Of a stretch of DNA of 64,000 bases, positions 1 through 64,000 are shown piece after piece; position 1 is the stretch's first letter, and the number at the start of each line of letters is the position of its first letter. The stretch is from a phage: sequence record PQ724394.1. One strand, 5' to 3'. The notes under the pieces were generated by a model. It did not search any database. It had not been told where the DNA came from and was given only the letters and a program-made list of their open reading frames with translations. The position numbers were made by a program, and so were the translations under genes.

Positions 1-16
1 CACCTTAGACCCTACT

Positions 17-1390
17 ATGTTGGATTCTTCTCAAAGTTATGGACTTGAATTTATAAAACAAGCTTCTAGGGAAGGCGCGTTGGCCCATTTAGGTATAACT
101 AATGAGATGCTAACACCTGGTACTGAAGGTCCACAAGGCCCTAAAGGAGACCCAGGGCCGCAAGGTATTCAAGGTAACCCGGGTCCTAAAGGAGAAAAGG
201 GCGAACCAGGACCAGCAGGTCCAGAAGGTCCTAAAGGAGACCCGGGTTCACCAGGAAAAGAAGGCCCTCAGGGTTTACAAGGGGCCCAAGGAGAAGTAGG
301 ACCGCAAGGACCACAAGGTCCTATAGGCCCAGCAGGTTTGGTGTGGAAGGGAGCCTGGGATGAATCTACCCAATACTCTAAAGACGATGCAGTTGGATAC
401 CAGGGAGCTTCTTATTTTTGCATCAGTTCTAATACAGGAACAATACCTCCTAGCGAAGGAGTTTGGGCGCTATTGGCTAATATCGGTGCACCAGGTCCTC
501 AAGGACCAACCGGCCCAACCGGCCCTCAAGGTCCACAAGGCGCGCCAGGCCAAGATGGTAATGGGTTTATCTGGGCCGGAAACTGGGCCCTTGGTTCGTC
601 TTATTATATAAACGATTTGGTCCAGTGCGAAGGGTCTTCTTGGATTTGTATCCAGGATAATATAGCAAATAATGATAGTTATCCCGGGAGTGGAGACCTG
701 TGGGCCGATTATTGGAATTTATTTGTAAAAGAAGGGCGTCCAGGAAATCCCGGAGAAGATGGTGCACCTGGAGAGCAAGGCGCCCAAGGACCGCAAGGCG
801 ACCCGGGTCCTAAAGGTGAAAAGGGCGAACCTGGGCCACAAGGTATTCAAGGTCCTATAGGGCCCGCAGGTGCTCCTGGTAAAGATGCAGTATTTGATGT
901 TGATTCTTTAACCCAGTCTCAATTAAAATCTTTATATGATAAACTTTTCCCATTCTATCCACCTAGATATTGGAAAGGCTCTTTAAGATTTGATAAGCCT
1001 CTGAACACTTCAGAGTGGAAGGAAATACGTTTATGGGACCTTAATATGGTTCTTCATGTTCGTATGTATTCGTCTTTAGGCATCCATATAAGGGCTACTA
1101 ATGCGGGTCTTACCAACAGACTTGATATTAAAAGATTTACCAACTATGAAAACGGGATAGAATGCGCCAACTGGAGTAATGTTCTGTGGTCCTCAACTCC
1201 TGAATTATTCGACGATTTGGCTTATTCTAGTGCAAGACAATTTAACCGTTACGAAATATTTGACCGTGATACTAGAAAATACTACACTGTATCTGTGTTT
1301 ATTGTAGGCGGCCCTCTTAATACGACTACAGATATCCCTGTTGAAGTTTTATTTTCTGTCGAAGACCATACTAATATGAGCCCATTTTAA
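17..1390 (+). CDS. Collagen-like repeat protein (three Gly-X-Y blocks separated by Trp-rich inserts, ~190-aa C-terminal globular region); frame is open to the window start so the 5' end may be truncated
   Basis: Translation shows long [10 protein letters not shown]-type triplet runs (about nt 128-337, 488-568, 737-889); two repeated non-collagen inserts with W-x-G-x-W; no stop in frame upstream of the first ATG. Confidence 0.6.
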
Positions 1391-1399
1391 GGAGGTCGA

Positions 1400-2266
1400 A
1401 TGATTACACTTAAAATAAATGGTCCTAGATATGAATTAGTTGGAAGAACTGTAACCTTTTATACCGGGTTTGTATTACCGCCCGGTTCTACTCTAGACGA
1501 TGTAGAAATTAATTGGTATAAAAACGATGTCCATATTCCACAACTTCCTACCGAGGACCCTTTTGAATTAAATTTGTGGGAAGTAGGATTCCCTGCTGCC
1601 GGAACATTTTATGCGACTATAACAAATAAGAAAAGTGGAGAAATAACTAAGAGTAATGAAATAGAACTTGAAATAGGTACCCTTCCAAGAAGGGTTATTT
1701 TAGATATAAATTCAAGACGATTAATATACGCTAATATAGGAGAAACTGTTGCACTTAGGCCATCATGTAGAGTAGAGCCTTCTTATGCGGAAAGGGTTTG
1801 TAGATGGTACAGAGACGGAGTCGAATTATCTAAAGATGAAGATATCGATATATTAATAGACAACTCTAGTAAATTCGGGGAGTATACATTAAAATCTATA
1901 GGAACTTGTGAAGGAGCATATATCCCTGCTTCTGAAGAACTTTTAGTTGAAATAAAACCTAGGGATGATGTATTGCAGTGCCCTTTCATATATGATAACG
2001 ACCTTAATGCTTATTTACCATATGGCGGTGGAAGAAATGAATCGTATATGTGGATAGGTTGGTGGGTATGGGACGAAATAAGAGAAGCCGTTAGATTGGG
2101 AGAAGATTGGACTTTGGATATAAACAACAGCCCATACAAGTATAAATGTGAGTTACAAAAAGTAGCCGACCTTTTGTCTAAGTATCCTGAAGTAGAGATA
2201 CAAGAGTCGAGAAATGGCTACATCTTAGAAAGGAAGGACTTAGTTTACGTCCCTCCTGAAAAATAA
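1400..2266 (+). CDS. Hoc-like paralogue: Ig-like N-terminal region plus Hoc-type C-terminal domain
   Basis: C-terminus SYMWIGWWVWDEI...YPEVEIQESRNGYILER aligns with the Hoc C-terminus SAYIWCGWWVMDEI...YPEVDVQESRNGRIIHR encoded at 2540-3952; RBS aggaggt before ATG; terminator follows. Confidence 0.6.
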   Translation: MITLKINGPRYELVGRTVTFYTGFVLPPGSTLDDVEINWYKNDVHIPQLPTEDPFELNLWEVGFPAAGTFYATITNKKSGEITKSNEIELEIGTLPRRVILDINSRRLIYANIGETVALRPSCRVEPSYAERVCRWYRDGVELSKDEDIDILIDNSSKFGEYTLKSIGTCEGAYIPASEELLVEIKPRDDVLQCPFIYDNDLNAYLPYGGGRNESYMWIGWWVWDEIREAVRLGEDWTLDINNSPYKYKCELQKVADLLSKYPEVEIQESRNGYILERKDLVYVPPEK

Positions 2267-2267
2267 T

Positions 2268-2289
2268 AAAGGGCCTACGGGCCCTTTTT
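2268..2289 (+). terminator. Rho-independent terminator after the collagen-like/Hoc-like gene pair
   Basis: aaa-gggcc-tacg-ggccc-ttttt hairpin followed by T-run. Confidence 0.7.
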
Positions 2290-2454
2290 GGTTTGTAAAA
2301 TTTTATCTATAGTAGCTATTATCCCGAAAAATGAACTAATGCATGAGAAAAGAGCCAATATAGAAGCAAACAACCCACTAGTTAATGAAATTAACGAAAA
2401 CAAAAACAGCACTATAAAGAAAACCAACAACCCTATATCTTTGTTAAATTTCAT
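2275..2454 (-). CDS. Small hydrophobic protein (59 aa, two predicted TM segments), hypothetical
   Basis: Own translation: MKFNKDIGLLVFFIVLFLFSLISLTSGLFASILALFSC...; below the ORF-track size cutoff; lies between two convergent terminators. Confidence 0.3.
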   Translation of the reverse strand: MKFNKDIGLLVFFIVLFLFSLISLTSGLFASILALFSCISSFFGIIATIDKILQTKKGP

Positions 2455-2517
2455 ATATCCACCTATTAAAAATTATTCGTCAATAACTTAATCTCCCGAA
2501 ACACTATCATAAACTAA

Positions 2518-2541
2518 ATAAGGGCCTTGCGGCCCTTTATT
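2518..2541 (-). terminator. Rho-independent terminator downstream of hoc (bidirectional potential)
   Basis: gggcc-ttgc-ggccc hairpin flanked by A/T runs on both sides. Confidence 0.65.
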
Positions 2542-3952
2542 AATAAACGTAATCGTAAATAATTCCAGCATCCAAAGCGGTTCTGTGAATAATTCTACCA
2601 TTACGAGATTCCTGTACATCAACCTCAGGATAATCGGCTACCATTTTTTGAAGGGTATAACGATGGAGATAATATTCACTATCAGGTTCGTCAGTTTTCC
2701 AGTCTTTGCCTTCAAGGGTCATTTTCTGAATTTCGTCCATAACCCACCAACCACACCAAATATAAGCTGAATTACGAACTGGTAGCGGATGAACGTAAGG
2801 TAGTTCGCCCTCTGGTTCAGGAGCTACTTTAGCCGTAATTGTTACATTACCTGTTTTTTTGACAGTCACAGGATTATAGTCGGTAGCCGAAACAACAGCA
2901 GAAACTTCAATAACCTGTGAACCTTCAGCGCTTGTGTCAATTACTAATGTATCCGTAGCACCCACAACAGGTGAACCATCTTTCTTCCAAGAATAAGCAA
3001 AAGTAGCACCACTAGGCGCACCGACTACCGTGGCTTTAAAAGAAGCCGGGATTCCTTCAGAGACAGTAATAGAAGCAGGCGTTAAATTAACAGAAACACC
3101 TGTCATAGTCTTTTTAGTAATTGTTACACTTCCTGTTTTGGTAACGGTTAAATCATTATAATCCGTACCTTTTAGGAGTACCGAAACTTCAATAGAGTAA
3201 GAACCTATTGTAGACGTATCAACAGCAAGAGTATTACTGCTTTCGCCCGGAATAATAGAACCATCTTTCTTCCAAGAATAAGTTGCATTTACGCCGGAAG
3301 GAGCACCAACTACATCCGCTTTAAACTGTGCAGATGAGTCTTTCTCTGTACTAATTGAGGCGGGCGTTAAAGTAACAGAAACACCTGATATAGTTTTCTT
3401 AACAAAAGTTACCGCAACACCTTTAGTAGCGGTACCCGGGTCATATTCAGGGGCGGTAACAGTAACTTCACAGTTCAACGTGTAATTTGCTTCTGCTGCT
3501 TCGGTTACAGTAATAGTTTTACCAGTTTGTCCAGAGATTACGCTGGTGTTACGTTTCCAAACATAAGCAATTGTTGCGCCTGCAGGTGCACCCGTCACGT
3601 TAGCAGTAACAACTTGAGATTGGCCAACTTCTTTAGAAACAGAAATAGGGTCTAAGGCCAAAGAAATAGACATGGTCTTATTAGCTACGGTAACTTCAAA
3701 AGTATCTTCAGCTACCTCAGGTTCGCCTTCAGCCGGAGTAGAAGTTGCTACTACTTTTAAAACTTTCTTACCTGCAGGTGAAGCACCTGTATATTTCAAA
3801 ACATTGGTTGCTTCTGGATTAGAAGCACCATCAATAGACCATACATATGTAATGGTTCCTTCTACAGCTGCACCTGTTGCGGTAGCAGTGTAGTTAGCAC
3901 TTTCGCCTATTTTAATAGACGCTGTGCCGGCTATACTTACAGTAAAAGCCAT
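2540..3952 (-). CDS. hoc: Highly immunogenic outer capsid protein Hoc (expanded, several Ig-like repeats)
   Basis: Repeated Ig-like modules (TYVWSIDG, AYVWKRN, TYSWKKDGS, AYSWKKDGS) and C-terminus matching T4 Hoc as I recall it (PEPEGELPYVHPLP...WCGWWVMDEIQKM...YPEVDVQESRNG). Confidence 0.8.
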   Translation of the reverse strand: MAFTVSIAGTASIKIGESANYTATATGAAVEGTITYVWSIDGASNPEATNVLKYTGASPAGKKVLKVVATSTPAEGEPEVAEDTFEVTVANKTMSISLALDPISVSKEVGQSQVVTANVTGAPAGATIAYVWKRNTSVISGQTGKTITVTEAAEANYTLNCEVTVTAPEYDPGTATKGVAVTFVKKTISGVSVTLTPASISTEKDSSAQFKADVVGAPSGVNATYSWKKDGSIIPGESSNTLAVDTSTIGSYSIEVSVLLKGTDYNDLTVTKTGSVTITKKTMTGVSVNLTPASITVSEGIPASFKATVVGAPSGATFAYSWKKDGSPVVGATDTLVIDTSAEGSQVIEVSAVVSATDYNPVTVKKTGNVTITAKVAPEPEGELPYVHPLPVRNSAYIWCGWWVMDEIQKMTLEGKDWKTDEPDSEYYLHRYTLQKMVADYPEVDVQESRNGRIIHRTALDAGIIYDYVY

Positions 3953-3961
3953 AGTTTACCC

Positions 3962-4633
3962 TTATTTTAAAGTTACAAAAGATGAATTACGTGTTTCACG
4001 TACTAATACTGAGCCATTACGATTGATGTAATAAATCAGACTGAATAATGTTTGGTGGGCAGAAGGGTGTTGGAAATCTTTAGGACGTTCTTTCCAATCA
4101 GGGGTTTCAGAAATCCATTGATAAATCCACCAAGGAACAGTACAGTAACCAGGGTTTTTACCAATAAGCAAAAGATTAGGACTAAAGTTTTCAGGCAAAG
4201 AGAATACAGGTTTTTCCGATTCAATAACCTTGGTTACGGCCTCTTTGAATTTCTCTTCGACAAACGGAACATCTTCTTCAATAATCTCTACCTTAGGAAG
4301 TTCGGCTACCTCAATAACTTCAACTACAGCTTCAGGGGCATCAAATAATAGGGTAGCTTCTTCTTTGGCAGGTTCCGCGCCATCAACAAATTCGTTAGCG
4401 CCTGTAAGTTCGTCGGCGGCATCAATCAAATCAGAAATAGACAAACCTTCGGTTTCTGGAAGTGGTTCATCAGCCAAGGCTTTAAGGCCTTCAGAGATAT
4501 CGATAATCAAATTATCAAACGAACGGGTTTTCTTAAGTTTTAAACCGAATTGTTCGCCGTATTCGATTAACTTAGCTTTAGCTTCTTTTTTATCTTCGAG
4601 TGCACGAAGCTCTTCAATATATTGAGTATCCAT
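3962..4633 (-). CDS. inh: Putative Inh (inhibitor of prohead protease), positional assignment
   Basis: 223 aa acidic protein located between hoc and uvsW as in T4; minus-strand late promoter upstream. Confidence 0.45.
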   Translation of the reverse strand: MDTQYIEELRALEDKKEAKAKLIEYGEQFGLKLKKTRSFDNLIIDISEGLKALADEPLPETEGLSISDLIDAADELTGANEFVDGAEPAKEEATLLFDAPEAVVEVIEVAELPKVEIIEEDVPFVEEKFKEAVTKVIESEKPVFSLPENFSPNLLLIGKNPGYCTVPWWIYQWISETPDWKERPKDFQHPSAHQTLFSLIYYINRNGSVLVRETRNSSFVTLK

Positions 4634-4652
4634 AATTAGTCTCTTGTTGGTG

Positions 4653-4660
4653 TATAAATA
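4653..4660 (+). promoter_or_regulatory. T4-type late promoter (TATAAATA) upstream of uvsW
   Basis: Exact TATAAATA about 29 nt upstream of the uvsW ATG. Confidence 0.55.
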
Positions 4661-4666
4661 TAATTA

Positions 4667-4674
4667 TATTTATA
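4667..4674 (-). promoter_or_regulatory. T4-type late promoter (TATAAATA on minus strand) upstream of inh
   Basis: Reverse complement of tatttata gives TATAAATA about 33 nt upstream of the inh start. Confidence 0.5.
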
Positions 4675-4688
4675 ACTGAGAATTAGAC

Positions 4689-6185
4689 ATGCAAATTCAA
4701 GTACATTTTGATAATTTTAGTCATGTTCGTGTTGAGTGTGATGAATCCACCTTCTACGAACTCAGAGACTATTTCAGCTTTGAAGCTGATGGATATAAAT
4801 TTAACCCTAAATACCGTTACGGGCAATGGGATGGGAGAATTCGTCTTCTAGATTATAACCGTAAACTTCCGTATGGTCTAGTCCCACAAATTAAAAAATT
4901 CGCTGACCAGTTTGAATACTCTCTTTGGATAGACCCACGTATTCTTGAACAGGAAGATATTTCACGTGAAGATTTTGACTCATGGGTAGCTTCACAGGAG
5001 ATTTATTCAGGTTCTACCAGGATTGAGCCACATTGGTATCAGAATGAAGCCGTATACAACGGTCTGACAAAACGTCGTGCAATTCTGAATTTACCTACAT
5101 CTGCAGGTAAATCATTGATTCAGGCGCTCCTGAGTCGATATTACGTTGAGAACTATGAAGGTAAAATTCTTATCTTAGTTCCTACTACTGCACTTGTCGA
5201 TCAGATGATTAATGACTTCATTGATTATCGTTTGTTCCCTAAAGCTGCTATGCTTGGTATTCGTTCAGGTACTGCTCGTGATTCCGATGCAATGATTTAT
5301 GTTTCAACTTATCAAACGGCTATTAAACAACCTAAAGAATGGTTTGCTCAGTTTGGTATGTTTATGAACGACGAATGCCATTTGGCGACAGGTAAATCAA
5401 TTTCTACCATCATCGAAGGCCTTACCAATTGTATGTTTAAATTCGGTTTGTCCGGTTCTTTAAAAGACGGTAAAGCCAATTTAATGCAATATATGGGTTT
5501 GTTTGGTGATGTGTTTAAGCCAGTATCCACTTCACAGTTAATGGAAGAAGGACAGGTTACAGACCTTAAAATCAACAGTATCTTCCTTCGTTATCCGGAT
5601 GAATTCACTGTTAAGATGAAAGGTAAAGATTACCAATCAGAAATCAAGGTCATTACTAAGGCTACTCGTCGTAATAAATGGGTTGCTAATTTAGCTGTTA
5701 AACTCGCTAAGAAAGAAGAGAACGTATTCCTGATGTTTAAAAACATCGAACACGGTAAAACTCTTTTTGAAATGGTTAAAGAGCAACATAAAGAAGTTTA
5801 TTACGTATCAGGTGAAGTTAATACCGAAACGCGTAATGCTCTGAAAGTAATGGCGGAAAATGGTAAGGGTATTATTGTTGTGGCAAGTTATGGTGTGTTC
5901 TCTACTGGTATTTCCGTTAAGAACCTTCACCATGTTGTATTTGCTCATCCAGTAAAATCCAAAATCATTGTACTCCAGACAATTGGTCGTGTACTCCGTA
6001 AACATGCTTCTAAATCAACAGCACAAGTTTGGGACATTATAGACGACATGGGCGTTAAGCCTAAATCAGCAAATGCTAAAAAGAAATATGTTCATTTGAA
6101 TTACGCATTAAAACATGCCTTAGAACGTATTCAACGTTATGCTGACGAGAAATTTAATTACGTAATGAAACAGGTGGATTTATGA
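4689..6185 (+). CDS. uvsW: UvsW RNA-DNA/DNA helicase
   Basis: Near-identical to T4 UvsW over its length (MQIQVHFDNFSHVRVECDESTFYELRDYFSFEADGYKFNP...; helicase motifs LNLPTSAGKS, DECH). Confidence 0.9.
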   Translation: MQIQVHFDNFSHVRVECDESTFYELRDYFSFEADGYKFNPKYRYGQWDGRIRLLDYNRKLPYGLVPQIKKFADQFEYSLWIDPRILEQEDISREDFDSWVASQEIYSGSTRIEPHWYQNEAVYNGLTKRRAILNLPTSAGKSLIQALLSRYYVENYEGKILILVPTTALVDQMINDFIDYRLFPKAAMLGIRSGTARDSDAMIYVSTYQTAIKQPKEWFAQFGMFMNDECHLATGKSISTIIEGLTNCMFKFGLSGSLKDGKANLMQYMGLFGDVFKPVSTSQLMEEGQVTDLKINSIFLRYPDEFTVKMKGKDYQSEIKVITKATRRNKWVANLAVKLAKKEENVFLMFKNIEHGKTLFEMVKEQHKEVYYVSGEVNTETRNALKVMAENGKGIIVVASYGVFSTGISVKNLHHVVFAHPVKSKIIVLQTIGRVLRKHASKSTAQVWDIIDDMGVKPKSANAKKKYVHLNYALKHALERIQRYADEKFNYVMKQVDL

Positions 6186-6409
6186 AGTCCTTTAAAGAAG
6201 TTATCTATGAAGCCTCTATCGAGAGCTTCATGTCTAAAATTAGTTCTTGTCAGACCATGGAAGGTCTGGAGGAATTAGAGAAGTATTACAAAACTCGTAG
6301 TAAGGAAGCCGAACTTCGTGATTCGGATGATATCAGCGTACGCGATGCATTGGCTGGTAAGAGAGCCGAATTGGAGTCGATGGACGACGAGGAAGAGGAA
6401 GATTTCTAA
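6182..6409 (+). CDS. uvsW.1: UvsW.1-like small acidic protein
   Basis: 75 aa ORF overlapping uvsW stop (ATGA), acidic C-terminus, same position and size as T4 uvsW.1. Confidence 0.6.
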   Translation: MKSFKEVIYEASIESFMSKISSCQTMEGLEELEKYYKTRSKEAELRDSDDISVRDALAGKRAELESMDDEEEEDF

Positions 6410-6411
6410 AC

Positions 6412-6440
6412 AAAAAGGGCCCAACCTTTCGGAAGGGCCA
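6412..6440. terminator. Hairpin between convergent uvsW.1 and uvsY-region transcripts (T-run on minus strand)
   Basis: gggccc...cctt-tcgg-aagg...gggcc stem-loop; T-run only on minus strand. Confidence 0.4.
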
Positions 6441-6469
6441 ATAACCATAAAATGGCTATACACACTAGA

Positions 6470-6637
6470 CTAAAGTAATAATTGTGTTTCGTTCAGCTGT
6501 TCTTCAGTGTTTTCCGTAACAGGCATGCTTTGAACGTAATTATAACATGAACCCGGATGAACCGGACCTTTTTCTGTTTCAACAACCAATGCAGCATCGA
6601 TTGGAGTTTTACAGACAACGCAAATCTTATCTGACAT
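6470..6637 (-). CDS. Small Cys-containing protein (55 aa), uvsY.-2-like position
   Basis: Own translation MSDKICVVCKTPIDAALVVETEKGPVHPGSCYNYVQSMPV...; SD ggagacaatc before ATG. Confidence 0.4.
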   Translation of the reverse strand: MSDKICVVCKTPIDAALVVETEKGPVHPGSCYNYVQSMPVTENTEEQLNETQLLL

Positions 6638-6763
6638 GATTGTCTCCTTAGTTTAACTTACATATCTATTTATTACTTGCTAAAGCGGCATTAATGAATT
6701 CTTGGAGAAGTTTCATCTTATCGGCATCTACTTTAATGGGTTTGGTATTTTTAGTACGTCTCA

Positions 6764-7198
6764 TTATTTGCCAGCCTCAAATTGTCTCATCTCATGCATG
6801 GTCTTAAGGTTAAAACCTCGCGCCTTAATAGCATCAAGTGCCGAACTACAAAAGTCCTGTAATAAAGCCCAATACTGGATTGATGTATCTATTTTAATCA
6901 CGCTAGAATCTGCGGCCATTACAGTCTTTAATTCTGACTTCTCGTATTGGTCCATACAAACCTCATCACCAGGCTCTCCACGTCCCGTGTAGAAATCTAA
7001 TCGCTTCTTAAGAGAGGTCTTTTTCTGGATTTCTAATCGCATTATCTCTTTCTTACAATTCGTATACAGCCTTAGCCATTTGCTGTGCAGCAAAACGTTG
7101 TTCTGTACTTCATACTGTAAACGAGTCCCATCAATCTTTAAATCTTCATCTAATGCATCTTGGAATGATTCCAATTTATATTCAATCTCTTTACTCAT
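6764..7198 (-). CDS. uvsY: UvsY recombination mediator
   Basis: Matches T4 UvsY (…QYEVQNNVLLHSKWL…DAIKARGFNLKTMHEMRQFEAGK); start taken at the internal Met (MSKEIEYK) with SD agga; the ORF-track start lies upstream. Confidence 0.85.
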   Translation of the reverse strand: MSKEIEYKLESFQDALDEDLKIDGTRLQYEVQNNVLLHSKWLRLYTNCKKEIMRLEIQKKTSLKKRLDFYTGRGEPGDEVCMDQYEKSELKTVMAADSSVIKIDTSIQYWALLQDFCSSALDAIKARGFNLKTMHEMRQFEAGK

Positions 7199-7229
7199 CG
7201 CATGTTTCCTGTGTAATAACCATAGGACC

Positions 7230-7258
7230 ATTATACACTATTCATTTGAACAGCAATT
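7230..7258 (-). promoter_or_regulatory. Candidate MotA-dependent middle promoter for uvsY (MotA-box-like TTGCTGTT plus -10 TATAAT)
   Basis: On minus strand: ATTGCTGTTCA-N11-TATAAT, about 25 nt upstream of the uvsY ATG. Confidence 0.4.
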
Positions 7259-7646
7259 AACCACTCTGTGAGAGCTGGATTCTAATTTGCTCTAATGTAT
7301 CCGGGTCGTCAACAATACTAAACTGGACGGTTACTATAATAGAGTTGTCATCATAAACAGGGGTAACGCCTACGGCAAGAGCAGAAATTCTAGGTTCGAA
7401 GTTCCGCACAGCGGAAACTATATTACGCTTAATGGTATCCGTGATTAATGGGGTAATATTTTCAAATAGTTGATTACTGATATCACAACCAAATTCAGGC
7501 ATAAAAGGGCGAGAACCTTTACGAGTAGTAATAATGCCTAACAAACTATTTTTTACTGCACGGGCCCCTGTAGCTTTAGCGACGTCTCTATTCCAAGACG
7601 TCCTCATTTCAGGGTCTAAATCTGAATACATTTTATCGATATTCAT
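7257..7646 (-). CDS. 25: Baseplate wedge protein gp25
   Basis: 129 aa, position between uvsY and gene 26; sequence resembles gp25 as I recall it. Confidence 0.8.
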   Translation of the reverse strand: MNIDKMYSDLDPEMRTSWNRDVAKATGARAVKNSLLGIITTRKGSRPFMPEFGCDISNQLFENITPLITDTIKRNIVSAVRNFEPRISALAVGVTPVYDDNSIIVTVQFSIVDDPDTLEQIRIQLSQSG

Positions 7647-8269
7647 TACATCACCTTAAAGAACTCTTTAAGTCCCTCAATAACGTGGACGGTATGCTCA
7701 CCACATTCACAAGAAATAGGTATGGCCAAAATAGGCTTAGGGGCGACTAGAGCATCATAAATTTCTTTTACATCTTTTTCCGTTATCACAGAATAAAGGT
7801 CGTCTAGTTCCGCATCACTTAAATCAGAAAGAAGAAGCTTTTCGCCTGCAGAAGTTAAAATATAATCGATACATCCTGCAACCATCATAGCCCTATTTTT
7901 GTCTTCAAAGAGCTTAGGATATCTGAACACTATTTTAAAGTTGCCGAAGTCCTTAATAATATCAGGCTCTTTACCTAATGTAGCGCGAGTTAATGTCATA
8001 GGGACAACCTGTGAGCGACCACAACTGCAAACCCACTCACGTTCTATATTCACTTCAGCCAGTGAATGAGCCCACAGGTTTATCACCAGGAGCTCAGATT
8101 CTTGCTTGTTTAAACCACGAGCATCTGTGCAATTCAAAATGAGTTCATTGATAAAGGGCTCTATTCTGTCTTCTAATTTAGCTTGGAGCAAGTCCTTATA
8201 CTCTCTGAGGGTAAATGCTCTGCATTTTATGGTCTTGTTTTTAATTTTTACGTCAAAAGTATAATTCAT
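7646..8269 (-). CDS. 26: Baseplate hub protein gp26
   Basis: 207 aa, divergent from gene 51 as in T4. Confidence 0.7.
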   Translation of the reverse strand: MNYTFDVKIKNKTIKCRAFTLREYKDLLQAKLEDRIEPFINELILNCTDARGLNKQESELLVINLWAHSLAEVNIEREWVCSCGRSQVVPMTLTRATLGKEPDIIKDFGNFKIVFRYPKLFEDKNRAMMVAGCIDYILTSAGEKLLLSDLSDAELDDLYSVITEKDVKEIYDALVAPKPILAIPISCECGEHTVHVIEGLKEFFKVM

Positions 8270-8291
8270 TGTCTTCTCCTTTAAGCTTATT

Positions 8292-8299
8292 TATAAATA
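8292..8299 (+). promoter_or_regulatory. T4-type late promoter (TATAAATA) for gene 51 operon
   Basis: Exact TATAAATA about 20 nt upstream of the RBS (aagagg) and ATG at 8320. Confidence 0.55.
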
Positions 8300-8319
8300 C
8301 ATCAATAAGAGGATACCCT

Positions 8320-9072
8320 ATGGCTAATATAGTACGTTGCGAAATGCCTGATGGAGTCCACCGATTTAAACCTTTTACAGTAGCTGATTATCGTGATTTT
8401 ATTTTGATTCGAAATGATATGAATAATAAATCACCTGAAGAGCAAAAACAAATTTTAGATGAGTTACTGGAAGAATACTTTGGTGAGTACCCTGTGTCAT
8501 GGCGCCCATACATGTTTATTGAATTGTATACGTCATCTCTCGGCAAGACCAAAATTCCTATCCGATACACTTGCAGTAAGTGTGAAAAGGATAGACAAGT
8601 TTTATTCAATTTGAAGCAGACCAAGTTAGTCAACCCTACAATTGAAGTGGCCGGCTTGAAATTGACATTCAAATTCCCTGAAATAGAATATCATGATAAA
8701 TCTGAATTGATTTTGAATACCCTCCAGACAGTAGAAGATGAAAATGGGGTTTATAACTGGTCAGACCTTTCTGAAGAAGACCAGTTAGCCGTAATAGATG
8801 CTATAGACTTATCTACTTTAGAGGATATAGTCAAACAAACAAGCCCTATTCATTTCGAGCTCAAATATGGATGCTGTAATCGTAGAACAATTACATACAC
8901 TGACATTTTAGAAGTGTTTAAACTTATAGTCAATCCAGATGAGATATTTTTATTTTACCAAATAAACCATTTACTGGTAAAGAACAATTATTCATTAGAA
9001 AGCATTATGCAGATGATTCCAATCGAACGCGGTATTGCTTTGTCTTTGGTTGAAAAGGACCTTAAGAAATGA
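8320..9072 (+). CDS. 51: Baseplate hub assembly catalyst gp51
   Basis: Start at ATG 8320 ([12 protein letters not shown]), the ORF-track start being TTG; ~250 aa as T4 gp51; paired Cys motifs. Confidence 0.7.
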
Positions 9073-10238
9073 GTTCAAAAACTATGCAGCGTGAAGGCTT
9101 TCCTAATATTAGTATACGCCTCTACGAAGATTATGACGCCTGGTTAGAGCATCGTTTTGTTGAACTAGGCGCGACATTTACTACCCTAACAATGCGAGAT
9201 GGTCTTTATGGTAATAATGAAGGATTGCTCCAGTTTTATGATGCAAAAAACCTTCATACTAAAATGGATGGTGAACAAATTATCCAAGTTTCTGTTAAGA
9301 ATGCCAACTCGGAACGTACCCAATCAAGAATTTACGGAAGTAAACACTTTGCAGTAGGGGTGGATTCTAAGGGCGACAATATCATAACAATACAACTCGC
9401 CCCTATCCACTTTTTAGAAAATCTTAAATTCGGACGTATGTTCTTCCCTAGTGTTCAAGAAACATTAACAGAAATGATTGGTGTTATTTACCAGGACCGA
9501 CCGCTCCTTGCACCTCCATTGAACGGGATAAACGTTTATGTTCCTAATGTTCCGTGGTGCGATTCTATGGACAGATATATGGAATTTGTACGAGAAGTTG
9601 GTATGGCTGTTGAATCCGATAAATTTGTATTTGTCTGGGAAGATATAGATGGTATTTCTATCATGGACTACGAATTTATGGTTAATCAAGAGCCTATCAA
9701 TTTTGTGGTTGGTGAGCCTCGTTTAATAGGCCAATACGTCCAAGATATGGATACTCCTATTGCATTTGATTTTGAGTGGTTAACTAAAGCCAACCAGCAT
9801 ACCCGAAAACCATACGAAAATGCTACAGTATATGCGCATTCGTTCTTAGATAAAAACGCTACACGAATTACTTTTGGTGATGGGCAAAACAGTATATTGG
9901 TTTCTCGTTCAGGTGGATATTCTGATTATACCTACCGAAACGGATTTGAAGAAGCTGATAGATTAGTTACAATGGCCCAGTATGACGGGTACGCTCATTG
10001 CAAGGTATATGGGAACTTTGAATTAACTCCTGGTGATAAGATTAACTTCTATGACCCTAAAAACCAATTCCAATACGATTTTTATGTAGACGAAGTTATT
10101 CATGAAGTGAGTAACAATACATCAATTACAAACCTTTATATGTTTACTAATGGTAAGCCTATTAAGATTGAAGAGCCACCGAAGGTTAAAAATGAACTTA
10201 AAACTGATACTCCCGATCAAGAAAATAACGCTGGGTGA
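9069..10238 (+). CDS. 27: Baseplate hub subunit gp27
   Basis: 389 aa, ATGA overlap with gene 51 stop, T4 order. Confidence 0.8.
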
Positions 10239-10713
10239 TAAAGAGATTTCCATTCCTAAATTGGGTCTTAAACACCAAAAATTGGTTAAAGATGAAAAAG
10301 ACCCTTATAAAGCTCTTCATATATTAATGAGTTCCATTTATAAGGGTTTAACTGCAGCCGAAACCGATTTCGCTGCTCTTCATCTTTTAGAATTCAACGG
10401 ACGGTTAAAAGAAAAGGTAACTAAGGATGGGTTTACGTATAACCTAAATGACCTTTATATCTGCCAACGTCTTGAATTCCAATTCCAAGGTAAAACATTT
10501 AAATTTAAATCACACGAACCATTCCAAACATTTGGTCCTGTTGATAGTGTATTACAATCCCTTTACCTTGGGGACGATGTACCAGATTTTCTGGATATGC
10601 CTGCCTTTGTTGCTACATGGGCCGACGATATAACTTCTACTGTAGCTATCCCTGGTCCTAATGGTCCTATTAAAGGATTGCTTAAAATCATGGATATCTT
10701 AAATGAAGAATGA
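10192..10713 (+). CDS. 28: Baseplate hub distal subunit gp28 (start uncertain)
   Basis: Position and size (about 173 aa from the [11 protein letters not shown] Met) match T4 gp28. Confidence 0.6.
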
Positions 10714-12439
10714 ATCTAATCAGAATAGTTTTCGTCGCAATAAACTGATTGAAGAAATGGCTCCTCAGCGTCGTGCTGAGGCGCTAGCCCAAACCCAGAA
10801 CGACGAATTAGGAAATATAACAGAAGCTTTATCAGAAACCCAGGCGGCGTCTGAATTGCTCTCTGAAGTTGTTGAAACAAAGTCTAATCAGATTATTAAT
10901 TCTATAGACAGAGTAGATAAAAGTGTTCAAGATGTTGTCGCCGGAACAGAATTAACAGCCGAAGCTATATCAGAACAAACCCAACAATCTAAAGCTCTTT
11001 CGGATGCCTTAAACGAAAAGATTAATAAGCTTTCTAATATGTTGGAGGCTAAATTCTCTGGTATTTCTATTCCGCCGGAAGGGAGCTCATTAAAGGTTAT
11101 TGAAGACTCTATTCCAGAAGAACCTAAGGCTGAAACTCCTAAAGTCCCGGCAGTTATTGAAGATATTCTTCCGCCTGAAGATAATAAACCTGACGCTGAA
11201 TTTGTACCAGAGCCTCCTAAAAATTCAAATGAAGGTAAAGAAGGTGATAAGTCTTCTCTTTCTGATAAAATCGAAGCCCTTACAAAAATAACCGAAAAAG
11301 GATTTAAAGCCTCTGTGGGTGTGGCTGATAGAATTTCAGGTATGCTTTTTAAGTATACTATTACTGCTGCTGCAGAAGCCGCTAAACTGGCTGCAGGCCT
11401 AGCCCTTTTAATATTTGGTATAGATGCTATTCGTGTATACTTCCAATATTTCATGGACCAATTTAATGAAGGATGGAAAAAATTTAACGATAAGTTTAAA
11501 GAGTGGGGACCCGTACTTGAAGGCTTAATGACCTGGGCCAAGAATGCTGAAGCTATGTTTAGCGAAAGAAATTGGCTAGGTCTGGCAGAAGCTATTATTC
11601 GCGGTATGGTTAATCTTACCAAAAATATGGCACAACTGCTAATGCTCGGTATTTCTAAATTGATTTCTGCTATTTTAAGTAAAATACCAGGTATGGGTGA
11701 TTTGGCTGAAAACGTAGAGGCATCAGCTTTAATGTCGTATCAACAAAATACTGGAGCCACTTTAGATGACGAAGACCAGACTAAAATAGCCAAGTACCAT
11801 GATAGACGTTCAGCTGAGGCTTTAGAAACAGCCGAGAAAATGAATAAGAAGTATAAGGATAAACCTGAGCTTATAAACCAGGCAGAGAAATACGGTAATC
11901 TTACTAAAGAACAAGCCGACCAATTACGCGCTGGTGGAATTGATACAAGCTTCCGTGACCTCCCTGAAGAAGAACGTTTAGAGTATTTTAAGAAACGTGA
12001 TAAAGCCCAGGCTGATATTATTCGTTTAACTCAAACCGCCGATAATATAATGAAGCCTGATTCTAAAGATATCGAAAATGCCAAGGCATTTAAAGCGGAT
12101 ATAGAGAAACAATTGGCTGACCCTATTATGGCTAAAGGTGGAGCACCTAAGGACCTTAATATTCAGCAATTACTTGATAAGATGAATAAATCTTTAGAGA
12201 AATTTAATGAAGCTGAAAAGCCTAAACCTGCTTCTGTAGCGGAATCTCCTGAAAATACCCAGGTTAAAAAGGTTGACGAGCAAATGAGAGCAAAGGAAAA
12301 TGCTAAATATAGTCAGCAAGCTCCAACTCAAATAAATCAGCAAACGAATATCAAGAAAACGAGTAAGACCAGTTATAATTTACCACCACAGTCTTCCACT
12401 CCTGCTCCTGGTATGCGTCAAGCTACTAAAGTTAATTAG
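10703..12439 (+). CDS. 29: Baseplate hub subunit / tail tube length determinant gp29
   Basis: 578 aa, Ala/Glu-rich helical protein, T4 order. Confidence 0.8.
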   Translation: MKNESNQNSFRRNKLIEEMAPQRRAEALAQTQNDELGNITEALSETQAASELLSEVVETKSNQIINSIDRVDKSVQDVVAGTELTAEAISEQTQQSKALSDALNEKINKLSNMLEAKFSGISIPPEGSSLKVIEDSIPEEPKAETPKVPAVIEDILPPEDNKPDAEFVPEPPKNSNEGKEGDKSSLSDKIEALTKITEKGFKASVGVADRISGMLFKYTITAAAEAAKLAAGLALLIFGIDAIRVYFQYFMDQFNEGWKKFNDKFKEWGPVLEGLMTWAKNAEAMFSERNWLGLAEAIIRGMVNLTKNMAQLLMLGISKLISAILSKIPGMGDLAENVEASALMSYQQNTGATLDDEDQTKIAKYHDRRSAEALETAEKMNKKYKDKPELINQAEKYGNLTKEQADQLRAGGIDTSFRDLPEEERLEYFKKRDKAQADIIRLTQTADNIMKPDSKDIENAKAFKADIEKQLADPIMAKGGAPKDLNIQQLLDKMNKSLEKFNEAEKPKPASVAESPENTQVKKVDEQMRAKENAKYSQQAPTQINQQTNIKKTSKTSYNLPPQSSTPAPGMRQATKVN

Positions 12440-12441
12440 GA

Positions 12442-13536
12442 TTGATAATGAAAGTAAAAGAAATTGACATTGACGTAGCCTCCTTATTTAAAGGAGGTTC
12501 AAAAACCTCCGCGGGCCAATCTAAAGCTAAACCAGCCCAAACCACGGTAACTGCCCAGTATCCAGCCGAAAGGGCCTCGGGCAATGATACCTCTACAGAT
12601 ATGGTGTTAAACGATTTATATAAAAATGGATTACTTTTTACGGCATATAATTTTAGCTCTCGCGTATCACCTGATTTACGTAACGACCGCTCGAGCCAAA
12701 TGACTAAAAAGTTTTCAAAAGCCGCTAGTAAACTTACTGGTAATACCGGTGGGTTCAGCGCGGTTAAAAACTTGTTTAGTAACAACTCTAAAGGAGTTAA
12801 ATTTGATAGCCAGGCTTTAGCCAATATTTTGCTCCCACGTTCTAAATCTGATGTTGATTCGGTTACCCATAAATTTAATGATGTAGGCGAATCATTAATT
12901 ACTAAAGGTGGTGGTACTGCTACAGGTATTTTGAGTAACGTTGCCAGTACTGCTGTATTTGGCGCATTGGAATCTGTAACTAACGGTGTAATGGCCGATT
13001 CTGGTGAGCAAATATACACCACCGCTCGTAGTATGTATGCAGGGCCTGATAACCGTACTAAGGTATTCACTTGGGAAATGACCCCTAGAAACGCCCAAGA
13101 CCTTATTCAGATTATTAAAATATACGAAATCTTTAATTACTATTCTTATGGCGAAACAGGCAACTCTGCCTTTGCCGGTGAATTAAAAGAGAAGATTGAT
13201 ACATGGTACCGTTCCACATTTAAAAAAGAAGCTATTGATAACTTTGACGGCAAGCTATTAGGAGAAGGTATCACAAGTTTCCTTTCTAATGTTATTGTGG
13301 TAAGTAACCCAACTATTTGGTATATTCGAAACTTTGGTAATACAAGTTCATATGACGGACGTGAAGATATTTTCGGACCGTGCCAAATCCAAAGTATACG
13401 ATTTGATAAAACTCCCGACGGACATTTTAATGGTTTGGCTATTGCTCCTAACTTACCATCCACGTTTAGTTTAGAAGTTACTTTCCGTGAAATCATTACT
13501 TTGAACCGTGGCTCACTTTATACGGAAGGATTCTAA
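12442..13536 (+). CDS. 48: Baseplate tail tube cap gp48
   Basis: 364 aa, same length as T4 gp48, T4 order. Confidence 0.8.
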   Translation: MIMKVKEIDIDVASLFKGGSKTSAGQSKAKPAQTTVTAQYPAERASGNDTSTDMVLNDLYKNGLLFTAYNFSSRVSPDLRNDRSSQMTKKFSKAASKLTGNTGGFSAVKNLFSNNSKGVKFDSQALANILLPRSKSDVDSVTHKFNDVGESLITKGGGTATGILSNVASTAVFGALESVTNGVMADSGEQIYTTARSMYAGPDNRTKVFTWEMTPRNAQDLIQIIKIYEIFNYYSYGETGNSAFAGELKEKIDTWYRSTFKKEAIDNFDGKLLGEGITSFLSNVIVVSNPTIWYIRNFGNTSSYDGREDIFGPCQIQSIRFDKTPDGHFNGLAIAPNLPSTFSLEVTFREIITLNRGSLYTEGF

Positions 13537-14489
13537 TGTATACTTTACAAGAATTTCAAAACCAGGCAATTAATATTGACCTACAAAGGAATAACCTGTT
13601 TAGTGTAGTATTTGCTACAGTTCCTTCTTCTAAATCCCAAGCGCTCCTCGACCAGTTCGGTGGAGCTTTATTTAACAATATCCCGTTGAATACCGATTTG
13701 TTTGGAATTACCCAAGGAGATTTAACCCAAGGTGTTACGACATTAGTGACAGCGGGCACTCAGAAGTTGATTCGTAAGTCCGGCATAAGTAAATATCTGA
13801 TTGGAGCTATGTCATCCAGGGTTGTGCAGAGCTTACTAGGTGAGTTTGAAGTCGGGACTTATCTTATGGATTTTTTCAATATGGCTTATCCTACGGCAGG
13901 TCTTTTAGTCCATGCAGTTAAAATTCCGGATAATACTTTGAACTATGAAATGGATTTGAACCACAACTCGCCTAATATCAAAATTACCGGAAGAGAATAT
14001 TCCCCATTGGTATTAAGCTTCCGTATGGATTCTGAAGCTGCTAACTACCGTGCTTTTAATGATTGGGTCAATAGTGTCCAAGACCCTATTACACAATTAA
14101 GAGCATTGCCTGAAGATGTTGAAGCTGACATCCAAGTCAACCTTCATTCTCGTAATGGATTGCCACATACGGTGGTAATGCTTAATGGATGTGTTCCTGT
14201 TAGTGTTTCATCGCCGGAATTATCCTATGATGGTGATAACCAAATTGCTTCGTTTGATGTTACATTTGCTTATAGAAGTGTGCAGACAGGTGCAGTTGGT
14301 AAACAAGCTGCTTATGAATGGCTGGAAGATAAAGTCCTTAAAGGCGTAGCAGGTATAAGTGAGAGTAACTCATTAAGTGCTTCTGTAGCTAAATTAAGCC
14401 GACTTTCAGGAGCTTCTAGTGGATTGACCGGATTGGTTAATACATTTGGTGGGCGTGCTATTAATAATGGAATATCCAGGTTGTTATAA
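13536..14489 (+). CDS. 54: Baseplate tail tube initiator gp54
   Basis: 317 aa (T4 gp54 about 320 aa), T4 order, ATGA-type junction with gene 48. Confidence 0.8.
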   Translation: MYTLQEFQNQAINIDLQRNNLFSVVFATVPSSKSQALLDQFGGALFNNIPLNTDLFGITQGDLTQGVTTLVTAGTQKLIRKSGISKYLIGAMSSRVVQSLLGEFEVGTYLMDFFNMAYPTAGLLVHAVKIPDNTLNYEMDLNHNSPNIKITGREYSPLVLSFRMDSEAANYRAFNDWVNSVQDPITQLRALPEDVEADIQVNLHSRNGLPHTVVMLNGCVPVSVSSPELSYDGDNQIASFDVTFAYRSVQTGAVGKQAAYEWLEDKVLKGVAGISESNSLSASVAKLSRLSGASSGLTGLVNTFGGRAINNGISRLL

Positions 14490-14490
14490 C

Positions 14491-14519
14491 AAAAAAGGAG
14501 AGCTTACGCTCTCCTTTAG
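14491..14519. terminator. Bidirectional rho-independent terminator between gene 54 and the minus-strand alt block
   Basis: aaggagagc-ttac-gctctcctt hairpin with A-run upstream and T-rich downstream. Confidence 0.6.
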
Positions 14520-14523
14520 GGGT

Positions 14524-14814
14524 TTATTTACGGAACGAGATAAAACCTGCGGCGGTCATTAATGGCTGCTTTTTAACAAAGACCGTGATAGAAATAGGAG
14601 CTTCAGATTCAAGCTGGCCGGTTACTACACCATTAAAGATATTTTCAGTTTGTTCGGGTTGTGAAAAATTTTCAACCGGGCGTAAGTCAAACTGTTTGTC
14701 TTTGCCGAAAACTCGACGTAATTCATTACCGACTGCACTGTCGAACTCTTCAGAAGCAGGGATAACGTTTTCAACTACCAGCTCTTGACCATTAAAACGG
14801 AATGCAGATTTCAT
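14524..14814 (-). CDS. Hypothetical protein downstream of alt paralogue
   Basis: 96 aa ORF; no recognisable motif. Confidence 0.4.
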   Translation of the reverse strand: MKSAFRFNGQELVVENVIPASEEFDSAVGNELRRVFGKDKQFDLRPVENFSQPEQTENIFNGVVTGQLESEAPISITVFVKKQPLMTAAGFISFRK

Positions 14815-14871
14815 AATGTTCTCCTCATGTTTGTGTAAGGTAATAGTACCACATCCTTGTGGCGTTGTAAA

Positions 14872-16995
14872 CTACATTTTGAATTTATTTGATAAAGAAG
14901 AGATGTCCAAAGATGCAGCAAGGATTTCCATAGCCTCATTACTTTCTGAAACAGATTCTGAAACTAGGAATTCTTTAAACCCATTCATCAATTTAACTTC
15001 ACCGGTTTCCATCAGATGGTCGCCATCGTAAACGGATTCGCTGAGTTCTGAAGGAGATGTCACTGTAGCTTCCATAAGGTATTTGTGAGATACTCTATCA
15101 TTCATAGCAAAAGCCGCTACTTTATCAACCTTCAACAATAACCCGCGCGGAAGGATAATTTCCGCTTCTTCGGCATATTCTGTAAGGTCGCCAGGAGCGA
15201 TAACTTTAACTGCTTCAGCACCTCGAATAACCATACCAATTTCAGCAATCCTGTCTGCAGGGCCTTCAGGTGCAATTGGATTACCAAACTCGTCTTCTTC
15301 CCATTCTACCTCTTCGTCATCGACTTCACCTACGTCAGATGAACTACCACTGGCTAATTTAAACAACTCATCAGCGGAGGATAAAGAACCTTCATCACCG
15401 ACAAAAACTGCTTGGTTGTCGAGGGCCATATAATTTTTACCAAATTCGCCAAAGATATTAGGCTTTAATGAAGCGGACACAAAGTTCTTAAAGTAAAAGG
15501 TTTTGTTATCAATATTATGGCGCAGAATTTTGTATGGTAAATCCTGACCACGATACAAAATAGTACCCTTAGGAAGTTTAATACCCTTGGTAAATGCCGA
15601 GTCTAAATCCTTAATCAATTTAATAGCTGTTGTATTGTTTTCGGATTCAGGTTTACCTAAAAGGAATAAGTTCATAGGAGCATATTCAGCCGCACAATAT
15701 TCAATAATGGCATTACTTTCGTCTTTGGTCAAGCCCTTAGGTTTAATGAGCTCGCCTGAATAAGCATATGCATCGCTAATAGAATCGTTAATCAGTTTAT
15801 AAACGGCTTCCATAGCGAAAGCAATTCGAGATGCTTTCTCTGAAGGAGACCCCTGAAAACGGGCACTCAGGTTATTAACAATTCTCTTAATAATATCCAG
15901 ACTATTGGTAGTATTGATTTGAGAAAGACCGCTTAAAAGTCTATCGACTTCCGTATTAAAAAATGCCATATTATTAGAGTAAATTTCAAACCCTTGTTTA
16001 TCTCTATTAGCATAATTTAGTTTAAATTTACTATCAGTCATTAAAGCGTGCGTGAGAGCAATGGTGTATCTAAAGTTGGCAAGGTCCTCACTCTTAGATT
16101 TAAACTGAGAGGCCTGTCGCATTTTAGTAATAGAACCTTTTTTAAAGTTCTGGCTAATCTGCTCAATACCTTCGTTCTCAGGGCCTTCGGCCGAGTGAAC
16201 AGGGACAGAAGCTTCAAACTCGTTATAAATCTGCAATTCTTTAGGTGATAAAGTTTCGGGTTCGGCAGTAGAATACTGCGCCGCTGCAGCCATACGACGG
16301 GAAATCTTAGTACGAGAAATAACAGCCTTATCGGTACGTTTCTCTTCAACCTGTGCAATAGATGCCGCTACGGCTTCTACTTTACTTACGGCCTGGCCGG
16401 TTTTCTTAGAAACATAAACTTCACCGACTTTAGACTCAACCTTGGTATAAAGGTCTGCATCAATTTCAGGCATACCCTTGATATCTTCGATATTAGAACC
16501 ACGACGTACTAAAAGAACGTAGGTATGTTTACCACTAAACTGGAACATATCATCGACAACTTTAAACTTACCACCGGTACGTGCCATCACCAAACGAGCT
16601 AATACACGCTGAACGGTAGGACCCTTACCTTTCATTTTCTTGGTAGGGAAACGGAACAAAACTGCATCCATTTTAAGTTTGTTTACTTGTTCGTATACGG
16701 TATCGAAAATAGTATTCAGTGTACCAAGTGGGTCAGAACCAAGCCCACCTTTGAGTTCAGCCGGAGCACCCTTGCTAGACAAACTCATTAAAATAATATG
16801 AACGTATTTGTCGCCAGGCTTAACCATTTTAATAGCGTCTCCTTGAGACGCATAAGATACCATACGAGCAACCAGGTTATCATTACCTGGTGCTTGGATA
16901 GAGAAAATCTGTGGGATACCTGAGCCTGGCTTAAGATTTGTTACTGGATAGTTTTTAGCTGAATCACTATCAAAAACTTCGTTTAAATTTTCCAT
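14872..16995 (-). CDS. Alt-like ADP-ribosyltransferase paralogue
   Basis: 707 aa; N-terminal half aligns with the neighbouring Alt; C-terminal ART-like R/S-x-S/E pattern (LYRGQ…FVSASL…AEEAEIILPRG). Confidence 0.7.
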   Translation of the reverse strand: MENLNEVFDSDSAKNYPVTNLKPGSGIPQIFSIQAPGNDNLVARMVSYASQGDAIKMVKPGDKYVHIILMSLSSKGAPAELKGGLGSDPLGTLNTIFDTVYEQVNKLKMDAVLFRFPTKKMKGKGPTVQRVLARLVMARTGGKFKVVDDMFQFSGKHTYVLLVRRGSNIEDIKGMPEIDADLYTKVESKVGEVYVSKKTGQAVSKVEAVAASIAQVEEKRTDKAVISRTKISRRMAAAAQYSTAEPETLSPKELQIYNEFEASVPVHSAEGPENEGIEQISQNFKKGSITKMRQASQFKSKSEDLANFRYTIALTHALMTDSKFKLNYANRDKQGFEIYSNNMAFFNTEVDRLLSGLSQINTTNSLDIIKRIVNNLSARFQGSPSEKASRIAFAMEAVYKLINDSISDAYAYSGELIKPKGLTKDESNAIIEYCAAEYAPMNLFLLGKPESENNTTAIKLIKDLDSAFTKGIKLPKGTILYRGQDLPYKILRHNIDNKTFYFKNFVSASLKPNIFGEFGKNYMALDNQAVFVGDEGSLSSADELFKLASGSSSDVGEVDDEEVEWEEDEFGNPIAPEGPADRIAEIGMVIRGAEAVKVIAPGDLTEYAEEAEIILPRGLLLKVDKVAAFAMNDRVSHKYLMEATVTSPSELSESVYDGDHLMETGEVKLMNGFKEFLVSESVSESNEAMEILAASLDISSLSNKFKM

Positions 16996-16998
16996 TAT

Positions 16999-19083
16999 TT
17001 ACCCTTGGATGAATTTTTCTGGTATGTCATAGAGGTCTATGCATGAAGCCAAAAGTGGCAGTACGTCAAACCGTGTAGATTTAACAAATGAATCAAAAGA
17101 TACAGGGCTTTCGGAAGTATCGAAGTCATCTTGGTATACAACCAATTCACCAGTTTCCATTAGTACGTCACCATCATACACCACAGATTCTTGAAGCTCA
17201 TCTGTGGTCATAACTTCGGCTTGAACGAGTTTTGTATTACTAGATGTTGTTCCGTCATTATTAGAGGCATCGGTTATTTTATTAACTTTGACCATCAATC
17301 CACGCGGTAGAATAACTTCAGCTTCTGTTGCTATTCCGAGACTTCCTGGATATACAACATTAACTTTATGGGCTCCATCAATTGCCCATCCTATTTGAAC
17401 TTTAACGTAATCAGGGTTTTCTTTATACGCTCTTATTTCATTAGGATTAATGGTTATTCCTTCTTCATTTTTATCGACTGTCAATTCATTGCGAACTTCC
17501 GGTTCTAAAAGACCGACACCCGCGTGTGTAACACCAAAACGACCAAAAATGATAGGAGTCAGTGAAGTAGATACAAAATTTCTAAAATAAAATACCTTAT
17601 TTTTAACTAGTGCTTCGTATATAGGAGCAGTCATACTTTGAGCACGATAAACTGTAATGCCTTCTGGTATACGGTCACCATTTTCAAAAGCTGAATCAAG
17701 ATTATTAACAGCAGATTCAATAGACCTTTCATTCATTACATCATAGTTCTGAGGATTATAACGTCCTAAAAGAAGATTATTGATGTCGGTATAACCTGAG
17801 CCGCAGTATTCTCTGATGCCGCGCTTTTGTGATGGGGTGTATTTAGAACCATCGCGAGCAATAGTAATATCGACCATAATACCACCGCCTACACCAGCAA
17901 AACTATATACACGTTTTTTAATGAACTTGGTCTTGGCTGCTTTCCACTTGGACTCGGTTAATTCATTCCAGACGTCGTCAGGCTGACCTTTACGAGTTTT
18001 GTTATGTATAGCCAGCCATTCGCCTTTATATTCTTCAAAAACTGTATTAATAACAGAGGCATACTTTTCTAGAGCTTTAACAGATGTCAAAGGTTCGTTT
18101 TTGATGGCTGTAAGAATTCTCTCTTTAATTTTCTCTTGGATTTCACCTATACCGTGAAGAGGAAACATTTTATATTCATAATGCAACTCTTCAGCAGTGC
18201 CTTCAGCTACTATATTAGCAACTTTATTTTTAGCCGCAGGAGAATTGTTATTGGTGACCATTTCCTGTGCCTCAGGGATTAATGGAGCTGTTGCAGGTTT
18301 ATTAAAATCTGCTGCAGTAGCTTCATATTTCTTAAACAGTTCACTTTCATTACGATAAGATTCTAAAGACTGACTTGCTGCAATAGCGCGACGAGAAATC
18401 TTAGTCTTGGTTATAACCATTTTATCAGTGCGACGTTCTTCAACTTTAGCAATACTGCCGGCAATAGCAGTTTCTTTAGTAACCTGCACACCTTCTTTTT
18501 TAGAAATATAAACTTCACCAACATCAGAATCTACCTTAGTATATAATTCGGCATTAATTCCTGGCATACCTTTGATATCTTCAATATCAGCTTGTTTACG
18601 AACTACTAGGATATAAGTATGTTTACCGGTAAATTGGTACATGGCTGGAACTACTTTAAAACGTCCACCGGTTTTCTGTGCTACCAAACGTTGGATAATC
18701 CGTTGGACGATAGGTCCTTGTCCTTTCATTTTCTTGGTTGGAAAACGGAACATCACAGCATCCATACGAAGCTTTTTAACTTGTTCGAATACTACGTCGA
18801 AAATGGTATTAATAGCATCAATAGGAGTAGGGCCTAAGCCGCCTTTAAGTTCGGCTGGAGAACCTTTAGCTGAAAGGCTCATAAGGATGACGTGGGCGTA
18901 TTTATCACCTAATTTAACCTGTTTAATAGCATCGCCTTCAGAGGCATAAGATACCATACGGGCCACTAATTGGGATTCGGCGTCGCCAATCTTCCAAATC
19001 TGCGGTACTTTAAGTTTTGGGTTTAAGTTTACAGTAGGCAGGGTGCCTTCAGACTCAAACACTTCATTTAATTGTTCGGTCAT
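16999..19083 (-). CDS. alt: Alt ADP-ribosyltransferase (packaged internal head protein in T4)
   Basis: 694 aa; ART-like signature VYRAQ…FVSTSL…ATEAEVILPRG; position immediately upstream of gene 30 region as in T4. Confidence 0.8.
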   Translation of the reverse strand: MTEQLNEVFESEGTLPTVNLNPKLKVPQIWKIGDAESQLVARMVSYASEGDAIKQVKLGDKYAHVILMSLSAKGSPAELKGGLGPTPIDAINTIFDVVFEQVKKLRMDAVMFRFPTKKMKGQGPIVQRIIQRLVAQKTGGRFKVVPAMYQFTGKHTYILVVRKQADIEDIKGMPGINAELYTKVDSDVGEVYISKKEGVQVTKETAIAGSIAKVEERRTDKMVITKTKISRRAIAASQSLESYRNESELFKKYEATAADFNKPATAPLIPEAQEMVTNNNSPAAKNKVANIVAEGTAEELHYEYKMFPLHGIGEIQEKIKERILTAIKNEPLTSVKALEKYASVINTVFEEYKGEWLAIHNKTRKGQPDDVWNELTESKWKAAKTKFIKKRVYSFAGVGGGIMVDITIARDGSKYTPSQKRGIREYCGSGYTDINNLLLGRYNPQNYDVMNERSIESAVNNLDSAFENGDRIPEGITVYRAQSMTAPIYEALVKNKVFYFRNFVSTSLTPIIFGRFGVTHAGVGLLEPEVRNELTVDKNEEGITINPNEIRAYKENPDYVKVQIGWAIDGAHKVNVVYPGSLGIATEAEVILPRGLMVKVNKITDASNNDGTTSSNTKLVQAEVMTTDELQESVVYDGDVLMETGELVVYQDDFDTSESPVSFDSFVKSTRFDVLPLLASCIDLYDIPEKFIQG

Positions 19084-19119
19084 AATAATTCCTCTTTAAT
19101 AACCGTATTTATGCCATAA

Positions 19120-19135
19120 AAGGCCCGAAGGCCTT
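19120..19135 (-). promoter_or_regulatory. Intercistronic cUUCGg-type RNA hairpin
   Basis: aaggcc-cgaa-ggcctt (UUCG loop on the minus strand). Confidence 0.45.
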
Positions 19136-19304
19136 AAAGTGGTAGCAACGTACGATATACTTCGAATGTCGGGCCTTTTTCATAGCCATCAAACATGTCT
19201 TTAAAATCGGCAAAAGCTATTTCATCCTCAAACTCTAGGATGATTTGAGAGGCCGCGGTGGTATTTGTATTTGTTACAACAATTGTTTCTAAATAAGCTT
19301 TCAT
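19134..19304 (-). CDS. Hypothetical small protein (56 aa)
   Basis: ATG at 19304 abuts ligase stop; the ORF-track start is a TTG further upstream. Confidence 0.35.
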   Translation of the reverse strand: MKAYLETIVVTNTNTTAASQIILEFEDEIAFADFKDMFDGYEKGPTFEVYRTLLPL

Positions 19305-19305
19305 A

Positions 19306-20811
19306 TTATAGTCCAGTTTGAGACCAATCACCAAATACATCTTCAAATGTATCAGCTTCTGTTTTATCGAAACGCCAACCTTTAATAGTTGGAAGGAAAA
19401 TACCTACAGTATCAGTACGTCCTTTAGAATGAACCCAACCATTACATTCACAGTCAGCAATACGTCCAATCAACTTACCTTCACGGGCTTGTTTCATAAG
19501 AAGTTCACGGTCTAAATCAGGACGGTTTTCTAATGGGATTAATACCTTTTTACCGGATTTATCTTTCTTATGGGTGGTATCTTTAAAACCGGAACCACAG
19601 TCAGTTGTAATACGACGGCACCGTGATACTAACTCAATACCACCAATCTTGTTAGGGTCTTTAGAGTGTTCATAATAACCTACTACTTCTAAAGCAATAT
19701 CGATTACTTCTTTGAACTTTATAAGATTCTTAGAACGGCGGTTCTCCCAGTAGGAGTCCATGTTCTTAAGGATAATACCTTCCAAGCGTTTGCCGATATA
19801 TTTCTTATAAACTGCTTTAGCTTCGTCCAGGTTATTAACCCACTGCGTTTCGATAGGCTCGACACGTGTAAAACCTTCAGCCATTTGTACTAATGCCGCT
19901 AAACGAACATCGTATTTTTGACCTTTAATTTTGCCTTCAGAATAAACTTCATCCAATGGAACATAGTCCCACGCCTGTAATACCATGCCATCAGCTTCAG
20001 CTGGAGTAATAGTTCCTTGAAGAGCCTTGTTAGCCAAGCCATTTGACGTAGAACGATCGGCTACGGTTTGGAACTCCTTAGCCTTACTTAATTCAGGAAG
20101 TTCTTCATCAAACATACTAAACAAATCATTAGATGCTTTAGGTTCTACTTTAGGTGTATGGTAAACTAATTCACCATCAATCATAACACCATTAGGATGA
20201 CGCTGACGAGCTTCTTCGGTCATTTTAATAAGTTCGGCCGCAAGCTTAGTAAGCCCTTGATATTCGTTCCCACCACGAGTAAGGAATGTTACCCCATCGT
20301 TACGAACTTCAGCAAAACAACGGGCACCGTCAGCTTTTAATTGGGCGAACGCTGGCCATTTAATATTTTTCTTAATCAGGGCTTCGTCATAAGAACTAGC
20401 CAACATTTGAGGTTGTTCAGGGATTAAACCTTTCCAAACCTTGTTAGCAATAGAAATCGATGCACCACATTCAAGGTCACGCATCATTACTCGACGTAAT
20501 ACCTCAGCGTCAGGACCCTTAGCATCGGCAATAATTTGGGCAAGCTCTTCAATAGCCGCATTACCTGTAATCTTACGGGTGGCTAATGTGAACTCAGCGA
20601 AATCAAGAAGGTCTTCAAGTGTAATCATACCAAAGGATTGAGACGTAAATCCAGGTTCAGGCCACTTTTTAATACCGTAGTTTAAACGACGGGTATAAGC
20701 CATACGATATACACGTTTCAGAAGCTCGTTATCCTTTTCACGAGCAATAATAGCTTCTTTAGCTTTAGTAGAATCAATAGAAGCAATTTCGTTTAAAATA
20801 TCTAAAATCAT
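19306..20811 (-). CDS. 30: ATP-dependent DNA ligase gp30
   Basis: 501 aa; adenylation motif KADGAR (KxDGxR) with the catalytic lysine; T4 gp30 is 487 aa. Confidence 0.9.
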   Translation of the reverse strand: MILDILNEIASIDSTKAKEAIIAREKDNELLKRVYRMAYTRRLNYGIKKWPEPGFTSQSFGMITLEDLLDFAEFTLATRKITGNAAIEELAQIIADAKGPDAEVLRRVMMRDLECGASISIANKVWKGLIPEQPQMLASSYDEALIKKNIKWPAFAQLKADGARCFAEVRNDGVTFLTRGGNEYQGLTKLAAELIKMTEEARQRHPNGVMIDGELVYHTPKVEPKASNDLFSMFDEELPELSKAKEFQTVADRSTSNGLANKALQGTITPAEADGMVLQAWDYVPLDEVYSEGKIKGQKYDVRLAALVQMAEGFTRVEPIETQWVNNLDEAKAVYKKYIGKRLEGIILKNMDSYWENRRSKNLIKFKEVIDIALEVVGYYEHSKDPNKIGGIELVSRCRRITTDCGSGFKDTTHKKDKSGKKVLIPLENRPDLDRELLMKQAREGKLIGRIADCECNGWVHSKGRTDTVGIFLPTIKGWRFDKTEADTFEDVFGDWSQTGL

Positions 20812-21131
20812 TTTACCGTCCTTACAGTTTGTGTACTTCTATTATAAGCTACTTCATCTAAAAGCTCATTTAAAGTTTTGTGATACGATATAATACGCTT
20901 ATCTTTAATATCATATTCAGTAACATACATAAATCCACGCCGAACACATTGGATAAAGATATCTTCATCTTTGGCTTGGAAATATACAGGGTTCAATCGA
21001 AGGAATTGTCTAACGTTTCCATAATCATGGGATTTAGGGATTCCATCAGTAATAGTATGAACAACAAACATATTAACCTCGTGCAATCCATTCAACGGCT
21101 GCATTATTACGAAGGGATTCGATTGCTGCAA
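20808..21131 (-). CDS. Hypothetical early protein (30.1-like position; start uncertain)
   Basis: 107 aa ORF overlapping the upstream gene end. Confidence 0.4.
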   Translation of the reverse strand: MQQSNPFVIMQPLNGLHEVNMFVVHTITDGIPKSHDYGNVRQFLRLNPVYFQAKDEDIFIQCVRRGFMYVTEYDIKDKRIISYHKTLNELLDEVAYNRSTQTVRTVK

Positions 21132-21711
21132 TATCGTCCCATGAATTAACCTTTACGGCTAAATTAGGTTTAAAGTCGCGTTCACCACGGGCTAACCAAT
21201 AAACTTGGATATCCATGAGAATATTAGATGCAGCATCACAGTGGTGAGCCAAATCGTCAACATAAAACTTAATGCGTTTACCGTATGTATTTTTAGCTCT
21301 TATGAACAGGTCTTCTTTTGATTCTGAATGACCACACATCAGAATCTCCTTGAATGCACCAGGGAACAAAGCATTCAAATTGAATTGTCTATTCAGCAGA
21401 GCATCAATTGAGTCGCCTAGCGCAGTCACGGCTACAAAATCGAAGTCTTTTTTGAGCTTGTTGATGTGTTTTAATGCATCCATGTAAGGGGACAGATAAC
21501 GAATAAAATCTGACTGGTTATATTTCTCGATTAAACGTGCGCCTAATTCGTCGTCACAATTAAACAGTTCGCCTGGAGATAAGAAACGTTCGTCCTGAAT
21601 CATATTCAAAATATGTTCTAAAGGCAAATTATATTTCTGTGCGAAATAAGGCAAGCCGGACTGCCAACTTAAACATACTCCATCGATATCTGTTAAGATA
21701 ACTGGTTTCAT
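21073..21711 (-). CDS. HAD-superfamily hydrolase-like protein
   Basis: N-terminal DIDGV motif (HAD motif I DxDx[TV]). Confidence 0.5.
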   Translation of the reverse strand: MKPVILTDIDGVCLSWQSGLPYFAQKYNLPLEHILNMIQDERFLSPGELFNCDDELGARLIEKYNQSDFIRYLSPYMDALKHINKLKKDFDFVAVTALGDSIDALLNRQFNLNALFPGAFKEILMCGHSESKEDLFIRAKNTYGKRIKFYVDDLAHHCDAASNILMDIQVYWLARGERDFKPNLAVKVNSWDDIAAIESLRNNAAVEWIARG

Positions 21712-22175
21712 AATAAATCTCTCAATTTGTTTAGGATGTCGATAAACTCTTTTTCAGTTAGTATTGTATCACATTCTTTGAGGTGGCTTGCCATTGAATG
21801 CTTTAAAACCTTACCTTTAGTGGCTTGTAAAGCTTCTCGGAATCCTTTGTTCTGGAGTGCTGCTTCAAAATACGCACTTTCGTAAAGCTCTTTCCATGCT
21901 TCGGAATATCTTGAAAACGGGGTTCCAAGCCAGAACAACGTGCCACGGTCCTGAGCTCTAGCATAAGCTCGTCCAGCTTTTTGTGCGTCTAACCCGGACA
22001 TCCTAAATATACGTCTTTGTTGTTCAACACTTTTCACCTTACATCCTTGGAGGAATCCTTCGAGTCCACCAAATTGGATACCGTCCATAACGAAAGGCCA
22101 TTTAGCAAAGTTACTTAATGCGCATGATGGCCACGGAAAGTTACTTCTAATTTCTAACTCAGACATCTTTGACAC
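21708..22175 (-). CDS. YbiA/NADAR (DUF1768)-like protein
   Basis: SNFAKWPFVMDGIQFGGLEGFLQGCK resembles the YbiA segment FSNFAAWPIKVDGKTWPTSEHYFQAQK. Confidence 0.55.
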   Translation of the reverse strand: MSKMSELEIRSNFPWPSCALSNFAKWPFVMDGIQFGGLEGFLQGCKVKSVEQQRRIFRMSGLDAQKAGRAYARAQDRGTLFWLGTPFSRYSEAWKELYESAYFEAALQNKGFREALQATKGKVLKHSMASHLKECDTILTEKEFIDILNKLRDLL

Positions 22176-22371
22176 TTATAATCTTGGTAGCGTACCACAT
22201 ACCATGGTCCGGTAATCTGGATTTAATTGACCGCCCACGATATGTTTTTCGCATTATAACAGTCTTAATAACATCTTCATCACAAGCATATGGCGGCGAT
22301 AAGTCGATAACACGATAAGTCACTTCAACCATTTCTAGGCCAAACAGCTTTTTAAGCCATTTCTTAACCAT
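22159..22371 (-). CDS. Hypothetical early protein
   Basis: 70 aa ORF in tightly packed early gene array. Confidence 0.35.
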   Translation of the reverse strand: MVKKWLKKLFGLEMVEVTYRVIDLSPPYACDEDVIKTVIMRKTYRGRSIKSRLPDHGMWYATKIISVKDV

Positions 22372-22372
22372 A

Positions 22373-22567
22373 TTATCCTCGCTTCAAACATTTGATTACA
22401 GATAATTCAGAACCCATACGAACGTCTTCAGTTCCATCGACCCACAGGACGGTGTAGGCTTCTTTAATAGTAGCATTACCTAATTTAAAACCAGGCAAGA
22501 CCTTAGAAATCATTCCAGGAATACCTACACCTTTTAACTGGACGGTTTGTGATAAGAATAGTTGCAT
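22373..22567 (-). CDS. Hypothetical early protein
   Basis: 64 aa ORF, stop/start abutting neighbours. Confidence 0.35.
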   Translation of the reverse strand: MQLFLSQTVQLKGVGIPGMISKVLPGFKLGNATIKEAYTVLWVDGTEDVRMGSELSVIKCLKRG

Positions 22568-22854
22568 TAGAACCTCATCTGAAATCCATGTGATTTAACA
22601 TTACCGCCGTAGATGTCAGAAGTATTGACTTCGCGGGCAGCGCTAGGGTCGATGTTAATATCATGGTTGAGCTTAGTGATTGCTAGGGTGTCACGACCAT
22701 TGACTGTACGGAATTCTACTGGACAAACCACATCAGCATAAGCCTTAATGGATTCACGAGTAGGCTGTTTGTCGGCAGGAACATCTTTACCTGCCTTAGA
22801 GAAAACAACTTCACAGAAATTTTTACGAGTATCGAAATAAGTGGTCATAAACAT
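22567..22854 (-). CDS. Hypothetical early protein
   Basis: Start taken at ATG 22854 (MFMTTYF) with SD gagg; the upstream extension would encode a GC hairpin. Confidence 0.4.
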   Translation of the reverse strand: MFMTTYFDTRKNFCEVVFSKAGKDVPADKQPTRESIKAYADVVCPVEFRTVNGRDTLAITKLNHDINIDPSAAREVNTSDIYGGNVKSHGFQMRF

Positions 22855-22869
22855 AATATTTTCCTCAAA

Positions 22870-22885
22870 GGAGGCCGAAGCCTCC
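22870..22885 (-). promoter_or_regulatory. Intercistronic cUUCGg hairpin (ggaggcUUCGgccucc)
   Basis: Perfect 6-bp GC stem with UUCG loop on minus strand just upstream of an SD; identical 16-mer recurs at 61847-61862. Confidence 0.5.
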
Positions 22886-22895
22886 ATTTTTAAGA

Positions 22896-23261
22896 TTAGA
22901 TATCAAATTCATTCAGAACTACATCAAAGATTGCTTCCAGGTGTTCAGGTTTAGCACGGTTGCTCAGGATGTGACGAATCCAGGTTTTAACCAGAAGCTT
23001 ACGATTATCACCGTTCCAGCAAGGATGGGTACCTAAATCACGTTGACGGAAATCATCATCCAAAGCGATTTTAAAAGTAGAACCTTCCATAGTGATTGAA
23101 ACCGTGATACCATTTTCAAAGCGCATATAAACGTAGTTAGGAGTCATGCACTGTTCGATTTCGCACACTGTGCTGTTGTTGTGTTTCCACAGGCAAATAA
23201 CTTCAGAAGAACCAGCAATACCGTTAGAAACATATTTACGTTCGAAGTTGATGTAGTTCAT
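22896..23261 (-). CDS. Hypothetical early protein
   Basis: 121 aa; preceded by early promoter and a 40-nt leader identical to that of the next gene. Confidence 0.45.
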   Translation of the reverse strand: MNYINFERKYVSNGIAGSSEVICLWKHNNSTVCEIEQCMTPNYVYMRFENGITVSITMEGSTFKIALDDDFRQRDLGTHPCWNGDNRKLLVKTWIRHILSNRAKPEHLEAIFDVVLNEFDI

Positions 23262-23302
23262 TTTATTCTCCAGTTTGTTTTCGTATTATTTGGTACAGGT
23301 CT

Positions 23303-23331
23303 ATAATAACACAACCTGTACCAAAGTAAAC
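23303..23331 (-). promoter_or_regulatory. T4-type early promoter embedded in a palindrome
   Basis: Minus strand GTTTAC-N17-TATTAT; inverted repeat ggtacagg/cctgtacc (23294-23321) flanks the -10. Confidence 0.55.
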
Positions 23332-23335
23332 CGTT

Positions 23336-23704
23336 TTATGCAACTTTAATCCAATTATCTAAATTTAATTCACCTTTGGCTTTCATTTTTTCGATCAGGT
23401 CATCTGCAGTTATACGACCATTTTGATACCATGTAACATCTTCAGAATAACCAGTTTCTTCATCTTCATAGGTCTTACAACGAATCTTACCGGTTATGAT
23501 AGTTTTCAGTTCGTAGGTATCACCGGTAAAAAAGTTTGTTACCAAAATTTTCCAAGAGAAGTCATCAGAAGGACCTTCAGGAGTCATACAACCTACAAAT
23601 TCAAATTGTTCTTTGTACAAGCGCCATTGCATCTCTTTAGTTTCAATAGCTTTATAACCGTCGTGGTCTTTACATTTGATATATGAGTTAAGATTGATTT
23701 TCAT
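23336..23704 (-). CDS. Hypothetical early protein
   Basis: 122 aa; own early promoter. Confidence 0.45.
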   Translation of the reverse strand: MKINLNSYIKCKDHDGYKAIETKEMQWRLYKEQFEFVGCMTPEGPSDDFSWKILVTNFFTGDTYELKTIITGKIRCKTYEDEETGYSEDVTWYQNGRITADDLIEKMKAKGELNLDNWIKVA

Positions 23705-23745
23705 TTTATTCTCCAGTTTGTTTTCGTATTATTTGGTACATGTCT

Positions 23746-23774
23746 ATAGTATCATGCCTACCGGAGATGTATAC
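23746..23774 (-). promoter_or_regulatory. T4-type early promoter
   Basis: Minus strand GTATAC-N17-TACTAT upstream of the gene starting at 23704. Confidence 0.5.
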
Positions 23775-23789
23775 CCTTTTTTTAAGATT

Positions 23790-23820
23790 TAGAAACAAAA
23801 ATGGGACTCCGAAGAGTCCC
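23790..23820 (-). terminator. Rho-independent terminator (cUUCGg hairpin plus U-run)
   Basis: Minus strand gggacuc-UUCG-gaguccc followed by AUUUUUGUUU. Confidence 0.7.
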
Positions 23821-23825
23821 ATAAC

Positions 23826-23987
23826 TTATGCAATAACTTTACCGAAGCAAGCAGCATCTGCACGCAATACTGCACGAGCACGAGCTTGAAGCTTATCAAC
23901 TACCTGATTGATACGCTTGTTAGACGCACGCTTGTAACCAGCGCGTTTAGAGGTTCCGTCAACTACTTTAACTTCTTTCTTAGCCAT
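23826..23987 (-). CDS. Small basic protein (53 aa), hypothetical
   Basis: Own translation MAKKEVKVVDGTSKRAGYKRASNKRINQVVDKLQARARAVLR...; terminator immediately downstream. Confidence 0.4.
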   Translation of the reverse strand: MAKKEVKVVDGTSKRAGYKRASNKRINQVVDKLQARARAVLRADAACFGKVIA

Positions 23988-24340
23988 TTTTAAATCTCTT
24001 AAATTAGGATGCAGGACTTATTGGCATTGCCTGCGCAAGCCCTCAAGGGGAACATAGGTTTTAGATATTTAACGACAGGATAACCGTAAACCTCGTCATC
24101 ATAGCTCTTATCTGTTGCACACCGTTAGCTTAAAGGTTCCGGGTTCGATTTCTCGAGGATAAGATATATACTGATGGATATATAGGCCTTGAGGCGTACT
24201 CCCGATTGGCCATCACCTCGGGGTAGCATGCACTTGCCGCTATAAAATAACATTCAAGAGGTACACCGTAAAACTGCCGGGGTCTTAAAACTATAATGAT
24301 TCGCAAATCATTAATCAGACAGTTCGACGGCTCCTCGATT

Positions 24341-24589
24341 TTACTTCAGGGTAATAATAAAATGACGTACTGCTTTACGAGCTGCTGAAGCCAAAGGCTT
24401 AGCATATTTCAGTTCATCTTTTGCTTCCAATTCAGCGGCCAGAGTAGCCTGAGCAGGATTAAGATGTTTGAAATAACGCAGGATTTCCAGTGCTTCGGCT
24501 TCAACATCAATAGATGCGCCGTAGTTTTCGTGACCGTTGTTCCAAGCGTTGCGTTGCAGTTCAAGAGCGTGATTCAGATGTTTGTTCAT
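24341..24589 (-). CDS. rIII: Lysis inhibition accessory protein rIII
   Basis: 82 aa from ATG 24589 (MNKHLNHALELQRNAWNNGHENYG…), same size and position as T4 rIII; the ORF-track start is an upstream GTG. Confidence 0.75.
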   Translation of the reverse strand: MNKHLNHALELQRNAWNNGHENYGASIDVEAEALEILRYFKHLNPAQATLAAELEAKDELKYAKPLASAARKAVRHFIITLK

Positions 24590-24735
24590 TTTAAATTCTC
24601 GATTCGAGATAAAGATTGGTGGACACGTTCTTCTGAATTTCACTTCCTTTCGGCAAGTCTCTCAGTTGTAGTCCACCGCTTAGGATTCTCCGGTTAACTA
24701 ACTAGTCCGGCAGCCAATCCATATTATTATTTATA

Positions 24736-25059
24736 TCACTTATAAAGACACGGAATAGCTTTATAGTGGCAGGTAACGAATTTCTGTTTAATTTCTTTAG
24801 GCTGTTTAATACCAAGCGCAACTAAAGGATGAGGCACGTTAGCAATCTTACCAACAGGAAGTGGAGTCAAATCACCTACTTCACAAAAACCTTCAGGGAC
24901 ATCAGGCCCTACAGAATAAATTTCGCAAAGTTCAGGGATTTCACCTTGATGAAGTTTGCCAATAACGATACCAGATGCAGTAGTTTCTTCATCACCAGCT
25001 TGTTTTGGTTCGGAAACGAGAATAACATATTCTCCGACCGCTTTAATAGGAAGTTCCAT
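24736..25059 (-). CDS. 31: Head assembly co-chaperonin gp31 (GroES analogue)
   Basis: [25 protein letters not shown]…[15 protein letters not shown] closely matches T4 gp31. Confidence 0.85.
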
Positions 25060-25117
25060 ATTTAATCCATGTTGTTTTGTTGATAGATTAATAATAACAC
25101 GCTATTCTTAAAGCATA

Positions 25118-25417
25118 TTACAGGACAAGCAGAGTTTCAGTCTGAAGCCCATTAATAGAAATCAGTTTATCGAAACGGAATGAACGCCAGTCATTAACCT
25201 TGGTATCAAATACACGAATATAATTAACCGGTTCTTTATTAGCTTCTTGGCCCGGGGCTTGAATTTCTTTATACGGGAGGAGGTCCAGGTCGCGAGTACA
25301 AGTCATACGACGAACGCTACCATCCGCCTTTTCAAACAGAACTTCGTGAGTACCCACAGACAGAATAGTCTTGGCTTTTTCACGGAGTCGAATAGTTTCT
25401 TGTTCAGTTAAAATCAT
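25118..25417 (-). CDS. Hypothetical early protein (31.1-like position)
   Basis: 99 aa ORF downstream of gene 31. Confidence 0.4.
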   Translation of the reverse strand: MILTEQETIRLREKAKTILSVGTHEVLFEKADGSVRRMTCTRDLDLLPYKEIQAPGQEANKEPVNYIRVFDTKVNDWRSFRFDKLISINGLQTETLLVL

Positions 25418-25419
25418 AA

Positions 25420-25653
25420 TTATTCCAGGATAGTTTTAATAGTTGTTGCATTACGCTCTTTTAGAGCACTTAATAGGCTATGGCAATTATCAAGAATAGG
25501 CACTGTTTTGTATTTCATTTCGGCGCGAACCCACTCGGATTTATAGTATGATTTCCAACGAGAGAAAAAGTACTTTTTATATTCCACTGAATAGGCTACT
25601 AAGCTTTCGCCTTTTGAGTTCAGACCTGAAAACTTCACTAATCGAAATTTCAT
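25420..25653 (-). CDS. Hypothetical early protein (31.2-like position)
   Basis: 77 aa ORF. Confidence 0.4.
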   Translation of the reverse strand: MKFRLVKFSGLNSKGESLVAYSVEYKKYFFSRWKSYYKSEWVRAEMKYKTVPILDNCHSLLSALKERNATTIKTILE

Positions 25654-26198
25654 TATTCACCACAATAGTTTTGAATTGATTCCCAGTTCAGAGAACGGAG
25701 ACCGGTACGGTTATACTGGATAACTTCGATGCCTGATTCACGGAGGATATCATCCCAACCTTCAGGATTTCGGTCATAGAGTTCAGCATAAACCAGAGTT
25801 TTAATTCCGGACTGCGCAATAGACTTAGCACAATCTGCACATGGAGATAGTGTCACATACATTGTAGCACCGTCAATAGAACTTCCTGTACGAGCTGCGA
25901 ACAGAATAGCATTCAGTTCGGCATGGATTTCATTTTTGGATGACCATGCGGCATGAGCCATACGATGTTCTTTAAGAAGAATCGATTTATGGGACATTCG
26001 TGCTGTGTCATACACAACACGAGTCCAGTTCTGTTCTGCCGCGTGGTCACAACAGTTCACACCACCGGAAGGCGAACCATTATACCCTGTAGAAATAATG
26101 CGACCATTCTTTTCAATAACCGCACCCACTTTCCATGAACAACATTTTGATTCTTGAGAAATCAGGTATGCAATCTGAAGGTATGTGCTTGCTTTCAT
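25653..26198 (-). CDS. cd: dCMP deaminase
   Basis: Cytidine/deoxycytidylate deaminase zinc motifs HAE…(…)PCxxC (HAELNAILF, SPCADCAK). Confidence 0.85.
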   Translation of the reverse strand: MKASTYLQIAYLISQESKCCSWKVGAVIEKNGRIISTGYNGSPSGGVNCCDHAAEQNWTRVVYDTARMSHKSILLKEHRMAHAAWSSKNEIHAELNAILFAARTGSSIDGATMYVTLSPCADCAKSIAQSGIKTLVYAELYDRNPEGWDDILRESGIEVIQYNRTGLRSLNWESIQNYCGE

Positions 26199-26428
26199 TC
26201 CACGTACACTCGCTGCGCTTCGACTAGACCATCAGAACCAAGTTTTAACTGGGTAATCTGGTCGCCATTTTTAGGATTAACGATAACCAATACTGCACGT
26301 GGTGATTCCTGAATTACTCGCAGAGTTGCATCAGGAAAACGTACAGAAACCTTATTAATCAGGGCCTGAGCAAATTCTTTAACTTTAACTTGGAACTGCT
26401 CTACAGTAATAGGTTGTTCGCTCAGCAT
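26195..26428 (-). CDS. Hypothetical protein (cd.1-like position)
   Basis: 77 aa ORF overlapping cd start. Confidence 0.4.
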   Translation of the reverse strand: MLSEQPITVEQFQVKVKEFAQALINKVSVRFPDATLRVIQESPRAVLVIVNPKNGDQITQLKLGSDGLVEAQRVYVE

Positions 26429-27093
26429 TAGATGGTCTCCAACTTAAGTTGTTTGGTAGTGGTAGCTTGGGTAACGTCGCCTTTAACAATATAACACACC
26501 TGTTGGAACGAACTGGTCAAAAGCTCTTCGGCTTGACGGTCGGCTTGTTCTTTTGTGTTATGGCGAGAATGAACTTCAATCTTACCATTTTTAACGATAA
26601 GCACTTTCCATTCAGCAGTGGCTTTTACCAGCTTAGGTTCATCATTTTCAGGAATACTCACCGAGGCCAGTGGACGTACTACTTCAATAAAGTAATCGAA
26701 TTCATGGCCAAAAAAGCCTGAGGAATTAAAAAGAACAGCATTTGCATCATCAGGATTACCTGTGATTTTGCTCGGGTCGACAAACATCATCTCGTCATAT
26801 ACACGAATTCGGCTTACACGTTCACGCCCATTATGGTAATCAATTTCAACTTCAAACGGGTTCATACCTACATACTTGGCAAAAGCTGTATTGAGGCCAT
26901 AAGCGCCGTTATTAGTGAATTTGTTTTTAGTGTATTCACTACCGAACTTATAAAACTTACGCTCTTCAAAGAACTTGCTCATTTCGATTTCCTCATTTGT
27001 TTCGGTAGGACTACTATACCACAGTCCTACCATGATGTAAACACTTAAATTGCTTCGACAACTACCGTTTGTTTCTGGAAGTCCATTTTGCAT
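26428..27093 (-). CDS. Hypothetical protein (start uncertain)
   Basis: 221 aa ORF; probable internal start. Confidence 0.4.
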   Translation of the reverse strand: MQNGLPETNGSCRSNLSVYIMVGLWYSSPTETNEEIEMSKFFEERKFYKFGSEYTKNKFTNNGAYGLNTAFAKYVGMNPFEVEIDYHNGRERVSRIRVYDEMMFVDPSKITGNPDDANAVLFNSSGFFGHEFDYFIEVVRPLASVSIPENDEPKLVKATAEWKVLIVKNGKIEVHSRHNTKEQADRQAEELLTSSFQQVCYIVKGDVTQATTTKQLKLETI

Positions 27094-27323
27094 GAAATAG
27101 CCAAAATGTGGTCATCAATTTTAAATGGAACAATTGCAAATGCTGCACCAGGTGTGAGTTGAACAGTGATTGCATCAACTGCATCCGGGAACATGATTTC
27201 CAGAATAGCAGACAAACGACCATGAACTTTTAGTTCAGTCGACGTGTCGACAGGTTCGTATAGGTAATCAGATACAATCTGACTAAAAACTACTTTAACA
27301 ATTTCAGAATAAGTAGGGAACAT
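27045..27323 (-). CDS. Hypothetical protein
   Basis: 92 aa ORF. Confidence 0.35.
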   Translation of the reverse strand: MFPTYSEIVKVVFSQIVSDYLYEPVDTSTELKVHGRLSAILEIMFPDAVDAITVQLTPGAAFAIVPFKIDDHILAISCKMDFQKQTVVVEAI

Positions 27324-27330
27324 AATTACC

Positions 27331-27546
27331 TCAGTGTACTGTATGGACCTTCACGTTAACAATAAACCGGTCAACGACTTCAGTCAGAGGAACGAACTCA
27401 ACATAGTACTCACCTTTGTAACGTTCATTCAAATCGTTACGGAGAGCGGCCAGTGAGTTAATGAGGGTAGGAGACATATTAAGCCCTACCAGTTTCTGAA
27501 GCTCTTTATAAGCTTCTTCTTCAACTTCATGGTGTTTGTTATACAT
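27331..27546 (-). CDS. Hypothetical protein
   Basis: Start taken at the internal Met to remove a 113-nt overlap with the upstream ORF. Confidence 0.35.
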   Translation of the reverse strand: MYNKHHEVEEEAYKELQKLVGLNMSPTLINSLAALRNDLNERYKGEYYVEFVPLTEVVDRFIVNVKVHTVH

Positions 27547-27735
27547 AATGTTCTTCCAAGAAGGCAAGGAGTTCAGGAGCGGATTTAAAAATACCACCAT
27601 CGACCCTGTCTTCATCTCTGTAGTCCATAACATCCAGGCCAATACGTCCATCAGTTAAAGGCCATACGCCGAAGAAAAAGCATTTACGTTTTTCAATTTC
27701 TTCGATTGTACGAAAAATCTTTTCGATATTATTCA

Positions 27736-27736
<1 letters not shown>
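27539..27736 (-). CDS. Hypothetical protein
   Basis: 65 aa ORF immediately downstream of pseT. Confidence 0.35.
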
Positions 27737-28957
<1,221 letters not shown>

Positions 28958-28961
<4 letters not shown>

Positions 28962-29455
28962 ACACCAAGCTCCTTATAAAGTTCTTCACGGCAGGTTTTA
29001 AGGATTTTACCAGTTTCATAAGCCGCACTTTCAGAAACATCACCAAGTGTAGCAGCAGCTTGCATTTGGCCATGGCGCTTAGCCGCATATTCAAAACTTT
29101 TTACCAGCTCACGAATACGTTCTTTTTCTTCGTGAAGTGATTGGTTTTCTTTATAGCACGCCGTAACATCTAAGATTGAATTCCACACATCAGAAGGAAT
29201 AGGCTCGGACAATTTCAACACTCGGCTCGGGAAATCATTCCATGGGGCATAGTATTCAACTTCTGTAATAACTCCACCTTTACATTCTGTAATAAAAAAT
29301 CGAGCTTTACCTTCCAAAGGTGTTTTACGGCAAGAACCAATTCGGGCCAGCTTTTGGAAGAATTCGTCTTTACACTTCATGATATTATTAGCGTTCTCAA
29401 CATACCATAATATTTTCATGTCCAATTCCTCAATTTTTATAATCCGTAGGAGCAT
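28958..29455 (-). CDS. Hypothetical protein
   Basis: 165 aa ORF. Confidence 0.4.
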
Positions 29456-29586
29456 TATACTCTGCTCCCAAGAGTTTGTAAACTACTTTCCAAAAATACC
29501 ATTCATACACATGCTGAACACGATACCAAAGCAAAAACATGCAGCGCCGAATTTAAAAACATCCCACCCATCGATACAGGCTTCAA

Positions 29587-29877
29587 TCATTTGCACTTCT
29601 CCTCTTTTAGTCCAGAACGATAATAACATAACATAGATTTTTGGTCTTGTACATATCTTTTTACGTCGTTCAACCAAATGCGGTGTTCTTGAGAGTCTTC
29701 AAATGGCATTCCTACCCAAGCCTTACCATCGAGTACCTTAACCTGCCACTTAACATTATGTTCGGCAATAGGTTGTGGCCATGAAGGGTGGAGTTGTTGT
29801 TTAGGCGCTACAGGAACATCCTGGGCACATCCAACTAGCAATCCAATAGATAACATTACAGCAGCCAATTTAATCAT
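29587..29877 (-). CDS. Outer-membrane spanin (lipoprotein)
   Basis: Signal peptide with lipobox LLVGC, Pro-rich mature part; follows the i-spanin gene with overlap, matching the T4 spanin arrangement. Confidence 0.6.
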   Translation of the reverse strand: MIKLAAVMLSIGLLVGCAQDVPVAPKQQLHPSWPQPIAEHNVKWQVKVLDGKAWVGMPFEDSQEHRIWLNDVKRYVQDQKSMLCYYRSGLKEEKCK

Positions 29878-30227
29878 TCTGTGATGCTCCTGAAGTCTTC
29901 TGTAAAGGAATCGAAGGACTTGTTGATTTGTTTTTCGACCAATCCTGGTTTACTTGCCACCACGTGCGCCTTCTTCGAATCTTTACGGAGCTTTTCATTT
30001 TCTACCTTAATTTTATCCAGTCTGGCATTCATTTCAGTAGTACGGAATTCAATATCTGAATATTGACCACGAAGGTCATCAACAGCTTCAGCGTTCTGTT
30101 TAGCCGCTTCCTGGGTTGTTTTCAGTTCTTCAGTTAATGTATCGATACGGCTTGATTGATATGAAATCAAACCATAAGCACCTACTGCAAGAGCTCCAGC
30201 TAAAAGGTAAATATTTAATTTAGACAT
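29874..30227 (-). CDS. Inner-membrane spanin
   Basis: N-terminal TM segment (LLAGALAVGAYGLI) followed by coiled-coil-like region. Confidence 0.6.
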   Translation of the reverse strand: MSKLNIYLLAGALAVGAYGLISYQSSRIDTLTEELKTTQEAAKQNAEAVDDLRGQYSDIEFRTTEMNARLDKIKVENEKLRKDSKKAHVVASKPGLVEKQINKSFDSFTEDFRSITE

Positions 30228-30715
30228 TTGGTAATAATCTCGATGATGTCATCACGTGACAGGGAGTTGATAAGAACCGTTTTAGGGTTTTCACACTGGA
30301 TTTTATACGTTTCGAACATCACGCACAATTCTTCAGCGGTATGGTAAGGGCTCGAAATGCCAAGGCGATTAAACTTATCGCTTAATGGGTCGCAAATCAA
30401 ATAGAATGTGATTCCAGCGATTTTGACATTAGGCTGACTGATATTAATGAATACCTCAGCATCATACTTGGAAAGGTTGTTTTGGAGAAACTCAACCATA
30501 GAGTTAACAGCTTCCGGCATGGCTTCACGCTTTTCTTCTGCATAACGGGTAGAGTATTCTTTTTGCTTAATTTTCTTTTTAGCATTTTTAGCTAAAGTAA
30601 CACGAAGATCGGTTAGGTACCCTACTGCACGAGAACCTTTAAAAACTTGGATACCGTCAGTAGAGTCACCAAAAGCTTTAACAACCATTTCGTTGGTAAT
30701 CATTTGCATATTCAT
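30215..30715 (-). CDS. alc: Putative Alc (host transcription unfolding/termination protein), positional
   Basis: 166 aa (T4 Alc 167 aa) located between the spanins and rnlA. Confidence 0.5.
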   Translation of the reverse strand: MNMQMITNEMVVKAFGDSTDGIQVFKGSRAVGYLTDLRVTLAKNAKKKIKQKEYSTRYAEEKREAMPEAVNSMVEFLQNNLSKYDAEVFINISQPNVKIAGITFYLICDPLSDKFNRLGISSPYHTAEELCVMFETYKIQCENPKTVLINSLSRDDIIEIITKCLN

Positions 30716-30773
30716 TTTGTTTTCTCCTCATTAGTTGGTAAGTCTATACTAACACATCATGAGGAGATGTAAA

Positions 30774-31922
30774 CTACTCTATCACAATTTCTTTCAAATA
30801 TTTTTCAGGGATTTGGGCCTTATGATTTTTCAAGAACACAGAGTTAATCTGGTCCACGACTGTATCATAATTAATACCGTCTACGTACGCCTGCATAAGA
30901 ATAGAGAACAGCCCTGGGAAGTCTTTGAGGATTAACTGACCGGTAACAGCGTAGTCTTTACGGTCACGACCCTTGAGCTGAGAATATGCTGCTTCTAACA
31001 AAGCCAAGGACTGTTCTAAGTAGTCTAAATGGATACGTTCAAATGCATTGATTTTCTCGATAGCAAATGAATCGGTGCTGAACAAACCTCGGAGGTCATC
31101 AGTTCCACCAGCCACTACAACTTCAAACAAACGTTCGTTATTGTTAATGGAATCTTTGGTATGATGCAGTGCGCTATACCAAGCGGTTTTGAGTTTAAAG
31201 AACGTGCCATCTTTAAGTACAAAGATAAAGCCTTCAATACCCTCTTGTTTACGGATATTGTCAACAAAATCACCTTCAGAGAGTTCATAGCTTTTAACCA
31301 AATGCTTACGCAGAGCGCCATCTTTAAACAGTTCAGCATAAGGGATATACTCACCCGTTTCGTTATTACGAACGTTCAGTAAGATAAGGTTTGTTTCTTG
31401 GTAAGCCAGCACAATACGGTTAGTAGGCGAAACATACTCGAGGTTGCATGTGTAGCCTGCTTTAGTAATTTCTTCTAAACGAGCAGCGAAGGCCTCGTTT
31501 TCAGGGAGTCGAAGGAAACGTAAAGAATCATGTACCATCGACGAATGGATAGAGCCTTTAGATTTAACAGAAAGATATTGTCTGTCCATGAAGGTAGAAA
31601 TCAAGGAACCATCTTCCTTAGCCATTACGAGGTCGATATTTTCTTGTGATAAATCTAAACCAATAGTCAACGGGTTTTCATCGAGATTAAAGAACTTTTG
31701 CATAGGACGAGCAGCGATACGTACCGGACCATTCTCGTCCATTTCAAACATAATGCCTCGGCACTCTAGTGCGCCGTCTTCCAACCAATCACTGTATGAT
31801 GCATAGTTATAACTAAAGATGCGATAGTTGACTCCTAGAGCACTCTGGAAGTCTTTAAAGAAGAACTTAGATTTAGTTGAGTTTTTAACCAAAGTCATCA
31901 AGTTATCATATAATTCAATCAT
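30774..31922 (-). CDS. rnlA: RNA ligase 1
   Basis: Matches T4 Rnl1 (YRIFSYNYASYSDWL…ALECRGIMFEM…KEDGSL with the ligase lysine motif). Confidence 0.8.
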   Translation of the reverse strand: MIELYDNLMTLVKNSTKSKFFFKDFQSALGVNYRIFSYNYASYSDWLEDGALECRGIMFEMDENGPVRIAARPMQKFFNLDENPLTIGLDLSQENIDLVMAKEDGSLISTFMDRQYLSVKSKGSIHSSMVHDSLRFLRLPENEAFAARLEEITKAGYTCNLEYVSPTNRIVLAYQETNLILLNVRNNETGEYIPYAELFKDGALRKHLVKSYELSEGDFVDNIRKQEGIEGFIFVLKDGTFFKLKTAWYSALHHTKDSINNNERLFEVVVAGGTDDLRGLFSTDSFAIEKINAFERIHLDYLEQSLALLEAAYSQLKGRDRKDYAVTGQLILKDFPGLFSILMQAYVDGINYDTVVDQINSVFLKNHKAQIPEKYLKEIVIE

Positions 31923-32332
31923 TGCTTTATCCTATGTTGGGTATTCCAAGGTGGATTAAATTTCTTTATGAACATTGGCTCTTCAAGAGACATGGTCTCA
32001 ACTGACATAGTTCCAAGTTCGTTAGTCATCGACAGATTAAAGCACTGTCTAGCATAGAACTCTACCTTTTTACCTGCCATTAATGCTTCATGAATCAGAA
32101 TGGACTTGGTCGAATCCGACGTTTGGTCCTTACGATTAATAGCTGTTCGGTAGTAGTTGATGCGCTTACGAAGATTTTTAGTCTTCCCGATGTAGACTAG
32201 TATATCATCAACCGCTATAGCATATATGACATTTTGTTTGTTTGGAACCGTGATAGGGGCTATAGTAGCATCTGTTTGGAGCTCCAGTGTAACGTACTTG
32301 ATAAAGCTAAATTCATCTGCGATTTCTTTCAT
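31919..32332 (-). CDS. denA: Endonuclease II (GIY-YIG family)
   Basis: MKEIADEFSFIKY…VIYAIAVDDILVYIGKTKNLRKRINYYR matches T4 DenA; start at ATG 32332 because the upstream extension encodes a GC hairpin. Confidence 0.8.
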   Translation of the reverse strand: MKEIADEFSFIKYVTLELQTDATIAPITVPNKQNVIYAIAVDDILVYIGKTKNLRKRINYYRTAINRKDQTSDSTKSILIHEALMAGKKVEFYARQCFNLSMTNELGTMSVETMSLEEPMFIKKFNPPWNTQHRIKQ

Positions 32333-32359
32333 AGCAATAAGGGGCCGAAGCCCCATTCC

Positions 32360-33568
32360 TTAAAAATATTTCTTGTATGACGCCATTACTTTTTCATCGA
32401 CATCATTATCAATTTGTGCTACAAGGTAAGAACTGATTTCCACTTCCTGAGGAGCAGCCTGTACAGCATCAGAGTTCAGGTATTCACGAATCCAAGGATA
32501 TGGATGGCGAGTAGGGGCATCAGTAATAGGACATGGTAAGCCACATTGCTTCATACGAGAAACTGTCAGGTAATCGACAAAAGCACCCATGTTCTGAGTA
32601 TTTAATCCAGGGCAAGTACCATCTTTGAACAGGTGGGCAGCCCACTCTTTTTCTTGTCGGTTAACTTCCATGAAAATATCAACTGCTTCTTGTTCACACT
32701 CTTGGGCAATTTTAACCCATTCATCACCATCTGTACCAAGCTGGAGTTGACGGATAATGTACTGGGTGCCTTTAAGGTGAAGCTGTTCATCACGTGCAAT
32801 GAACTTCATAATCTTAGCATTACCTTCCATGATTTCCATATTCTTATGGAAGTTAAAGGTACATGCGAAAGATACGTAAAAACGAATAGCTTCCAATGCG
32901 TTGATTACATGCAGGCAGAGGTAAAGAGAGCGCATTAGTTCACGTTTCCAATACATTTCATGCTCTATGGCATCTTCAATATCATCTTCGTCTGAGTTAA
33001 TTTCTTTTTGGTACTCAATATCAGCTTTAGCATTCTGCCAATATCTAGTTTTCTCAATAACATCGTCATAATAACGACCAATAGATTCAGCACGTTTCAT
33101 GATAGCTTCATCTAACAGAATTTCATCAAATACCTTAGATGGGTCTGTATAGAGGTTACGCATGATATGGGTATAAGAACGAGAGTGAATGGTTTCACTA
33201 AAGGTCCATGTAGCCACCCAAGTATCAAGGCTAGGGTCTGAAATCAAGGCTTGGAGTGCAGCAGACGGCGCACGTCCCTGGATACTATCCAGAAGTGATT
33301 GATACTTCAGGTTATTGGTAAAAATATTTTGCTGGAATTGTGGAAGCTTATTAAACTGGGCAGCATCCATCATCAAGTTAACTTCTTCAGGACGCCAGAA
33401 GAAACTCAACTGTTTTTCACAAAGCTCTTCGAATACTTTATGACGTTGGATATCGTAACGAGCAATACCCAATCCTGAACCAAAGAACATCGGTTCGACT
33501 AAAACATCAACTGGGGTAGTATTAAAAACTGTAGACATGTTATTCTCATTTGTTAGTGACTCATCCAT
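32360..33568 (-). CDS. nrdB: Ribonucleotide reductase small subunit (uninterrupted, no intron)
   Basis: Di-iron ligand motifs (E…EAIH, E…H); single continuous ORF. Confidence 0.9.
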   Translation of the reverse strand: MDESLTNENNMSTVFNTTPVDVLVEPMFFGSGLGIARYDIQRHKVFEELCEKQLSFFWRPEEVNLMMDAAQFNKLPQFQQNIFTNNLKYQSLLDSIQGRAPSAALQALISDPSLDTWVATWTFSETIHSRSYTHIMRNLYTDPSKVFDEILLDEAIMKRAESIGRYYDDVIEKTRYWQNAKADIEYQKEINSDEDDIEDAIEHEMYWKRELMRSLYLCLHVINALEAIRFYVSFACTFNFHKNMEIMEGNAKIMKFIARDEQLHLKGTQYIIRQLQLGTDGDEWVKIAQECEQEAVDIFMEVNRQEKEWAAHLFKDGTCPGLNTQNMGAFVDYLTVSRMKQCGLPCPITDAPTRHPYPWIREYLNSDAVQAAPQEVEISSYLVAQIDNDVDEKVMASYKKYF

Positions 33569-33591
33569 GAGTCAATTATAATCAGATTTTA

Positions 33592-35847
33592 TTAAAGCTT
33601 ACAAGCTGCGCAATCATCGGCTTTAGGAGTTTCGATTTCATAATCGTCAGTACCAGAGCCATCACGGGTATTATGATAATAAAGGTTCTTACCACCAAAG
33701 TACCAGAAATATAACAGGTCATCAAGCATTACTGACATAGGAACTTTTCCTTTCTCATAATTCTGAGGGTCGTAATACGTATTCGCTGATGCTGATTGGC
33801 AAACCCATTTCAACATAATTGCTACTTGGGTAAGATAAGGTTTATTACCTTTCTTAGCGAGGCTCCAAGCGTAATCATAGAGGCCTTGGTTATGTTCTAC
33901 ATTAGGAACTACCTGACGGAAGTTACCTTCTTTAGATTCTTTAATACTTACCGGGCCACGCGGAGGTTCGATACCGTTTGTAGAGTTGGAAACTTGGCTG
34001 CTTGACTCGCATGGCATAAGTGCTGATAATGTGCTATTACGGATGCCATGTTTAGCCAAGTCTTCCCGCAACGACGACCAGTCACAAACATAGTTTGGGG
34101 CTGCGATTTGGTCAATCTTTTTATTGTACCAGTCGATAGGAAGCTCGCCTCGAGACCATTTAGTGTCTGAATAATACTCGCAAGGTCCTTTTTCTTCGGC
34201 CAACTTGATTGATGCTCGGATAAGTCCATACTGTAATCTCTCAAACAGTTCATGAGTTAAATCGTTTGCGTCTTCATAAGAAGCAAAGTTGCTTGCCAGC
34301 CATGCTGCGTAGTTAGTAACACCCACACCAAGGTTACGACGTTTCTTAGCCTTCAGAGCTTCAGGAACAGGATAGCTTTGATAATCTAATAGGTTATCAA
34401 GTGCACGTACCTGTACTTCAGCGAGTTCGTTGATTTTGTCTTGGTCTTGCCAATCAAAGTTATCCAACACGAATGCAGACAGCGTACACAACCCGATTTC
34501 AGCGTCCGGACTATTCACATCTGTAGTCGGGATAGCAATTTCACAGCATAGGTTACTCTGGCGAATAGGAGCCTTTTCACGAATAAATGGTGTGAAGTTG
34601 TTAGTGTTATCAACAAACTGAGGATAAATTCGTGCAGTGCCTGAACGTTCGGTCATGAACAATTCAAAGAGGTCACGTGCTTTAATACGTTTCTTGCGAA
34701 TGCTAGGGTCCTTTTCAGCCGCTTCATACAATTCACGGAAACGTTCTTGGTCTTCAAAATAAGAATAATAAAGCTCGCCGCCCATTTCATGAGGACTGAA
34801 CAGCGTGATGTAATCATTTTTACCGAAACGTTCCATCATAAGGTCATTCAACTGGATTCCGTAGTCCATATGACGAATACGGTTCTCATCGACACCTTTG
34901 TTGTTTTTCAGAACGAGCAGATTTTCAACTTCCAAATGCCAAATAGGATAATAAGCAGTAGCAGCGCCGCCACGGATTCCACCTTGTGAACATGATTTAA
35001 CAGCAGTCTGGAAATGTTTCCAGAATGGAATAACACCGGTATGCTTGACTTCACCCATGCCAATACGAGAACCTTCAGCACGAATCATACCAACGTTGAT
35101 ACCAATACCTGCACGTTTAGAAATGTATTCAATTATTGAGTTAGCGGTTTTGTTAATAGATTTCAGCGAGTCGCCTGCTTCAATAACCACACAAGAACTA
35201 AATTGACGGGTTGGAGTACGTGCTCCTGCCATAATAGGAGTAGGCAACGAAACCTGACGAGTACTTACAGCGTCATAAAAACGAATAATATGTGCCAAAC
35301 GGTTACCTGGCTCGTCTTGGTGTAAGGCCATACCAATACACATAATAGCGAACTGAGGGGTTTCGTAGATTTTACCGGTTGTTTTATCTTTAACCAGATA
35401 TTTCTCTTTCAGCTGCATTGCACCCGCATAGGTCAATTCAAAATCGCGTTCATGCTTGATATGAGATTCTAAGAAAGTAATTTCTTCTGCAGAATATCGA
35501 GACAGCAATTCGGGGTCATATTTACCTTCGTTAACACAATAGGAAATATGGTCAATAAAACTGCGTGGTTCAAACTGACCGTAAACTTCTTTACGCAGTG
35601 CAAACATCAATTGCTTTGCAGCAACATACTGATAGTCAGGCTCTTCAACCGAGATAAGGTTAGCCGCCACCTTAACAGTCAGATTTTGGATATCTTTGGT
35701 GGTCATACCATCACGAAGGTGGGTTTTGATTTCTTCGTATAATTCATAGGGGTCGATTTGGGTTCCTTCACAGCCCCAAGTCAGAACTTTAATAATTTTT
35801 TGTGCGTCAAAATCTTGGGATACACCACTACTCTTTTGTACTTGCAT
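33592..35847 (-). CDS. nrdA: Ribonucleotide reductase large subunit
   Basis: 751 aa with N-terminal ATP-cone and class Ia catalytic core (NLCCEI, C-terminal CxxC). Confidence 0.9.
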   Translation of the reverse strand: MQVQKSSGVSQDFDAQKIIKVLTWGCEGTQIDPYELYEEIKTHLRDGMTTKDIQNLTVKVAANLISVEEPDYQYVAAKQLMFALRKEVYGQFEPRSFIDHISYCVNEGKYDPELLSRYSAEEITFLESHIKHERDFELTYAGAMQLKEKYLVKDKTTGKIYETPQFAIMCIGMALHQDEPGNRLAHIIRFYDAVSTRQVSLPTPIMAGARTPTRQFSSCVVIEAGDSLKSINKTANSIIEYISKRAGIGINVGMIRAEGSRIGMGEVKHTGVIPFWKHFQTAVKSCSQGGIRGGAATAYYPIWHLEVENLLVLKNNKGVDENRIRHMDYGIQLNDLMMERFGKNDYITLFSPHEMGGELYYSYFEDQERFRELYEAAEKDPSIRKKRIKARDLFELFMTERSGTARIYPQFVDNTNNFTPFIREKAPIRQSNLCCEIAIPTTDVNSPDAEIGLCTLSAFVLDNFDWQDQDKINELAEVQVRALDNLLDYQSYPVPEALKAKKRRNLGVGVTNYAAWLASNFASYEDANDLTHELFERLQYGLIRASIKLAEEKGPCEYYSDTKWSRGELPIDWYNKKIDQIAAPNYVCDWSSLREDLAKHGIRNSTLSALMPCESSSQVSNSTNGIEPPRGPVSIKESKEGNFRQVVPNVEHNQGLYDYAWSLAKKGNKPYLTQVAIMLKWVCQSASANTYYDPQNYEKGKVPMSVMLDDLLYFWYFGGKNLYYHNTRDGSGTDDYEIETPKADDCAACKL

Positions 35848-35913
35848 AATTTCCTCAATATGTTAGGTTCTACATCTATAATAACATAGAACCTGTTAAG
35901 CATGGACTGATAT

Positions 35914-36207
35914 TTATAGGTCTTCTAATGAGAACGTATCTTTGAAAAGTTTGTTAACAACCAGGGCTATCACATCCCCATAACAGTCCTTAGGTTTACA
36001 GGTGCACGCTATTCGCATACCTCTAAGGGTTTCAAGGTGTTCTCTTTTAATTTCACCCGATTTTATTTTAGCAATAAAGTATTCTTTAAAGTTCTTGATG
36101 TTTTCCTCGCGGGTACCGTCTTTAAATGGATTACCCCACATGGTTCCACGCTGGATATTGACATCAAAATCTTCTTTATACTTGTTAACAACTCTACAGA
36201 CTCTCAT
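35914..36207 (-). CDS. DUF4326-like small protein
   Basis: WGNPF and IACTCKPKDCYGDV motifs typical of DUF4326; start at ATG 36207 avoids overlap with td. Confidence 0.45.
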   Translation of the reverse strand: MRVCRVVNKYKEDFDVNIQRGTMWGNPFKDGTREENIKNFKEYFIAKIKSGEIKREHLETLRGMRIACTCKPKDCYGDVIALVVNKLFKDTFSLEDL

Positions 36208-36268
36208 TATAGCACCAAATTCAGCCCAATCATAATAACCAAAAATAAGGTACCAGCGATTTGAATTT

Positions 36269-37125
36269 TCATACAGCCATCTTAGCCTTAATAGTAGGGT
36301 GCGATTCGTAACCTTTAAGAACAAAATCAGACGGCTTCATTGAATCAATCCAAGACAGTTGTGTCTTAGTGTCCCAAAGAATAAATTCTTCCGGTAAATT
36401 AATTTCAAGTTCACAAAGCTCTTTAGGTTCGCGACGAAGAACTTCTTGGCATTGTTCAACGTGATTAGAATAGATATGCGTATTGCCGCCTGAAAACACT
36501 AAATCGCCAGGAATAAGATTACACATCTTAGCTACAATATGCACAAGAGCGGCGTAAGAGGCGATATTAAATGGTAATCCTAAGAACACGTCAACAGAAC
36601 GTTGATACCACTGGAGGTCAAGATGACCGTTACGAACGTTGAACTGATAAAAACAATGACATGGTGGAAGAGCCATCTGGTCGATTTCAGCCGGGTTCCA
36701 TGCGGATACGATTTGACGTCGGTCATTAGGCATCTTTTTAATACGGTTGATAATTTCTACAACCTGGTCGACACCACCAAAATCTCGCCATTGTTTCCCA
36801 TATACAGGACCGAGTTCACCGCTATGATAACCTAAATCTTTGGCCTGATTTTCATAATTCTCGTCCCAAATAGTTTTACCGTCAATTAATGAACCGTGAG
36901 TACGGAAACGAAGGTCATTAACGTTAGTTGAACCCGAAAGGAACCAAAGGAGCTCAGCAATACAGGCTTTCCATGCTAATTTTTTAGTTGTTACTGCAGG
37001 AAAGCCTTTAGTTAAATCAAAACGTAATTTAGTACCGAACAGCGCAATTGTACCGGTACCGGTACGGTCGTCAGTTTCGTAGCCATTTTCCAGGATATCT
37101 TTAATTAAAAATTGATATTGTTTCA

Positions 37126-37126
<1 letters not shown>
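36269..37126 (-). CDS. td: Thymidylate synthase (uninterrupted, no intron)
   Basis: Near-identical to T4 TS (MKQYQFLIKDILENGYETDDRTGTGT…PPCH…); start at ATG 37126, the ORF-track start being an upstream TTG. Confidence 0.9.
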
Positions 37127-38248
<1,122 letters not shown>

Positions 38249-38258
38249 TATATTTTCC

Positions 38259-38498
38259 TCACGCTTTCTTAGCAACTTTCCAGTCGGCTTTAAATTGGTC
38301 AACATCAGAATGGTGAATCCAGAAACCAGACGAGCTACCATCTTCATAAAGAGGACAACCATCACACTCATCTTTCCAGCCCATTTCACACAAAGCTTGT
38401 TCGGCTTTTTCCAGAGCTTCCGGATTGTTACCTTGGATTGTGAAGTACCATTTGCCTTTAACTTCAGAATCTTTAATTGATTCGCGTTGTAATTTCAT
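38259..38498 (-). CDS. Hypothetical early protein
   Basis: 79 aa ORF with SD gaggag. Confidence 0.4.
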   Translation of the reverse strand: MKLQRESIKDSEVKGKWYFTIQGNNPEALEKAEQALCEMGWKDECDGCPLYEDGSSSGFWIHHSDVDQFKADWKVAKKA

Positions 38499-38556
38499 TT
38501 TATTCTCCTCAAGTTGATAAGGCTATGGTAGTGATACTATAGCCTTAGGTAAACAC

Positions 38557-38784
38557 TTATTTTTGAATTAAGCCCATATAAAATTCAGCGTCTTCAGCAT
38601 GCATACCATCGCAATATTCATCAGCCATAAAGCGGGTAAGGTCTTCAAGAGGACCTTGAACTTCAATTTGCATACTAAAGAATTGCGTATCTTTAATATA
38701 GGTCATAACTAAAGAAGGATAACGATTACGGATAACTTCGTAAGTGTATTCAAAATCAACGATATCAATATTAACTTTAGCCAT
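38557..38784 (-). CDS. Hypothetical early protein
   Basis: 75 aa ORF with its own early promoter. Confidence 0.4.
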
Positions 38785-38813
38785 TTTATTTTCCTCATGT
38801 AGTTGATAGGTCT

Positions 38814-38842
38814 ATAGTATCATGCCTATAGACCTTGTAAAC
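38814..38842 (-). promoter_or_regulatory. T4-type early promoter embedded in a 10-bp inverted repeat
   Basis: Minus strand GTTTAC-N17-TACTAT; palindrome aggtctatag/ctatagacct spans the -10. Confidence 0.55.
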
Positions 38843-38844
38843 AT

Positions 38845-39105
38845 TTATTTTTGAATTTTATCAAGCCATTTACCAAGCTTAATCATTTCTTTGGTAGCTT
38901 TTTCCATACTTCTGAATTTAACCAGTAAGGGTTGAGCATCAACACCCATAACTAAAGTGGTTACAAGGCTATGTTCACCTACAAGCCATAATGAATACGT
39001 TTGGACATCGAGGCCGTAATTTCGGTCTTTATGAACTCGTATACCCATCACTTCAAATTTCTCACTGGCTTTTTCTACTGCATCCAGGAAATCATCTTTA
39101 GTCAT
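38845..39105 (-). CDS. Hypothetical early protein
   Basis: Start taken at the internal ATG abutting the upstream stop. Confidence 0.4.
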   Translation of the reverse strand: MTKDDFLDAVEKASEKFEVMGIRVHKDRNYGLDVQTYSLWLVGEHSLVTTLVMGVDAQPLLVKFRSMEKATKEMIKLGKWLDKIQK

Positions 39106-39106
39106 G

Positions 39107-39487
39107 TTAGGCCTTAAAAGTTTTTTGCAAAAGTTCAATAATTTGGTCGACGTTCTGTTCAGTGACAATGCAATGGATTTGGGTCACGCCGGTCTTAGTA
39201 ACAGGTTTGTCAACTTCATCTTCGTCATATTCACGGAAGCAATAGAACTCATCTTCATGCAATTCAAAATATTCCTTTAGTGTCCCGTCCGAACTAAAAA
39301 TCTCACCATTCGCACATTTGATTTTAGTTACAAATTTATCCCCATCCGAGGTCATTGTATCCTTTACTTCAAACCATCCACCGTTTTCTTGGATAATATC
39401 GACCATATCATTATTATTGATAGGGCTGATATTAATAAAGGCTTTGATACGCTCACGGCGAAGTTCATATTTTTTACCGATTTCCAT
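39107..39487 (-). CDS. Hypothetical early protein, tandem paralogue A
   Basis: Shares YFEL-EDEF and TQIH…ELLQKTF blocks with the adjacent ORF. Confidence 0.45.
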   Translation of the reverse strand: MEIGKKYELRRERIKAFINISPINNNDMVDIIQENGGWFEVKDTMTSDGDKFVTKIKCANGEIFSSDGTLKEYFELHEDEFYCFREYDEDEVDKPVTKTGVTQIHCIVTEQNVDQIIELLQKTFKA

Positions 39488-39489
39488 TT

Positions 39490-39858
39490 TTAAATTCCAA
39501 AGGTAGTTTTAATCAAGGCAACAACTTCTGCCGCATTTTTATGATTTACCTGCACATGAATGGTTTGGGTATCAACAGCAGGAGCATCGCCATCAACTTC
39601 TATGAAGTGTTTGAATTCCCATTCAGCGAGTTCAAAATACTCGTCAGCATTATCATAAACAGACTTCAGGATGGTACCATCTTTCATTTCAACTTTTTCG
39701 ACAAAATAATCACCGTCGATATAACACATGTCCAGGACTTTAAAGGAATTGCCATGTTGTTCCATAATCTTAATCATACGCGAATTGTTAGCAGGACTAC
39801 AAGCGATGAATTGTTTTTTGGCAGCAGGGTCTAATACGTAAAATTTACCAGTTTCCAT
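39490..39858 (-). CDS. Hypothetical early protein, tandem paralogue B
   Basis: Paralogous to 39107-39487 (YFELAEWEF, TQTIHV…ALIKTTF). Confidence 0.45.
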   Translation of the reverse strand: METGKFYVLDPAAKKQFIACSPANNSRMIKIMEQHGNSFKVLDMCYIDGDYFVEKVEMKDGTILKSVYDNADEYFELAEWEFKHFIEVDGDAPAVDTQTIHVQVNHKNAAEVVALIKTTFGI

Positions 39859-39887
39859 TTTTATTTCCTCATGTAGTTGATAAGTCT

Positions 39888-39916
39888 ATAGTATCATGTT
39901 TAAAGGAGTTGTAAAC
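39888..39916 (-). promoter_or_regulatory. T4-type early promoter
   Basis: Minus strand GTTTAC-N17-TACTAT, about 30 nt upstream of the ATG at 39858. Confidence 0.55.
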
Positions 39917-39967
39917 CATTAAATGCCAAAAAGGAAGACCGAAGTCTTCCCATTATAAATCAATAAC

Positions 39968-40873
39968 TTATAGACCAGCTAACAGGTCGTCCAGACCATC
40001 GTCATCAGAAGGACTTACTGATGGTTCAGGAGTAGTGGAACGGGTCGGTGTAGACGGTTTGGAATCATATGCATCAAGGTCTGCACTGAATGCGTCCAGG
40101 TCATCACCAATCTTATCTGCAGCTGCAGAAGCTTTAGCGGCAGCACCACCAAGAGCAGCAGTACCAACAACTTTCTTAAACTTAGCTTCGTTAGTTTCAA
40201 AGGATTTGAACTCGAGCAGTTTAGAAAGGTCGTGCATTTCTTCCATCAATTTAGCTTGGTAAGCTTCATCATTGATGTTAGGAATTTCAGACTGACCCAT
40301 GAATTTGGAATCGTCGTAGTTTTTGAAGTCACCAACTTTCTTAGATTTCAGTACGAAGTTAGCACCATCAAACGGACATGTTACGTCAACCGGCACTTCA
40401 CCAATATCAGTATCAACTTCAACCATCTGGTTGATTTTATCCATAATTTTCTGACCAAAACGGAATTTAAACACTTTACCTTCGTTAGCAGGCACTGCAC
40501 TATCCTTAATAACAAGGATGTTAGCCCAGAAGGAAGTTTTACGTTTCATCAGTTTGTATTCGGCGTTATTAGTATTATACGTATCGTTCTGGTTCATGTA
40601 TTTACATACAGGACAAGAATCGAAATCACCGTGAGTAGACGTACAGTTTTCAATGTACCATTGACCATTTTTCTTAAAGCCGTGGTTAACGAGCTTAACG
40701 AATGGAGATGGATTTTCTTCGTTTTTCGAAGGTAGGAAACGAATTACCGCAGTACCAACACCATTGTCATCTTTCAATTTCCATTCAGCTTTATCATCGG
40801 AAGAGAAAGAAGAACCACCTTTCATTGCAGACAGTTGAGCAGCCAGTTGGGAAGGGTCTTTACGTTTGAACAT
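39968..40873 (-). CDS. 32: Single-stranded DNA-binding protein gp32
   Basis: 301 aa (as T4 gp32), zinc-binding H/CxxC cluster ([13 protein letters not shown]), acidic C-terminus. Confidence 0.9.
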
Positions 40874-40935
40874 ATTATTTACCTTAGCAGATTTTAGCAG
40901 TTGTATTTTATTAACAGTTTTTAACAGATTGAGTT

Positions 40936-40963
40936 AGTATATTAACACATTTAATATGAAGCA
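40936..40963 (-). promoter_or_regulatory. Candidate MotA-dependent middle promoter for gene 32
   Basis: Minus strand TGCTTCA-N15-TATACT within the AT-rich gene 32 leader. Confidence 0.35.
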
Positions 40964-41617
40964 TTAAAACTTACAAGATTTGATAGTTTCAATGAACAAT
41001 TTACGAGCTTCTAAATTATCGATTATAAGAATTTTCTTATAAGCATTTAATTTAGTCGAATACTTAGACCACACTAAATCGTTGGTCTGTTCATCATGTT
41101 TATTTATTATATCCATAAATGAATCAAGCAAAATAAACGTTTCGAACGAAATAACATTCGATTGAAGGAGCTTAAAAATATAGCTCGAGTTAACTTTTTT
41201 ATTATACTCAAAAATTTCAGAAAGCGCTTGAACTTCCACTTTCTTACTGAAATAATAGATGTTTTTGATATCATCCTCAAAAACTTGTTTTATTCTTTTA
41301 AGTCTACCGATATATTCCCGGTAAAAGACTAAGGCGTCAGCATCACTGATGTCGCCAATCCATGCGTCTTGGTTAGCCACCAAGTTACTCATGAAGATAA
41401 GAGCAAGCTCTTTCAAAGTGTATTTATCACTCAATTTCTCGAAGAAATATTTGTCACGACGTTTTTGGTAAGCCGTATCAGAGATTCGCATGACCCAGTT
41501 ATATTTTATAACGTCGTATTTGGCGTTGAAGTGATGTTTGAGCATTAAGTATAGTGAATATACGCTCTTACCATTCACCATACGATTATTGTTTGGTGGC
41601 ATGCGAATCTTAATCAT
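40964..41617 (-). CDS. 59: Helicase loader gp59
   Basis: 217 aa, near-identical to T4 gp59 (MIKIRMP…YNWVMRISDTAYQKRRDKYFF…). Confidence 0.9.
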   Translation of the reverse strand: MIKIRMPPNNNRMVNGKSVYSLYLMLKHHFNAKYDVIKYNWVMRISDTAYQKRRDKYFFEKLSDKYTLKELALIFMSNLVANQDAWIGDISDADALVFYREYIGRLKRIKQVFEDDIKNIYYFSKKVEVQALSEIFEYNKKVNSSYIFKLLQSNVISFETFILLDSFMDIINKHDEQTNDLVWSKYSTKLNAYKKILIIDNLEARKLFIETIKSCKF

Positions 41618-41916
41618 AACAAGAAATCCAGGGTATTAGTTTTTTGCGTTCGTGCCATTGAAGGACGAAGCAAGTTATCATCAATGGCCTCGTTCATAAT
41701 TTTATCAATAATTCCTGCAGGCAAATAACGAGCAAAGTTACCTTCAGGGATGCTGTTCTCTTCCAACCATGCGGTAGCCGCTTCGAGGTAACTACAACCT
41801 TCAGCCTCAACAAAGGCCTCAATATCAAGGCCATTCTGTTGTTTATTTACCAATACATGGACAGGTTCAGAAGCGGTATTAACCGCTCCATCAAAATCAT
41901 TCAAAGATTGTGTCAT
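41614..41916 (-). CDS. 33: Putative late transcription co-activator gp33 (positional)
   Basis: 100 aa acidic protein with hydrophobic C-terminus (TNTLDFLL), between dsbA and 59 as in T4. Confidence 0.5.
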   Translation of the reverse strand: MTQSLNDFDGAVNTASEPVHVLVNKQQNGLDIEAFVEAEGCSYLEAATAWLEENSIPEGNFARYLPAGIIDKIMNEAIDDNLLRPSMARTQKTNTLDFLL

Positions 41917-42175
41917 ACAGTTCTACCACTTCAGTTTTTTCGTCTTCGAAACGTTCACGGGTGCCTTTATGATACAGGGAGAACAGCTGGTTAAACATTT
42001 TACCGTCTACACCAAGTTCAGTCTTAGCACGGTCTTTGATATCTTTAATTTCGTCACCATATGCTTCCATTTTTAATTTGGTATCGGAAGCAGTTTTAAT
42101 CAACTGGGCCAGGGTATTACCATGTTCTTCTTGATTGAATTCAACTTTCACTTTTTCTTTAGCCATTATATTCAC
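41897..42175 (-). CDS. dsbA: Putative dsDNA-binding late transcription enhancer DsbA (positional)
   Basis: 92 aa, between rnh and 33 as in T4. Confidence 0.5.
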   Translation of the reverse strand: MNIMAKEKVKVEFNQEEHGNTLAQLIKTASDTKLKMEAYGDEIKDIKDRAKTELGVDGKMFNQLFSLYHKGTRERFEDEKTEVVELYDTIFE

Positions 42176-42176
42176 C

Positions 42177-43124
42177 TTAATAAAAATCAGCTACTGTAGC
42201 AGTTAGTTTAGACAAACCTGATTTAACGAAATAAGGATAAACTTTAGATTTCGAAGGTTTGTTATACGTATTATATCTTTCAGTAATTAAAGCAACAATA
42301 TCATCTGGAATAAAGTCCATATCAATTAAGATTTGGTTTTCACAGAAACGTTCATATTGTTCCTCAGTAAGAAGTGTTTTAATTATATCATGGTCATAAT
42401 AATTCAGAGCAATTGCTTCAAGTTCCTTAGCACGAGTGCTAGGAGTACGTTCACCTTCAACCATTGTCAACCAATAATCACCACGAACTTTAATACTTGC
42501 AACGTTATCCTTGCGGTCACCTTTAATAACCTTAGTCACACAATCAAGCAGAGCATCACCAGATTTTGTTTTGACGAATTTTTTCTGCATTGGAGACCAT
42601 TGTTTTACGCCAGGGAATTTATGAAGTTGGGTAAAGTCACCATCAGAAGAACCAATCATAACCGGATGGCCTTTAGCTGTAAGGATACGAGTCAATACAG
42701 CAATATGGTCATCAGCCTCGATTGTATCGATATTCATAACAATATAAGGCATGTTTTGTTCAAGCTCATCCACAATAATATGCATTGCAGTGAATAAGCC
42801 TTCCCAATCAAATGGTGATTCGTCACGTGCCTTGGCACGGTTTTTCTTATAATAAGAAGAATAACGACGACGCCAATAACCTGATTTAGAGTTATCAACA
42901 CAAATGATTAGTTGGTTGTAACCTTGTTTTTTAAAGTCTTTAATGTTTTTCTTGATTGAATTCAACACGAGGTGTCGAAGCATTGCTGTGGTTACTTTAG
43001 GAAATCCAGCGTTTTCACCAAATTCTTGGAAGGCTGCCGCCATAATGATTTGGCTGAAATCCAGGAGTAAAAATCCGTCTTTTTGTTGGTCTTCTTCAGG
43101 AAGTAAAAAATCTAAATCGTTCAT
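42177..43124 (-). CDS. rnh: RNase H / 5'-3' exonuclease (FEN family)
   Basis: 315 aa; FEN-like acidic clusters; position upstream of gene 34 as in T4. Confidence 0.8.
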   Translation of the reverse strand: MNDLDFLLPEEDQQKDGFLLLDFSQIIMAAAFQEFGENAGFPKVTTAMLRHLVLNSIKKNIKDFKKQGYNQLIICVDNSKSGYWRRRYSSYYKKNRAKARDESPFDWEGLFTAMHIIVDELEQNMPYIVMNIDTIEADDHIAVLTRILTAKGHPVMIGSSDGDFTQLHKFPGVKQWSPMQKKFVKTKSGDALLDCVTKVIKGDRKDNVASIKVRGDYWLTMVEGERTPSTRAKELEAIALNYYDHDIIKTLLTEEQYERFCENQILIDMDFIPDDIVALITERYNTYNKPSKSKVYPYFVKSGLSKLTATVADFY

Positions 43125-43191
43125 ATGAACCTCTGTCCAATTAGTGTAGAATGTTATTATATCATGGCCCTGGAAGAAGTAAACACTTTGC

Positions 43192-43199
43192 TATAAATA
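43192..43199 (+). promoter_or_regulatory. T4-type late promoter (TATAAATA) for gene 34
   Basis: Exact TATAAATA about 33 nt upstream of the gene 34 ATG. Confidence 0.6.
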
Positions 43200-43231
43200 G
43201 TTCTATACCCTGAAAACGAAAAGGAAATAAA

Positions 43232-46200
43232 ATGGCTGATATTTTAAAACCTGCATTCCGTGCTACATCCGGACTCGATGCTGCGGGCGAGAAAGTTATC
43301 AATGTTGCCAAAGCCGATTACAATGTACTAGATGATGGCGTCAACGTTGAATTCTTTATAGATGAGAACACCATCCAGGCGTACGACGAGACGCGCGGAT
43401 ATAAGAAAGGGTTTGCAGTAATCCATGACCAACGTATTTGGGTTGCTCAACGTGATATCGCTGCACCAGCCGGAACTTTTGTACCTGGTTATTGGACCGC
43501 TACCCGTACTGACCCTAAATGGATTACAGTAGCATCTCCTACGCGCCAGTTGGCTTCCGGTGAATATATTGCGGTGGACTCAGCTGCTAGCTTTACTACA
43601 TTTACTCTGCCTCCTAACCCTACTGATGGTGATACCATTGTAATCAAGGATATCGGCGGCCGTGTAGGTTATAATGAAATCAAGGTTCAATCTAGTTCTG
43701 CTCCAGGCGGTGGTAATCAGAAAATTGTTCGTTTTGGTAACCAGTTCTCTGAAACTCTGATAACCAAACCTTTTTCTTATAACATGCTTATCTTTGCTAA
43801 CCGCCTTTGGCATTTCTGGGAAGCCGGTAACGAAGAACGTGGTATTCGTGTAGAGCCTAACACTGCACAGTTCCAAGCTCAAGCGGGTGATAACGTTTTA
43901 CGTCGTTATACTTCAGGTGCAGTAATTAAATTTACTCTTCCTAAGTATGCGAACCAAGGTGACATGGTTAAAACCGTAGATATCGATGGTCTTGGAAGTA
44001 AGTTCCACTTAATCGTTGAAACCTTTGATGCATCATCTTCATTGGGTAAGCCTGGTCAGCATAGCATGGAATTCCGTACCTCTGGTGATGGGTTCTTTGT
44101 TTATAACTCTGTTGAAAAAGTGTGGTATGTTTGGGACGGCGACCGTCAAACTCGTCTGCGTGTTATTCGTGATGACGTAGAACTTTTGGCTAACGAAAGT
44201 ATTATTGTTTTTGGTCCTAATAACACAACTCCACAAACTATTAATATCACTTTACCTACTAACGTAGCACAAGGCGATACTATTAAAATCGCATTGAACT
44301 ATCTTCGTAAAGCACAGACAGTAAATATTAAGGCTGCTGTAGGTGATAAAATTGCTTCTTCGGTTCAATTGCTTCAGTTCCCTAAACGTTCCGAATATCC
44401 ACCAGATACTGAATGGGTGTTGAATGATGTATTGACCTTTAATGGCAATATAAGTTATACCCCGGTTATTGAACTGAGTTATATCGAAGACACCACTACA
44501 GGTGCTAAATATTGGGTTGTTGCCCAGAACGTTCCTACGGTAGAACGTGTGGATTCTAAGGATGATTTAACTCGTGCTCGTCTTGGTGTTATTGCCCTTG
44601 CGTCTCAGACCCAGGCTAACGTTGACCATGAAAATAATCCTGAAAAAGAACTTGCAATTACTCCTCAGACCTTAGCCAATCGTGTTGCCACTGAAACTCG
44701 TCGTGGTATTGCTCGTATTGCTACAACTGCTCAGGTAAACCAAGACACCACTTTCGCTTTCCAGGATGATTTGATTATTTCTCCTAAGAAATTAAACGAA
44801 CGTACTGCAACCGAAACTCGTCGTGGTGTAGCTGAAATTGCTACGCAACAGGAAACTGATGCTGGTGTTGACGATACCACCATTATTACTCCTAAGAAGC
44901 TACAGACGCGCCAGGGCACTGAAAGTCTTTCAGGTATTGTAAAATATACCTCTACGGTAGATACCACTCCTGCGACTGCTAGGGACACTGTAGGTACTAA
45001 CGTTTATAATAAGAACGTAGGCAATTTGGTTATTTCTCCTAAAGCTTTAGACCAATATAAAGCTACTCAAGCCCAACAAGGTACGGTATATCTTTCTACC
45101 CAATCAGAAGTTAATACTGGACAATCTGCTAGTGGATTTGCTAACAGTGCGGTTTCTCCTGAAACGTTGCATGCTCGTGTGGCTCTTGATACTCGTACAG
45201 GGTTAATTGAAATTGCTACGCAACAGGAAACTGATACTGGAACTGATTATACTCGTGCGGTAACGCCTAAGACGTTAAATGATAGGAAAGCTACGGAAGG
45301 ATTGACTGGTATTGCTAGAATTGCAACCCAGGTAGAATTTGATGCAGGCACGTTAGATAATGTTATTTCAACTCCGTTGAAAATTAAAACAAGACTTAAT
45401 GATACTGCTAGAACTTCTGTCTCAGCAGCCAGCGGTTTGATTGAATCAGGAACCTTATGGAACCATTATACACTAGATATTAGAGAAGCAAATGAGACTC
45501 AACGTGGTACCGCTCGTCTGGCTACCCAGACCGAAGTCAATGTTGGCACTGATGACAAAACCATCATCACTCCTTTGAAATTACACTCTAAAAAATCTAC
45601 TGAAAGTTCTGAAGGTATTATTCGTGTTGCAACGAATACCGAAACCACTGCAGGAACTTCTAAAGTTCTGGCTGTAAGCCCTTCTGGTTTAAAATATGTA
45701 GTACAGTCCGAAACCACTTGGGAAGCTACTGCACTTCGTCGTGGATTTGTTAAATTGACCGAAGGTGCTTTGACTTACTCAGGAAATAAAGTTACCGGTT
45801 CCGGTGTTAAATTTAACTCAGGTACAGGCCTTTATGAGAATGACGATACTGTTCTGAATGCGGCCAACTATCCTAAAACAGGTTATGCGGTTTCATCTTA
45901 TGAGATGAATAAAACTTTGCAGAACTTTTTACCTATAAATGCTACGGCTGTGAACTCTGAGAAATTGGATGGTCTGGATTCACTTCAGTTCATTCGTAGA
46001 GACGTCGACCAAACGGTTAATGGTTCTTTAACCCTGACCAAACAATTGAACCTGGCAGCCCCTCTGGTGTCTTCTAGTACTGCTACATTTACGGATGTTA
46101 CAGCTACTAATTCTACCTTTGGTACAGTGAATGTTGTTAACGGAACCAATAAATGGAAAATAACATCTCCATCTACTGGAACTACATTAACGATTGGCGA

Positions 46201-47200
46201 TACTACTAACGTATTGACATTAAACACTGCTACGGGTAATGTTGCTGCACTTAACAACCTTAGCGCTGGTAATGATGTTCAAGCCAAAAATAACTTTGTG
46301 TTAAATGGAAGAACTATCGCAACCACCACCGGTGAAGCTTCTGGTGCTACATTGTCTTTAGGCGATAATTCTCAGAACTTGGTACTTAAAACATTAGATG
46401 CAGGAAATATCGTAGCTAATGGTGGCGGTGCATTTAAAGTTCTTACCGAGAAAAACGCAGTAGAAATTGTAGACAGAAACTTTGTTAACCAAGCCGGTGA
46501 TACAATGTCCGGTGTACTCCGTGTGAATGCTCCGGTTCGTGTATTTGGTACTAAGCCTACATTAGCTTCTCAGGTTCCTACGGCAGAGACAGTTGGCTTC
46601 TGGTCTGTTGATATCAATGACGAGGCCACTTATAGTAAGTTCCCTGGTTATTGGACTATGAAGACCAAACGACAAGTTAATATTGACACGGTCCAAACTA
46701 AACCTGCTGGTGTTTCTGATGAGGTATGGAATGCTTCCGGTTGGTTAACAGAAACCGGTGCATTTAGTTCTCCGGCTATTCGTTATCGTAACGAAGACGG
46801 TAGTTTTGGTGATGAAGTTCTTGGTACGTCTGGTCAGAAATTACGTGGTGCTTGGTTTGATTATTCTGTTCGTGATAAGGAAGTTAAATATCCTGGTACA
46901 TTAACTCAGTTTGGCAATACGTTAGATTCATGTTATCAGGATTGGGTGTGCTATCCTACAGGACTGAATGGTGGTACTATTCGTTATACACGTACCTGGC
47001 AGAAGAATAAAAACGCATGGACCACGTTCTCTATGGTCTATACAGCAGATAACCCTCCTTCTGCGGAAGATGTTGGTGCACTGCCGGCAGATAACGCCAC
47101 AATGGGTAACATTACAATCCTCGATTGGTTGCGTATTGGTAACGTTCGCATTATTCCTGACCCAGTCACTAAATCCGTTAAGTTTGAGTGGATTGAATAA
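43232..47200 (+). CDS. 34: Long tail fibre proximal subunit gp34
   Basis: 1322 aa; repeated ETRRG(I/V)A(R/E)IAT motifs; T4 order. Confidence 0.85.
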   Translation: MADILKPAFRATSGLDAAGEKVINVAKADYNVLDDGVNVEFFIDENTIQAYDETRGYKKGFAVIHDQRIWVAQRDIAAPAGTFVPGYWTATRTDPKWITVASPTRQLASGEYIAVDSAASFTTFTLPPNPTDGDTIVIKDIGGRVGYNEIKVQSSSAPGGGNQKIVRFGNQFSETLITKPFSYNMLIFANRLWHFWEAGNEERGIRVEPNTAQFQAQAGDNVLRRYTSGAVIKFTLPKYANQGDMVKTVDIDGLGSKFHLIVETFDASSSLGKPGQHSMEFRTSGDGFFVYNSVEKVWYVWDGDRQTRLRVIRDDVELLANESIIVFGPNNTTPQTINITLPTNVAQGDTIKIALNYLRKAQTVNIKAAVGDKIASSVQLLQFPKRSEYPPDTEWVLNDVLTFNGNISYTPVIELSYIEDTTTGAKYWVVAQNVPTVERVDSKDDLTRARLGVIALASQTQANVDHENNPEKELAITPQTLANRVATETRRGIARIATTAQVNQDTTFAFQDDLIISPKKLNERTATETRRGVAEIATQQETDAGVDDTTIITPKKLQTRQGTESLSGIVKYTSTVDTTPATARDTVGTNVYNKNVGNLVISPKALDQYKATQAQQGTVYLSTQSEVNTGQSASGFANSAVSPETLHARVALDTRTGLIEIATQQETDTGTDYTRAVTPKTLNDRKATEGLTGIARIATQVEFDAGTLDNVISTPLKIKTRLNDTARTSVSAASGLIESGTLWNHYTLDIREANETQRGTARLATQTEVNVGTDDKTIITPLKLHSKKSTESSEGIIRVATNTETTAGTSKVLAVSPSGLKYVVQSETTWEATALRRGFVKLTEGALTYSGNKVTGSGVKFNSGTGLYENDDTVLNAANYPKTGYAVSSYEMNKTLQNFLPINATAVNSEKLDGLDSLQFIRRDVDQTVNGSLTLTKQLNLAAPLVSSSTATFTDVTATNSTFGTVNVVNGTNKWKITSPSTGTTLTIGDTTNVLTLNTATGNVAALNNLSAGNDVQAKNNFVLNGRTIATTTGEASGATLSLGDNSQNLVLKTLDAGNIVANGGGAFKVLTEKNAVEIVDRNFVNQAGDTMSGVLRVNAPVRVFGTKPTLASQVPTAETVGFWSVDINDEATYSKFPGYWTMKTKRQVNIDTVQTKPAGVSDEVWNASGWLTETGAFSSPAIRYRNEDGSFGDEVLGTSGQKLRGAWFDYSVRDKEVKYPGTLTQFGNTLDSCYQDWVCYPTGLNGGTIRYTRTWQKNKNAWTTFSMVYTADNPPSAEDVGALPADNATMGNITILDWLRIGNVRIIPDPVTKSVKFEWIE

Positions 47201-47208
47201 GAGGTATT

Positions 47209-48330
47209 ATGGAAAGATTTATGGCAGAATTTGGACAAGGATATGTCCAGGTTCCTACATTATCTGAAAACAATGCTGTAAGATATAAACTTAGTATAGC
47301 TGGTAGTTGTACTAAGTCTACCACAAAAGCATATGTTAAATTTCAAGATGGGGACTTCGGTCCCCAGAATTTTCAAAATGGACTAAACCTTATAGAAATT
47401 GATGTTAGTGCCGAACCTAAAGTGGTGGCTAACAAAACTTATAGCTTTACAAAAGATTTTGATGTTATCTCTGAAGCTTTTATTACTTACATAAGTTCAA
47501 TACCGGCCAATAGAATAGTTTGTTTAGTATCTTCCGGTAGATTAAATGCTTCACAAAATCTTATTGATTGGTTCCGTGCAGCAGGAAGTACCGCATTTCC
47601 ATCTAAATGGCTAATAGACCGCTTCGAGCCGTCTTATTCGGCCTTTTACGTGTCTGGTAGAAATACTATAGTGATGGAACACGTCCTTTATAATGATGGG
47701 GTGTTTGTTGAAGATGTTTCTACACCATTAGAAGTCGTTTTTGACGATATCAGTGATGTAGGCGGGACCGGGTATCCTATAAGAATAGTGGAAGATGAAA
47801 ACACTTATCTAAGTAATGGTGGAGAGGAAATAAAACGTTTCCCTACTGAATCTCCTACTACTCCTTGTGCCGATTATAACATGAAGCCAGGAGAATTCTT
47901 TTATCTTAAATTCCAAATGATGTGTGACCAGGAATTAAAAGATTTAGGGACTTCTCAAATGTCTGTTAGATTTTTTGATGCCTCAGGTGCTTTAACAGGG
48001 TCGGTTAATATGGAAGTTCCGCCTAATGTCCCTGCCGGGTCTTGGATGACTTTTGAGCGGGTAATTGAAGTTCCTGCTAATACGGAAACATTTACATTGT
48101 ATGCAAGAAAAACAGTGGCCGATGGAGTCGGTGGTGTACGTAATGTGATGTTTGGGGAAGTATCAGAGCCAGAATCTCAACCTAAATCGGCTGAATTTGG
48201 TGTAAACGGTATCCGTATGAATTTCGGTACTGAAACTAAGAATATGGGTACTACCATAGCCCAGTTATACGATAAAACAGGTACTAAACCAGGTCAGGTT
48301 TGGGTGTCTGAATTTAGAGAAAAATATTAA
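47209..48330 (+). CDS. 35: Long tail fibre hinge connector gp35
   Basis: 373 aa (T4 372), T4 order. Confidence 0.7.
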   Translation: MERFMAEFGQGYVQVPTLSENNAVRYKLSIAGSCTKSTTKAYVKFQDGDFGPQNFQNGLNLIEIDVSAEPKVVANKTYSFTKDFDVISEAFITYISSIPANRIVCLVSSGRLNASQNLIDWFRAAGSTAFPSKWLIDRFEPSYSAFYVSGRNTIVMEHVLYNDGVFVEDVSTPLEVVFDDISDVGGTGYPIRIVEDENTYLSNGGEEIKRFPTESPTTPCADYNMKPGEFFYLKFQMMCDQELKDLGTSQMSVRFFDASGALTGSVNMEVPPNVPAGSWMTFERVIEVPANTETFTLYARKTVADGVGGVRNVMFGEVSEPESQPKSAEFGVNGIRMNFGTETKNMGTTIAQLYDKTGTKPGQVWVSEFREKY

Positions 48331-48358
48331 GGAACCTTCGGGTTCCTTTTTCGTTTTC
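48331..48358 (+). terminator. Rho-independent terminator after gene 35 (cUUCGg hairpin plus U-run)
   Basis: ggaacc-ttcg-ggttcc followed by tttttcgtttt. Confidence 0.75.
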
Positions 48359-48405
48359 TACGGCCATAAATATATAAAAGGCTATAACTCCCAAAGGAAA
48401 CTCAA

Positions 48406-49053
48406 ATGGCAGATTTAAAATTAGGTTCTACAGCAGGAGGTTCGGTATTATGGCACCAAGGTAATTTTCCTTTAACGCCTGTATCAAATGACCTTCTTTA
48501 CAAAACGTATAAAGTTTACACCGAGTATAATAAACCTCAAGCAGTTGATAACGATTTCGTTTCAAAAGCTAACGGTGGTAATTATCAGAACAACGTGTAT
48601 TTTGAAAAAGGTTTGACCTTTAATGATACTAATGGATACGGTATTAAATTAGGAGCAAGAACTGGCGGAGCCCCGTTCACAGCTTCTTTCCGTATTAAAG
48701 GTGCTTTTGGGTATGAAACGGAAGATGGTACTCCGTTTGTGATATTTGACCCAAATACAACAGTTGGTGCTAAACGTCTTACCGTAATGGGTGATTCATT
48801 ATTCCGTCAAGTATATGATGAATCAGGACGCGTATTCAGCCCAGGCAACACCCCTACTAAAGCTCAAGTTGGATTGCCATTAGTAGATAACGCAAAACAG
48901 GTCCAAATAAATAATACTAATATGCAAACAATGACTGGGGTACTTGCGGCTCCTAACTTCATTTCATTAAATCCGGCCTCTGACGCAGGACATGTTCCGC
49001 GTTTTGACCAGATTGTTCAAAAAGATTCTATCCAAGATTTTGGTTATTATTAA
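48406..49053 (+). CDS. 36: Long tail fibre distal connector gp36
   Basis: 215 aa (T4 221), T4 order. Confidence 0.7.
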   Translation: MADLKLGSTAGGSVLWHQGNFPLTPVSNDLLYKTYKVYTEYNKPQAVDNDFVSKANGGNYQNNVYFEKGLTFNDTNGYGIKLGARTGGAPFTASFRIKGAFGYETEDGTPFVIFDPNTTVGAKRLTVMGDSLFRQVYDESGRVFSPGNTPTKAQVGLPLVDNAKQVQINNTNMQTMTGVLAAPNFISLNPASDAGHVPRFDQIVQKDSIQDFGYY

Positions 49054-49061
49054 GAGGCATT

Positions 49062-52000
49062 ATGGCTACTTTAAAACAGATACAATTTAAAAGAAGTAAA
49101 GTAGCTGGTGTACGTCCTACGCCAGCGCAGTTGGCTGAAGGCGAGCTGGCTATTAACTTAAAAGACCGTTTGTTATTTACTAAAGATGATACTGGAGCGA
49201 TTATCGACCTTGGCTTTGCTAAAGGTGGTAATATTGACGGTAACGTTGTTCATAAAGGAAATTATAATCAAACTGGGGATTACACCCTAAATGGTACCTT
49301 TACCCAAACCGGCGATTTTAATTTAACCGGTATTGCTCGTGTAACTCGTGATATTATTGCCGCAGGTCAGATAATGACCCATGGTGGGGAACTTATTTCC
49401 AAGAGCGCCTCAACTTCTCACCTTCGATTCTTTGATGGCAGTGACCGTGAACGTGGTATTATCTTTTCTCCTAATAATGCAGGAGCAACCAACCAAGTAG
49501 TTAATATTCGCGTACAAGATTATTCTACCGCAGGCGAAAGCACTTATGCATTTTCAGGCAATGGTTTGTTCACTTCACCTGAAGTATCAGCATGGAAATC
49601 TATTTCGTCTCCACAAATTCTGACCGATAAAGTTATTACAAACGGGAAGAAGACCGGCGATTATGATATCTATTCATTGGCCGATAATACCCCATTGGCA
49701 GAAAGTGAAACAGCTATTAACCATCTCCGTGTTATGCGAAATGCTGTAGGCGCGGGTATATTTCACGAAGTTAAAGATAATGACGGAATAACCTGGTATG
49801 CCGGCGACGGCTTAGAAGCTTATCTTTGGTCATTTACCTGGTCCGGTGGATTGAAAGCAGGCCATTCTATTTCCGTAGGCACCCCAGGTAACTCTAAAGG
49901 ATATTCTGAATTAGGAAATGCTTCAATTGCTCTTGGCGATAATGACACCGGGCTAAAATGGCATCAGGATGGATATTATTTCAGCGTTAATAACGGCACA
50001 AGAACTTTCCTGTACGGCCCAGCAGAAACCACCAGTCTTAGAAAAATGGTTATGGGGTATTCTGTAAACGGTACCGATTTAACCACTCCTCCGGCGGAAA
50101 ACTATGCTTTGGCTACTGTTGTCACTTATCATGATAATAACGCATATGGCGATGGCCAAACTCTTTTAGGTTATTACCAAGGCGGCAATTATCACCACTA
50201 TTTCCGTGGTAAAGGTACTACAAACGTTAACACTGCTGGCGGTTTGTTAGTGACTCCTGGTAATATTGATGTTGTTGGTGGTTCTGTTAATATCGATGGT
50301 AGAAATAATGCTTCTACGCTGATGTTTAGAGGTAACACAACTGGTAGTAGTTCAGTTGATAATATGACAATTTCTGTATGGGGTAATACGTTTACTAATC
50401 CTAGTGTAGGTAATCGTAAAAACGTTATGGAAATTTCTGACGCAACTAGTTGGATGAGTTATATTCAAAGACTTACTACTGGTGAAGTAGAAATGAACGT
50501 CAATGGTTCATTTGAATCATCCGGTGTTACTGCTGGAAATAGAGGAGTTCACACAACAGGCGAAATTTCGTCTGGAGCAGTAAATGCGCTTCGCATTTGG
50601 AATGCAGATTATGGAGCCATTTTTAGACGTTCAGAAGGCAGTCTTCATATTATTCCAACTGCTTACGGTGAAGGTAAAAATGGTGATATCGGACCACTTC
50701 GTCCATTTAGTTTGGCTTTAGATACCGGTAAGGTTGTTATTCCTGACCTAGATTTGAGTTATGCTTCTTTTGCAGCAAACGGTTATATTAAATTCGGTGG
50801 ACATGGTGCAGGTGCAGGCGGTTACGATATTCAATATGCACAAGCAGCTCCTGTTTTCCAAGAAATTGATGATGACGCGGTAAGTAAATATTATCCTATT
50901 GTTAAGCAGAAATTCTTACAAGGAAAAGCTGTTTGGTCTTTAGGTACTGAAATTAATTCCGGGACTTTTGTTTTACACCATCTTAAAGAAGACGGGACTG
51001 AAGGTCATACCTCAAGATTTAATGCTGATGGTACAGTTAACTTCCCTGATAACGTGCAGGTTGGTGGCGGTGAAGCTACTATTGCTCGAAACGGTAATAT
51101 CTGGTCTGATATTTGGAAAACGTTTACTTCAGCAGGCGATGTAACTAATATTCGCGATGCCATTGCTACTCGTGTTTCTAAAGAAGGCGACACGATGACC
51201 GGCCGTTTAACCATCAATGCAAACTCGGATGCTATTGTTATTAACAGTGCTGAAACCCAATCTGGTTATGTGAAAGGACAAAAAGCTGGTGTTGATAACT
51301 GGTATATAGGCAATGGCGGCGCTGATAATGCCCTATCGTTTTATAGTTTCCAAACTAATTCAGGCGTTAATATTCATAATACCGGGGAAATTTCTTTAGC
51401 CCCCCAAGGGTCGGATACTTTTTATTTTAATAGGGACCGTCTTTATATAAAGGGTTCACAATGGGCTGCACATCAGGCTGGCGATTGGGGAAACCAATGG
51501 AAGCAAGAAGCCCCTGTGTTTGTAGATTTTGGTAATGTTGGTAATGATAGTTATTATCCGATTATCAAAGGAAAATCTGGTATTACTAACGAAGGATACG
51601 TATCCGGTGTAGATTTTGGTATGCGCCGCATCACTAATACATGGGCGCAAGGTATTATTCGTGTAGGTAACCAGGAAAACGGTTCCGACCCGCAAGCTAT
51701 CTATGAATTCCACTCTAATGGTACTTTTTATGCTCCGAGCTTACTTAAGAGCAACAGAGTATCGGCCGGCGGTGGAGACCCTGTATGGGGTGGGCCGTGT
51801 ATTGTTATCGGCGATAACGACACCGGATTGGTGTGGGAAGCGGACGGTATTTTCAACGCATATGCAAACGGTCAAGGGGTGTTTAGTTTTAGAGCCGGAC
51901 TTGCCCAGACATTTGGTAACGTTAACTTACACTGTAATGCGGGTATGTATGTTCGTGATAACATCGATGTTAACGACGTTTATATTCGTTCTGATATTCG

Positions 52001-52307
52001 TTGTAAGTCGGAAATTAAGCTTATAGAGAATGCCCAAGAGAAATCTAAACTCTTAGGTGGTTATACTTATCTGCTTAAAAACTCTGTCACAGATGAAGTT
52101 AAACCATCTGCAGGTTTAATTGCTCAGGAAGTTCAAGAAGTATTGCCTGAACTTGTGACTGAAGATAAAGAGACCGGCTTACTTCGTTTAAACTATAACG
52201 GTATTATCGGTTTAAATACTGCTACTATCAACGAGCATACTGATGAAATCAAGGAATTGAAATCTGAAATTGCTGAGTTGAAAGCATTAATTAAATCATT
52301 ATTATAA
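49062..52307 (+). CDS. 37: Long tail fibre distal subunit gp37 with C-terminal intramolecular chaperone (S74-like) domain
   Basis: 1081 aa; C-terminal about 105 aa (from ~51990) carry [10 protein letters not shown] and [15 protein letters not shown] signatures of autoproteolytic chaperone domains. Confidence 0.8.
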
Positions 52308-52311
52308 GAAA

Positions 52312-52325
52312 GGGCCTTCGGGCCC
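52312..52325 (+). promoter_or_regulatory. cUUCGg hairpin between genes 37 and 38
   Basis: gggcc-ttcg-ggccc immediately before the gene 38 RBS (ggagg). Confidence 0.45.
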
Positions 52326-52336
52326 TGGAGGTTTTT

Positions 52337-53116
52337 ATGGCAGTAGTAGGAATTCCTGGTTGGATTGGAACTTCGGCCGTTGCGGAAACAGGCCAACGCT
52401 GGATGTCAGCAGCTTCTAGAGAATTACGTCTAGGGAACCCATCTTGGATGTCGCAATTTGCTGGTAGGTCTCGTGAGATTATTCATACCCTTGGAGCGGA
52501 CCACAACTTCAACGGGCAATGGTTTAGAGACCGTTGTTTTGAAGCCGGCGGTGCTCCTATAGTGTTTAATATCACAGGCGACTTAGTATCATATACTAAA
52601 GATGTTCCGTTGTTCTTTATGTACGGTGATACCCCTAACGAATATGTTACTTTGAATATTCATGGTGGTGTTCATATGTGGGGCCGAGGTGGCAACGGTA
52701 CAGTAAATGGAAGCCCAGGCACTAATGGTGGTGACGTAATCCAAAATGATATTGGTGGACGACTTCGCATTTGGAACTATGGTGTGATAGCCTCCGGCGG
52801 TGGCGGCGGCGGTGGCGTATCATTACAGAATAGTTGGCCTGCAAATTCTACAGCAGGTGGCGGTGGCGGCAGACCATTTGGTCTCGGCGGCGGTGGTGTT
52901 AATTGGCCAGGCGGCAATGCTAGTTATGTTGGTCCAGGTGGCGGTGGTAATACAAGCCAATTTGGCGCTGGCAATGGTGGTGATGCTGGAGGTTGGGGCG
53001 GAGACGGATGGGGTAGTAACTTATCCAGGTCAGGTGGTGGTGCTCCTGGTAGAGCAGTATTCGGTTCCTCCCCATCATGGGGCGCTACAGGCACTATCTA
53101 CGGCTCTTGGTTATAA
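52337..53116 (+). CDS. 38: T2-type receptor-recognising adhesin gp38 (glycine-rich motifs)
   Basis: 259 aa; C-terminal half has repeated poly-Gly blocks (GGGGGGVS…[14 protein letters not shown]…GPGGGGN…) separated by short variable segments. Confidence 0.8.
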
Positions 53117-53132
53117 TACGAAAGTATTAAAT

Positions 53133-53140
53133 TATAAATA
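53133..53140 (+). promoter_or_regulatory. T4-type late promoter (TATAAATA) for holin gene t
   Basis: Exact TATAAATA about 19 nt upstream of the t start. Confidence 0.55.
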
Positions 53141-53158
53141 TCTTTAAAGGAGAAAAGT

Positions 53159-53812
53159 ATGGAACCAAAAGTAGGATTTTCATTATCAGACCTACTTTTT
53201 GGACTTCTTGATAGAATTTTTAAAGATACTTCTTCCGGGAAAGTAGTTTTTTCCCGGGTCCTAGTCGTAATATTATTGTTCTTTATGGCATTAGTTTGGT
53301 ATAAAGGCGAGCATATTCTAAACTTTTATAAAGAGACAACTTATGCCTCTTATACTGAAATGATTAGACAAGACCAGGACAATAGATTTAAAATTGCGGC
53401 TATCGAGCAGCTCCGAATAGTGCATTCTTCTTCAGGCGCAGACTTCACAGCAATATATTCTTTTAGGCCGACCAACATGAATTATTTTGTGGACATGGTT
53501 GCTTATGAGGGTAAATTACCGGAAACGGTAGACGCAAAAAATACGGGAGGATTTCCGATTGACAAAACGTCAGTAGAGTATATGGCGGGAGTTAACGGGA
53601 ACTATTTTGAATCATCTACTGAATCTGTGTTTCTCCCTACAAAGGAGAAAACCCATTTCACTTATATGTTTTCATGCCCGTTTTTTAATTTGGATAACAT
53701 CTATGCCGGCTCGATATCATTATACTGGTATGACATCAAACCGGATTTAGGATTTCCTAGACTTTCGTCTATGTGTGGTCAGGCCGGGAGGACATTAGGT
53801 CGAACTCGTTAA
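53159..53812 (+). CDS. t: Holin / lysis inhibition protein T
   Basis: 217 aa; matches T4 T (single TM VLVVILLFFMALVWY, …FSCPFFNLDNIYAGSISLYWY…). Confidence 0.85.
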   Translation: MEPKVGFSLSDLLFGLLDRIFKDTSSGKVVFSRVLVVILLFFMALVWYKGEHILNFYKETTYASYTEMIRQDQDNRFKIAAIEQLRIVHSSSGADFTAIYSFRPTNMNYFVDMVAYEGKLPETVDAKNTGGFPIDKTSVEYMAGVNGNYFESSTESVFLPTKEKTHFTYMFSCPFFNLDNIYAGSISLYWYDIKPDLGFPRLSSMCGQAGRTLGRTR

Positions 53813-54084
53813 AAATTGGAGGTATACATCATTAGATAACGGTGTATATCTTCATACCCTTCATTAAATTGCTCAATAAGAGTATCACGTTCATCTTCAG
53901 TTAAAGACTTAAAGAGTTTATTAAAAGATAGGCCATTAAGTTCCTTTCCATGTTCATTACGAATACCTAACTCATTCAAAAAGGCAATAAACTCATCACG
54001 ACGTTGCATGATGTCTTCACAATCCGTTTTAATCAAAATGGAAACAATAGTAGCAATTTCGGAAACGATTTCAATTTTAGTCAT
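53809..54084 (-). CDS. asiA: Anti-sigma70 factor AsiA
   Basis: 91 aa; matches T4 AsiA (…EIATIVSILIK…FIAFLNELGI…DTLIEQFNEGYE…YLMMYT). Confidence 0.85.
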   Translation of the reverse strand: MTKIEIVSEIATIVSILIKTDCEDIMQRRDEFIAFLNELGIRNEHGKELNGLSFNKLFKSLTEDERDTLIEQFNEGYEDIHRYLMMYTSNF

Positions 54085-54142
54085 TTTAATTTACTCAAGT
54101 ATTCAATAGGACATTCATTTATTCAGTAAGAATATTGTAACA

Positions 54143-54394
54143 CTATTCTTCTAGATTGTACACATGATTTTTCATCCGTACAACATATTCCTGATACATT
54201 TCTTCAATAGGTTCCTGGAACTTAAAATCAGCTCCTAGGAATTCCTCAAAGCACTCCTGCTCACGTGTACGCATACCTGTTACGGTATTCTCTAAGTTAT
54301 GACTCATAGCCTTTACCCTTATGTTTCTGCTTACGCTTAGACTCTTTAAAATTTTTCTTCTTGTCCTTATGGACCGAAGCCTTATTGAAATCAT
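54143..54394 (-). CDS. Hypothetical early protein
   Basis: 83 aa ORF in asiA-motA interval. Confidence 0.35.
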   Translation of the reverse strand: MISIRLRSIRTRRKILKSLSVSRNIRVKAMSHNLENTVTGMRTREQECFEEFLGADFKFQEPIEEMYQEYVVRMKNHVYNLEE

Positions 54395-54396
54395 GC

Positions 54397-54681
54397 TTAG
54401 CTACAAGATTGTTCATCACGTAATTTCCTTAATTGATATTCAAGAGAACTGATAATTTCTTTATTAGTTGCAATATACATATCACGTAGGAACGGCTTCA
54501 ACCCTTCCATATTCCCATGAATTGTCTTAGAACTAATATTCTTTATATATTCATGGTCTAATGCATCCCAAGCCGGCTGGTTGACATAAGTTCCCCAATT
54601 ATCTTCAACCATAACATTCAGACGTTTAATATGGTTGATATGGGCTTCGATTGCATCAATCTGGAGTTGTTTAAGATTCAT
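54397..54681 (-). CDS. Hypothetical early protein
   Basis: 94 aa ORF. Confidence 0.35.
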   Translation of the reverse strand: MNLKQLQIDAIEAHINHIKRLNVMVEDNWGTYVNQPAWDALDHEYIKNISSKTIHGNMEGLKPFLRDMYIATNKEIISSLEYQLRKLRDEQSCS

Positions 54682-55169
54682 TAGTAAAGGTCCTCAGAGT
54701 AAAGTTCTTTTTCACTACCACCACGTTCAATACGAACTTGATTAGCATATGTTGCAATAATCATTGCTTCTTCGCGAGTCCAATAATTTGAGTATTGGTC
54801 GATAAATCCTTGGTCATCACCGCAAACATGCTCAGATACAAGTTTATCACTTACTTGGTCAAGCACTTCTGCCATATCTTTAGAATAATGTCGAGCGCCA
54901 GGAATAACCAAAGTCCCACCGTCTTTTAACTTAAAGCGGTTGGCTGCACACACAATTCGTCGCTGATATTTTTCATTGTTATTCCAATGAGCAATCTGCC
55001 AACAGATTTCAGGAACCTCTTCCAAAACATCCTCTTCCGAATATTCAGTGTAATCACCATAGGCCCGTAATTTGGCCGCTAAGCTTTCAGGCGTCTCGCG
55101 AGAAAGAGCTTTATCTAATAAAGCCATACGGTCTTTAAAAGATAATTCTTTACCTTTTAATGGATTCAT
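54681..55169 (-). CDS. Hypothetical early protein
   Basis: 162 aa ORF. Confidence 0.4.
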
Positions 55170-55525
55170 TTCACAATTACCTTATAGCCTTTAACTTTAG
55201 AAAATGATTGGATTTTGGAACCGGTTTCTATCAACATATCTTCATTAGAAGAAGATAGCATGATATCCACAATTTGGCCTTTACCGTATGGGTTGATAGA
55301 AACTTCTTCCTCGGCAATCATAGCTAAAAATCTATTTAACTGCATACCAAATTCAAGAGTCACTTCATGAATACGAAGGTTAAGCTGGTATACTTTCTTA
55401 ACACCGTTAACTAAGGAAGTCATTTCACCCCATGCATTACGTTGTTCTTCGCGAGGCTCTTCAATCAATTTAAGGGAATGGCCTTCGCCGTCCCAGTTAA
55501 GTTCCATCGGAATCATTTGAACCAT
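55166..55525 (-). CDS. Hypothetical early protein
   Basis: 119 aa ORF. Confidence 0.4.
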
Positions 55526-55842
55526 CCTTTAACACGTTGCCATAAAGTTTTCTGTTGAGCTTTATTAACACCAATTGAACGAATGACCGGTTGTGATTCC
55601 TGGTATTCTTTGTAGTCGGCTTTATAGACTTCATAAGCAGCCGGAACAAAGGTGCTGATGGCCGCCATAAAGTTCTTACGAATTCCCATAGAAGCTTCAG
55701 AACCACCACGGATGATTAAGTATTTACCCGCTTTAATCTTAACAATAGTTCCAAGATAAGCGCCATGGTACCAAATATCCCAACCTTCTTGAGTAGGTTC
55801 TGCACAACGACGAAGTTCATTAACAATATTCAGCTTGTTCAT
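55513..55842 (-). CDS. Hypothetical early protein
   Basis: 109 aa ORF. Confidence 0.4.
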   Translation of the reverse strand: MNKLNIVNELRRCAEPTQEGWDIWYHGAYLGTIVKIKAGKYLIIRGGSEASMGIRKNFMAAISTFVPAAYEVYKADYKEYQESQPVIRSIGVNKAQQKTLWQRVKGWFK

Positions 55843-55860
55843 AATAATTTCCTCAGTCAG

Positions 55861-56493
55861 TTAAATTGCGTTGGTTACGGTTTTGATAACTTCAGATGAT
55901 ACGTTTTGGAAGTCGATATAAGTATTCTTACCACCAGTCTTAATCTTAACATCAAGATTCAAGGAAGTAAACACTTGTTTTTCTTTATCAGTCATATTAT
56001 AACCGAAGATACGCATCATTCCGTCACGACGGACTTCGATTTGACGAATACCGTTGGTACGTTTAGCGAATCGAACTTCAAGATTGCTACGGTTTTCAGC
56101 GATTTCACGAATCTCGATACGGTCTTCTAACAAAGATTTAACTTCATCAGCCAATACCACCATTTCAGGAGTAACACCACGCGAACTGCGAGTTTTACGT
56201 TTTTCCAACATCTCTGGAGCATTTTCAGAAGCGAACAGGTCAGCAGCTTTTTGAACTAGGTCCATTGCTTCACCCGTAGCCACCAGTCCATCACCAGATT
56301 TTTCGATGAATCCTTTCTTAATCAATACACCGATGTTAGAGTTAACTACCGCTGCACTAAATTGTTCACTCAGGGCTTCACGGACTTCGCCTGAAGTGAT
56401 GAAGTTATTCTTGATGATATGTACTAAGATAGAAGCCGTTTTTTCATTCAGGACGTCTTCAGAAGCTTTGATGATATAAGTAATTTTAGACAT
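55861..56493 (-). CDS. motA: Middle transcription activator MotA
   Basis: 211 aa from ATG 56493 (MSKITYIIKASEDVLNEKTA…), matches T4 MotA; the ORF-track start is an upstream TTG. Confidence 0.85.
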   Translation of the reverse strand: MSKITYIIKASEDVLNEKTASILVHIIKNNFITSGEVREALSEQFSAAVVNSNIGVLIKKGFIEKSGDGLVATGEAMDLVQKAADLFASENAPEMLEKRKTRSSRGVTPEMVVLADEVKSLLEDRIEIREIAENRSNLEVRFAKRTNGIRQIEVRRDGMMRIFGYNMTDKEKQVFTSLNLDVKIKTGGKNTYIDFQNVSSEVIKTVTNAI

Positions 56494-56527
56494 TTTAATC
56501 TCCGATAACCATTTATTTGATAGGTCT

Positions 56528-56556
56528 ATAGTATCATGTTTAAAGCAGAAGTAAAC
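56528..56556 (-). promoter_or_regulatory. T4-type early promoter for motA
   Basis: Minus strand GTTTAC-N17-TACTAT, about 35 nt upstream of motA ATG. Confidence 0.6.
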
Positions 56557-56594
56557 TTTATTAGAGCTCTTTTTCAAGAGCTCTAATAAAGTAC

Positions 56595-56822
56595 TTACTT
56601 AATGTTCAGATTACGAACTTCGATTTCGTCTTCAGGGGCAAAATCAAACTGTTTGAATTCTGTGTCACCTTTAAATTTAAAAATCATTGTGAAGAAAGTC
56701 AGAACACCGGGTTTTTCTTCACGAACTCCACAGATATCATATTCAATACCATCTACAACCAGTTTGTTAGCAGTCAGAGCATTTTTAGCTTTAACGATTT
56801 CGTTTTCGATTTTAAATTTCAT
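56595..56822 (-). CDS. Hypothetical early protein
   Basis: 75 aa ORF with own early promoter. Confidence 0.4.
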   Translation of the reverse strand: MKFKIENEIVKAKNALTANKLVVDGIEYDICGVREEKPGVLTFFTMIFKFKGDTEFKQFDFAPEDEIEVRNLNIK

Positions 56823-56870
56823 TTTTGTATCTCCCGGTTGTTTGTTTCAGTTCATTTATTTGATAGGTCT

Positions 56871-56899
56871 ATAGTATCATGTTTAAAGCAGATGTAAAC
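56871..56899 (-). promoter_or_regulatory. T4-type early promoter (near-identical cassette to the motA promoter)
   Basis: Minus strand GTTTAC-N17-TACTAT; about 45 bp nearly identical to 56512-56556. Confidence 0.6.
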
Positions 56900-56910
56900 A
56901 CTTTTTTGCA

Positions 56911-56940
56911 CTAAACCCAAAAAGGAACCCGAAGGTTCCT
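56911..56940 (-). terminator. Rho-independent terminator (cUUCGg hairpin plus U-run)
   Basis: Minus strand aggaacc-UUCG-gguuccu followed by UUUUUGGGUUU. Confidence 0.7.
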
Positions 56941-57044
56941 TACTTTTTAAAGTGAGCCGCTATTAGACCTATAGCTAAGCCCGTTGCCAGGCCTAGGATA
57001 ACAGCAAAGATACAGAGTAACAAGAACTCAACTCCAAGGCTCAT
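56940..57044 (-). CDS. Small membrane peptide (34 aa), hypothetical
   Basis: Own translation MSLGVEFLLLCIFAVILGLATGLAIGLIAAHFKK; ATGA overlap with gene 52 stop. Confidence 0.4.
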   Translation of the reverse strand: MSLGVEFLLLCIFAVILGLATGLAIGLIAAHFKK

Positions 57045-58420
57045 AGAGCCTCCAAATCTTTAATATACTCAGTTACAACATCAGTGGTTTTCCAGTATTG
57101 GTGCTCTTCCTTCTTAGCCTTAGCTTCGAGGGCCAATTTCTTGGCTTCGTCAGAGGTAATATGGAAAATATTCATTGCTACAAGTTTATCAGCATATTCG
57201 CCATAGACTTTGTTACTGGCCAATTCTTCGGTTAAAACCTTACGGGTCTTACCTTGGATAACCACTACGCCATCAATAACATCTTTAATGAATGTAGCTT
57301 TAGCCAGGGCCAGTTTGAAAGCTTCTTCGGTTTCGATGATTTTACCATCAATACGTTTTTGTACAAAGGTCTTACGGACCTCAACGAAATCACGAATCAG
57401 TTCAACTGCATCTTCGTAAACCTTAAGTTTACCTTTCTCATTAATAACGGTCAGGTTTTGCGAACGACGTTCGATTAACCCAAAGTCTTTCATGATTTTT
57501 TCGTGCTTCTTATTTTCTTCAGTAGGCAATTCATATTCTTTACGAATCTTAACCTTGAAGCCGAAACCATTCTCGTCACAGTCGTCATCATACGTGATAT
57601 ACCCTTTGTCTTCTAAAGGGTCCAGAACCTTGGCCACATACGTTTCACGGTCATATTTGTACGGGATTTCTGTGATATGCATTTGGGTTCGAGATGTGAA
57701 CTTATAGGTCCCACGAATCTCATAACTTCCAGGTTCAATCTCAACAACTTCACCACGGAATTCCGGATAAGCCACCTTAGGCTTGGTTACGCGTTTTTCT
57801 TGAAGAACCTGCAATACAGCTTTCTTAACAGAATCAAAACTATGAGGAAGGATATTAGTTGCATAACCAGTTGCAATACCGGAAATACCATTAAGAAGAA
57901 CAGTAGGAATAATAGGCAGATAAAAAGCTGGTGGCTTATGTTCGACATCCGCATGAACCGGAGCATATTCTGTATCCTTATAAACCTTTGCGAAATTAGT
58001 TCCAATTCGTGCAAAAATATAACGAGATGCCGCTGCTTTTTGAACCAAACGAGAACCAAAGTTACCTTGTCCATCTAACAGTGGGAAGTTGTTGTTCCAT
58101 GTGTTGGCCATCAAAGCCCCTGCTTCCTGAGCAGAACCTTCACCATGGTGGTATCCAAGGTCGGCTACACCACCTGCAATAGAAGCTAGTTTGTGGAATT
58201 TTTCTTTATTACCACGAGCCATATCAAGACAACGAGCAACTACAAAACGTTGTACAGGTTTAAAACCGTCAATCATATTTGGAATGGCGCGGTTTTCGAC
58301 AGTATACATTGCGTAAGCCAGCGCTTCGTTGTCGATGATGCTTTTTAAGTCACGACGAGTAAAAGCATCATCGTAAACATCTAAGGATTGTTTAAAAAGG
58401 GTATCAATTACATCAGCCAT
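57041..58420 (-). CDS. 52: DNA topoisomerase II medium subunit gp52
   Basis: Matches T4 gp52 (RDLKSIIDNEALAYAMYTVENRAIPNMIDGFKPVQR…); catalytic-Tyr region present. Confidence 0.85.
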   Translation of the reverse strand: MADVIDTLFKQSLDVYDDAFTRRDLKSIIDNEALAYAMYTVENRAIPNMIDGFKPVQRFVVARCLDMARGNKEKFHKLASIAGGVADLGYHHGEGSAQEAGALMANTWNNNFPLLDGQGNFGSRLVQKAAASRYIFARIGTNFAKVYKDTEYAPVHADVEHKPPAFYLPIIPTVLLNGISGIATGYATNILPHSFDSVKKAVLQVLQEKRVTKPKVAYPEFRGEVVEIEPGSYEIRGTYKFTSRTQMHITEIPYKYDRETYVAKVLDPLEDKGYITYDDDCDENGFGFKVKIRKEYELPTEENKKHEKIMKDFGLIERRSQNLTVINEKGKLKVYEDAVELIRDFVEVRKTFVQKRIDGKIIETEEAFKLALAKATFIKDVIDGVVVIQGKTRKVLTEELASNKVYGEYADKLVAMNIFHITSDEAKKLALEAKAKKEEHQYWKTTDVVTEYIKDLEAL

Positions 58421-58424
58421 AATT

Positions 58425-58565
58425 TTACCATACTAGTGAATGAATAACCATAATAACATCGGAAATAAAAAGCACAACTTGGATAAGACCGAATATTACT
58501 CCATAATACAGCGCTACTAATAAAGCAGCAAGGGCTACAGAGTAGCCCAGGATTTGTTTAATCAT
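58425..58565 (-). CDS. Small hydrophobic peptide (46 aa), hypothetical
   Basis: Own translation MIKQILGYSVALAALLVALYYGVIFGLIQVVLFISDVIMVIHSLVW; ATGA overlap with upstream ORF. Confidence 0.35.
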   Translation of the reverse strand: MIKQILGYSVALAALLVALYYGVIFGLIQVVLFISDVIMVIHSLVW

Positions 58566-58726
58566 TTCTTGACCAAGGCTTCCAGAAATTTAACGATTGC
58601 ATCAATTACGAACCAAGTGCAAATAAATCCAACAGCGAAAGGACCTGGAACCCACACACCAGCAGCAAAAAGGGTTACCCACACAATAACAATCACGAGC
58701 CAGATAAAAGTATAAATCGGTTGCAT
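58562..58726 (-). CDS. Small hydrophobic peptide (54 aa), possibly ac-like membrane protein
   Basis: Own translation MQPIYTFIWLVIVIVWVTLFAAGVWVPGPFAVGFICTWFVIDAIVKFLEALVKK; position upstream of gene 52 where T4 has ac/stp. Confidence 0.35.
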   Translation of the reverse strand: MQPIYTFIWLVIVIVWVTLFAAGVWVPGPFAVGFICTWFVIDAIVKFLEALVKK

Positions 58727-58813
58727 AATTTCCTCACAAGCGTCCGAAGACGCCTTTGGTTTTAAGATTGTTACGATAGAACTGCATCACATGTTCGTTA
58801 TGGAAATTACTCA

Positions 58814-59263
58814 TTAGTAAGCCTGCAGAACGAATTTGAAGTTATCGGCCAACATGCGGTTCATTTCTTCCAGAGTCTGAAGGTCGGAACTATGGTTGCG
58901 AGTGAAAGCCATTGCAATTTGACCTTTACCAAAGCCTGTGGTCAGTGGTTTCATTTTAGAAGCTGGCACATAAAGAACTTCGTACAGAACACCATTTACG
59001 GCCATGGTACGAGCTGATTGTGAACGTTTCTTACGAATGTTAGCCACGATACCATCAAGACCTTGAGCTGAACGTTGGTTGCCGACATAAAAACGAGCGG
59101 CTACGACACGAGAATCTGCTTCACCTTTAACAAAGAAGTAGAAGCCGGGCTGAGCCGAGATTTCTTTAGAAGGCTTACCATTTTGGTATTCGCCATTCTT
59201 AACATAAGCAACAGTAGTAGCACCAGCAGACAGAACGTTACCGCGAGTCATATAAGTATTCAT
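58814..59263 (-). CDS. ndd: Nucleoid disruption protein Ndd
   Basis: 149 aa; C-terminal half (…[10 protein letters not shown]…[16 protein letters not shown]…[20 protein letters not shown]) matches T4 Ndd as recalled. Confidence 0.7.
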
Positions 59264-59340
59264 ATCAATTTCCTCAGTAGATTAATGTTTTGTTATCCAG
59301 TCAACGAGAACCATTATAACATGATTCTCGAGGTTGTAAA

Positions 59341-59685
59341 CTATTTTTGTAGCTGTTCTAAAATAAATCCGCTTGTATAAAAGGAAGCATTATAAACCTT
59401 ATTCAGCGGGTTCAAAGCACGTCCATAGGTATCACGTAATTCTTCGATAACATTTTCGTAGCTCACATAGTAAGCACTACGATAGTCAGGGTCCATGCTC
59501 ATACGGAATTTGATGAATCGATAAAACCCTGTATCCGGGTCTTGAACGAAAACGAAATCCGCACTTGCCATAGTTTTTGAATCTAACCCAGTAACCAGTT
59601 CTTGATTAAAGGCTGCCAATGCCTCTTTAAGACTGAGTTGCTCAAAGAACATAACCTTAGCATTACCAAAAAATACTTTAGACAT
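59341..59685 (-). CDS. Hypothetical early protein
   Basis: 114 aa ORF. Confidence 0.4.
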   Translation of the reverse strand: MSKVFFGNAKVMFFEQLSLKEALAAFNQELVTGLDSKTMASADFVFVQDPDTGFYRFIKFRMSMDPDYRSAYYVSYENVIEELRDTYGRALNPLNKVYNASFYTSGFILEQLQK

Positions 59686-59699
59686 AATATTTTCCTCAA

Positions 59700-59924
59700 T
59701 TATTCAGAGTCGACTTCTTCTGATAATTCCATCAGTTCATCAACCGTGAAACACTCTGTATTATTTTCAATAGCAAAACGCTTTTGATAAAAAGGATAAT
59801 CCAAACAGTTTTCAGTACGAATAGGCCGCTCGCTATTATCCATTAAAGGAGAAATACGAATCAATTGTTGACCATTACCTAAGACAAATTTTTCACCAAC
59901 TGCGATATCTTTAAAAAGTTTCAT
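59700..59924 (-). CDS. Hypothetical early protein
   Basis: Start taken at the internal ATG with SD. Confidence 0.35.
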   Translation of the reverse strand: MKLFKDIAVGEKFVLGNGQQLIRISPLMDNSERPIRTENCLDYPFYQKRFAIENNTECFTVDELMELSEEVDSE

Positions 59925-59940
59925 AATATTTTCCTCGGAA

Positions 59941-60087
59941 TTAAAGAACTTCTTCAATTTGGATGTATTCGCTATATCCTTCCTCGATGAGGATATCACG
60001 GGCGCAGTCAGCGCTGATATAAAAATTAAAACTAACGGTAGTAATCACTTTACCATGCAACTTTACTTTATAAATTCGATTACCCAT
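59941..60087 (-). CDS. Hypothetical small early protein
   Basis: Start taken at ATG 60087 with SD gagga. Confidence 0.35.
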   Translation of the reverse strand: MGNRIYKVKLHGKVITTVSFNFYISADCARDILIEEGYSEYIQIEEVL

Positions 60088-60097
60088 AATATTTTCC

Positions 60098-60208
60098 TCA
60101 GAAGTTAAAGAATACACGTACATGGTCAATCATAAAAACTATTGGGAAAATGCTCAATACTACTAACAACACAAACATATTCCAAATTGCTTTAAGTAAG
60201 TTTTTCAT
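60098..60208 (-). CDS. Small hydrophobic peptide (36 aa), hypothetical
   Basis: Own translation MKNLLKAIWNMFVLLVVLSIFPIVFMIDHVRVFFNF; SD ggag and early promoter directly upstream. Confidence 0.35.
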   Translation of the reverse strand: MKNLLKAIWNMFVLLVVLSIFPIVFMIDHVRVFFNF

Positions 60209-60234
60209 AATCATCTCCATTAGTTGATAGGTCT

Positions 60235-60263
60235 ATAATATCATGTCTAATGGAGATGTAAAC
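60235..60263 (-). promoter_or_regulatory. T4-type early promoter whose spacer is complementary to the downstream RBS/start region
   Basis: Minus strand GTTTAC-N17-TATTAT; 12-bp inverted repeat catctccattag (60212-60223) / ctaatggagatg (60247-60258). Confidence 0.55.
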
Positions 60264-60488
60264 TGATTTATCGTTTTTCGTAGTATTCTATTATACCACC
60301 GTAAGTTCTTTGGGCATTTAAAGCCTGGCACTCAAAAATGTAATCGCGCATAACTAACCAGTTACCGAACTTATCTTTACCAAATTTATGTATATACATA
60401 AATCCTCATTATAAAATTATAATTAAACTAAAACATATACAAATAAATGGAATACAAGTCATCCAAATAAAGCACCAGGTTTTGCTAC

Positions 60489-60755
60489 TCAAAATACAAC
60501 CTCTTTTATCTCAATCAAACCACGGTGCAATGCAGTGCGGAGGTCGTAAAGAATATCTATACCATCAACATTATCCAGCTTGCCATCAATAAGCTTTTTT
60601 AAATCTTCCTTTGATGCAATCAACGGGCGAAGAAATTTACATTCAGAAAGAGATAACTCTGTAGTAACATTATCACCTTCACCTGATGCATCATACATAG
60701 CGGCAACAACCATACCCGTAACTTTGTGTTTAGCGTAATATAATTTGATATCCAT
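60489..60755 (-). CDS. Hypothetical early protein
   Basis: Start at ATG 60755 (MDIKLYYAKHK) downstream of an early promoter. Confidence 0.4.
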   Translation of the reverse strand: MDIKLYYAKHKVTGMVVAAMYDASGEGDNVTTELSLSECKFLRPLIASKEDLKKLIDGKLDNVDGIDILYDLRTALHRGLIEIKEVVF

Positions 60756-60783
60756 TTTGTTCTCCTCATTAGTTGATAGGAAG

Positions 60784-60813
60784 ATAGTAACACCATCCAT
60801 GGCGTATGTAAAC
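60784..60813 (-). promoter_or_regulatory. T4-type early promoter
   Basis: Minus strand GTTTAC-N18-TACTAT. Confidence 0.5.
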
Positions 60814-60827
60814 ACTTATTTTAAAAA

Positions 60828-61385
60828 TTATAAGGCGAGATACCAGCCGTTGTAATTACTCTTACGGACTAGCTTTTTGATGGATTCTCTGTCACCAGAG
60901 AACTTAGGAGTGAACAGGACGTCGCCTGCCTCATTTACTGAAGTGTCGAATATAATTATACAATCTGCAACTTTATGATTCAAGAGCGGCCCCAGGTTAA
61001 TCCCTGTTCCATAAGGGAAGTCACCCGAGTATCCTGTAGTGCAGGAAATCCACTTAGAATCAGATTGGTGGGTCTTGACCTCTACACGTAGTCCACAGTA
61101 CATAGGATGGGCTAAAACATCCCAGGCGTAGGTATAAGGGTCGTCATGGTCTTCCAGACCACTGTTGACGTATCCTTTCAACCAATCAGCAACCATGTAC
61201 TCTGCATACGTCGCAATAACACACCTAGTCAATACTTCTTTCTTATCTTGGGATGGGTCTTGGCTTAAGGAATATAATACGGTATCCTTAATCTTGACCT
61301 TCATTTCACCCGTTAAATCAGATGTCTTCAGGGTAAATGTCGGCATCTTCGACAGTCGAACTAGTCCCGGATTTGACGGATTCAT
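60828..61385 (-). CDS. denB: Putative endonuclease IV DenB (positional; start uncertain)
   Basis: 185 aa from the MNPSNPG Met, equal to T4 DenB length; located between ndd block and rIIB. Confidence 0.5.
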   Translation of the reverse strand: MNPSNPGLVRLSKMPTFTLKTSDLTGEMKVKIKDTVLYSLSQDPSQDKKEVLTRCVIATYAEYMVADWLKGYVNSGLEDHDDPYTYAWDVLAHPMYCGLRVEVKTHQSDSKWISCTTGYSGDFPYGTGINLGPLLNHKVADCIIIFDTSVNEAGDVLFTPKFSGDRESIKKLVRKSNYNGWYLAL

Positions 61386-61644
61386 AATCACCACCAATAT
61401 ACAATTCTTCGACGTGAACATTACCAAAATAGATACGAGAGTTTTCACTCAATTTACTGTGGTCTAATTTTTTAAGGTTTTCAACTGAATCGAAAATCAC
61501 GTCTGTTGCAAAAAGATGGCCTGTAGCTTTATCAGATTTGATTACATCTACACAATAAACCTTATCGGCCACATGATTACCTTGGAGATAACTATCTTTG
61601 ATATCTTCGTCGCCGACGTTCATGTAATTAATCATTTTACTCAC
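61318..61644 (-). CDS. Hypothetical early protein
   Basis: 108 aa ORF. Confidence 0.4.
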   Translation of the reverse strand: MSKMINYMNVGDEDIKDSYLQGNHVADKVYCVDVIKSDKATGHLFATDVIFDSVENLKKLDHSKLSENSRIYFGNVHVEELYIGGDYESVKSGTSSTVEDADIYPEDI

Positions 61645-61834
61645 CGAAATAAGAAATACGAACCTCTAAACAATGAGCATATGCACCCATCGCATCTAGT
61701 TGTGCAATCAGTAACCCTTGTTGACGGATATCAAGAGTTTCAAAAACACCACCTTTAATAAACTCTTCGAGAGCATTAATTTTCAGGACCAGTTGGTCGT
61801 ATTCTTCAATTACACGTGCTTGGAAACCTAACAT
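61637..61834 (-). CDS. Hypothetical early protein
   Basis: 65 aa ORF with SD gagg and upstream GC hairpin. Confidence 0.4.
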   Translation of the reverse strand: MLGFQARVIEEYDQLVLKINALEEFIKGGVFETLDIRQQGLLIAQLDAMGAYAHCLEVRISYFGE

Positions 61835-61846
61835 AATTCCTCATTA

Positions 61847-61862
61847 GGAGGCCGAAGCCTCC
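61847..61862 (-). promoter_or_regulatory. Intercistronic cUUCGg hairpin (ggaggcUUCGgccucc), identical to 22870-22885
   Basis: Identical 16-mer at two loci, each just upstream of an SD. Confidence 0.5.
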
Positions 61863-61872
61863 GTTTATTGGT

Positions 61873-62841
61873 TTAGTATTTGTATTCGTTTGCGAACTGT
61901 TCAGTGACGTCTTCCAGAACTTCATAATAACATACGCGCATTTTAGCATCACCGTAATCGACCGGGATACTAACAACATCACGCGGGTTAACTTTACATG
62001 AAACTACTTTACAGTTAGAGTTACCAAAGTGGCCAATATAGCTACGAGAGCAAACGTGCAGACCACTTGAACAAGTTACTTCGTCGTCATCATTTACACG
62101 TGAACGTGGCATTTTAACAGGTTTGCCTGGTGAGTTATCAAACGTACCGGTACGACAGTCGGTGTAATCGGAGTTAACAACTTTCCATGCGATAAAGTGA
62201 CCGTCTTCAGTGATTTTGATATCGTTTGCAACCAGGAAGTCGAACAGACGCTGTACAGCTTTTTCGCTCGGGTTTTCTAACAGGTTTTCAAGGAACGGCA
62301 GGTAGAATTCAAAATCTTCGCCATTTTCCATTGAGGTGATAATACGGTCAATCAACCCTGAACGCAATTCGATACCTTGATAAACCAGACGCCCACCTTC
62401 AATACGAACGTTACCTTTAACGAAGGCCTTAACAGCTTCTTTAATGGAAATCAGTTTAATCGCATCATCAAAACGGGATTCTTTAAGAGCCTGTACGATG
62501 GCATCAAAATGTTTGTTCTTATTAGTAGTGTTCCATACTGTACGACCTTCAGTGATGGATACGAATTTAGAACTAGCATTCCAGATAATTTCAGGACGAG
62601 AACCACCGATAGTAATATCAACCGGAACAAATCGAGGTTCGTTAGGAACAGTTACTTTGACATTTCCGGTAATAACCACTTGAGAACGTTTAACTTCTTC
62701 AGCATTTTTCAGGACTTTACGGACGGTATCAACCGAAACACTATACCAATCGGCTAGTTCCTTCTGAGTATAATTACCAGATGTATATAACTTAACGATT
62801 TCAACTTGCTCGGAGGCGGTCAAACACTTAATATTGTACAT
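61873..62841 (-). CDS. rIIB: rIIB membrane-associated protein
   Basis: MYNIKCLTASEQVEIVKLYTSGNYTQKELADW… matches the T4 rIIB N-terminus; 322 aa. Confidence 0.8.
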   Translation of the reverse strand: MYNIKCLTASEQVEIVKLYTSGNYTQKELADWYSVSVDTVRKVLKNAEEVKRSQVVITGNVKVTVPNEPRFVPVDITIGGSRPEIIWNASSKFVSITEGRTVWNTTNKNKHFDAIVQALKESRFDDAIKLISIKEAVKAFVKGNVRIEGGRLVYQGIELRSGLIDRIITSMENGEDFEFYLPFLENLLENPSEKAVQRLFDFLVANDIKITEDGHFIAWKVVNSDYTDCRTGTFDNSPGKPVKMPRSRVNDDDEVTCSSGLHVCSRSYIGHFGNSNCKVVSCKVNPRDVVSIPVDYGDAKMRVCYYEVLEDVTEQFANEYKY

Positions 62842-62855
62842 AATATTTCCTTAGA

Positions 62856-64000
62856 TTAAGCCGCTTCCACGGCTTTCATGAATTTAACGATTTGAGCTAC
62901 AGAAGCCTCGGTAATGGATGTTCCACGACGATACATGTAGTCCGAAACTAAATGGTAATCAGATTCAAACTGTATAGTCATTTTATCATTGTTACTTGAA
63001 GCATTCTCGGTTAACGTATAGAACGTCGTGTTGCAAATTTTCTTGATAACTGAAAGCTTGTCATCAGTGATATAGCCATGGAAATTCATGTAACGGAATA
63101 TATCATAGAAATTACTCAGACGAGTATATGCTTCAGTCACCGGCTTATCACTGAAATACTTAGTCATGAAATTAAGTTGAGGGAACTTAGCAATGATTTC
63201 AAGGTAATACCGAGCTCGAGTATTGCTACCAAGGTAGTCGTCAATATCTACAGCATCCAATGCTTCGGCATAAGCTTCTAATGTGGTTTCCATCAAGCAT
63301 TCGCATTGGCCTAACTTTTTAATCTTTTTGGCAATCTGAGGGCGAATGATATGGAATTCAGTAGCACCAATCAAATTAGCCATACGACACATAGTAGTGG
63401 TGTTGATGTCAAAGATACCATAAGCTTCGTCCATTCCCATGATATCAGAACGACTACCAAACAATACGTACCCTGTAATTTCTTCTGCTTCGGCAGCAGT
63501 TAAGTACAGGGTCTCTTGTTGCCAACGCCCGTCTTTAATGAACCAACGATAAGCACTTGGTGTTTTAGGACGAGGTTCGGATGAACGAACAGTAACCGGA
63601 ATCCAGGGCTTAACAATTTTATTCAGTTCAGAGACTTTATAAAAATGAATTGTATCGCCTTTAAAAAGTTCTTTAACCTTTTCAAGTTGTTGCATTTGCA
63701 ACATTGAATTCGGGTCGACGAAAATAAGGTCTGTTCTGTATTTAGGAATATTGTGCTCTTTAACAATTTTCTTGGCCGAAGCACTGTTGTCCATTGCTAA
63801 GGCCCAAAGTCCTCGAACTAATGGCACACGACCCTTTTCATCATCATAAACAATATGGATTTCTTTATTATTAATGCCTAATAAACCACTAAGTCCTGCT
63901 ACCGAAGAAGTATTACCACTCGGCTTAATTCGTTTCAAACGTGGGTCCATACAAACTTCGTAAACAACACCTAAATTAATAAGGTCGTTTTGAAGTGTGT
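62856..64000 (-). CDS. rIIA: rIIA protein, 3' portion (gene continues beyond the window end)
   Basis: Open frame runs to the window edge; position upstream of rIIB as in T4. Confidence 0.7.
   Translation of the reverse strand, partial: TLQNDLINLGVVYEVCMDPRLKRIKPSGNTSSVAGLSGLLGINNKEIHIVYDDEKGRVPLVRGLWALAMDNSASAKKIVKEHNIPKYRTDLIFVDPNSMLQMQQLEKVKELFKGDTIHFYKVSELNKIVKPWIPVTVRSSEPRPKTPSAYRWFIKDGRWQQETLYLTAAEAEEITGYVLFGSRSDIMGMDEAYGIFDINTTTMCRMANLIGATEFHIIRPQIAKKIKKLGQCECLMETTLEAYAEALDAVDIDDYLGSNTRARYYLEIIAKFPQLNFMTKYFSDKPVTEAYTRLSNFYDIFRYMNFHGYITDDKLSVIKKICNTTFYTLTENASSNNDKMTIQFESDYHLVSDYMYRRGTSITEASVAQIVKFMKAVEAA

What the first reader, a model, noticed from the sequence alone, without database searches (positions are those of the whole stretch)
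17..1390. Collagen-like triple-helix repeat protein at the head-gene/hoc junction
The 457-aa product has three long Gly-X-Y blocks ([13 protein letters not shown]…) separated by two mutually similar Trp-rich inserts ([11 protein letters not shown]… and [12 protein letters not shown]…), followed by a ~190-aa globular C-terminus. Its frame is open to the window start, so it may be longer. It sits on the strand opposite hoc and is immediately followed by a protein with the Hoc C-terminal domain, which suggests a virion-surface or fibre-like appendage; T4 has no collagen-like gene at this position, as far as I recall.
Basis: partly seen in the sequence, partly recalled or inferred. Interest (0 to 1): 0.7.

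Follow-up and report, generated by a model that had tools for sequence, protein, structure and literature searches.

The report
Collagen-like phage fibre paired with Hoc-2
This is a real gene of a T4-like coliphage (Dhakavirus) for a three-chain, collagen-stalked fibre with two sugar-binding modules and an end knob. In related phages it almost always sits next to a second copy of the head-decoration protein Hoc, so it is probably an uncharacterised accessory fibre on the phage head rather than the "tail fiber" that databases call it.

Summary
ORF 17..1390 (+) is real but cut by the window edge. In 96%-identical phages (dhabil, dhaeg, CLB_P2) the gene starts 116 nt upstream and encodes 501 aa.

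Domain order:
- A ~78-aa N-terminal domain (LYGHDGRGxFxGVSLVEV…LGIT) with no detectable relatives.
- Three collagen blocks of 25, 9 and 17 Gly-X-Y triplets, about 44 nm in all.
- Two Trp-rich inserts between the blocks; both are Pfam CBM_5_12 modules.
- A helix and a ~140-aa beta-sandwich knob with no close solved relative.

The family is small: 13 cluster representatives among 1.84 billion proteins, and 26 of 50,697 phage records, all Straboviridae. The stalk varies from no collagen to three CBMs. The knob is sometimes swapped, while the N-terminal domain is kept.

The main new result is the pairing with a distinct Hoc paralogue, "Hoc-2" (window 1400..2266). Hoc-2 keeps T4 Hoc's capsid-binding domain. 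The two genes are adjacent and co-directional in at least ten distinct genomic contexts, once in reversed order and once in a phage with no main hoc.

Best reading, inferred and not shown: a head-displayed adhesion fibre docked through Hoc-2. No virion, expression or binding data exist. Homologues have been in GenBank since JS10 as "tail fiber-like protein", and I found none characterised.

The parts
2..118 (+). C-terminal half (aa 40-78 of 501) of the conserved N-terminal 'anchor' domain. The gene's first ~39 codons lie upstream of the window.
   Evidence: The frame is open to position 2. The orthologues dhabil_240 and CLB_P2 start 116 nt upstream. Family alignments A1 and A4 show invariant G-H-x-G-x-G. 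The A4 profile gave no PDB hit at E<=10, and the domain alone gave no significant PHROG hit.
119..334 (+). Collagen block 1 (24 Gly-X-Y triplets; the run counts 25 with GLV of the next module).
335..484 (+). Trp-rich insert 1, a CBM_5_12-type module ([28 protein letters not shown]…WALLA).
   Evidence: Pfam PF02839, 26.6 bits alone against a gathering score of 26.2. This is the module conserved in nearly all family members.
485..562 (+). Collagen block 2 (8-9 triplets).
563..733 (+). Trp-rich insert 2, a second CBM_5_12-type module ([30 protein letters not shown]…).
   Evidence: Pfam PF02839, 23.1 bits alone; 32% identical to insert 1. It is present only in the Dhakavirus/CGG4-1 branch. It is the most variable part against CLB_P2.
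734..883 (+). Collagen block 3 (about 17 triplets).
884..1390 (+). C-terminal domain and stop codon: a conserved helix ([30 protein letters not shown]) followed by a ~140-aa beta-sandwich knob.
1391..1399 (+). 9-nt spacer holding the Shine-Dalgarno sequence (GGAGG) for the next gene. The two genes are an operon-like pair.
   Evidence: Sequence read. In other phages the two genes overlap or abut.
1400..2266 (+). Hoc-2, a 288-aa Hoc paralogue with two Ig-like domains and the Hoc capsid-binding C-terminal domain. It is the proposed capsid adaptor for the fibre.
   Evidence: PHROG 1149 'Hoc-like head decoration' at 1.1e-42. It aligns to T4 Hoc 297-365 at E=1.2e-14. W, V, D, W and E-S-R-x-G are invariant across Hoc and Hoc-2. 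All 24 phage records with Hoc-2 Ig domains also carry the fibre.
2268..2289 (+). GC-rich hairpin (AAAGGGCC-tacg-GGCCCTTT) followed by a T-run: a terminator-like end of the fibre/hoc-2 pair.
2540..3952 (-). Main hoc (470 aa), convergent with the pair. Given as context, not as part of the cassette.

Best explanation
The gene encodes an accessory virion fibre that assembles as a homotrimer.

**Proposed assembly and anatomy**
- The C-terminal helix and beta-sandwich knob probably nucleate trimerisation.
- The three Gly-X-Y blocks then zip into about 44 nm of collagen triple helix.
- Two nodes of CBM_5_12 carbohydrate-binding modules interrupt the helix.
- The conserved ~78-aa N-terminal domain is the attachment end.

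**Proposed location and function**
- The fibre is made together with the adjacent Hoc paralogue Hoc-2.
- Hoc-2's C-terminal domain binds the centre of gp23 hexamers as T4 Hoc does.
- Hoc-2's conserved first Ig domain is proposed to hold the fibre's N-terminal domain.
- The fibre would then project about 50 nm from the head.
- It would act as a reversible, glycan-directed adhesin. It would bind host surface polysaccharide or environmental glycans such as mucus, and so raise the chance of productive tail contact.

**Shown here**
- The gene, its domain map and the family.
- The conserved linkage to Hoc-2.
- Retention of the Hoc capsid-binding domain in Hoc-2.

**Inferred, not shown**
- Trimer formation.
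- Presence in the virion.
- Docking on Hoc-2.
- Glycan binding.
For: **Fibre anatomy**
- 51 uninterrupted Gly-X-Y triplets, with Pfam Collagen at 5.9e-24.
- Two CBM_5_12 modules.
- A well-modelled C-terminal helix plus beta-sandwich.

**Family behaviour typical of a fibre with an N-terminal anchor and a distal knob**
- The N-terminal domain is 73% identical where the knob is only 33-47%.
- The stalk ranges from none (Pantoea phage Phynn, 239 aa) to three CBMs.
- JS10, IME08 and P0018 keep the N-terminal domain but carry a different knob.

**Linkage to Hoc-2**
- The fibre gene is adjacent to and co-directional with a Hoc-2 gene in the window's Dhakavirus group and in JS10, ABTNLsp5 and CGG4-1.
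- The same holds in Cronus, FBB1, Phynn, Aeromonas 65 (a different genome region), GomatiRiver_11 and three metagenomic contigs.
- In one of those contigs (L015) Hoc-2 comes first. In another (L017) there is no main hoc. A third (L021) has unrelated flanks.
- All 24 of 50,697 phage records with Hoc-2 Ig domains carry the fibre's N-terminal domain.
- The minimal conserved set is the fibre N-terminal domain plus knob, and Hoc-2 Ig domain 1 plus its capsid-binding domain.

**Hoc-2 as a capsid binder**
- Hoc-2 keeps the T4 Hoc capsid-binding domain.

**Pattern of variation**
- Variation among near-identical phages sits in the Hoc-2 Ig region and CBM2, while Hoc-2's capsid-binding part is invariant.

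**Precedents**
- SPP1 gp12 is a collagen-like trimer on hexamer centres (PMC5292684, PMC7602432).
- E. coli prophage collagen-like proteins are trimeric dumbbells with a C-terminal trimerisation domain and a proposed N-terminal virion-attachment domain (PMC3368898).
- In phage 7-7-1 an Ig-domain protein is proposed as the base of capsid fibres (PMC12796354).
Against: - There is no direct evidence that the protein is in virions or on the head.
- PHROG and RefSeq file the family under 'tail fiber protein'. The collagen+CBM_5_12 stalk recurs in proteins with genuine tail-fibre domains: T7 tail-fibre N-terminus, Collar and peptidase S74.
- Hoc is a monomer on a hexamer, so docking a trimer on it needs an unexplained stoichiometry.
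- IME08 has a Hoc-2 87% identical to the window's, but its fibre gene is elsewhere. That gene has a divergent N-terminal domain and an in-frame stop.
- No canonical T4 late promoter (TATAAATA) lies in the 160 nt upstream in the dhabil, CLB_P2 and JS10 lineage. ABTNLsp5 and Phynn do have one.
- AF2 does not fold the N-terminal domain (pLDDT ~47), so nothing structural supports the proposed docking.
- The CBM_5_12 scores sit at the family threshold when each module is taken alone.
Confidence: 0.5

Rival explanations
1. It is an accessory tail, baseplate or neck fibre, as databases label it. The N-terminal domain would dock on a tail or neck component. Hoc-2 would be an independent extra head decoration that travels with the fibre because both sit in a plastic, mobile region.
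For: - PHROG 5073 'tail fiber protein' scores 7.5e-86, and many other tail-fibre PHROGs match the stalk.
- The same collagen+CBM_5_12 stalk occurs in proteins with T7 tail-fibre, Collar and S74 domains.
- Experimentally studied prophage collagen-like proteins are tail fibres (PMC3368898).
- In IME08 the fibre and hoc-2 genes are separated.
Against: - The PHROG match is carried by the collagen and CBM parts. The N-terminal domain alone matches no PHROG, Pfam or PDB entry, including the solved T4 baseplate, neck and fibre proteins.
- Adjacency with Hoc-2 persists in at least ten different contexts, with reversed order and in different genome regions. Chance hitch-hiking does not explain this.
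- The gene never lies in the tail-fibre cluster in the loci examined.
Confidence: 0.25
2. It is a head fibre that binds the capsid lattice directly through its own N-terminal domain, for example at quasi-threefold sites or hexamer centres as SPP1 gp12 does. Hoc-2 would be a co-regulated second decoration rather than an adaptor.
For: - A trimer fits threefold or quasi-threefold capsid sites better than it fits a monomeric Hoc.
- SPP1 gp12 is a precedent (PMC5292684).
- The head-gene neighbourhood and co-expression with Hoc-2 are equally compatible with this reading.
Against: - It does not explain why a dedicated Hoc paralogue with a conserved first Ig domain always accompanies the fibre, even in a phage without a main hoc.
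- If the fibre bound hexamer centres, it would compete with Hoc and Hoc-2.
Confidence: 0.13
3. It is not a virion component. It could be a protein acting inside or on the infected cell, or released at lysis to bind glycans or debris. It could also be a decaying mobile gene.
For: - There is no proteomic evidence and no clear late promoter in the window's lineage.
- The cassette is sporadic and is degraded in PspYZU05, AP1 and IME08.
Against: - Intact long ORFs with conserved domain order persist across several genera (Dhakavirus, Gelderlandvirus, Roskildevirus, Ishigurovirus) and in unclassified Aeromonas and Pantoea phages.
- The gene is tightly coupled to a structural-type (Hoc) gene.
- In Cronus, FBB1 and IME08 it lies directly downstream of gp24 in the late head operon.
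Confidence: 0.08

Closest known systems
Bacillus phage SPP1 gp12 (collagen-like capsid decoration protein)
   Same: It is a phage-encoded collagen-like trimer that decorates the capsid, binding hexamer centres. It is dispensable and is thought to act in adhesion (PMC5292684, PMC7602432).
   Different: As I recall, gp12 is a very small protein with a short collagen motif and helical termini that binds the capsid directly. It has no CBM modules, no beta-sandwich knob and no Hoc-type partner. I saw no sequence relationship beyond Gly-X-Y, and gp12 itself was not compared here.
E. coli O157 prophage collagen-like proteins EPclA-D (PfN-PCoil-Col-PfC tail fibres)
   Same: They share the architecture and logic. 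An N-terminal globular domain is proposed as the virion attachment site and is monomeric on its own. A collagen triple helix is stable without hydroxyproline. A C-terminal globular domain trimerises, and modules are shuffled between proteins (PMC3368898).
   Different: The N- and C-terminal domains differ; no Pfam, PHROG or PDB link was found for either domain here. EPcl proteins are tail fibres of lambdoid prophages, whereas this family is confined to T4-like phages and is linked to a Hoc paralogue.
T4 Hoc (highly immunogenic outer capsid protein)
   Same: The partner gene Hoc-2 is a true Hoc-family member with Ig-like domains and the conserved capsid-binding C-terminal domain. The cassette sits beside hoc.
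   Different: The collagen-like protein itself has no Hoc domain. Hoc-2 forms a separate subgroup (conserved 'PAAGxYY' first Ig domain; 'RFKYKC' in the C-terminal domain) that occurs only together with the fibre.
Collagen-stalk plus C-terminal trimeric knob proteins (Bacillus BclA, C1q; TRAF/MATH; adenovirus fibre knob)
   Same: The overall design is the same: a trimeric stalk ending in a beta-sandwich knob. The best Foldseek PDB hits for the knob are SPOP MATH domains and the adenovirus 52 short-fibre knob.
CBM family 5/12 chitin- and cellulose-binding modules of bacterial glycoside hydrolases
   Same: The sequence matches Pfam PF02839 with the typical W..W…Y..GD.V.Y.G..Y pattern. There is a weak profile match to the chitinase A1 chitin-binding domain, 1ed7.
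   Different: Here the modules are embedded in a collagen trimer of a phage protein rather than attached to an enzyme. The ligand is unknown, and each module alone scores at the family threshold.

Membership tests
Collagen triple-helix repeat proteins (Pfam PF01391) | Long uninterrupted Gly-X-Y repeats rich in Pro. | tested here: met
   Runs of 25, 9 and 17 triplets; Pro is the commonest residue in X and second to Gln in Y; Pfam E=5.9e-24; 0 of 2000 shuffles reach a run of 8 or more.
Collagen triple-helix repeat proteins (Pfam PF01391) | Formation of a homotrimeric triple helix. | not testable with these tools
   This needs CD, SEC-MALLS or multimer modelling. It is inferred from EPclA and SPP1 gp12 (PMC3368898, PMC5292684).
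CBM_5_12 carbohydrate-binding modules (Pfam PF02839) | Sequence match above the Pfam gathering score. | tested here: met
   The whole protein scores 38.2 bits against a gathering score of 26.2. Module 1 alone scores 26.6 and module 2 alone 23.1.
CBM_5_12 carbohydrate-binding modules (Pfam PF02839) | Binding to chitin, cellulose or another glycan. | not testable with these tools
Hoc family (T4 highly immunogenic outer capsid protein) | C-terminal capsid-binding domain with the conserved WWV.DE … ESRNG signature. | tested here: not met
   The collagen-like protein has none. The neighbouring gene at 1400..2266 does.
Phage tail fibre proteins (PHROG 5073 and RefSeq label 'tail fiber protein') | Sequence match to the family profile. 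| tested here: met
   phrog_5073 scores 7.5e-86 over aa 3-226 of the full-length orthologue. The isolated N-terminal domain gives no PHROG hit, so collagen and CBM carry much of the score.
Phage tail fibre proteins (PHROG 5073 and RefSeq label 'tail fiber protein') | Attachment to the tail or baseplate and a role in host recognition. | not testable with these tools
   I found no experimental paper. Gene context points to the head module instead.
Capsid decoration or head-fibre proteins (SPP1 gp12, phi29 gp8.5 type) | Physical presence on the capsid surface. | not testable with these tools
   There is only indirect evidence: obligate linkage to Hoc-2 and location in the head-gene region.
C1q/TNF-like or MATH/TRAF-like trimeric knobs | Fold match of the C-terminal domain. 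| tested here: inconclusive

The most novel reading that the evidence does not exclude
Hoc-2 is a dedicated adaptor. Its C-terminal domain occupies gp23 hexamer centres, and its first Ig domain holds the N-terminal domain of the collagen fibre. Some T4-like phages would then carry tens of ~50-nm glycan-binding 'hairs' on the head. This would be a two-component, modular head-fibre system with swappable stalk and knob, not so far described for Straboviridae.
Probability: 0.4. Interest if true: 0.75.

Novelty: new variant of a known kind. Interest (0 to 1): 0.58.

Why it matters
T4-like phages are the best-studied tailed phages. Their capsid decoration proteins Hoc and Soc are used for antigen display and underlie the model of phage adherence to mucus.

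A natural Hoc-anchored collagen fibre with carbohydrate-binding modules would add a second adhesion device on the head. It could help explain differences in host or environment targeting among otherwise near-identical therapeutic phages: JS10, CLB_P2 and dhabil carry it, while JS98-type relatives do not.

It would also offer a ready-made long spacer for capsid display. At the least, the 'tail fiber protein' label now spread by annotation pipelines has no experimental basis that I could find and may be wrong.

Tried and rejected
**Searches that found little or nothing**
- The word-indexed protein search with the C-terminal domain found nothing. The exhaustive HMMER search was needed and gave only 13 representatives.
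- The single-sequence AF2 model of the window's own C-terminal domain was poor (pLDDT 57). It was replaced by an alignment-based model of family member P0009.
- The PDB profile search with the whole family returned only collagens.
- The N-terminal profile returned nothing at E<=10.
- The afdb50 fold library was unavailable.
- IMG/VR and metagenome scans with the N-terminal motif added only one new locus.

**Literature**
- Seven searches found no paper on this protein or on a fibre/Hoc-2 pair.
- One further search was wasted on 'post hoc' matches.
- Sathaliyawala et al. 2010 on Hoc is not held.

**Readings considered and rejected**
- A C1q/TNF-like knob as in BclA: not among the fold hits.
- The ATG at 17 as the true start: it has no ribosome-binding site, and the orthologues start upstream.
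- A link to gp24 duplication: the cassette occurs with one or two gp24 copies.

**Tests with no clear or useful outcome**
- A canonical T4 late promoter or a sigma-70 promoter upstream in dhabil: no clear site.
- A mirror-tree test of fibre N-terminal domain against Hoc-2: not run, because adjacent genes share history anyway.

Full report
**What the window is.** Window 1-4700 is 96% identical over its full length to Escherichia phages dhabil and dhaeg. It is 95-96% identical to CLB_P2 and to 'phage Ec2-ASingh'. Those with a taxonomy on record (dhabil, CLB_P2, OZ035781) are Dhakavirus (Straboviridae, Tevenvirinae). The local gene order is [fibre gene] → [hoc-like gene] → | ← hoc ← inh | uvsW →.

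**Checking the observation.**
- The ORF at 17..1390 (+) exists, and its frame is open back to position 2.
- In dhabil and CLB_P2 the orthologous gene is 1506 nt (501 aa). It starts 116 nt upstream of window position 1 behind a good Shine-Dalgarno sequence.
- The window therefore lacks about 39 codons, and the ATG at 17 is internal Met45.
- The three collagen blocks are nt 119-343 (25 triplets), 485-565 (9) and 734-886 (17). That is 51 triplets, or about 44 nm of triple helix at 0.286 nm per residue.
- No residue shuffle out of 2000 gave a run of 8 or more triplets. Pfam Collagen scores E=5.9e-24.
- The two Trp-rich inserts are 32% identical to each other (E=2e-8).
- The following gene (1400..2266) carries the Hoc C-terminal domain, and the main hoc gene is on the other strand.
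- T4 has 24-rnlB-24.2-24.3-hoc-inh with nothing comparable.

**Anatomy.** The Trp-rich inserts are Pfam CBM_5_12 carbohydrate-binding modules. The whole protein scores 38.2 bits, and the modules alone score 26.6 and 23.1 bits against a gathering score of 26.2. The full-length map, from orthologue P0014, is:

| Part | Residues |
|---|---|
| N-terminal domain | 1-78 |
| Collagen block 1 | 79-150 |
| CBM1 | 151-200 |
| Collagen block 2 | 201-226 |
| CBM2 | 227-283 |
| Collagen block 3 | 284-333 |
| C-terminal domain | 334-501 |

The C-terminal domain matches no Pfam or PHROG family. The window's own C-terminal domain modelled poorly without an alignment. An alignment-based AF2 model of the collagen-free family member P0009 gives a helix followed by a ten-stranded beta-sandwich, with pLDDT 84-93.

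Fold searches find no close solved relative:
- The best Foldseek PDB hits are SPOP MATH domains (E~2e-3, TM~0.4) and an adenovirus short-fibre knob.
- In the viral structure library the hits are family members and a few other phage collagen-like or tail-fibre-like proteins.

The N-terminal domain (consensus LYGHDGRGxFxGVSLVEV…F.DIL…YG..F…AL..LGIT) is not folded confidently by AF2 as a monomer (pLDDT ~47). It has no hit in PDB at E<=10, and the isolated domain has no significant PHROG hit. Scans of whole family members showed no Pfam family over it.

**The family.**
- An exhaustive HMMER scan of 1.84 billion cluster representatives finds only 13 with the C-terminal domain.
- tblastn finds the C-terminal domain in 19 of 50,697 phage records and the N-terminal domain in 26. 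Every record whose taxonomy I read is Straboviridae, and all are phages of enterobacteria, Aeromonas, Erwinia, Pantoea or Pseudomonas.
- Members share the N-terminal domain and usually the helix and knob. The stalk ranges from none (Pantoea phage Phynn, 239 aa) to long collagen with three CBM modules.
- JS10 gp176, IME08 gp169 and metagenomic P0018 keep the N-terminal domain but end in a different C-terminal domain.
- Against relatives, the N-terminal domain stays 73% identical where the knob has dropped to 33-47%.
- A conserved N-terminal end, a length-variable stalk and a fast-diverging or swapped distal knob are the signature of a phage fibre anchored by its N-terminus.
- The collagen+CBM_5_12 stalk alone is widespread in phage and prophage fibre proteins with other termini. 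That explains the strong but uninformative PHROG 'tail fiber protein' match.

**The main finding: a conserved pair with Hoc-2.** The neighbour at 1400..2266 is a Hoc paralogue with two Ig-like domains and the capsid-binding domain.
- The capsid-binding domain aligns to T4 Hoc residues 297-365 (PDB 5vf3_Z, E=1.2e-14).
- The W-V-x-D … W … E-S-R-x-G positions are invariant across Hoc and Hoc-2.
- Hoc-2 proteins form their own subgroup with a conserved first Ig domain (…PAAGxYY…SNxIxLEIG).

The fibre gene and a Hoc-2 gene are adjacent and co-directional, often overlapping, in the following contexts:

| Context | Arrangement |
|---|---|
| dhabil, CLB_P2 and the window | between 24.3 and hoc |
| JS10 | same locus |
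| ABTNLsp5 | same locus |
| Salmonella phage CGG4-1 | same locus |
| Erwinia phages Cronus and FBB1 | directly after gp24 |
| Pantoea phage Phynn | different region |
| Aeromonas phage 65 | next to tk |
| GomatiRiver_11 | fibre → Hoc-2, beside hoc and inh |
| Metagenomic contig L015 | a short Hoc-2 precedes the fibre |
| Metagenomic contig L017 | no main hoc at all |
| Metagenomic contig L021 | unrelated flanks |

All 24 phage records that contain Hoc-2-type Ig domains also carry the fibre's N-terminal domain; for IME08 this needed manual inspection.

The exceptions are decay products:
- PspYZU05 has one deletion spanning both genes.
- AP1 has only a 78-aa remnant.
- IME08 has its fibre gene elsewhere, with an in-frame stop.

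Across all versions, the parts always kept are the fibre's N-terminal domain and a knob, plus Hoc-2's first Ig domain and its capsid-binding domain.

In the window the pair looks like one transcription unit. A 9-nt spacer holds GGAGG, and a terminator-like hairpin lies at 2268-2289.

**Mechanism proposed.**
- By analogy with experimentally studied phage collagen-like proteins, the C-terminal domain would trimerise the chains and nucleate the triple helix (PMC3368898).
- The N-terminal domain is the attachment end.
- The linkage data make Hoc-2 the most economical attachment partner. Its C-terminal domain would sit on gp23 hexamer centres as in T4, and its first Ig domain would hold the fibre.
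- The CBM nodes and the knob would give weak, multivalent glycan binding, as proposed for Hoc, phi29 head fibres and SPP1 gp12 (PMC7602432, PMC5292684).
- Sequence differences among near-identical phages fit this picture. They cluster in the Hoc-2 Ig region (nt 1400-1900) and, against CLB_P2, in CBM2 and collagen block 3. Hoc-2's capsid-binding part is invariant.

Every step from trimerisation onward is inference.

**Weak points.**
- No virion proteomics, imaging or expression data were found.
- The trimer-on-monomer stoichiometry is unexplained.
- There is no canonical late promoter upstream in this lineage.
- IME08 uncouples the two genes.
- The CBM scores sit at the family threshold when each module is taken alone.

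**Rivals.** The rivals are an accessory tail or neck fibre, a direct capsid binder, and a non-virion protein. They are scored in the rival section.

**Novelty.** The gene is not new to databases. JS10's 'tail fiber-like protein' is a long-standing GenBank entry, and RefSeq now calls the family 'tail fiber protein'. I found no characterisation of it and no description of the fibre/Hoc-2 pair. It is a new variant of known kinds, namely phage collagen-like fibres and capsid decoration or head fibres. Both terminal domains are undescribed, and it has a dedicated Hoc paralogue as a likely adaptor.

Noticed in passing
window 2275..2454 (-): A 59-aa, strongly hydrophobic ORF (MKFNKDIGLLVFFIVLFLFSLISLTSGLF…) with a GGTGGA ribosome-binding site lies between hoc-2 and hoc. 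Relatives annotate this stretch inconsistently: a + strand ORF in CLB_P2 and a different - strand ORF in dhabil.
   Followed up: partly
window 2268-2289 and 2520-2537: Two near-palindromic GC-rich hairpins (AAAGGGCC-tacg-GGCCCTTT and AAGGGCC-ttgc-GGCCCTT) flank the small ORF. They lie just past the ends of hoc-2 (+) and hoc (-). They are likely terminators for the convergent units.
   Followed up: partly
L009 (IME08) 1112-2508: In IME08 the fibre gene sits directly after gp24b, not next to hoc-2. It is split by an in-frame stop into a 68-aa N-terminal-domain ORF and the annotated 395-aa 'tail fiber protein', which starts at a non-ATG codon. This could be a pseudogene, a sequencing error or readthrough.
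   Followed up: partly
L012 (Pseudomonas phage PspYZU05) 4489-5153: Remnants of both cassette genes lie side by side: the fibre N-terminal domain in two small ORFs, then a Hoc-2 lacking its first Ig domain. This looks like a single internal deletion across the gene pair.
   Followed up: partly
L017 (metagenomic contig SRR23814683_2235) 4232-6142: A T4-like phage in which the fibre/Hoc-2 pair abuts inh and no conventional hoc is present. Hoc-2 would be its only Hoc.
   Followed up: no
window 500-900 vs L002 (CLB_P2): CBM2 and the start of collagen block 3 are mosaic between otherwise about 98%-identical phages. CLB_P2 carries the P0001/P0015-type CBM2 (NWDPG.PY.VNDLV… RGD.WVDYW), which suggests recombination or diversifying change in this module.
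   Followed up: partly
window 1400-1990: The Hoc-2 Ig region of the window is only 93.9% identical in protein to all five closest phages, while the flanking fibre knob is 98-100% identical. Nucleotide mismatches peak at 1701-1800 (20 per 100 nt).
   Followed up: partly
L001/L002 1891-4454; L003; L004; L010: Several of these phages carry two tandem gp24 (capsid vertex) paralogues. This does not correlate with presence of the cassette, since L015 and L017 have a single gp24.
   Followed up: partly
P0010 (164 aa, metagenomic): One protein consists of the helix and knob domain alone, with no N-terminal domain or stalk. It could be a split gene, a fragment or a free-standing knob.
   Followed up: no

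Follow-up and report, generated by a model that had tools for sequence, protein, structure and literature searches.

Introduction

On T4 heads, Hoc serves as the principal display platform, and a link between Hoc and mucus adherence has been made. The C-terminal domain of T4 Hoc has been solved on the gp23* hexamer by cryo-EM, and the residues with which it contacts the capsid have been listed (Fokine et al. 2023, PMC10385173). Hocs in general are acidic, with a pI of ~4–5 (PMC10385173). Second Hocs have also been noted in print: in Serratia phage Muldoon, the second Hoc is the shorter one, with 314 aa that make up two Ig-like domains and a C-domain, and Enterobacter phage PG7 encodes two Hoc-like proteins; Fokine et al. 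(2023) took such second Hocs to be a means of functionalising the surface of the capsid (PMC10385173). Others, i.e., those of Aeromonas phage 65, Salmonella phage CGG4-1, JS10, IME08, and dhaeg, are known from database annotations only.

Here, we analyzed a locus with two Hoc genes in a 64,000-nucleotide stretch of phage DNA (sequence record PQ724394.1, hereafter “the window”). The shorter of the two genes, “short hoc”, has annotated orthologues: the records of JS10 and IME08 call it “hoc head outer capsid protein”, those of dhaeg and dhabil “head outer capsid protein”, that of CGG4-1 “Hoc I”, and that of phage 65 “hoc-2, second copy of the hoc gene”. Short Hoc is thus already known: since it is annotated in near-identical phages and the phenomenon of second Hocs is in print, the finding of a second Hoc adds little by itself, and the new parts may instead be the pairing of short hoc with a fibre gene and the Hoc-like C-domain of the neighboring protein Inh. 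Overall, sequence comparison and structure prediction lead us to conclude that short hoc probably encodes a working second Hoc-type head-decoration protein.

Results

Two Hoc genes at one Dhakavirus locus

The window derives from a T4-like coliphage of the genus Dhakavirus, with 96–97% identity over positions 1–6200 to Escherichia phages dhaeg, dhabil, CLB_P2, and Ec2-ASingh. The features of this region are, in order:

1–1390, plus strand: collagen-like fibre gene, its 5′ end lost at the window edge (the dhaeg version encodes 501 aa)
1389–1396, plus strand: Shine–Dalgarno sequence of short hoc, AAGGAGGT, overlapping the TAA stop of the fibre gene (1388–1390)
1400–2266, plus strand: short hoc, with an ATG start, encoding 288 aa (33 kDa, pI 4.65)
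2268–2287: G+C-rich hairpin AAAGGGCCTACGGGCCCTTT followed by a T-run, terminator-like, directly 3′ of short hoc
2275–2454, minus strand: small unannotated ORF
2520–2537, minus strand: terminator-like hairpin behind long hoc
2540–3952, minus strand: canonical “long” Hoc gene, 470 aa, pI 4.84
3962–4633, minus strand: inh, prohead protease inhibitor (PHROG 1051 at 5e-91)
4667–4674, minus strand: T4-type late promoter TATAAATA, serving inh and long hoc, at a site also found in dhaeg
4689–6185, plus strand: uvsW

When all six frames of the window were scanned for the Hoc C-domain motif, three genes only were found, i.e., short hoc, long hoc, and inh; the window has two separate Hoc genes plus an Inh with a related domain, and the pI values above show short Hoc to be acidic, as is long Hoc. 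Across phage records, a tblastn search returned 1,246 places in 1,208 records, so that few of these records have more than one Hoc-type gene.

Domain layout of short Hoc

An earlier note on this DNA had described short Hoc as a paralogue that shares the C-terminal domain of the canonical Hoc. Formal comparison bears this out: BLASTP aligned short Hoc to the 470-aa Hoc at E = 3e-19 (27% identity over 230 residues), most strongly at the C-terminus, and a MAFFT alignment of C-domains showed the two to be homologous, with 35% identity over ~95 columns and the signature motifs R-x3-Y-x-W-x-GWWV-x-DEI and QESRNG in common. Both proteins also match PHROG 1149 (“Hoc-like head decoration”), short Hoc at 1e-42 and long Hoc at 3e-123, with an additional match of short Hoc to PHROG 21694 at 9e-12. 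Against PDB sequences, phmmer aligned residues 209–279 of short Hoc to residues 297–365 of T4 Hoc (E = 1.2e-14).

An AlphaFold2 model of short Hoc, built from an input of ten sequences (mean pLDDT 85), consists of two Ig-like beta-sandwiches, at residues 1–93 and 97–187, followed by a poorly defined linker and the C-domain:

1400–1684, plus strand: Ig-like domain 1 (Ig1), residues 1–95, pLDDT 89–96, the domain farthest from the capsid-binding domain
1685–1963, plus strand: Ig-like domain 2 (Ig2), residues 96–188, a beta-sandwich in the model, pLDDT 82–93
1964–2263, plus strand: linker and Hoc-type capsid-binding C-domain, residues 189–288, from the phmmer alignment to T4 Hoc

The two beta-sandwiches agree with the Ig-like modules previously read in the N-terminal part, as does the top Foldseek PDB match of the model, an Ig-domain fragment of RB49 Hoc (3SHS, E = 1e-11); the Pfam family Ig_2 scored 18.7 bits on short Hoc, under its cut-off of 27. 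The modelled C-domain has a beta-beta-helix-helix-beta-beta order, with W221/W222 opening helix 1. Its likeness to Hoc was judged by sequence and secondary structure, the whole-model Foldseek list being mostly made of tandem-Ig matches.

Capsid contacts and docking site

That the C-terminal domain of Hoc is its capsid-attachment module had been put forward in the earlier note, and cryo-EM of T4 Hoc agrees (PMC10385173). We compared the gp23-contact residues of T4 Hoc (Y293, H295, the R300–D313 set, and Q354–Y360) with their counterparts in short Hoc, and 13 of these 15 residues are identical. The correspondence, including one neighboring position, is as follows:

T4 R300: R212 in short Hoc
T4 Y304: Y216
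T4 W306: W218
T4 W309 and W310: W221 and W222
T4 D313: D225
T4 Q354-ESRNG-Y360: Q268–Y274, complete
T4 Y293: replaced by F196, conservative
T4 H295: replaced by Y198, conservative
T4 H299: replaced by G211; H299 is not on the conserved list of the cryo-EM paper (PMC10385173)

The gp23 gene lies outside the window, and the gp23 of dhaeg, a phage ~97% identical to the window over the compared region, was used instead: its docking segment G326–R344 is identical to that of T4 at 18 of 19 positions, with D336 and R344 kept. Since both the contact residues and the gp23 docking segment are conserved, we infer, reasonably in our view, that short and long Hoc would share or compete for the sites at hexamer centres.

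The same residues bear on an alternative that we consider unlikely, namely that short Hoc binds a subset of capsomers, or binds gp23 during assembly as a non-virion protein, without competing with long Hoc. The sites named for such a subset are vertex-proximal or mid-section ones. A point in its favor is the loop next to R212, which carries an insertion in the Dhakavirus and CGG4-1 copies and in metagenomic relatives: together with the H299→G replacement, this insertion alters the T4 loop that makes a (charge) contact with gp23 subunit A. The loop around G211 was modelled with low AlphaFold2 confidence, and the capsid affinity or orientation of short Hoc could differ from that of T4 Hoc. However, the central ESRNG loop and the W-W start of the helix are intact, and in T4 these elements touch all six gp23 subunits, and the alignment shows lineage members outside the enterobacterial clade (those of Erwinia and Aeromonas phages) to be without the insertion, which is therefore not a lineage-wide trait.

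Lineage and selection

In an NJ tree of C-domains (no bootstrap), short Hocs of different phages cluster with one another and not with the canonical Hoc of their own phage. In the short-Hoc clade are the proteins of Dhakavirus, of CGG4-1, of Erwinia phages FBB1 and Cronus, and of Aeromonas phages AhFM11 and 65, along with several from metagenomes. Within the Dhakavirus/CGG4-1 subclade, the C-domain of short Hoc shows 63–94% identity, against 35% to the local long Hoc. A recent duplication of the local hoc is ruled out by these identities and by the grouping of short Hoc with fibre-linked Hocs elsewhere.

Members of this clade were seldom encountered: among 50,697 phage records, 24 had homologues of Ig1–Ig2, and when 1.84 billion representative proteins were searched exhaustively with phmmer, only ~15 short proteins matched over their whole length. 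Short Hoc is thus an old, rare, and separate Hoc lineage. An alignment-based search for related loci in IMG/VR returned two loci only, one of which is CGG4-1 itself.

Selection on the gene was estimated by comparison with dhaeg and IME08 (Nei–Gojobori). The dN/dS ratio ranged from 0.03 to 0.32 in each of the three domains and thus indicates purifying selection. A pseudogene or decaying copy is ruled out by these ratios, far below 1. Decay does occur among related loci: in Pseudomonas phage PspYZU05 the pair of fibre gene and hoc has decayed, with Hoc truncated to 132 aa, the fibre gene broken, and a larger gap between the two, and in phage AP1 the N-terminal domain of the fibre persists only as a 78-aa remnant. 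These two cases speak for regarding short hoc as a redundant or decaying hoc duplicate without a function of its own, which we nevertheless hold to be highly improbable given the constraint on all three domains, a reading frame that is unbroken in all Dhakavirus copies and in at least five genera, and the grouping of its C-domain with fibre-linked Hocs and apart from long Hoc of the same locus.

Pairing with a collagen-like fibre gene

The fibre encoded immediately upstream of short hoc begins with a GHDGRG N-domain, which is conserved, and ends with an all-beta C-domain, which is variable; it also has three collagen stretches and two CBM5/12-like modules (Pfam: Collagen 6e-24, CBM_5_12 1.5e-9). 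For the fold of this C-terminal domain, Foldseek returned nothing below E = 0.01 from a low-confidence single-sequence AlphaFold2 model (all-beta, pLDDT 62), and no fold is assigned. Partner fibres across phages have collagen G-x-y stretches and one or two CBM5/12-like modules. The N-domain, ~75 residues with the pattern M-x-D-x-L-x-GHDGRG-x-F, was found in 26 phage records, all Straboviridae, and is followed directly downstream and on the same strand by a Hoc C-domain gene in 25 of them, the exception being AP1. At the junction, except in the decayed pair of PspYZU05, the two genes are separated by 1–11 nt or have overlapping stop and start codons. In a further search for homologous proteins, with the 77-aa N-domain as query, no candidate passed the word filter.

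We define this fibre/short-Hoc pair as a category in the present analysis; it corresponds to no published family, and no paper describing the pairing was found in the literature. Pairs span at least five named Straboviridae genera, with carriers in Dhakavirus, Gelderlandvirus (CGG4-1), Roskildevirus (FBB1 and Cronus), Biquartavirus (AhFM11), and Ishigurovirus (65). The arrangement of the window also recurs in JS10, dhaeg, Pantoea phage Phynn, and metagenomic contig L012, and record coordinates indicate fibre/short-hoc adjacency in TH15, ABTNLsp5, and GomatiRiver_11. A second metagenomic contig, L011, carries two tandem fibre/short-Hoc pairs beside a 932-aa Hoc. In IME08, the fibre gene beside short hoc is reduced to a 24-codon remnant (MPDNPLYGHDGRGVSLELTSESTF), and the deposited sequence of a second fibre gene, located behind gp24, has a broken frame; short hoc itself is intact and constrained.

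Such consistent pairing raises the possibility, which we rate as less likely than not, that short Hoc anchors the collagen-like fibre: Ig1 and Ig2 would hold the GHDGRG N-domain while the C-domain sits on the hexamer. This possibility elaborates the reading of short Hoc as a second decoration protein, with the head bearing collagen-like fibres that carry CBM5/12 modules and a variable tip. Beyond the 25 downstream hoc genes among 26 N-domain records, it is favored by the tandem pairs of L011, where each fibre has its own short Hoc, and by full-length Ig1–Ig2 matches (the 24 records and ~15 proteins above) being confined to pair-carrying phages. Ig1 is also the better conserved Ig domain (mean pairwise identity across the lineage of 39%, vs 29% for Ig2, which holds most of the amino acid differences between short Hoc and its dhaeg counterpart), and is the sole one left in Cronus, whose short Hoc consists of Ig1 and the C-domain, the second Ig domain missing. 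Two features of the locus are harder to accommodate: a collagen fibre is expected to be trimeric whereas T4 has one Hoc per hexamer, which makes the stoichiometry awkward, and the short hoc of IME08 has stayed intact and constrained despite the loss of both of its potential fibre partners to a remnant and a broken frame.

In Mantel tests, fibre N-domain similarity tracked that of Ig1 (rho 0.72, p = 0.0008) and Ig2 (0.67) more closely than that of the Hoc C-domain (0.39) or of the fibre’s own C-domain (0.36, not significant), even though the fibre C-domain sits between the fibre N-domain and Ig1/Ig2 on the DNA. This pattern is consistent with an interaction between the N-domain and Ig1/Ig2; however, the sample is 11 pairs, the result is partly driven by three close relatives, and co-inheritance plus swapping of fibre tips would give a similar picture.

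Expression signals

Because the strong Shine–Dalgarno sequence AAGGAGGT overlaps the stop codon of the fibre gene, we suggest that the fibre gene and short hoc are co-transcribed and coupled in translation. Both dhaeg and IME08 have retained this junction. Upstream of the pair, no late promoter of the TATAAATA type was found in dhaeg, JS10, or IME08; in dhaeg, a weak sigma-70-like TTGTGA-17-TAACAT could be read by eye. The missing late consensus in the lineage of the window is a second point for short Hoc binding elsewhere than at the sites of long Hoc, or acting during assembly. Against this stand the relatives, which have either late promoters or a position in the gp23–gp24 late block: in L012, L011, and Phynn, TATAAATA precedes the fibre gene by ~63–75 nt, and in FBB1 and Cronus the pair comes directly after gp24. 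Either arrangement fits a late, structural expression of the pair in these relatives.

Long Hoc and Inh

The C-domain of long Hoc is 88% identical to that of T4 Hoc. The earlier note had pointed out that long Hoc, at 470 aa, exceeds T4 Hoc in length, and the T4 protein is indeed 376 aa (PDB): residues 1–106 and 208–468 of long Hoc align to it, and the ~100 residues without a T4 counterpart can be read as one extra Ig-like domain.

Inh shares homology with the Hoc C-domain at residues 158–219, window positions 3977–4162 (hhalign probability 97%, E = 9.7e-11), and matches PHROG 1149 (9e-5). This homology hints that the Hoc C-domain may be a general, reusable gp23-binding module. It also adds to what can be said for short Hoc acting off the long-Hoc sites or as a non-virion protein: with a homologous C-domain in a prohead protein, the domain is not confined to outer decoration.

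Discussion

If short Hoc is a second head-decoration protein, our preferred reading, the following sequence of events can be envisioned. Expression of short hoc would be coupled to that of the upstream fibre gene. After head expansion, the C-domain of short Hoc would dock at the centre of the gp23 hexamer, i.e., the site of long Hoc, and the two proteins would divide the ~155 sites between them according to expression and affinity. Heads would then be decorated with two kinds of fibre in mixture, a short one with two Ig domains and a long one, both acidic, with different outward-facing domains. A literature search found no virion proteomics or imaging of short Hoc or of any two-Hoc phage and no experiments on a second Hoc; the one paper it turned up that mentions second Hocs is Fokine et al. 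(2023).

Two Hocs on one docking site would, if true, constitute a natural mixed capsid decoration, of interest to those who engineer or study therapeutic phages of the Dhakavirus type, among them CLB_P2 and JS10. The cross-genus pairing of fibre gene and short hoc further yields a specific hypothesis, a Hoc-type adaptor for head fibres: should it hold, some T4-like phages would mount collagen-like fibres on their heads via a Hoc adaptor.

Comparison with known systems

T4 Hoc (PDB 5VF3, 8T1X, and 8T9R) resembles short Hoc in its C-domain motifs (R, Y-x-W, GWWV-DEI, and QESRNGY) and predicted beta/alpha layout, its N-terminal Ig-like domains, its acidic pI, and a near-identical gp23 docking segment. 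On the other hand, T4 Hoc has three Ig-like domains vs two in short Hoc, the Ig parts of the two proteins show no similarity that can be detected in sequence, and the C-domains are only 36% identical. The genes are also placed differently: T4 hoc is located downstream of inh, while short hoc is on the strand opposite hoc–inh, downstream of the fibre gene. T4 Inh, the inhibitor of prohead protease gp21, shares with short Hoc a Hoc-type C-terminal domain and is encoded by a gene adjoining hoc, yet it has a non-Ig N-terminal part and, by annotation, is a minor head protein and not an outer decoration.

Muldoon and PG7 provide parallels, in that a long Hoc is accompanied, within a single T4-like genome, by a shorter protein that has this capsid-binding domain too. 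Neither Muldoon nor PG7 was among the phages matching the Ig region of short Hoc, and for this reason their second Hocs are probably independent cases. By comparison, hoc-2 of phage 65, Hoc I of CGG4-1, and the second hocs of JS10, IME08, and dhaeg show 37–94% identity in the Ig region and form one lineage, in which a collagen-like gene lies immediately upstream of the annotated second hoc in phage 65, CGG4-1, JS10, and dhaeg, IME08 being the exception through deletion of its fibre gene.

A domain shared by Inh and the Hoc proteins

The prohead protease inhibitor Inh, whose gene adjoins that of long Hoc, ends in GKNPGYCTVPWWIYQWISE...VLVRETRNSSF.

3962-4633, (-) strand: Inh, with a Hoc-like C-terminal domain at about 3977-4162

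When 8 Inh sequences were compared with 28 Hoc C-domains (hhalign), the two sets matched with a probability of 97% (E = 9.7e-11), and Inh matches PHROG 1149 at 9e-5. The Inh C-terminus and the capsid-binding domain of Hoc are thus homologues, and three neighbouring genes have this domain in common. Our literature search found no paper reporting such a homology between Inh and the Hoc C-domain.

The fibre partner of short Hoc

The gene directly upstream of short hoc encodes a collagen-like fibre protein in which G-x-y repeats form three stretches; it also contains two modules resembling CBM5/12.

Window 1-1390, (+) strand: collagen-like fibre gene; full-length counterpart at 2885-4390 of L001, a relative's locus
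L002 (IME08) 3938-4012: dhaeg-type fibre gene remnant of 24 codons, directly 5' of an intact short hoc
L002 (IME08) 1112-2508: second fibre gene, just 3' of gp24
L019 (Pantoea phage Phynn) 3989-5561: short Hoc with upstream fibre partner
L011 (metagenomic contig SRR10097265_5069) 1892-9695: two tandem fibre and short-Hoc pairs

No more than 26 phage records contain the GHDGRG domain found at the fibre N-terminus, and it adjoins short Hoc in all of them, with the exception of one remnant; for the C-terminal domain, an attempted fold assignment yielded none. In the second IME08 fibre gene, the N-domain and the collagen part are out of frame with each other, through what could be either a true frameshift or a sequencing error. 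The Phynn fibre partner retains both terminal domains without any collagen stretch, and the adjacent 287-aa protein, although annotated as a "capsid vertex protein", is really a short Hoc made up of two Ig-like domains plus the C-domain. The tandem pairs on the metagenomic contig (fibre and short Hoc of 488 and 278 aa, and of 586 and 286 aa) adjoin a canonical Hoc of 932 aa, giving this phage three Hoc-type proteins, a number also found in CGG4-1 (285, 944 and 279 aa).

Between and within the hoc genes

Window 2275-2454, (-) strand: 59-aa ORF with its own AGGTGG ribosome-binding site
L007 (Erwinia phage FBB1) 141-3279, (-) strand: canonical hoc position

The 59-aa ORF, flanked on either side by the terminator-like hairpins that follow the two convergent hoc genes, looks like a membrane protein with two helices (pI 9.5). 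It is intact in seven phage records, including IME341 (86% identity), and lacks annotation in dhaeg and dhabil; JS10 and IME08 have no space for it.

At the canonical position, FBB1 encodes a 175-aa Hoc consisting of one short N-terminal part and the C-domain. A separate gene a short way downstream, in the same orientation, encodes an 866-aa protein of Ig repeats that lacks a C-domain; together these could be a long Hoc split in two. The long Hoc of IME08 measures 377 aa. In the long Hoc of the window (2540-3952, - strand), about 100 residues (roughly 107-207) are unmatched in T4 Hoc, and the T4 contact residue Y360 is replaced by R (SRNGRII), while short Hoc still carries Y.

Follow-up and report, generated by a model that had tools for sequence, protein, structure and literature searches.

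The region described here is very probably the alt locus of a coliphage related to T4, a Dhakavirus like JS10, and its two long genes appear to encode two functional Alt paralogues. The window, by which we mean the whole stretch of 64,000 nucleotides that was analysed, belongs to Dhakavirus and is 97.7% identical to phage NC-G and 96.7% identical to JS10. The original prediction spoke of two adjacent proteins of about 700 residues, and the open reading frame listing has them exactly at the predicted coordinates, both on the minus strand with 3 nt between them. altA (16999..19083, 694 aa) encodes an Alt-type ADP-ribosyltransferase which is the orthologue of T4 Alt, and altB (14872..16995, 707 aa) encodes an Alt paralogue of a second type, the B type. 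The genes are placed between gene 30 and alt.1 on one side and alt.-3 and gene 54 on the other, on the strand opposite the baseplate genes. alt.-3 (14524..14814, minus strand) encodes a conserved 96-aa protein of PHROG 1739, a family of unknown function, and its position is common to T4, JS10 and wV7. The genes of this locus and their order are those of JS10 (EU863409), in which altA and altB (ACL78420 and ACL78419) are both annotated as 'Alt RNA polymerase ADP-ribosylase' and whose AltB (P0001) is 98% identical to AltB of the window; NC-G, Esco_phi_B-01 and IME08 carry the same two genes. Across JS10 and these allied phages the nucleotide identity of the locus to the window is 92-98%, with only point differences. 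The names altA and altB already stand in the annotation of JS10 and IME08, and a paper of 2006 reported paralogous duplications of alt (PMC1524935). Together with the B-type orthologues discussed below, this makes the two genes routine orthologues of alt genes and alt paralogues already known. The pair is an ordinary one, previously annotated in near-identical phages and common among T4 relatives, and what we found is mostly a confirmation of the altA and altB annotated in JS10-like phages and of the alt paralogues known since 2006.

That both genes are of the Alt type was borne out by PHROG 802, 'Alt-like RNA polymerase ADP-ribosyltransferase', which matched the two proteins end to end (AltB with E 9e-251 over residues 1-707, AltA with E 1e-263 over 1-693). 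The Pfam family PF03496 (ADPrib_exo_Tox) scored 64.6 bits for AltB and 122.8 bits for AltA, both in excess of the gathering threshold of 23.4 bits, and in the precomputed Pfam annotation PF26846 stood alongside PF03496 in all 120 homologues listed. These matches to the Alt family far exceed chance. NCBIfam held no model matching AltA, AltB, alt.-3 or alt.1. A phmmer search of PDB sequences gave no match for AltB and only weak ones, to iota and CDTa, for AltA; with no close solved relative found, the structure had to be predicted. Both proteins have the same four-part build: an Alt-specific N-terminal domain of about 240 aa, a helical middle, a C3/VIP2-like ART domain and a short tail. The resemblance between the two is unevenly distributed along this build. 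In BLASTP, residues 1-240 were 65% identical (E 4e-104; 65-69% across comparisons) and the C-terminal 280 or so residues 34% identical (E 3e-38), the ART domain alone reaching 37% in the region identity matrix, and between residues of about 240 and 420 BLASTP detected no similarity, the region matrix giving 9%. This agrees with the prediction that the central segments and C-terminal tails differ between the copies.

The N-terminal module (aa 1-240) is encoded at 18364..19083 in altA and at 16276..16995 in altB, minus strand in both cases. The motifs on which its recognition had been based (ARMVSYAS.GDAIK, MSLS.KG.PAELKGGLG and FRFPTKKMKG.GP.VQR) do occur in both translations. Over these residues AltA and AltB also align with T4 Alt (42-48% identity), many columns being invariant, and the domain of AltB was modelled by AF2 with a pLDDT of 88.6. 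Close to the start of each protein we noticed a candidate cleavage site of the gp21 type, L-N-E, at aa 5-7 of AltA (19063-19071, minus strand) and aa 4-6 of AltB (16978-16986, minus strand), in both as a motif only; it is homologous in position to I-T-E, residues 4-6, of T4 Alt. In T4, gp21 cuts a small N-terminal peptide off gpAlt, a protein present at about 40 copies per head (PMC9958956). By eye, the module also contains two invariant glycine-rich loops, (L/K)xxGxG at 81-86 and KxxGxG at 120-125. A ubiquitin-like stretch at residues 192-224, suggested by a profile search of the PDB, was rejected as not significant (E >= 0.5).

The signals upstream of altA are arranged as in T4. Directly after the stop codon of alt.1 the sequence can be read as a hairpin, AAGGCCTTCGGGCCTTTT (19118..19135, minus strand), which is probably a terminator parting the upstream genes from the alt operon. 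T4 has the identical AAGGCCTTCGGGCCTT hairpin at the same place, and a conserved terminator upstream of alt was described by Nolan et al. 2006 (PMC1524935); a simple terminator scan did not pick up the hairpin of the window. It is followed by a late-promoter-like box, CATAAATA (19106..19113, minus strand), which ends 22 nt upstream of the altA ATG and may, to judge from its letters and place, serve as the promoter. In T4 the corresponding hairpin is followed at this position by the canonical late promoter TATAAATA, whereas the box of the window is CATAAATA, and no exact copy of the canonical form was found near the locus. The ATAAATA heptamer is rarer in the window than expected (15 found, 26.5 expected). 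A sigma-70 promoter scan gave fewer matches than shuffled sequence and is therefore uninformative. Only 3 nt separate the altA stop codon from the altB start codon, so altB is probably co-transcribed with altA, and alt.-3 is probably the last gene of the altA-altB-alt.-3 unit. Between alt.-3 and the convergent gene 54 lies an intrinsic-terminator-like hairpin with a 10-bp stem and a T run (14494..14517, minus strand).

Is AltB an active enzyme? The ART domains are encoded at 17134..17853 in altA and at 14986..15738 in altB (both minus strand), and the ART-like C-terminal signature that had been predicted for both proteins was recovered together with the catalytic R, S and ExE. In AltA these are R480 (17644-17646), S505-T-S (17563-17571), E587 (17323-17325) and E589 (17317-17319), and in AltB R482 (15550-15552), S507-A-S (15469-15477), E610 (15166-15168) and E612 (15160-15162), all on the minus strand. 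In the family alignment of 69 sequences, S and both E were invariant and R was conserved in at least 90%. The proposed alignment to T4 Alt, ModA and ModB brought the R-S-ExE positions into register, with R72/S96/E163/E165 of ModA and the R/S/ExE of ModB opposite the residues above, and neither copy was short of a catalytic residue; ModA E165A and Alt 'E577A' abolish activity (PMC11404850). The VYR and EYE of iota toxin Ia also line up with the YR and ExE motifs of AltA in the phmmer alignment. It could nevertheless be argued that AltB is a catalytically dead paralogue which is kept only to give structure to the head core or to fill space in it, or to serve as a decoy: its Pfam ART score is lower than that of AltA, it has S-A-S where the family usually has S-T-S, its ART domain is broken up by a 48-residue acidic insertion of low confidence, and in a T4 engineering paper Alt is cited as an important core protein of the phage as well (PMC11404850). 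The insertion (aa 535-582, 15250..15393, minus strand) contains 16 D/E and 2 K/R, falls below a pLDDT of 50 at residues 552-563 and 573-578 of the AF2 model and is missing from AltA and T4 Alt. However, the active enzyme ModA has the identical S-A-S, all four catalytic residues of AltB are kept at positions that are invariant or nearly so throughout the family, and its ART domain was confidently modelled as a canonical C3-like fold. Moreover, the B-type ART domain is 59% identical between genera and full-length reading frames exist in about 470 genomes. We consider a dead AltB to be quite improbable.

A different question is whether AltB, even if active, is packaged into the head. T4 Alt (NP_049811) is a head-packaged, injected arginine mono-ADP-ribosyltransferase, and the window proteins resemble it in architecture, synteny, the upstream hairpin and late-promoter box, the N-terminal L/I-x-E, the R-S-ExE and a conserved YDGDxLMETGE motif, the identity over the ART domain being 62% for AltA and 38% for AltB. 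They differ from it in the N-terminal module, with an identity of only 42-48%, in the unrelated middle of AltB (12-13%) and in the acidic insertion of AltB. T4 ModA and ModB belong to the same R-S-ExE ART clade, but they are proteins of about 200 aa without the N-terminal Alt module, the middle region or the C-terminal tail, and are 14-17% identical to the window proteins; in the literature they are early proteins which do not become packaged (PMC5512222). We rejected the idea that AltA and AltB are stand-alone ARTs of this type, given their lengths of 694 and 707 aa and the presence of a middle region and an N-terminal module of 240 aa. AltB might still be an active ART which stays unpackaged and acts in the producing cell as ModA and ModB do. 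B-type Alt proteins are only presumed to be packaged, and T4 is viable after losing most of its B copy, from which it follows that the B-type protein is dispensable for head assembly. Yet T4 Alt is dispensable for assembly too (PMC9958956), and AltB has kept the whole Alt N-terminal module and the L-x-E site, both of which are missing from ModA and ModB. Its gene, moreover, lies 3 nt downstream of altA behind the late-promoter-like box and beside the baseplate genes. An unpackaged AltB appears improbable to us, if slightly less so than a dead one, and two functional Alt paralogues remain our preferred reading. The C3-like exoenzymes and binary-toxin components (Vis, C3bot, Certhrax, VIP2, iota Ia and CDTa) are secreted bacterial toxins with eukaryotic targets; they are without the Alt N-terminal module, and the Alt ART domain differs from them by a long insertion between STS and ExE. 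The tandem ART folds of VIP2, iota Ia and CDTa, an N-terminal adaptor pseudo-ART followed by a catalytic ART, were not found in AltA or AltB, which were rejected as proteins of that type.

The original prediction further held that T4 has a single alt at this position and that the pair of the window might be a duplication relative to it. T4 does have one intact copy, but at the same position alt.-1 and alt.-2 match the second Alt copy of wV7 (its residues 1-56 and 62-116) at 95-98% identity and are the remnant of a B copy, whereas the window has two intact copies. The wV7 protein (YP_007004936), described in its own record as similar to RB32ORF194c, is a B-type orthologue of AltB: it is the last alt copy just upstream of alt.-3, it ends in KFKM as AltB does, and it is 44% identical to AltB in the middle, 59% in the ART domain and 62% in the tail. 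It differs by an N-terminal module of the Tequatrovirus kind (45-54% identical), S-T-S in place of S-A-S and a shorter acidic insertion. A recent, lineage-specific duplication followed by diversification would fit the N-terminal 240 aa, which are 65-69% alike between the copies and 42-48% to T4 Alt. It is contradicted by the rest of the protein, where the AltB middle (aa 241-420, 15736..16275, minus strand; all-helical, with helices H251-H417 in the AF2 model) and ART domain are nearer to the wV7 copy than to AltA (9% and 37%). The identity matrices likewise contradict a sister relation of the Dhakavirus AltA and AltB ART domains that leaves out the Tequatrovirus copies; the AltA ART domain is 93% identical to that of wV7 copy 1. 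The two N-terminal regions share only 70% nucleotide identity without long identical tracts, the longest exact run being 17 nt, on which grounds recent gene conversion between altA and altB was rejected as well. Full-length B-type genes also adjoin alt in Tequatrovirus and Moonvirus, and T4 retains its remnant. The claim of a duplication relative to single-copy T4 therefore did not hold, and a recent duplication is hardly credible. altB is instead a gene of a distinct, older B type which survives in T4 only as alt.-1/alt.-2, and the pair is no lineage-specific novelty.

The B type is widespread. At least 80% of the B-specific query was matched in 471 of 1222 phage records, and B-type orthologues adjoin alt in about 470 phage genomes, many of them Tequatrovirus, in which they are about 50% identical to altB over the middle and ART regions; altA was matched in Tequatrovirus genomes by tblastn at about 66% identity. 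wV7 has the tandem pair, Moonvirus KM16 has two adjacent reading frames of about 700 aa, and some Dhakaviruses have a third alt copy of a further type (C or D). In the region identity matrices the N-terminal modules of one phage genus cluster together, and the middle and ART modules of one type do so across genera. altB itself is chimeric at its 5' end, with the closest relative changing within the first 480 nt from a C-type to a B-type copy: its first 190 nt match the middle copy of MX01 at 93-98% identity and the sequence from about nt 480 onwards matches the last MX01 copy at 90-95%, which places the crossover zone at 16516-16806 (minus strand). The chimeric pattern by itself is compatible with a deletion as well as with an insertion between the two-copy and three-copy states. 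Taken together, these patterns indicate that the locus behaves like an array whose ART cassettes can be exchanged on a shared N-terminal module, and that alt copies are, as far as such alignments tell, exchanged, gained or lost via recombination in the shared N-terminal coding region. The genus-wise clustering of the N-terminus could instead come from co-evolution with head-core partners.

How would the two proteins act? We propose that altA, altB and alt.-3 would be transcribed late as one unit from the late-promoter-like box, and that AltA and AltB would enter the prohead core through their shared N-terminal module, where the gp21 protease would cut behind the conserved L-N-E and so release a short N-terminal peptide. 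At the next infection they would be injected together with the DNA, and both would use NAD+ to ADP-ribosylate arginines of host proteins. Like T4 Alt, AltA would probably act on the RNA polymerase alpha subunit, among other targets. With its unrelated middle, its different loop before ExE and its acidic insertion, AltB is likely to act on another set of host proteins. A literature search on altA/altB and on Dhakavirus with ADP-ribosyltransferase found no functional study, and virion proteomics was found only for the single-copy Alt homologue of Morganella phage MP1, detected in virions by mass spectrometry (PMC5384007), and none for Dhakavirus or B-type copies.

It is tempting to go further and to regard the alt locus of T-even phages as a polymorphic effector array, a reading which we find possible and put forward tentatively. 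The N-terminal module would be both a genus-specific head-incorporation module, possibly GNAT-like or pseudo-GNAT, and a recombination handle, and the mutually unrelated middle/ART 'warheads' (A, B, C and D in Dhakavirus), each with a different host target, would be swapped, added and deleted within and between genera. No GNAT family was among the Pfam matches of 29 N-terminal domains (E up to 10), nor did the profile search of PDB sequences with the module return one. The targets would possibly include defence proteins, and the B type, present in about 470 sequenced phages and lost from laboratory T4, would be an unstudied injected effector. We found no paper that deals with what Alt proteins of the B, C or D type modify, or with the question whether several paralogues share the roughly 40 places of Alt in the head. 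Injected phage ADP-ribosyltransferases have been studied almost entirely in T4, which lost the B copy that is intact in hundreds of its relatives. In its modular, recombining structure the alt locus is similar to polymorphic toxin systems, and this structure could play a part in host takeover or counter-defence. Therapeutic coliphages may be concerned as well, as relatives of this phage have been examined as candidates for therapy.

The region 14872-19083 of the window contains exactly two long ORFs on the minus strand, with the coordinates reported earlier: altA (16999..19083, 694 aa) and altB (14872..16995, 707 aa), the stop codon of altA being separated from the ATG of altB by a 3-nt gap (GGGTAAATAATG). 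Both products score above the Pfam gathering score for PF03496 (ADP-ribosyltransferase exoenzyme) and are matched end to end by PHROG 802, 'Alt-like RNA polymerase ADP-ribosyltransferase', so that the original prediction of a tandem Alt-type pair was borne out in full. It had also described an N-terminal region common to both proteins and central segments which differ, and this agrees with our BLASTP comparison: residues 1-240 of AltA and AltB are 65% identical (E 4e-104), no similarity was detectable by BLASTP over residues ~240-420, and the C-terminal ~280 residues are 34% identical (E 3e-38). Over its 4.9 kb the locus shares 97.7% identity with phage NC-G and 96.7% with JS10, an Escherichia phage of the genus Dhakavirus (family Straboviridae). 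In JS10, as in IME08, the same two genes are already annotated as alta and altb, and the JS10 pair has alt.1 and gene 30 (DNA ligase) as neighbours at one end and alt.-3 and gene 54 at the other; the T4 gene order, 29-48-54 / alt.-3-alt-alt.1-30, is the same as that of the window. The feature is the already annotated altA/altB pair of JS10-like phages, and AltB is the orthologue of a widespread Alt paralogue which has been largely lost from laboratory T4.

Could the pair nevertheless be a new duplication, as was originally suggested by comparison with a T4 that has a single alt gene at this position? A tblastn search of phage records with the AltB-specific part (residues 241-707) matched 1222 records. 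A single match spanned 80% or more of the query in 471 of them, mostly Tequatrovirus at ~50% identity, plus Moonvirus at 35%. The Tequatrovirus wV7, where the gene context is the same, has two adjacent Alt genes of 697 aa and 685 aa, the second of which is called similar to RB32ORF194c in its record, and Moonvirus KM16 has two ORFs of about 700 aa side by side. RB49ORF183c, 44RRORF188c and T4 alt.-1/alt.-2 were listed as paralogous alt duplications, and 44RRORF187c as a full-length one, by Nolan et al. 2006 (PMC1524935). The B-type copies in Tequatrovirus and Moonvirus rule out a new duplication in this phage, and because alt paralogues had already been listed by Nolan et al., the two genes are ordinary orthologues, one of alt and the other of an alt paralogue that was already known, an outcome which the original prediction had itself envisaged. 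Nor is alt alone at this position in T4, which also keeps alt.-1 and alt.-2 (L003:5066-5451 in the T4 record), which the annotation describes as an old duplicate of the beginning of alt. The first is 95% identical to residues 1-56 of wV7 copy 2 and the second 98% identical to its residues 62-116. Given these identities, T4 bears a truncated B copy and does not represent a primitive single-copy state; the B-type gene was truncated fairly recently, and the remnant is no ancient relic.

To what extent do the Alt copies evolve as single units? For 20 Alt copies, taken from 9 phages, we computed identity separately in the N-terminal region, the middle region and the C-terminal ADP-ribosyltransferase (ART) domain. 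Over the N-terminal ~240 aa, different types from the same genus are 58-69% identical (A versus B in the window) or 63-69% identical (T4 Alt versus wV7 copy 2), as against 40-54% for the same type in different genera. In the middle region the same type is 67% (AltA and wV7 copy 1) or 44% identical (AltB and wV7 copy 2) across genera, as against 8-10% between the A and B types, and the corresponding values for the ART domain are 93% and 59%, as against 36-38%. The N-terminal module therefore sorts by genus and the middle and ART modules sort by type across genera, a grouping which goes beyond the existing annotation. A clear mosaic is wV7 copy 1 (L004:1642-3735): its N-terminus and tail are 98-100% and 97% identical to T4 Alt, but in the ART domain its identity to T4 Alt is only 66%, as against 93% to Dhakavirus AltA. 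Such a T4-like N-terminus and tail around an AltA-like ART domain indicate that the middle and ART module has recently been exchanged between genera.

The number of copies also varies within Dhakavirus: the array is A-B in the window, JS10, IME08 and dhaeg, A-C-B in MX01 and AnYang, and D-A-B in the Salmonella phage ABTNLS3. The C-type copy of MX01 (L002:4501-6546, 681 aa) is placed between A and B, and the D-type copy of vB_SalD_ABTNLS3 (L009:4890-6785, 631 aa) is found upstream of A and ends in a C-terminal tail that is unrelated; the ART identity of the C and D types to A and B is 33-41%, as distant as A is from B. When the 5' part of altB (window 16516-16995) was compared with the MX01 array (L002:2374-6546), its first ~190 nt matched the middle (C) copy at 93-98% identity and the B copy at only 75-82%, whereas from about nt 480 on altB was 90-95% identical to the B copy versus 43-73% to the C copy. 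A chimeric 5' end of this kind suggests that adjacent copies underwent homologous recombination within the part coding for their N-termini, and it could be that C was deleted from an A-C-B array or that an insertion created A-C-B. Between altA and altB of the window we saw no sign of recent gene conversion, their nucleotide identity being 70% and the longest exact run 17 nt. The same chimeric pattern at the start of altB was observed at the protein level in JS10, IME08 and dhaeg. We found no functional study of a B, C or D type Alt in the searchable literature, and these types appear to be uncharacterised; together with the modular, recombining nature of the locus, they are what remains of interest here.

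The gp21 protease recognizes the pattern L/I-x-E. T4 Alt starts with MELITE, with I-T-E at residues 4-6, and the aligned L-N-E of AltA (residues 5-7) and AltB (residues 4-6) fits the L/I-x-E form of T4 Alt at the same position. In T4, gpAlt is a prohead core component of about 40 copies, is dispensable for assembly, and has a small N-terminal peptide trimmed off by gp21 (PMC9958956). Because the N-terminal module is common to the copies and carries this aligned site, we regard it as the strongest candidate for directing incorporation into the head, a role which would also account for its grouping by phage genus. The motif YDGDxLMETGE, just past the ART domain, is invariant in every Alt copy compared, and its L-M-E (L661-M-E663 of AltB, 15007-15015; L641-M-E643 of AltA, 17155-17163) also fits the L/I-x-E form, so C-terminal processing of Alt is conceivable. 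Glycine-rich loops at residues 81-86 and 120-125, each ahead of a helix, are invariant across the family. For the N-terminal module, a GNAT-like or pseudo-GNAT fold is no more than a lead. In precomputed Pfam domains all database homologues carry PF26846 in addition to PF03496, and PF26846 is probably the curated model for the Alt N-terminal module.

Neither copy lacks catalytic residues, a loss which would have spoken against the prediction: the R, S and both E are present in AltA (R480 in VYRAQ, S505-T-S, E587-A-E589) and in AltB (R482 in LYRGQ, S507-A-S, E610-A-E612). An alignment of 69 homologues drawn from a large protein database shows no variation at the Ser or at either Glu, and at least 90% conservation of the Arg; in a six-sequence ART alignment including T4 Alt, ModA and ModB, the four catalytic positions (R72, S96, E163 and E165 in ModA) are among the invariant columns. 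The S-A-S of AltB differs from the family norm S-T-S, but ModA, an active enzyme, has the same S-A-S. ADP-ribosylation in vivo was abolished by ModA E165A and by Alt 'E577A' (PMC11404850). By direct count the ExE of T4 Alt is E574/E576 in NP_049811 (L003:5455-7503), so the Alt numbering in that paper appears shifted by one residue.

Several features may set the targets of the two enzymes apart. The middle region of AltB (residues 241-420) is all-helical in the predicted model and unrelated to that of AltA. The segment directly ahead of ExE, which we take to be the substrate-recognition ARTT loop of C3-like ARTs, reads PGSL-GIATEAE in AltA and PGDLTEYAEEAE in AltB. Between the STS and ExE motifs, the ART domain of AltB contains a 48-residue, strongly acidic insertion (aa 535-582, 15250-15393; 16 D/E, 2 K/R) which is predicted to be disordered (pLDDT <50); AltA and T4 Alt are without it, and in the wV7 B-type copy it is shorter. 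These three features are likely to affect the targets of AltA versus AltB. The ExE form of the motif goes with arginine specificity in this ART clade, and some database records for AltA/AltB-type proteins are named NAD(+)--arginine ADP-ribosyltransferase.

The pair lies between alt.1 (19134-19346, PHROG 1976) and alt.-3 (14524-14814, PHROG 1739), both of unknown function and conserved in T4, JS10 and wV7. Immediately past the alt.1 stop codon there is a hairpin, AAGGCCTTCGGGCCTTTT, followed by CATAAATA, the box ending 22 nt ahead of the altA ATG; T4 has the same hairpin and then the canonical late promoter TATAAATA in the same place. The heptamer ATAAATA, the core of the T4 late promoter, is rarer than expected in the whole window (15 versus 26.5 +/- 5.2 in shuffled sequence), as could be the case if spurious late promoters are selected against. 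Because of this under-representation its occurrence ahead of altA is unlikely to be incidental, and it may well act as a promoter. A conserved terminator upstream of alt was noted by Nolan et al. (PMC1524935). Judging from spacing and signals, altA-altB-alt.-3 would form a single late transcription unit, alt.-3 thus appearing to be co-transcribed with the alt genes: altB and alt.-3 are 57 nt apart, and a strong terminator-like hairpin (14494-14517) lies between alt.-3 and the convergent gene 54.

Follow-up and report, generated by a model that had tools for sequence, protein, structure and literature searches.

The gene at positions 21708..22166 on the minus strand of phage record PQ724394.1 is, as judged from its sequence, the Dhakavirus (JS98-like) ortholog of T4 gene 30.3 (adfN), and its product very probably acts as an AdfN-type guanine DNA ADP-ribosylglycohydrolase that counters the DarTG1 defence system. 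The window analysed was the whole 64,000-nucleotide stretch of this phage DNA, and all positions refer to it. The gp30.3 family, its fold, its activity and its biological role have all been published, and this gene is a new sequence variant. The initial annotation, which described the product as a YbiA/NADAR-like protein, missed its identity as the already characterised T4 gene 30.3.

A mechanically called open reading frame was found at 21708..22175 on the minus strand, encoding 155 aa from a GTG start and containing the segment SNFAKWPFVMDGIQFGGLEGFLQGCK that the initial annotation had quoted, so that both the frame and the segment are real. An ATG is located at 22166, nine bases downstream of the GTG (22175), and translation from it gives a 152-aa product. 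The homologues in JS98, T4 and RB69 are all annotated from the equivalent ATG, with a length of 152 aa, but 137 aa in RB69. Because these orthologs begin there, and because the numbering of residues E36 and K43 then equals the published T4 numbering, the ATG at 22166 is likely to be the true start of gene 30.3 in this phage. The GTG start was rejected in favour of this ATG on the basis of the JS98, T4 and RB69 annotations, and the gene was taken as 21708..22166. The features of the locus, with the evidence used for each in brackets, are:

21073..21711, minus strand: HAD-like gene 30.2 (212 aa), with a start codon that overlaps the stop of adfN (ATGA) (phrog_420, 2.4e-70).
21708..22166, minus strand: adfN (gene 30.3), coding for 152 aa and ending in TGA; a core-only phage NADAR domain.
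21711..21755, minus strand: C-terminal alpha-helix, residues 138-152, intact (model, RB69 comparison).
21798..21800, minus strand: H123 codon CAT, the mark of phage gp30.3-type NADARs (alignment, model, literature).
22038..22040, minus strand: K43 codon AAG, predicted catalytic/ADP-ribose-binding Lys (alignment, YbiA alignment).
22059..22061, minus strand: E36 codon GAA, predicted catalytic Glu contacting the distal ribose (65-sequence alignment, YbiA alignment).
22159..22371, minus strand: gene 30.4 (70 aa), with a stop codon overlapping the start of adfN (ATGTCTGA) (phrog_2042, 4.3e-25).
22167..22175, minus strand: the three extra codons GTG-TCA-AAG of the mechanical frame, 5' of the ATG, probably untranslated (ortholog starts, residue numbering).

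Orthology to T4 gp30.3 was apparent at the levels of family, protein, DNA and gene order. The Pfam family PF08010 (Phage_30_3, 'Bacteriophage protein GP30.3') scored the protein at 216.5 bits (E 1.4e-64; cut-off 36), with profile positions 2-138 of 138 covered by residues 15-153 in the GTG numbering, and PHROGs assigned it to phrog_652, which is annotated as unknown function. The alignment with T4 gp30.3 was gapless over 152/152 aa, with 128/152 residues identical (84%, E 5e-99); the 24 residues that differ are mostly at 55-67 and 128-151. Protein identity was 99% to JS98 gp30.3 and 84% to the truncated RB69 gp30.3 over the 137 residues that are shared. At the DNA level, the region 20800-23300 (genes 30.1 to 30.7) was 95.6% identical to Escherichia phage JS98 (Straboviridae, Tevenvirinae, Dhakavirus), so the window phage differs in genus from T4, which is a Tequatrovirus. 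Members of the gp30.3 family were detected by tblastn in 1511 phage records, including Escherichia, Klebsiella, Shigella, Aeromonas, Acinetobacter, Vibrio and other T4-like phages. A protein database search returned 183 relatives, and PF08010 was present in every one among the matches listed (120 of 183).

The genes of the block are arranged in the window as altB, altA, alt.1, 30 (DNA ligase), 30.1, 30.2, 30.3, 30.4, as they are in JS98, and the order alt, alt.1, 30, 30.1, 30.2, 30.3, 30.4 is common to the window, T4, RB69 and JS98. The gene had been described as lying in an early gene array next to DNA ligase; it does belong to the ligase block, but it does not adjoin the ligase directly, as genes 30.1 and 30.2 are located between the two. 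As in T4, the gene overlaps its neighbours 30.2 and 30.4 within the same 30.x block. In more distant T4-like phages the neighbourhood of the homolog differs: in Aeromonas phage 50AhydR13PP (locus 2122-2571) it adjoins endonuclease and ribonucleotide reductase genes, and in Vibrio phage 6E35-1b (locus 4001-4456) it is upstream of SbcCD-like (gp46/47) genes. These differences suggest that gp30.3 moves independently of the ligase-30.x block.

Some further observations were made on the genes surrounding adfN. Gene 30.1 was called mechanically at 20808-21131 (minus strand) from a TTG start, with 107 aa and a 59-base overlap with the end of gene 30.2. The JS98 gene is annotated with 87 aa from an internal ATG (at about 21071 in the window), and the shorter form is more likely because of this annotation and because the Pfam DUF3045 match begins at residue 21. 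Gene 30.4 (22159-22371, minus strand) is a local divergence hot spot, clearest at 22200-22300; its DNA identity to JS98 falls to 58% in one 100-base block, with flanks at 97-100%. The gp30.4 protein (phrog_2042, of unknown function) was 56% identical to JS98 and 30% identical to T4 over the aligning part, and its sequence is suggestive of a small early gene that was swapped or evolves fast. The counterpart of the T4 internal out-of-frame gene 30.3' (76 aa) is at 21803-21964 (minus strand), in the +1 frame inside adfN. In both the window and JS98 this frame has a Val/Met and then a stop (..LNNKDVYLGCPG followed by the stop codon) where T4 reads through, leaving a 53-aa remnant open, and the T4 ATG of 30.3' is missing in the window. 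With the frame stopped and the ATG missing, 30.3' lacks conservation and is unlikely to be a real gene.

The relationship to the NADAR/YbiA superfamily was not significant from motif resemblance alone. When the protein alone was searched against the PDB with phmmer, YbiA came up at E = 1, and the single sequence had no match to Pfam NADAR (PF08719) at E <= 1. With the family as the query, the placement in NADAR/YbiA that had been proposed from the motif was borne out. Twenty-one of the 65 gp30.3 family members matched PF08719 (best E 1.5e-07), the family profile matched YbiA and no other entry in the PDB (E = 0.031), and hhalign aligned the family profile to E. coli K-12 YbiA over 105 columns with 92% probability (E 5.8e-07). 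The YbiA string FSNFAAWPIKVDGKTWPTSEHYFQAQK used in the original comparison agrees with the actual sequence of PDB 2b3w at residues 29-55. An AlphaFold2 model built from 65 sequences had a mean pLDDT of 95.3 and a pTM of 0.89, with no residue below pLDDT 70, and it displayed the YbiA-like alpha+beta fold of the NADAR superfamily. The 65-sequence family alignment used for both the model and the conservation analysis was built without the T4 row. Since the single-sequence searches were too weak, superfamily membership rests on the profile and fold evidence, which supports the assignment of the protein to the gp30.3 branch of the NADAR superfamily.

Under the ATG numbering, the Glu and Lys of the NADAR motif are E36 and K43; loss of the catalytic residues, which would have counted against the original proposal, was not seen. 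E36 was invariant in the 65-sequence family alignment and aligned to YbiA E48, and K43 was at least 90% conserved and aligned to YbiA K55. H123 was likewise invariant and directly follows the last modelled strand (residues 120-122). The hhalign alignment stops at VLK122 versus YbiA KLV124, and H123 is opposite YbiA E125 by extension. The third NADAR residue is reported to be Glu in YbiA-type, Asp in DarG1-type and His in phage gp30.3-type proteins (PMC11125620, PMC11543638, PMC12945103). The same E36, K43 and H123 are found in T4 gp30.3. In Johannesman et al. 2025 (PMC11825919), T4 AdfN E36A served as a catalytically inactive control in vitro and gave partial rescue only in vivo, and K43A also gave partial rescue only.

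The RB69 allele was compared at the C-terminus. It has the same gene context as the window gene, but a one-base insertion shifts the frame so that the last 15 residues are lost, and the +1 frame after the break reads EAEFIDVLNLLRDSL; according to PMC11825919, RB69 is DarTG1-sensitive and the T4 protein truncated in the RB69 manner has reduced activity. The window gene is without this frameshift, and the C-terminal helix, which is also present in the T4 protein, was found at residues 138-151 of the model. RB69 thus represents a natural loss-of-function allele within the gp30.3 family, and shortened gp30.3 proteins (89-126 aa) were found among the database relatives listed, which might suggest that the present allele is also decayed and inactive, and kept only by linkage. 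This is extremely unlikely, since the allele has a full-length frame, keeps E36, K43, H123 and all 17 invariant family positions (as listed in window coordinates), has a complete C-terminal helix and gives a model of high confidence along its whole length, where pLDDT is nowhere below 70.

The fold and the E/K pocket are common to the window protein and E. coli YbiA (2b3w), a riboflavin-intermediate N-glycosidase, and nucleotide salvage had been offered alongside counter-defence as a role for the gene. A YbiA-type metabolic N-glycosidase or nucleotide salvage enzyme would act on small molecules, either riboflavin-pathway intermediates or soluble ADPr-derived immune signals. This possibility would also be in line with the weak match to TIGR02464, with the weak resemblance of the adjoining gp30.2 to HAD 5'-nucleotidases, and with Iyer et al. 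2022, who favoured small-molecule ADPr derivatives as the substrates of phage NADARs. Against it, the last-strand Glu that defines YbiA is His in this protein, and TIGR02464, the riboflavin N-glycosidase model and the sole NCBIfam match, scored 14.1 bits with a cut-off of 73.7. Furthermore, ADP-ribosylated DNA is the reported substrate of the T4 ortholog, whose loss gives a DarTG1 phenotype (PMC11825919). The salvage role was thus not upheld, and a small-molecule function as the explanation for this gene has a very slight probability. The narrower assignment as a riboflavin N-glycosidase equivalog of YbiA was rejected on the sub-threshold TIGR02464 score and the replacement of the YbiA-type Glu by His. 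A further difference seen in the hhalign alignment is a beta-hairpin (residues 76-85) of the window protein for which YbiA has no counterpart.

Assignment as a DarG1 antitoxin (BC4488 NADAR family) was also rejected. The DarG1 NADARs (G. lovleyi 8bat, E. coli C7) have Asp as the third catalytic residue, where the window protein has His. DarG1 carries an N-terminal beta-beta-alpha extension forming a positively charged DNA groove, whereas the window protein begins 35 residues before the catalytic Glu and consists of the bare core. In addition, the DarG1 gene adjoins darT1, and the window gene is an orphan, with 30.2 and 30.4 as neighbours and no DarT gene adjoining. T4 AdfN cannot substitute for DarG1 in uninfected cells (PMC11825919). 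The PADLOC defence models gave no match for gp30.3 or gp30.2; for gp30.3, this is to be expected of a counter-defence gene.

The placement of gp30.3 among the NADARs was bioinformatic, in vitro de-ADP-ribosylation followed in 2023-2024, and the anti-DarTG1 genetics in 2025. NADARs were shown to hydrolyse guanine-ADP-ribose and to serve as the DarT1 antitoxin (Schuller et al. 2023, PMC11543638), and T4 gp30.3 was reported to strip ADP-ribose from guanosine, and not from thymidine, in DNA in vitro (Toxins 2024, PMC11125620). The same activity on guanosine-ADPr and inactivity on thymidine-ADPr are given for T4 gp30.3 in a 2026 Toxins paper (PMC12945103), in which the phage NADAR is listed as guanine-specific and described as a bare core domain. 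According to Johannesman et al. 2025 (PMC11825919), the DarTG1 resistance of T2 and T4 mapped to 30.3, which was renamed adfN (anti-DarT factor NADAR). The same paper reports that T4 and T2 deleted for adfN were unable to plaque on DarTG1 hosts and were complemented in trans, and that ectopic adfN rescued RB69, a rescue weakened by E36A, by K43A and by an RB69-like truncation. It also reports that purified T4 AdfN freed DarT1-modified DNA of ADP-ribose, and concludes that T-even phages require adfN to resist DarTG1 and that the gene suffices for this. No binding of AdfN to DarT1 was observed in a two-hybrid assay, and AdfN was without effect on DarTG2.

The same literature also describes conditions on the activity of the T4 protein. 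T4 AdfN failed to neutralise DarT1 in uninfected E. coli and barely rescued T5 and Bas25, as stated in PMC11125620 and PMC11825919; an extra requirement in vivo would follow from these two results, and the latter source describes T4 AdfN as fully working only during T-even infection and suggests that an additional T-even protein is needed. Two other orphan phage NADARs that counter DarTG1, AdfN-Bas32 (T5-like) and AdfN-Bas60 (Vequintavirinae), fall on different branches of the NADAR tree from gp30.3 and go back to separate acquisitions, and they neutralise DarT1 without phage infection, which the gp30.3 type does not. The accessible part of the published phage panel makes no mention of Dhakavirus phages.

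Enzyme activity and the anti-DarTG1 phenotype are thus established in the literature for the T4 ortholog (and the T2 allele), and we infer that the present allele would be active like the T4 ortholog. The original suggestion that the protein reverses nucleobase ADP-ribosylation as an early counter-defence factor gains support from the DNA activity of this 84%-identical ortholog, as reported in PMC11825919. Upon infection of a DarTG1 host, the DarT1 toxin would ADP-ribosylate guanines in the phage DNA and block its replication. AdfN would then cleave the N-glycosidic bond between ADP-ribose and guanine by means of E36, K43 and H123 in the conserved pocket, and the restored, unmodified DNA would allow the phage to replicate. 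The target of AdfN would be the modified DNA, with no binding of the toxin.

The main job of the protein might instead be the reversal of other ADP-ribosylation and not of DarT1 damage, acting on guanine-ADPr on RNA or on off-target marks left by the ADP-ribosyltransferases (ARTs) of the phage itself. Two Alt paralogs are located just downstream of the gene (14872-16995 and 16999-19083), in the same leftward block. Alt ADP-ribosylates proteins on arginine, not guanine, which argues against its marks as the substrate, and the gp30.3 homologs of the Aeromonas, Shewanella and Vibrio phages are located elsewhere, with no annotated alt within 4 kb. Other points are more favourable to this alternative: T4-like NADARs are expressed early together with ARTs (Iyer et al. 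2022), removal of G-ADPr from RNA in vitro is reported for every NADAR family (PMC12945103), and T4 AdfN is fully effective only during T-even infection, as mentioned above. However, the defect of the T4 and T2 adfN deletions is DarTG1-specific and complemented in trans (PMC11825919). Other ADP-ribosylation as the main target is therefore considered quite unlikely. Undoing the marks of the phage's own ARTs, or RNA de-ADP-ribosylation, is possible as a side activity, which would not explain the DarTG1-specific deletion phenotype.

The two Alt-type ADP-ribosyltransferase paralogs (14872-16995 and 16999-19083, both on the minus strand) are arranged in tandem, as are altB and altA in JS98. The first was 98.6% identical to JS98 AltB and the second only 70.7% identical to JS98 AltA. 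Between the two paralogs, identity was 65% in the first 240 residues and 34% in the C-terminal part. The identity pattern of the second paralog suggests that the altA copy is a mosaic or a divergent allele.

For the AdfN-type role proposed here, gp30.2 was considered as the T-even partner, with 30.2 and 30.3 forming a two-enzyme unit in which AdfN would release ADP-ribose and gp30.2 might process the product or the DNA end. The gp30.2 protein belongs to phrog_420, annotated as unknown function, and has an HAD-type DxDGV motif (DIDGV) at residues 8-12 of its N-terminus (MKPVILTDIDGV). Its other matches were weak, namely Pfam NT5C (E 0.1) and PDB 2jao, a 5'(3')-deoxyribonucleotidase (E 0.19). 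Its length is 212 aa in the window and JS98, whereas the T4 and RB69 proteins have 278 and about 271 aa. In favour of a partnership, gp30.2 is HAD-like and translationally coupled, with its start overlapping the adfN stop (ATGA), and it adjoins gp30.3 in JS98, T4, RB69, an Acinetobacter Lazarusvirus and a Klebsiella Slopekvirus. No gp30.2 homolog was present within 4 kb of gp30.3 in an Aeromonas Tulanevirus, a Shewanella phage, a Vibrio phage and an Aeromonas Ceceduovirus. A strict linkage was rejected, being kept in 5 of the 8 other loci examined and failing in 3; as it fails in distant phages, the linkage of gp30.2 and gp30.3 is not obligatory. The partnership is thus no more than a lead, of low probability.

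Early expression of gene 30.3 may be assumed because it lies in the leftward alt-30-31 block and because of the statement of Iyer et al. 2022. A promoter and terminator consensus scan detected 8 promoter-like sites, below the mean of 20.4 in shuffled controls, and gives no dependable indication of timing. A strong terminator-like hairpin was observed at 23801-23822 (minus strand), with a 9-bp stem (ATGGGACTC-TTCG-GAGTCCCAT) followed by a T-run, just after a 53-aa open reading frame that positionally matches gene 30.9. Upstream of gene 30.7, at 23303-23330 (minus strand), there is a promoter-like sequence whose -10 is of the extended type (TTTACT-16-TATTAT). These two elements may possibly be the boundaries of a transcription unit carrying genes 30.7-30.3.

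The orthology, the fold, the conserved catalytic residues, the intact C-terminal helix and the gene order were all shown by this analysis. It follows for its annotation that the gene should be labelled adfN, NADAR-type DNA ADP-ribosylglycohydrolase, anti-DarTG1 factor, and not 'hypothetical protein'. A counter-defence enzyme was in this case correctly spotted, without tools, from a 26-residue motif. Given an intact adfN allele, this Dhakavirus would be expected to resist DarTG1-type defence.
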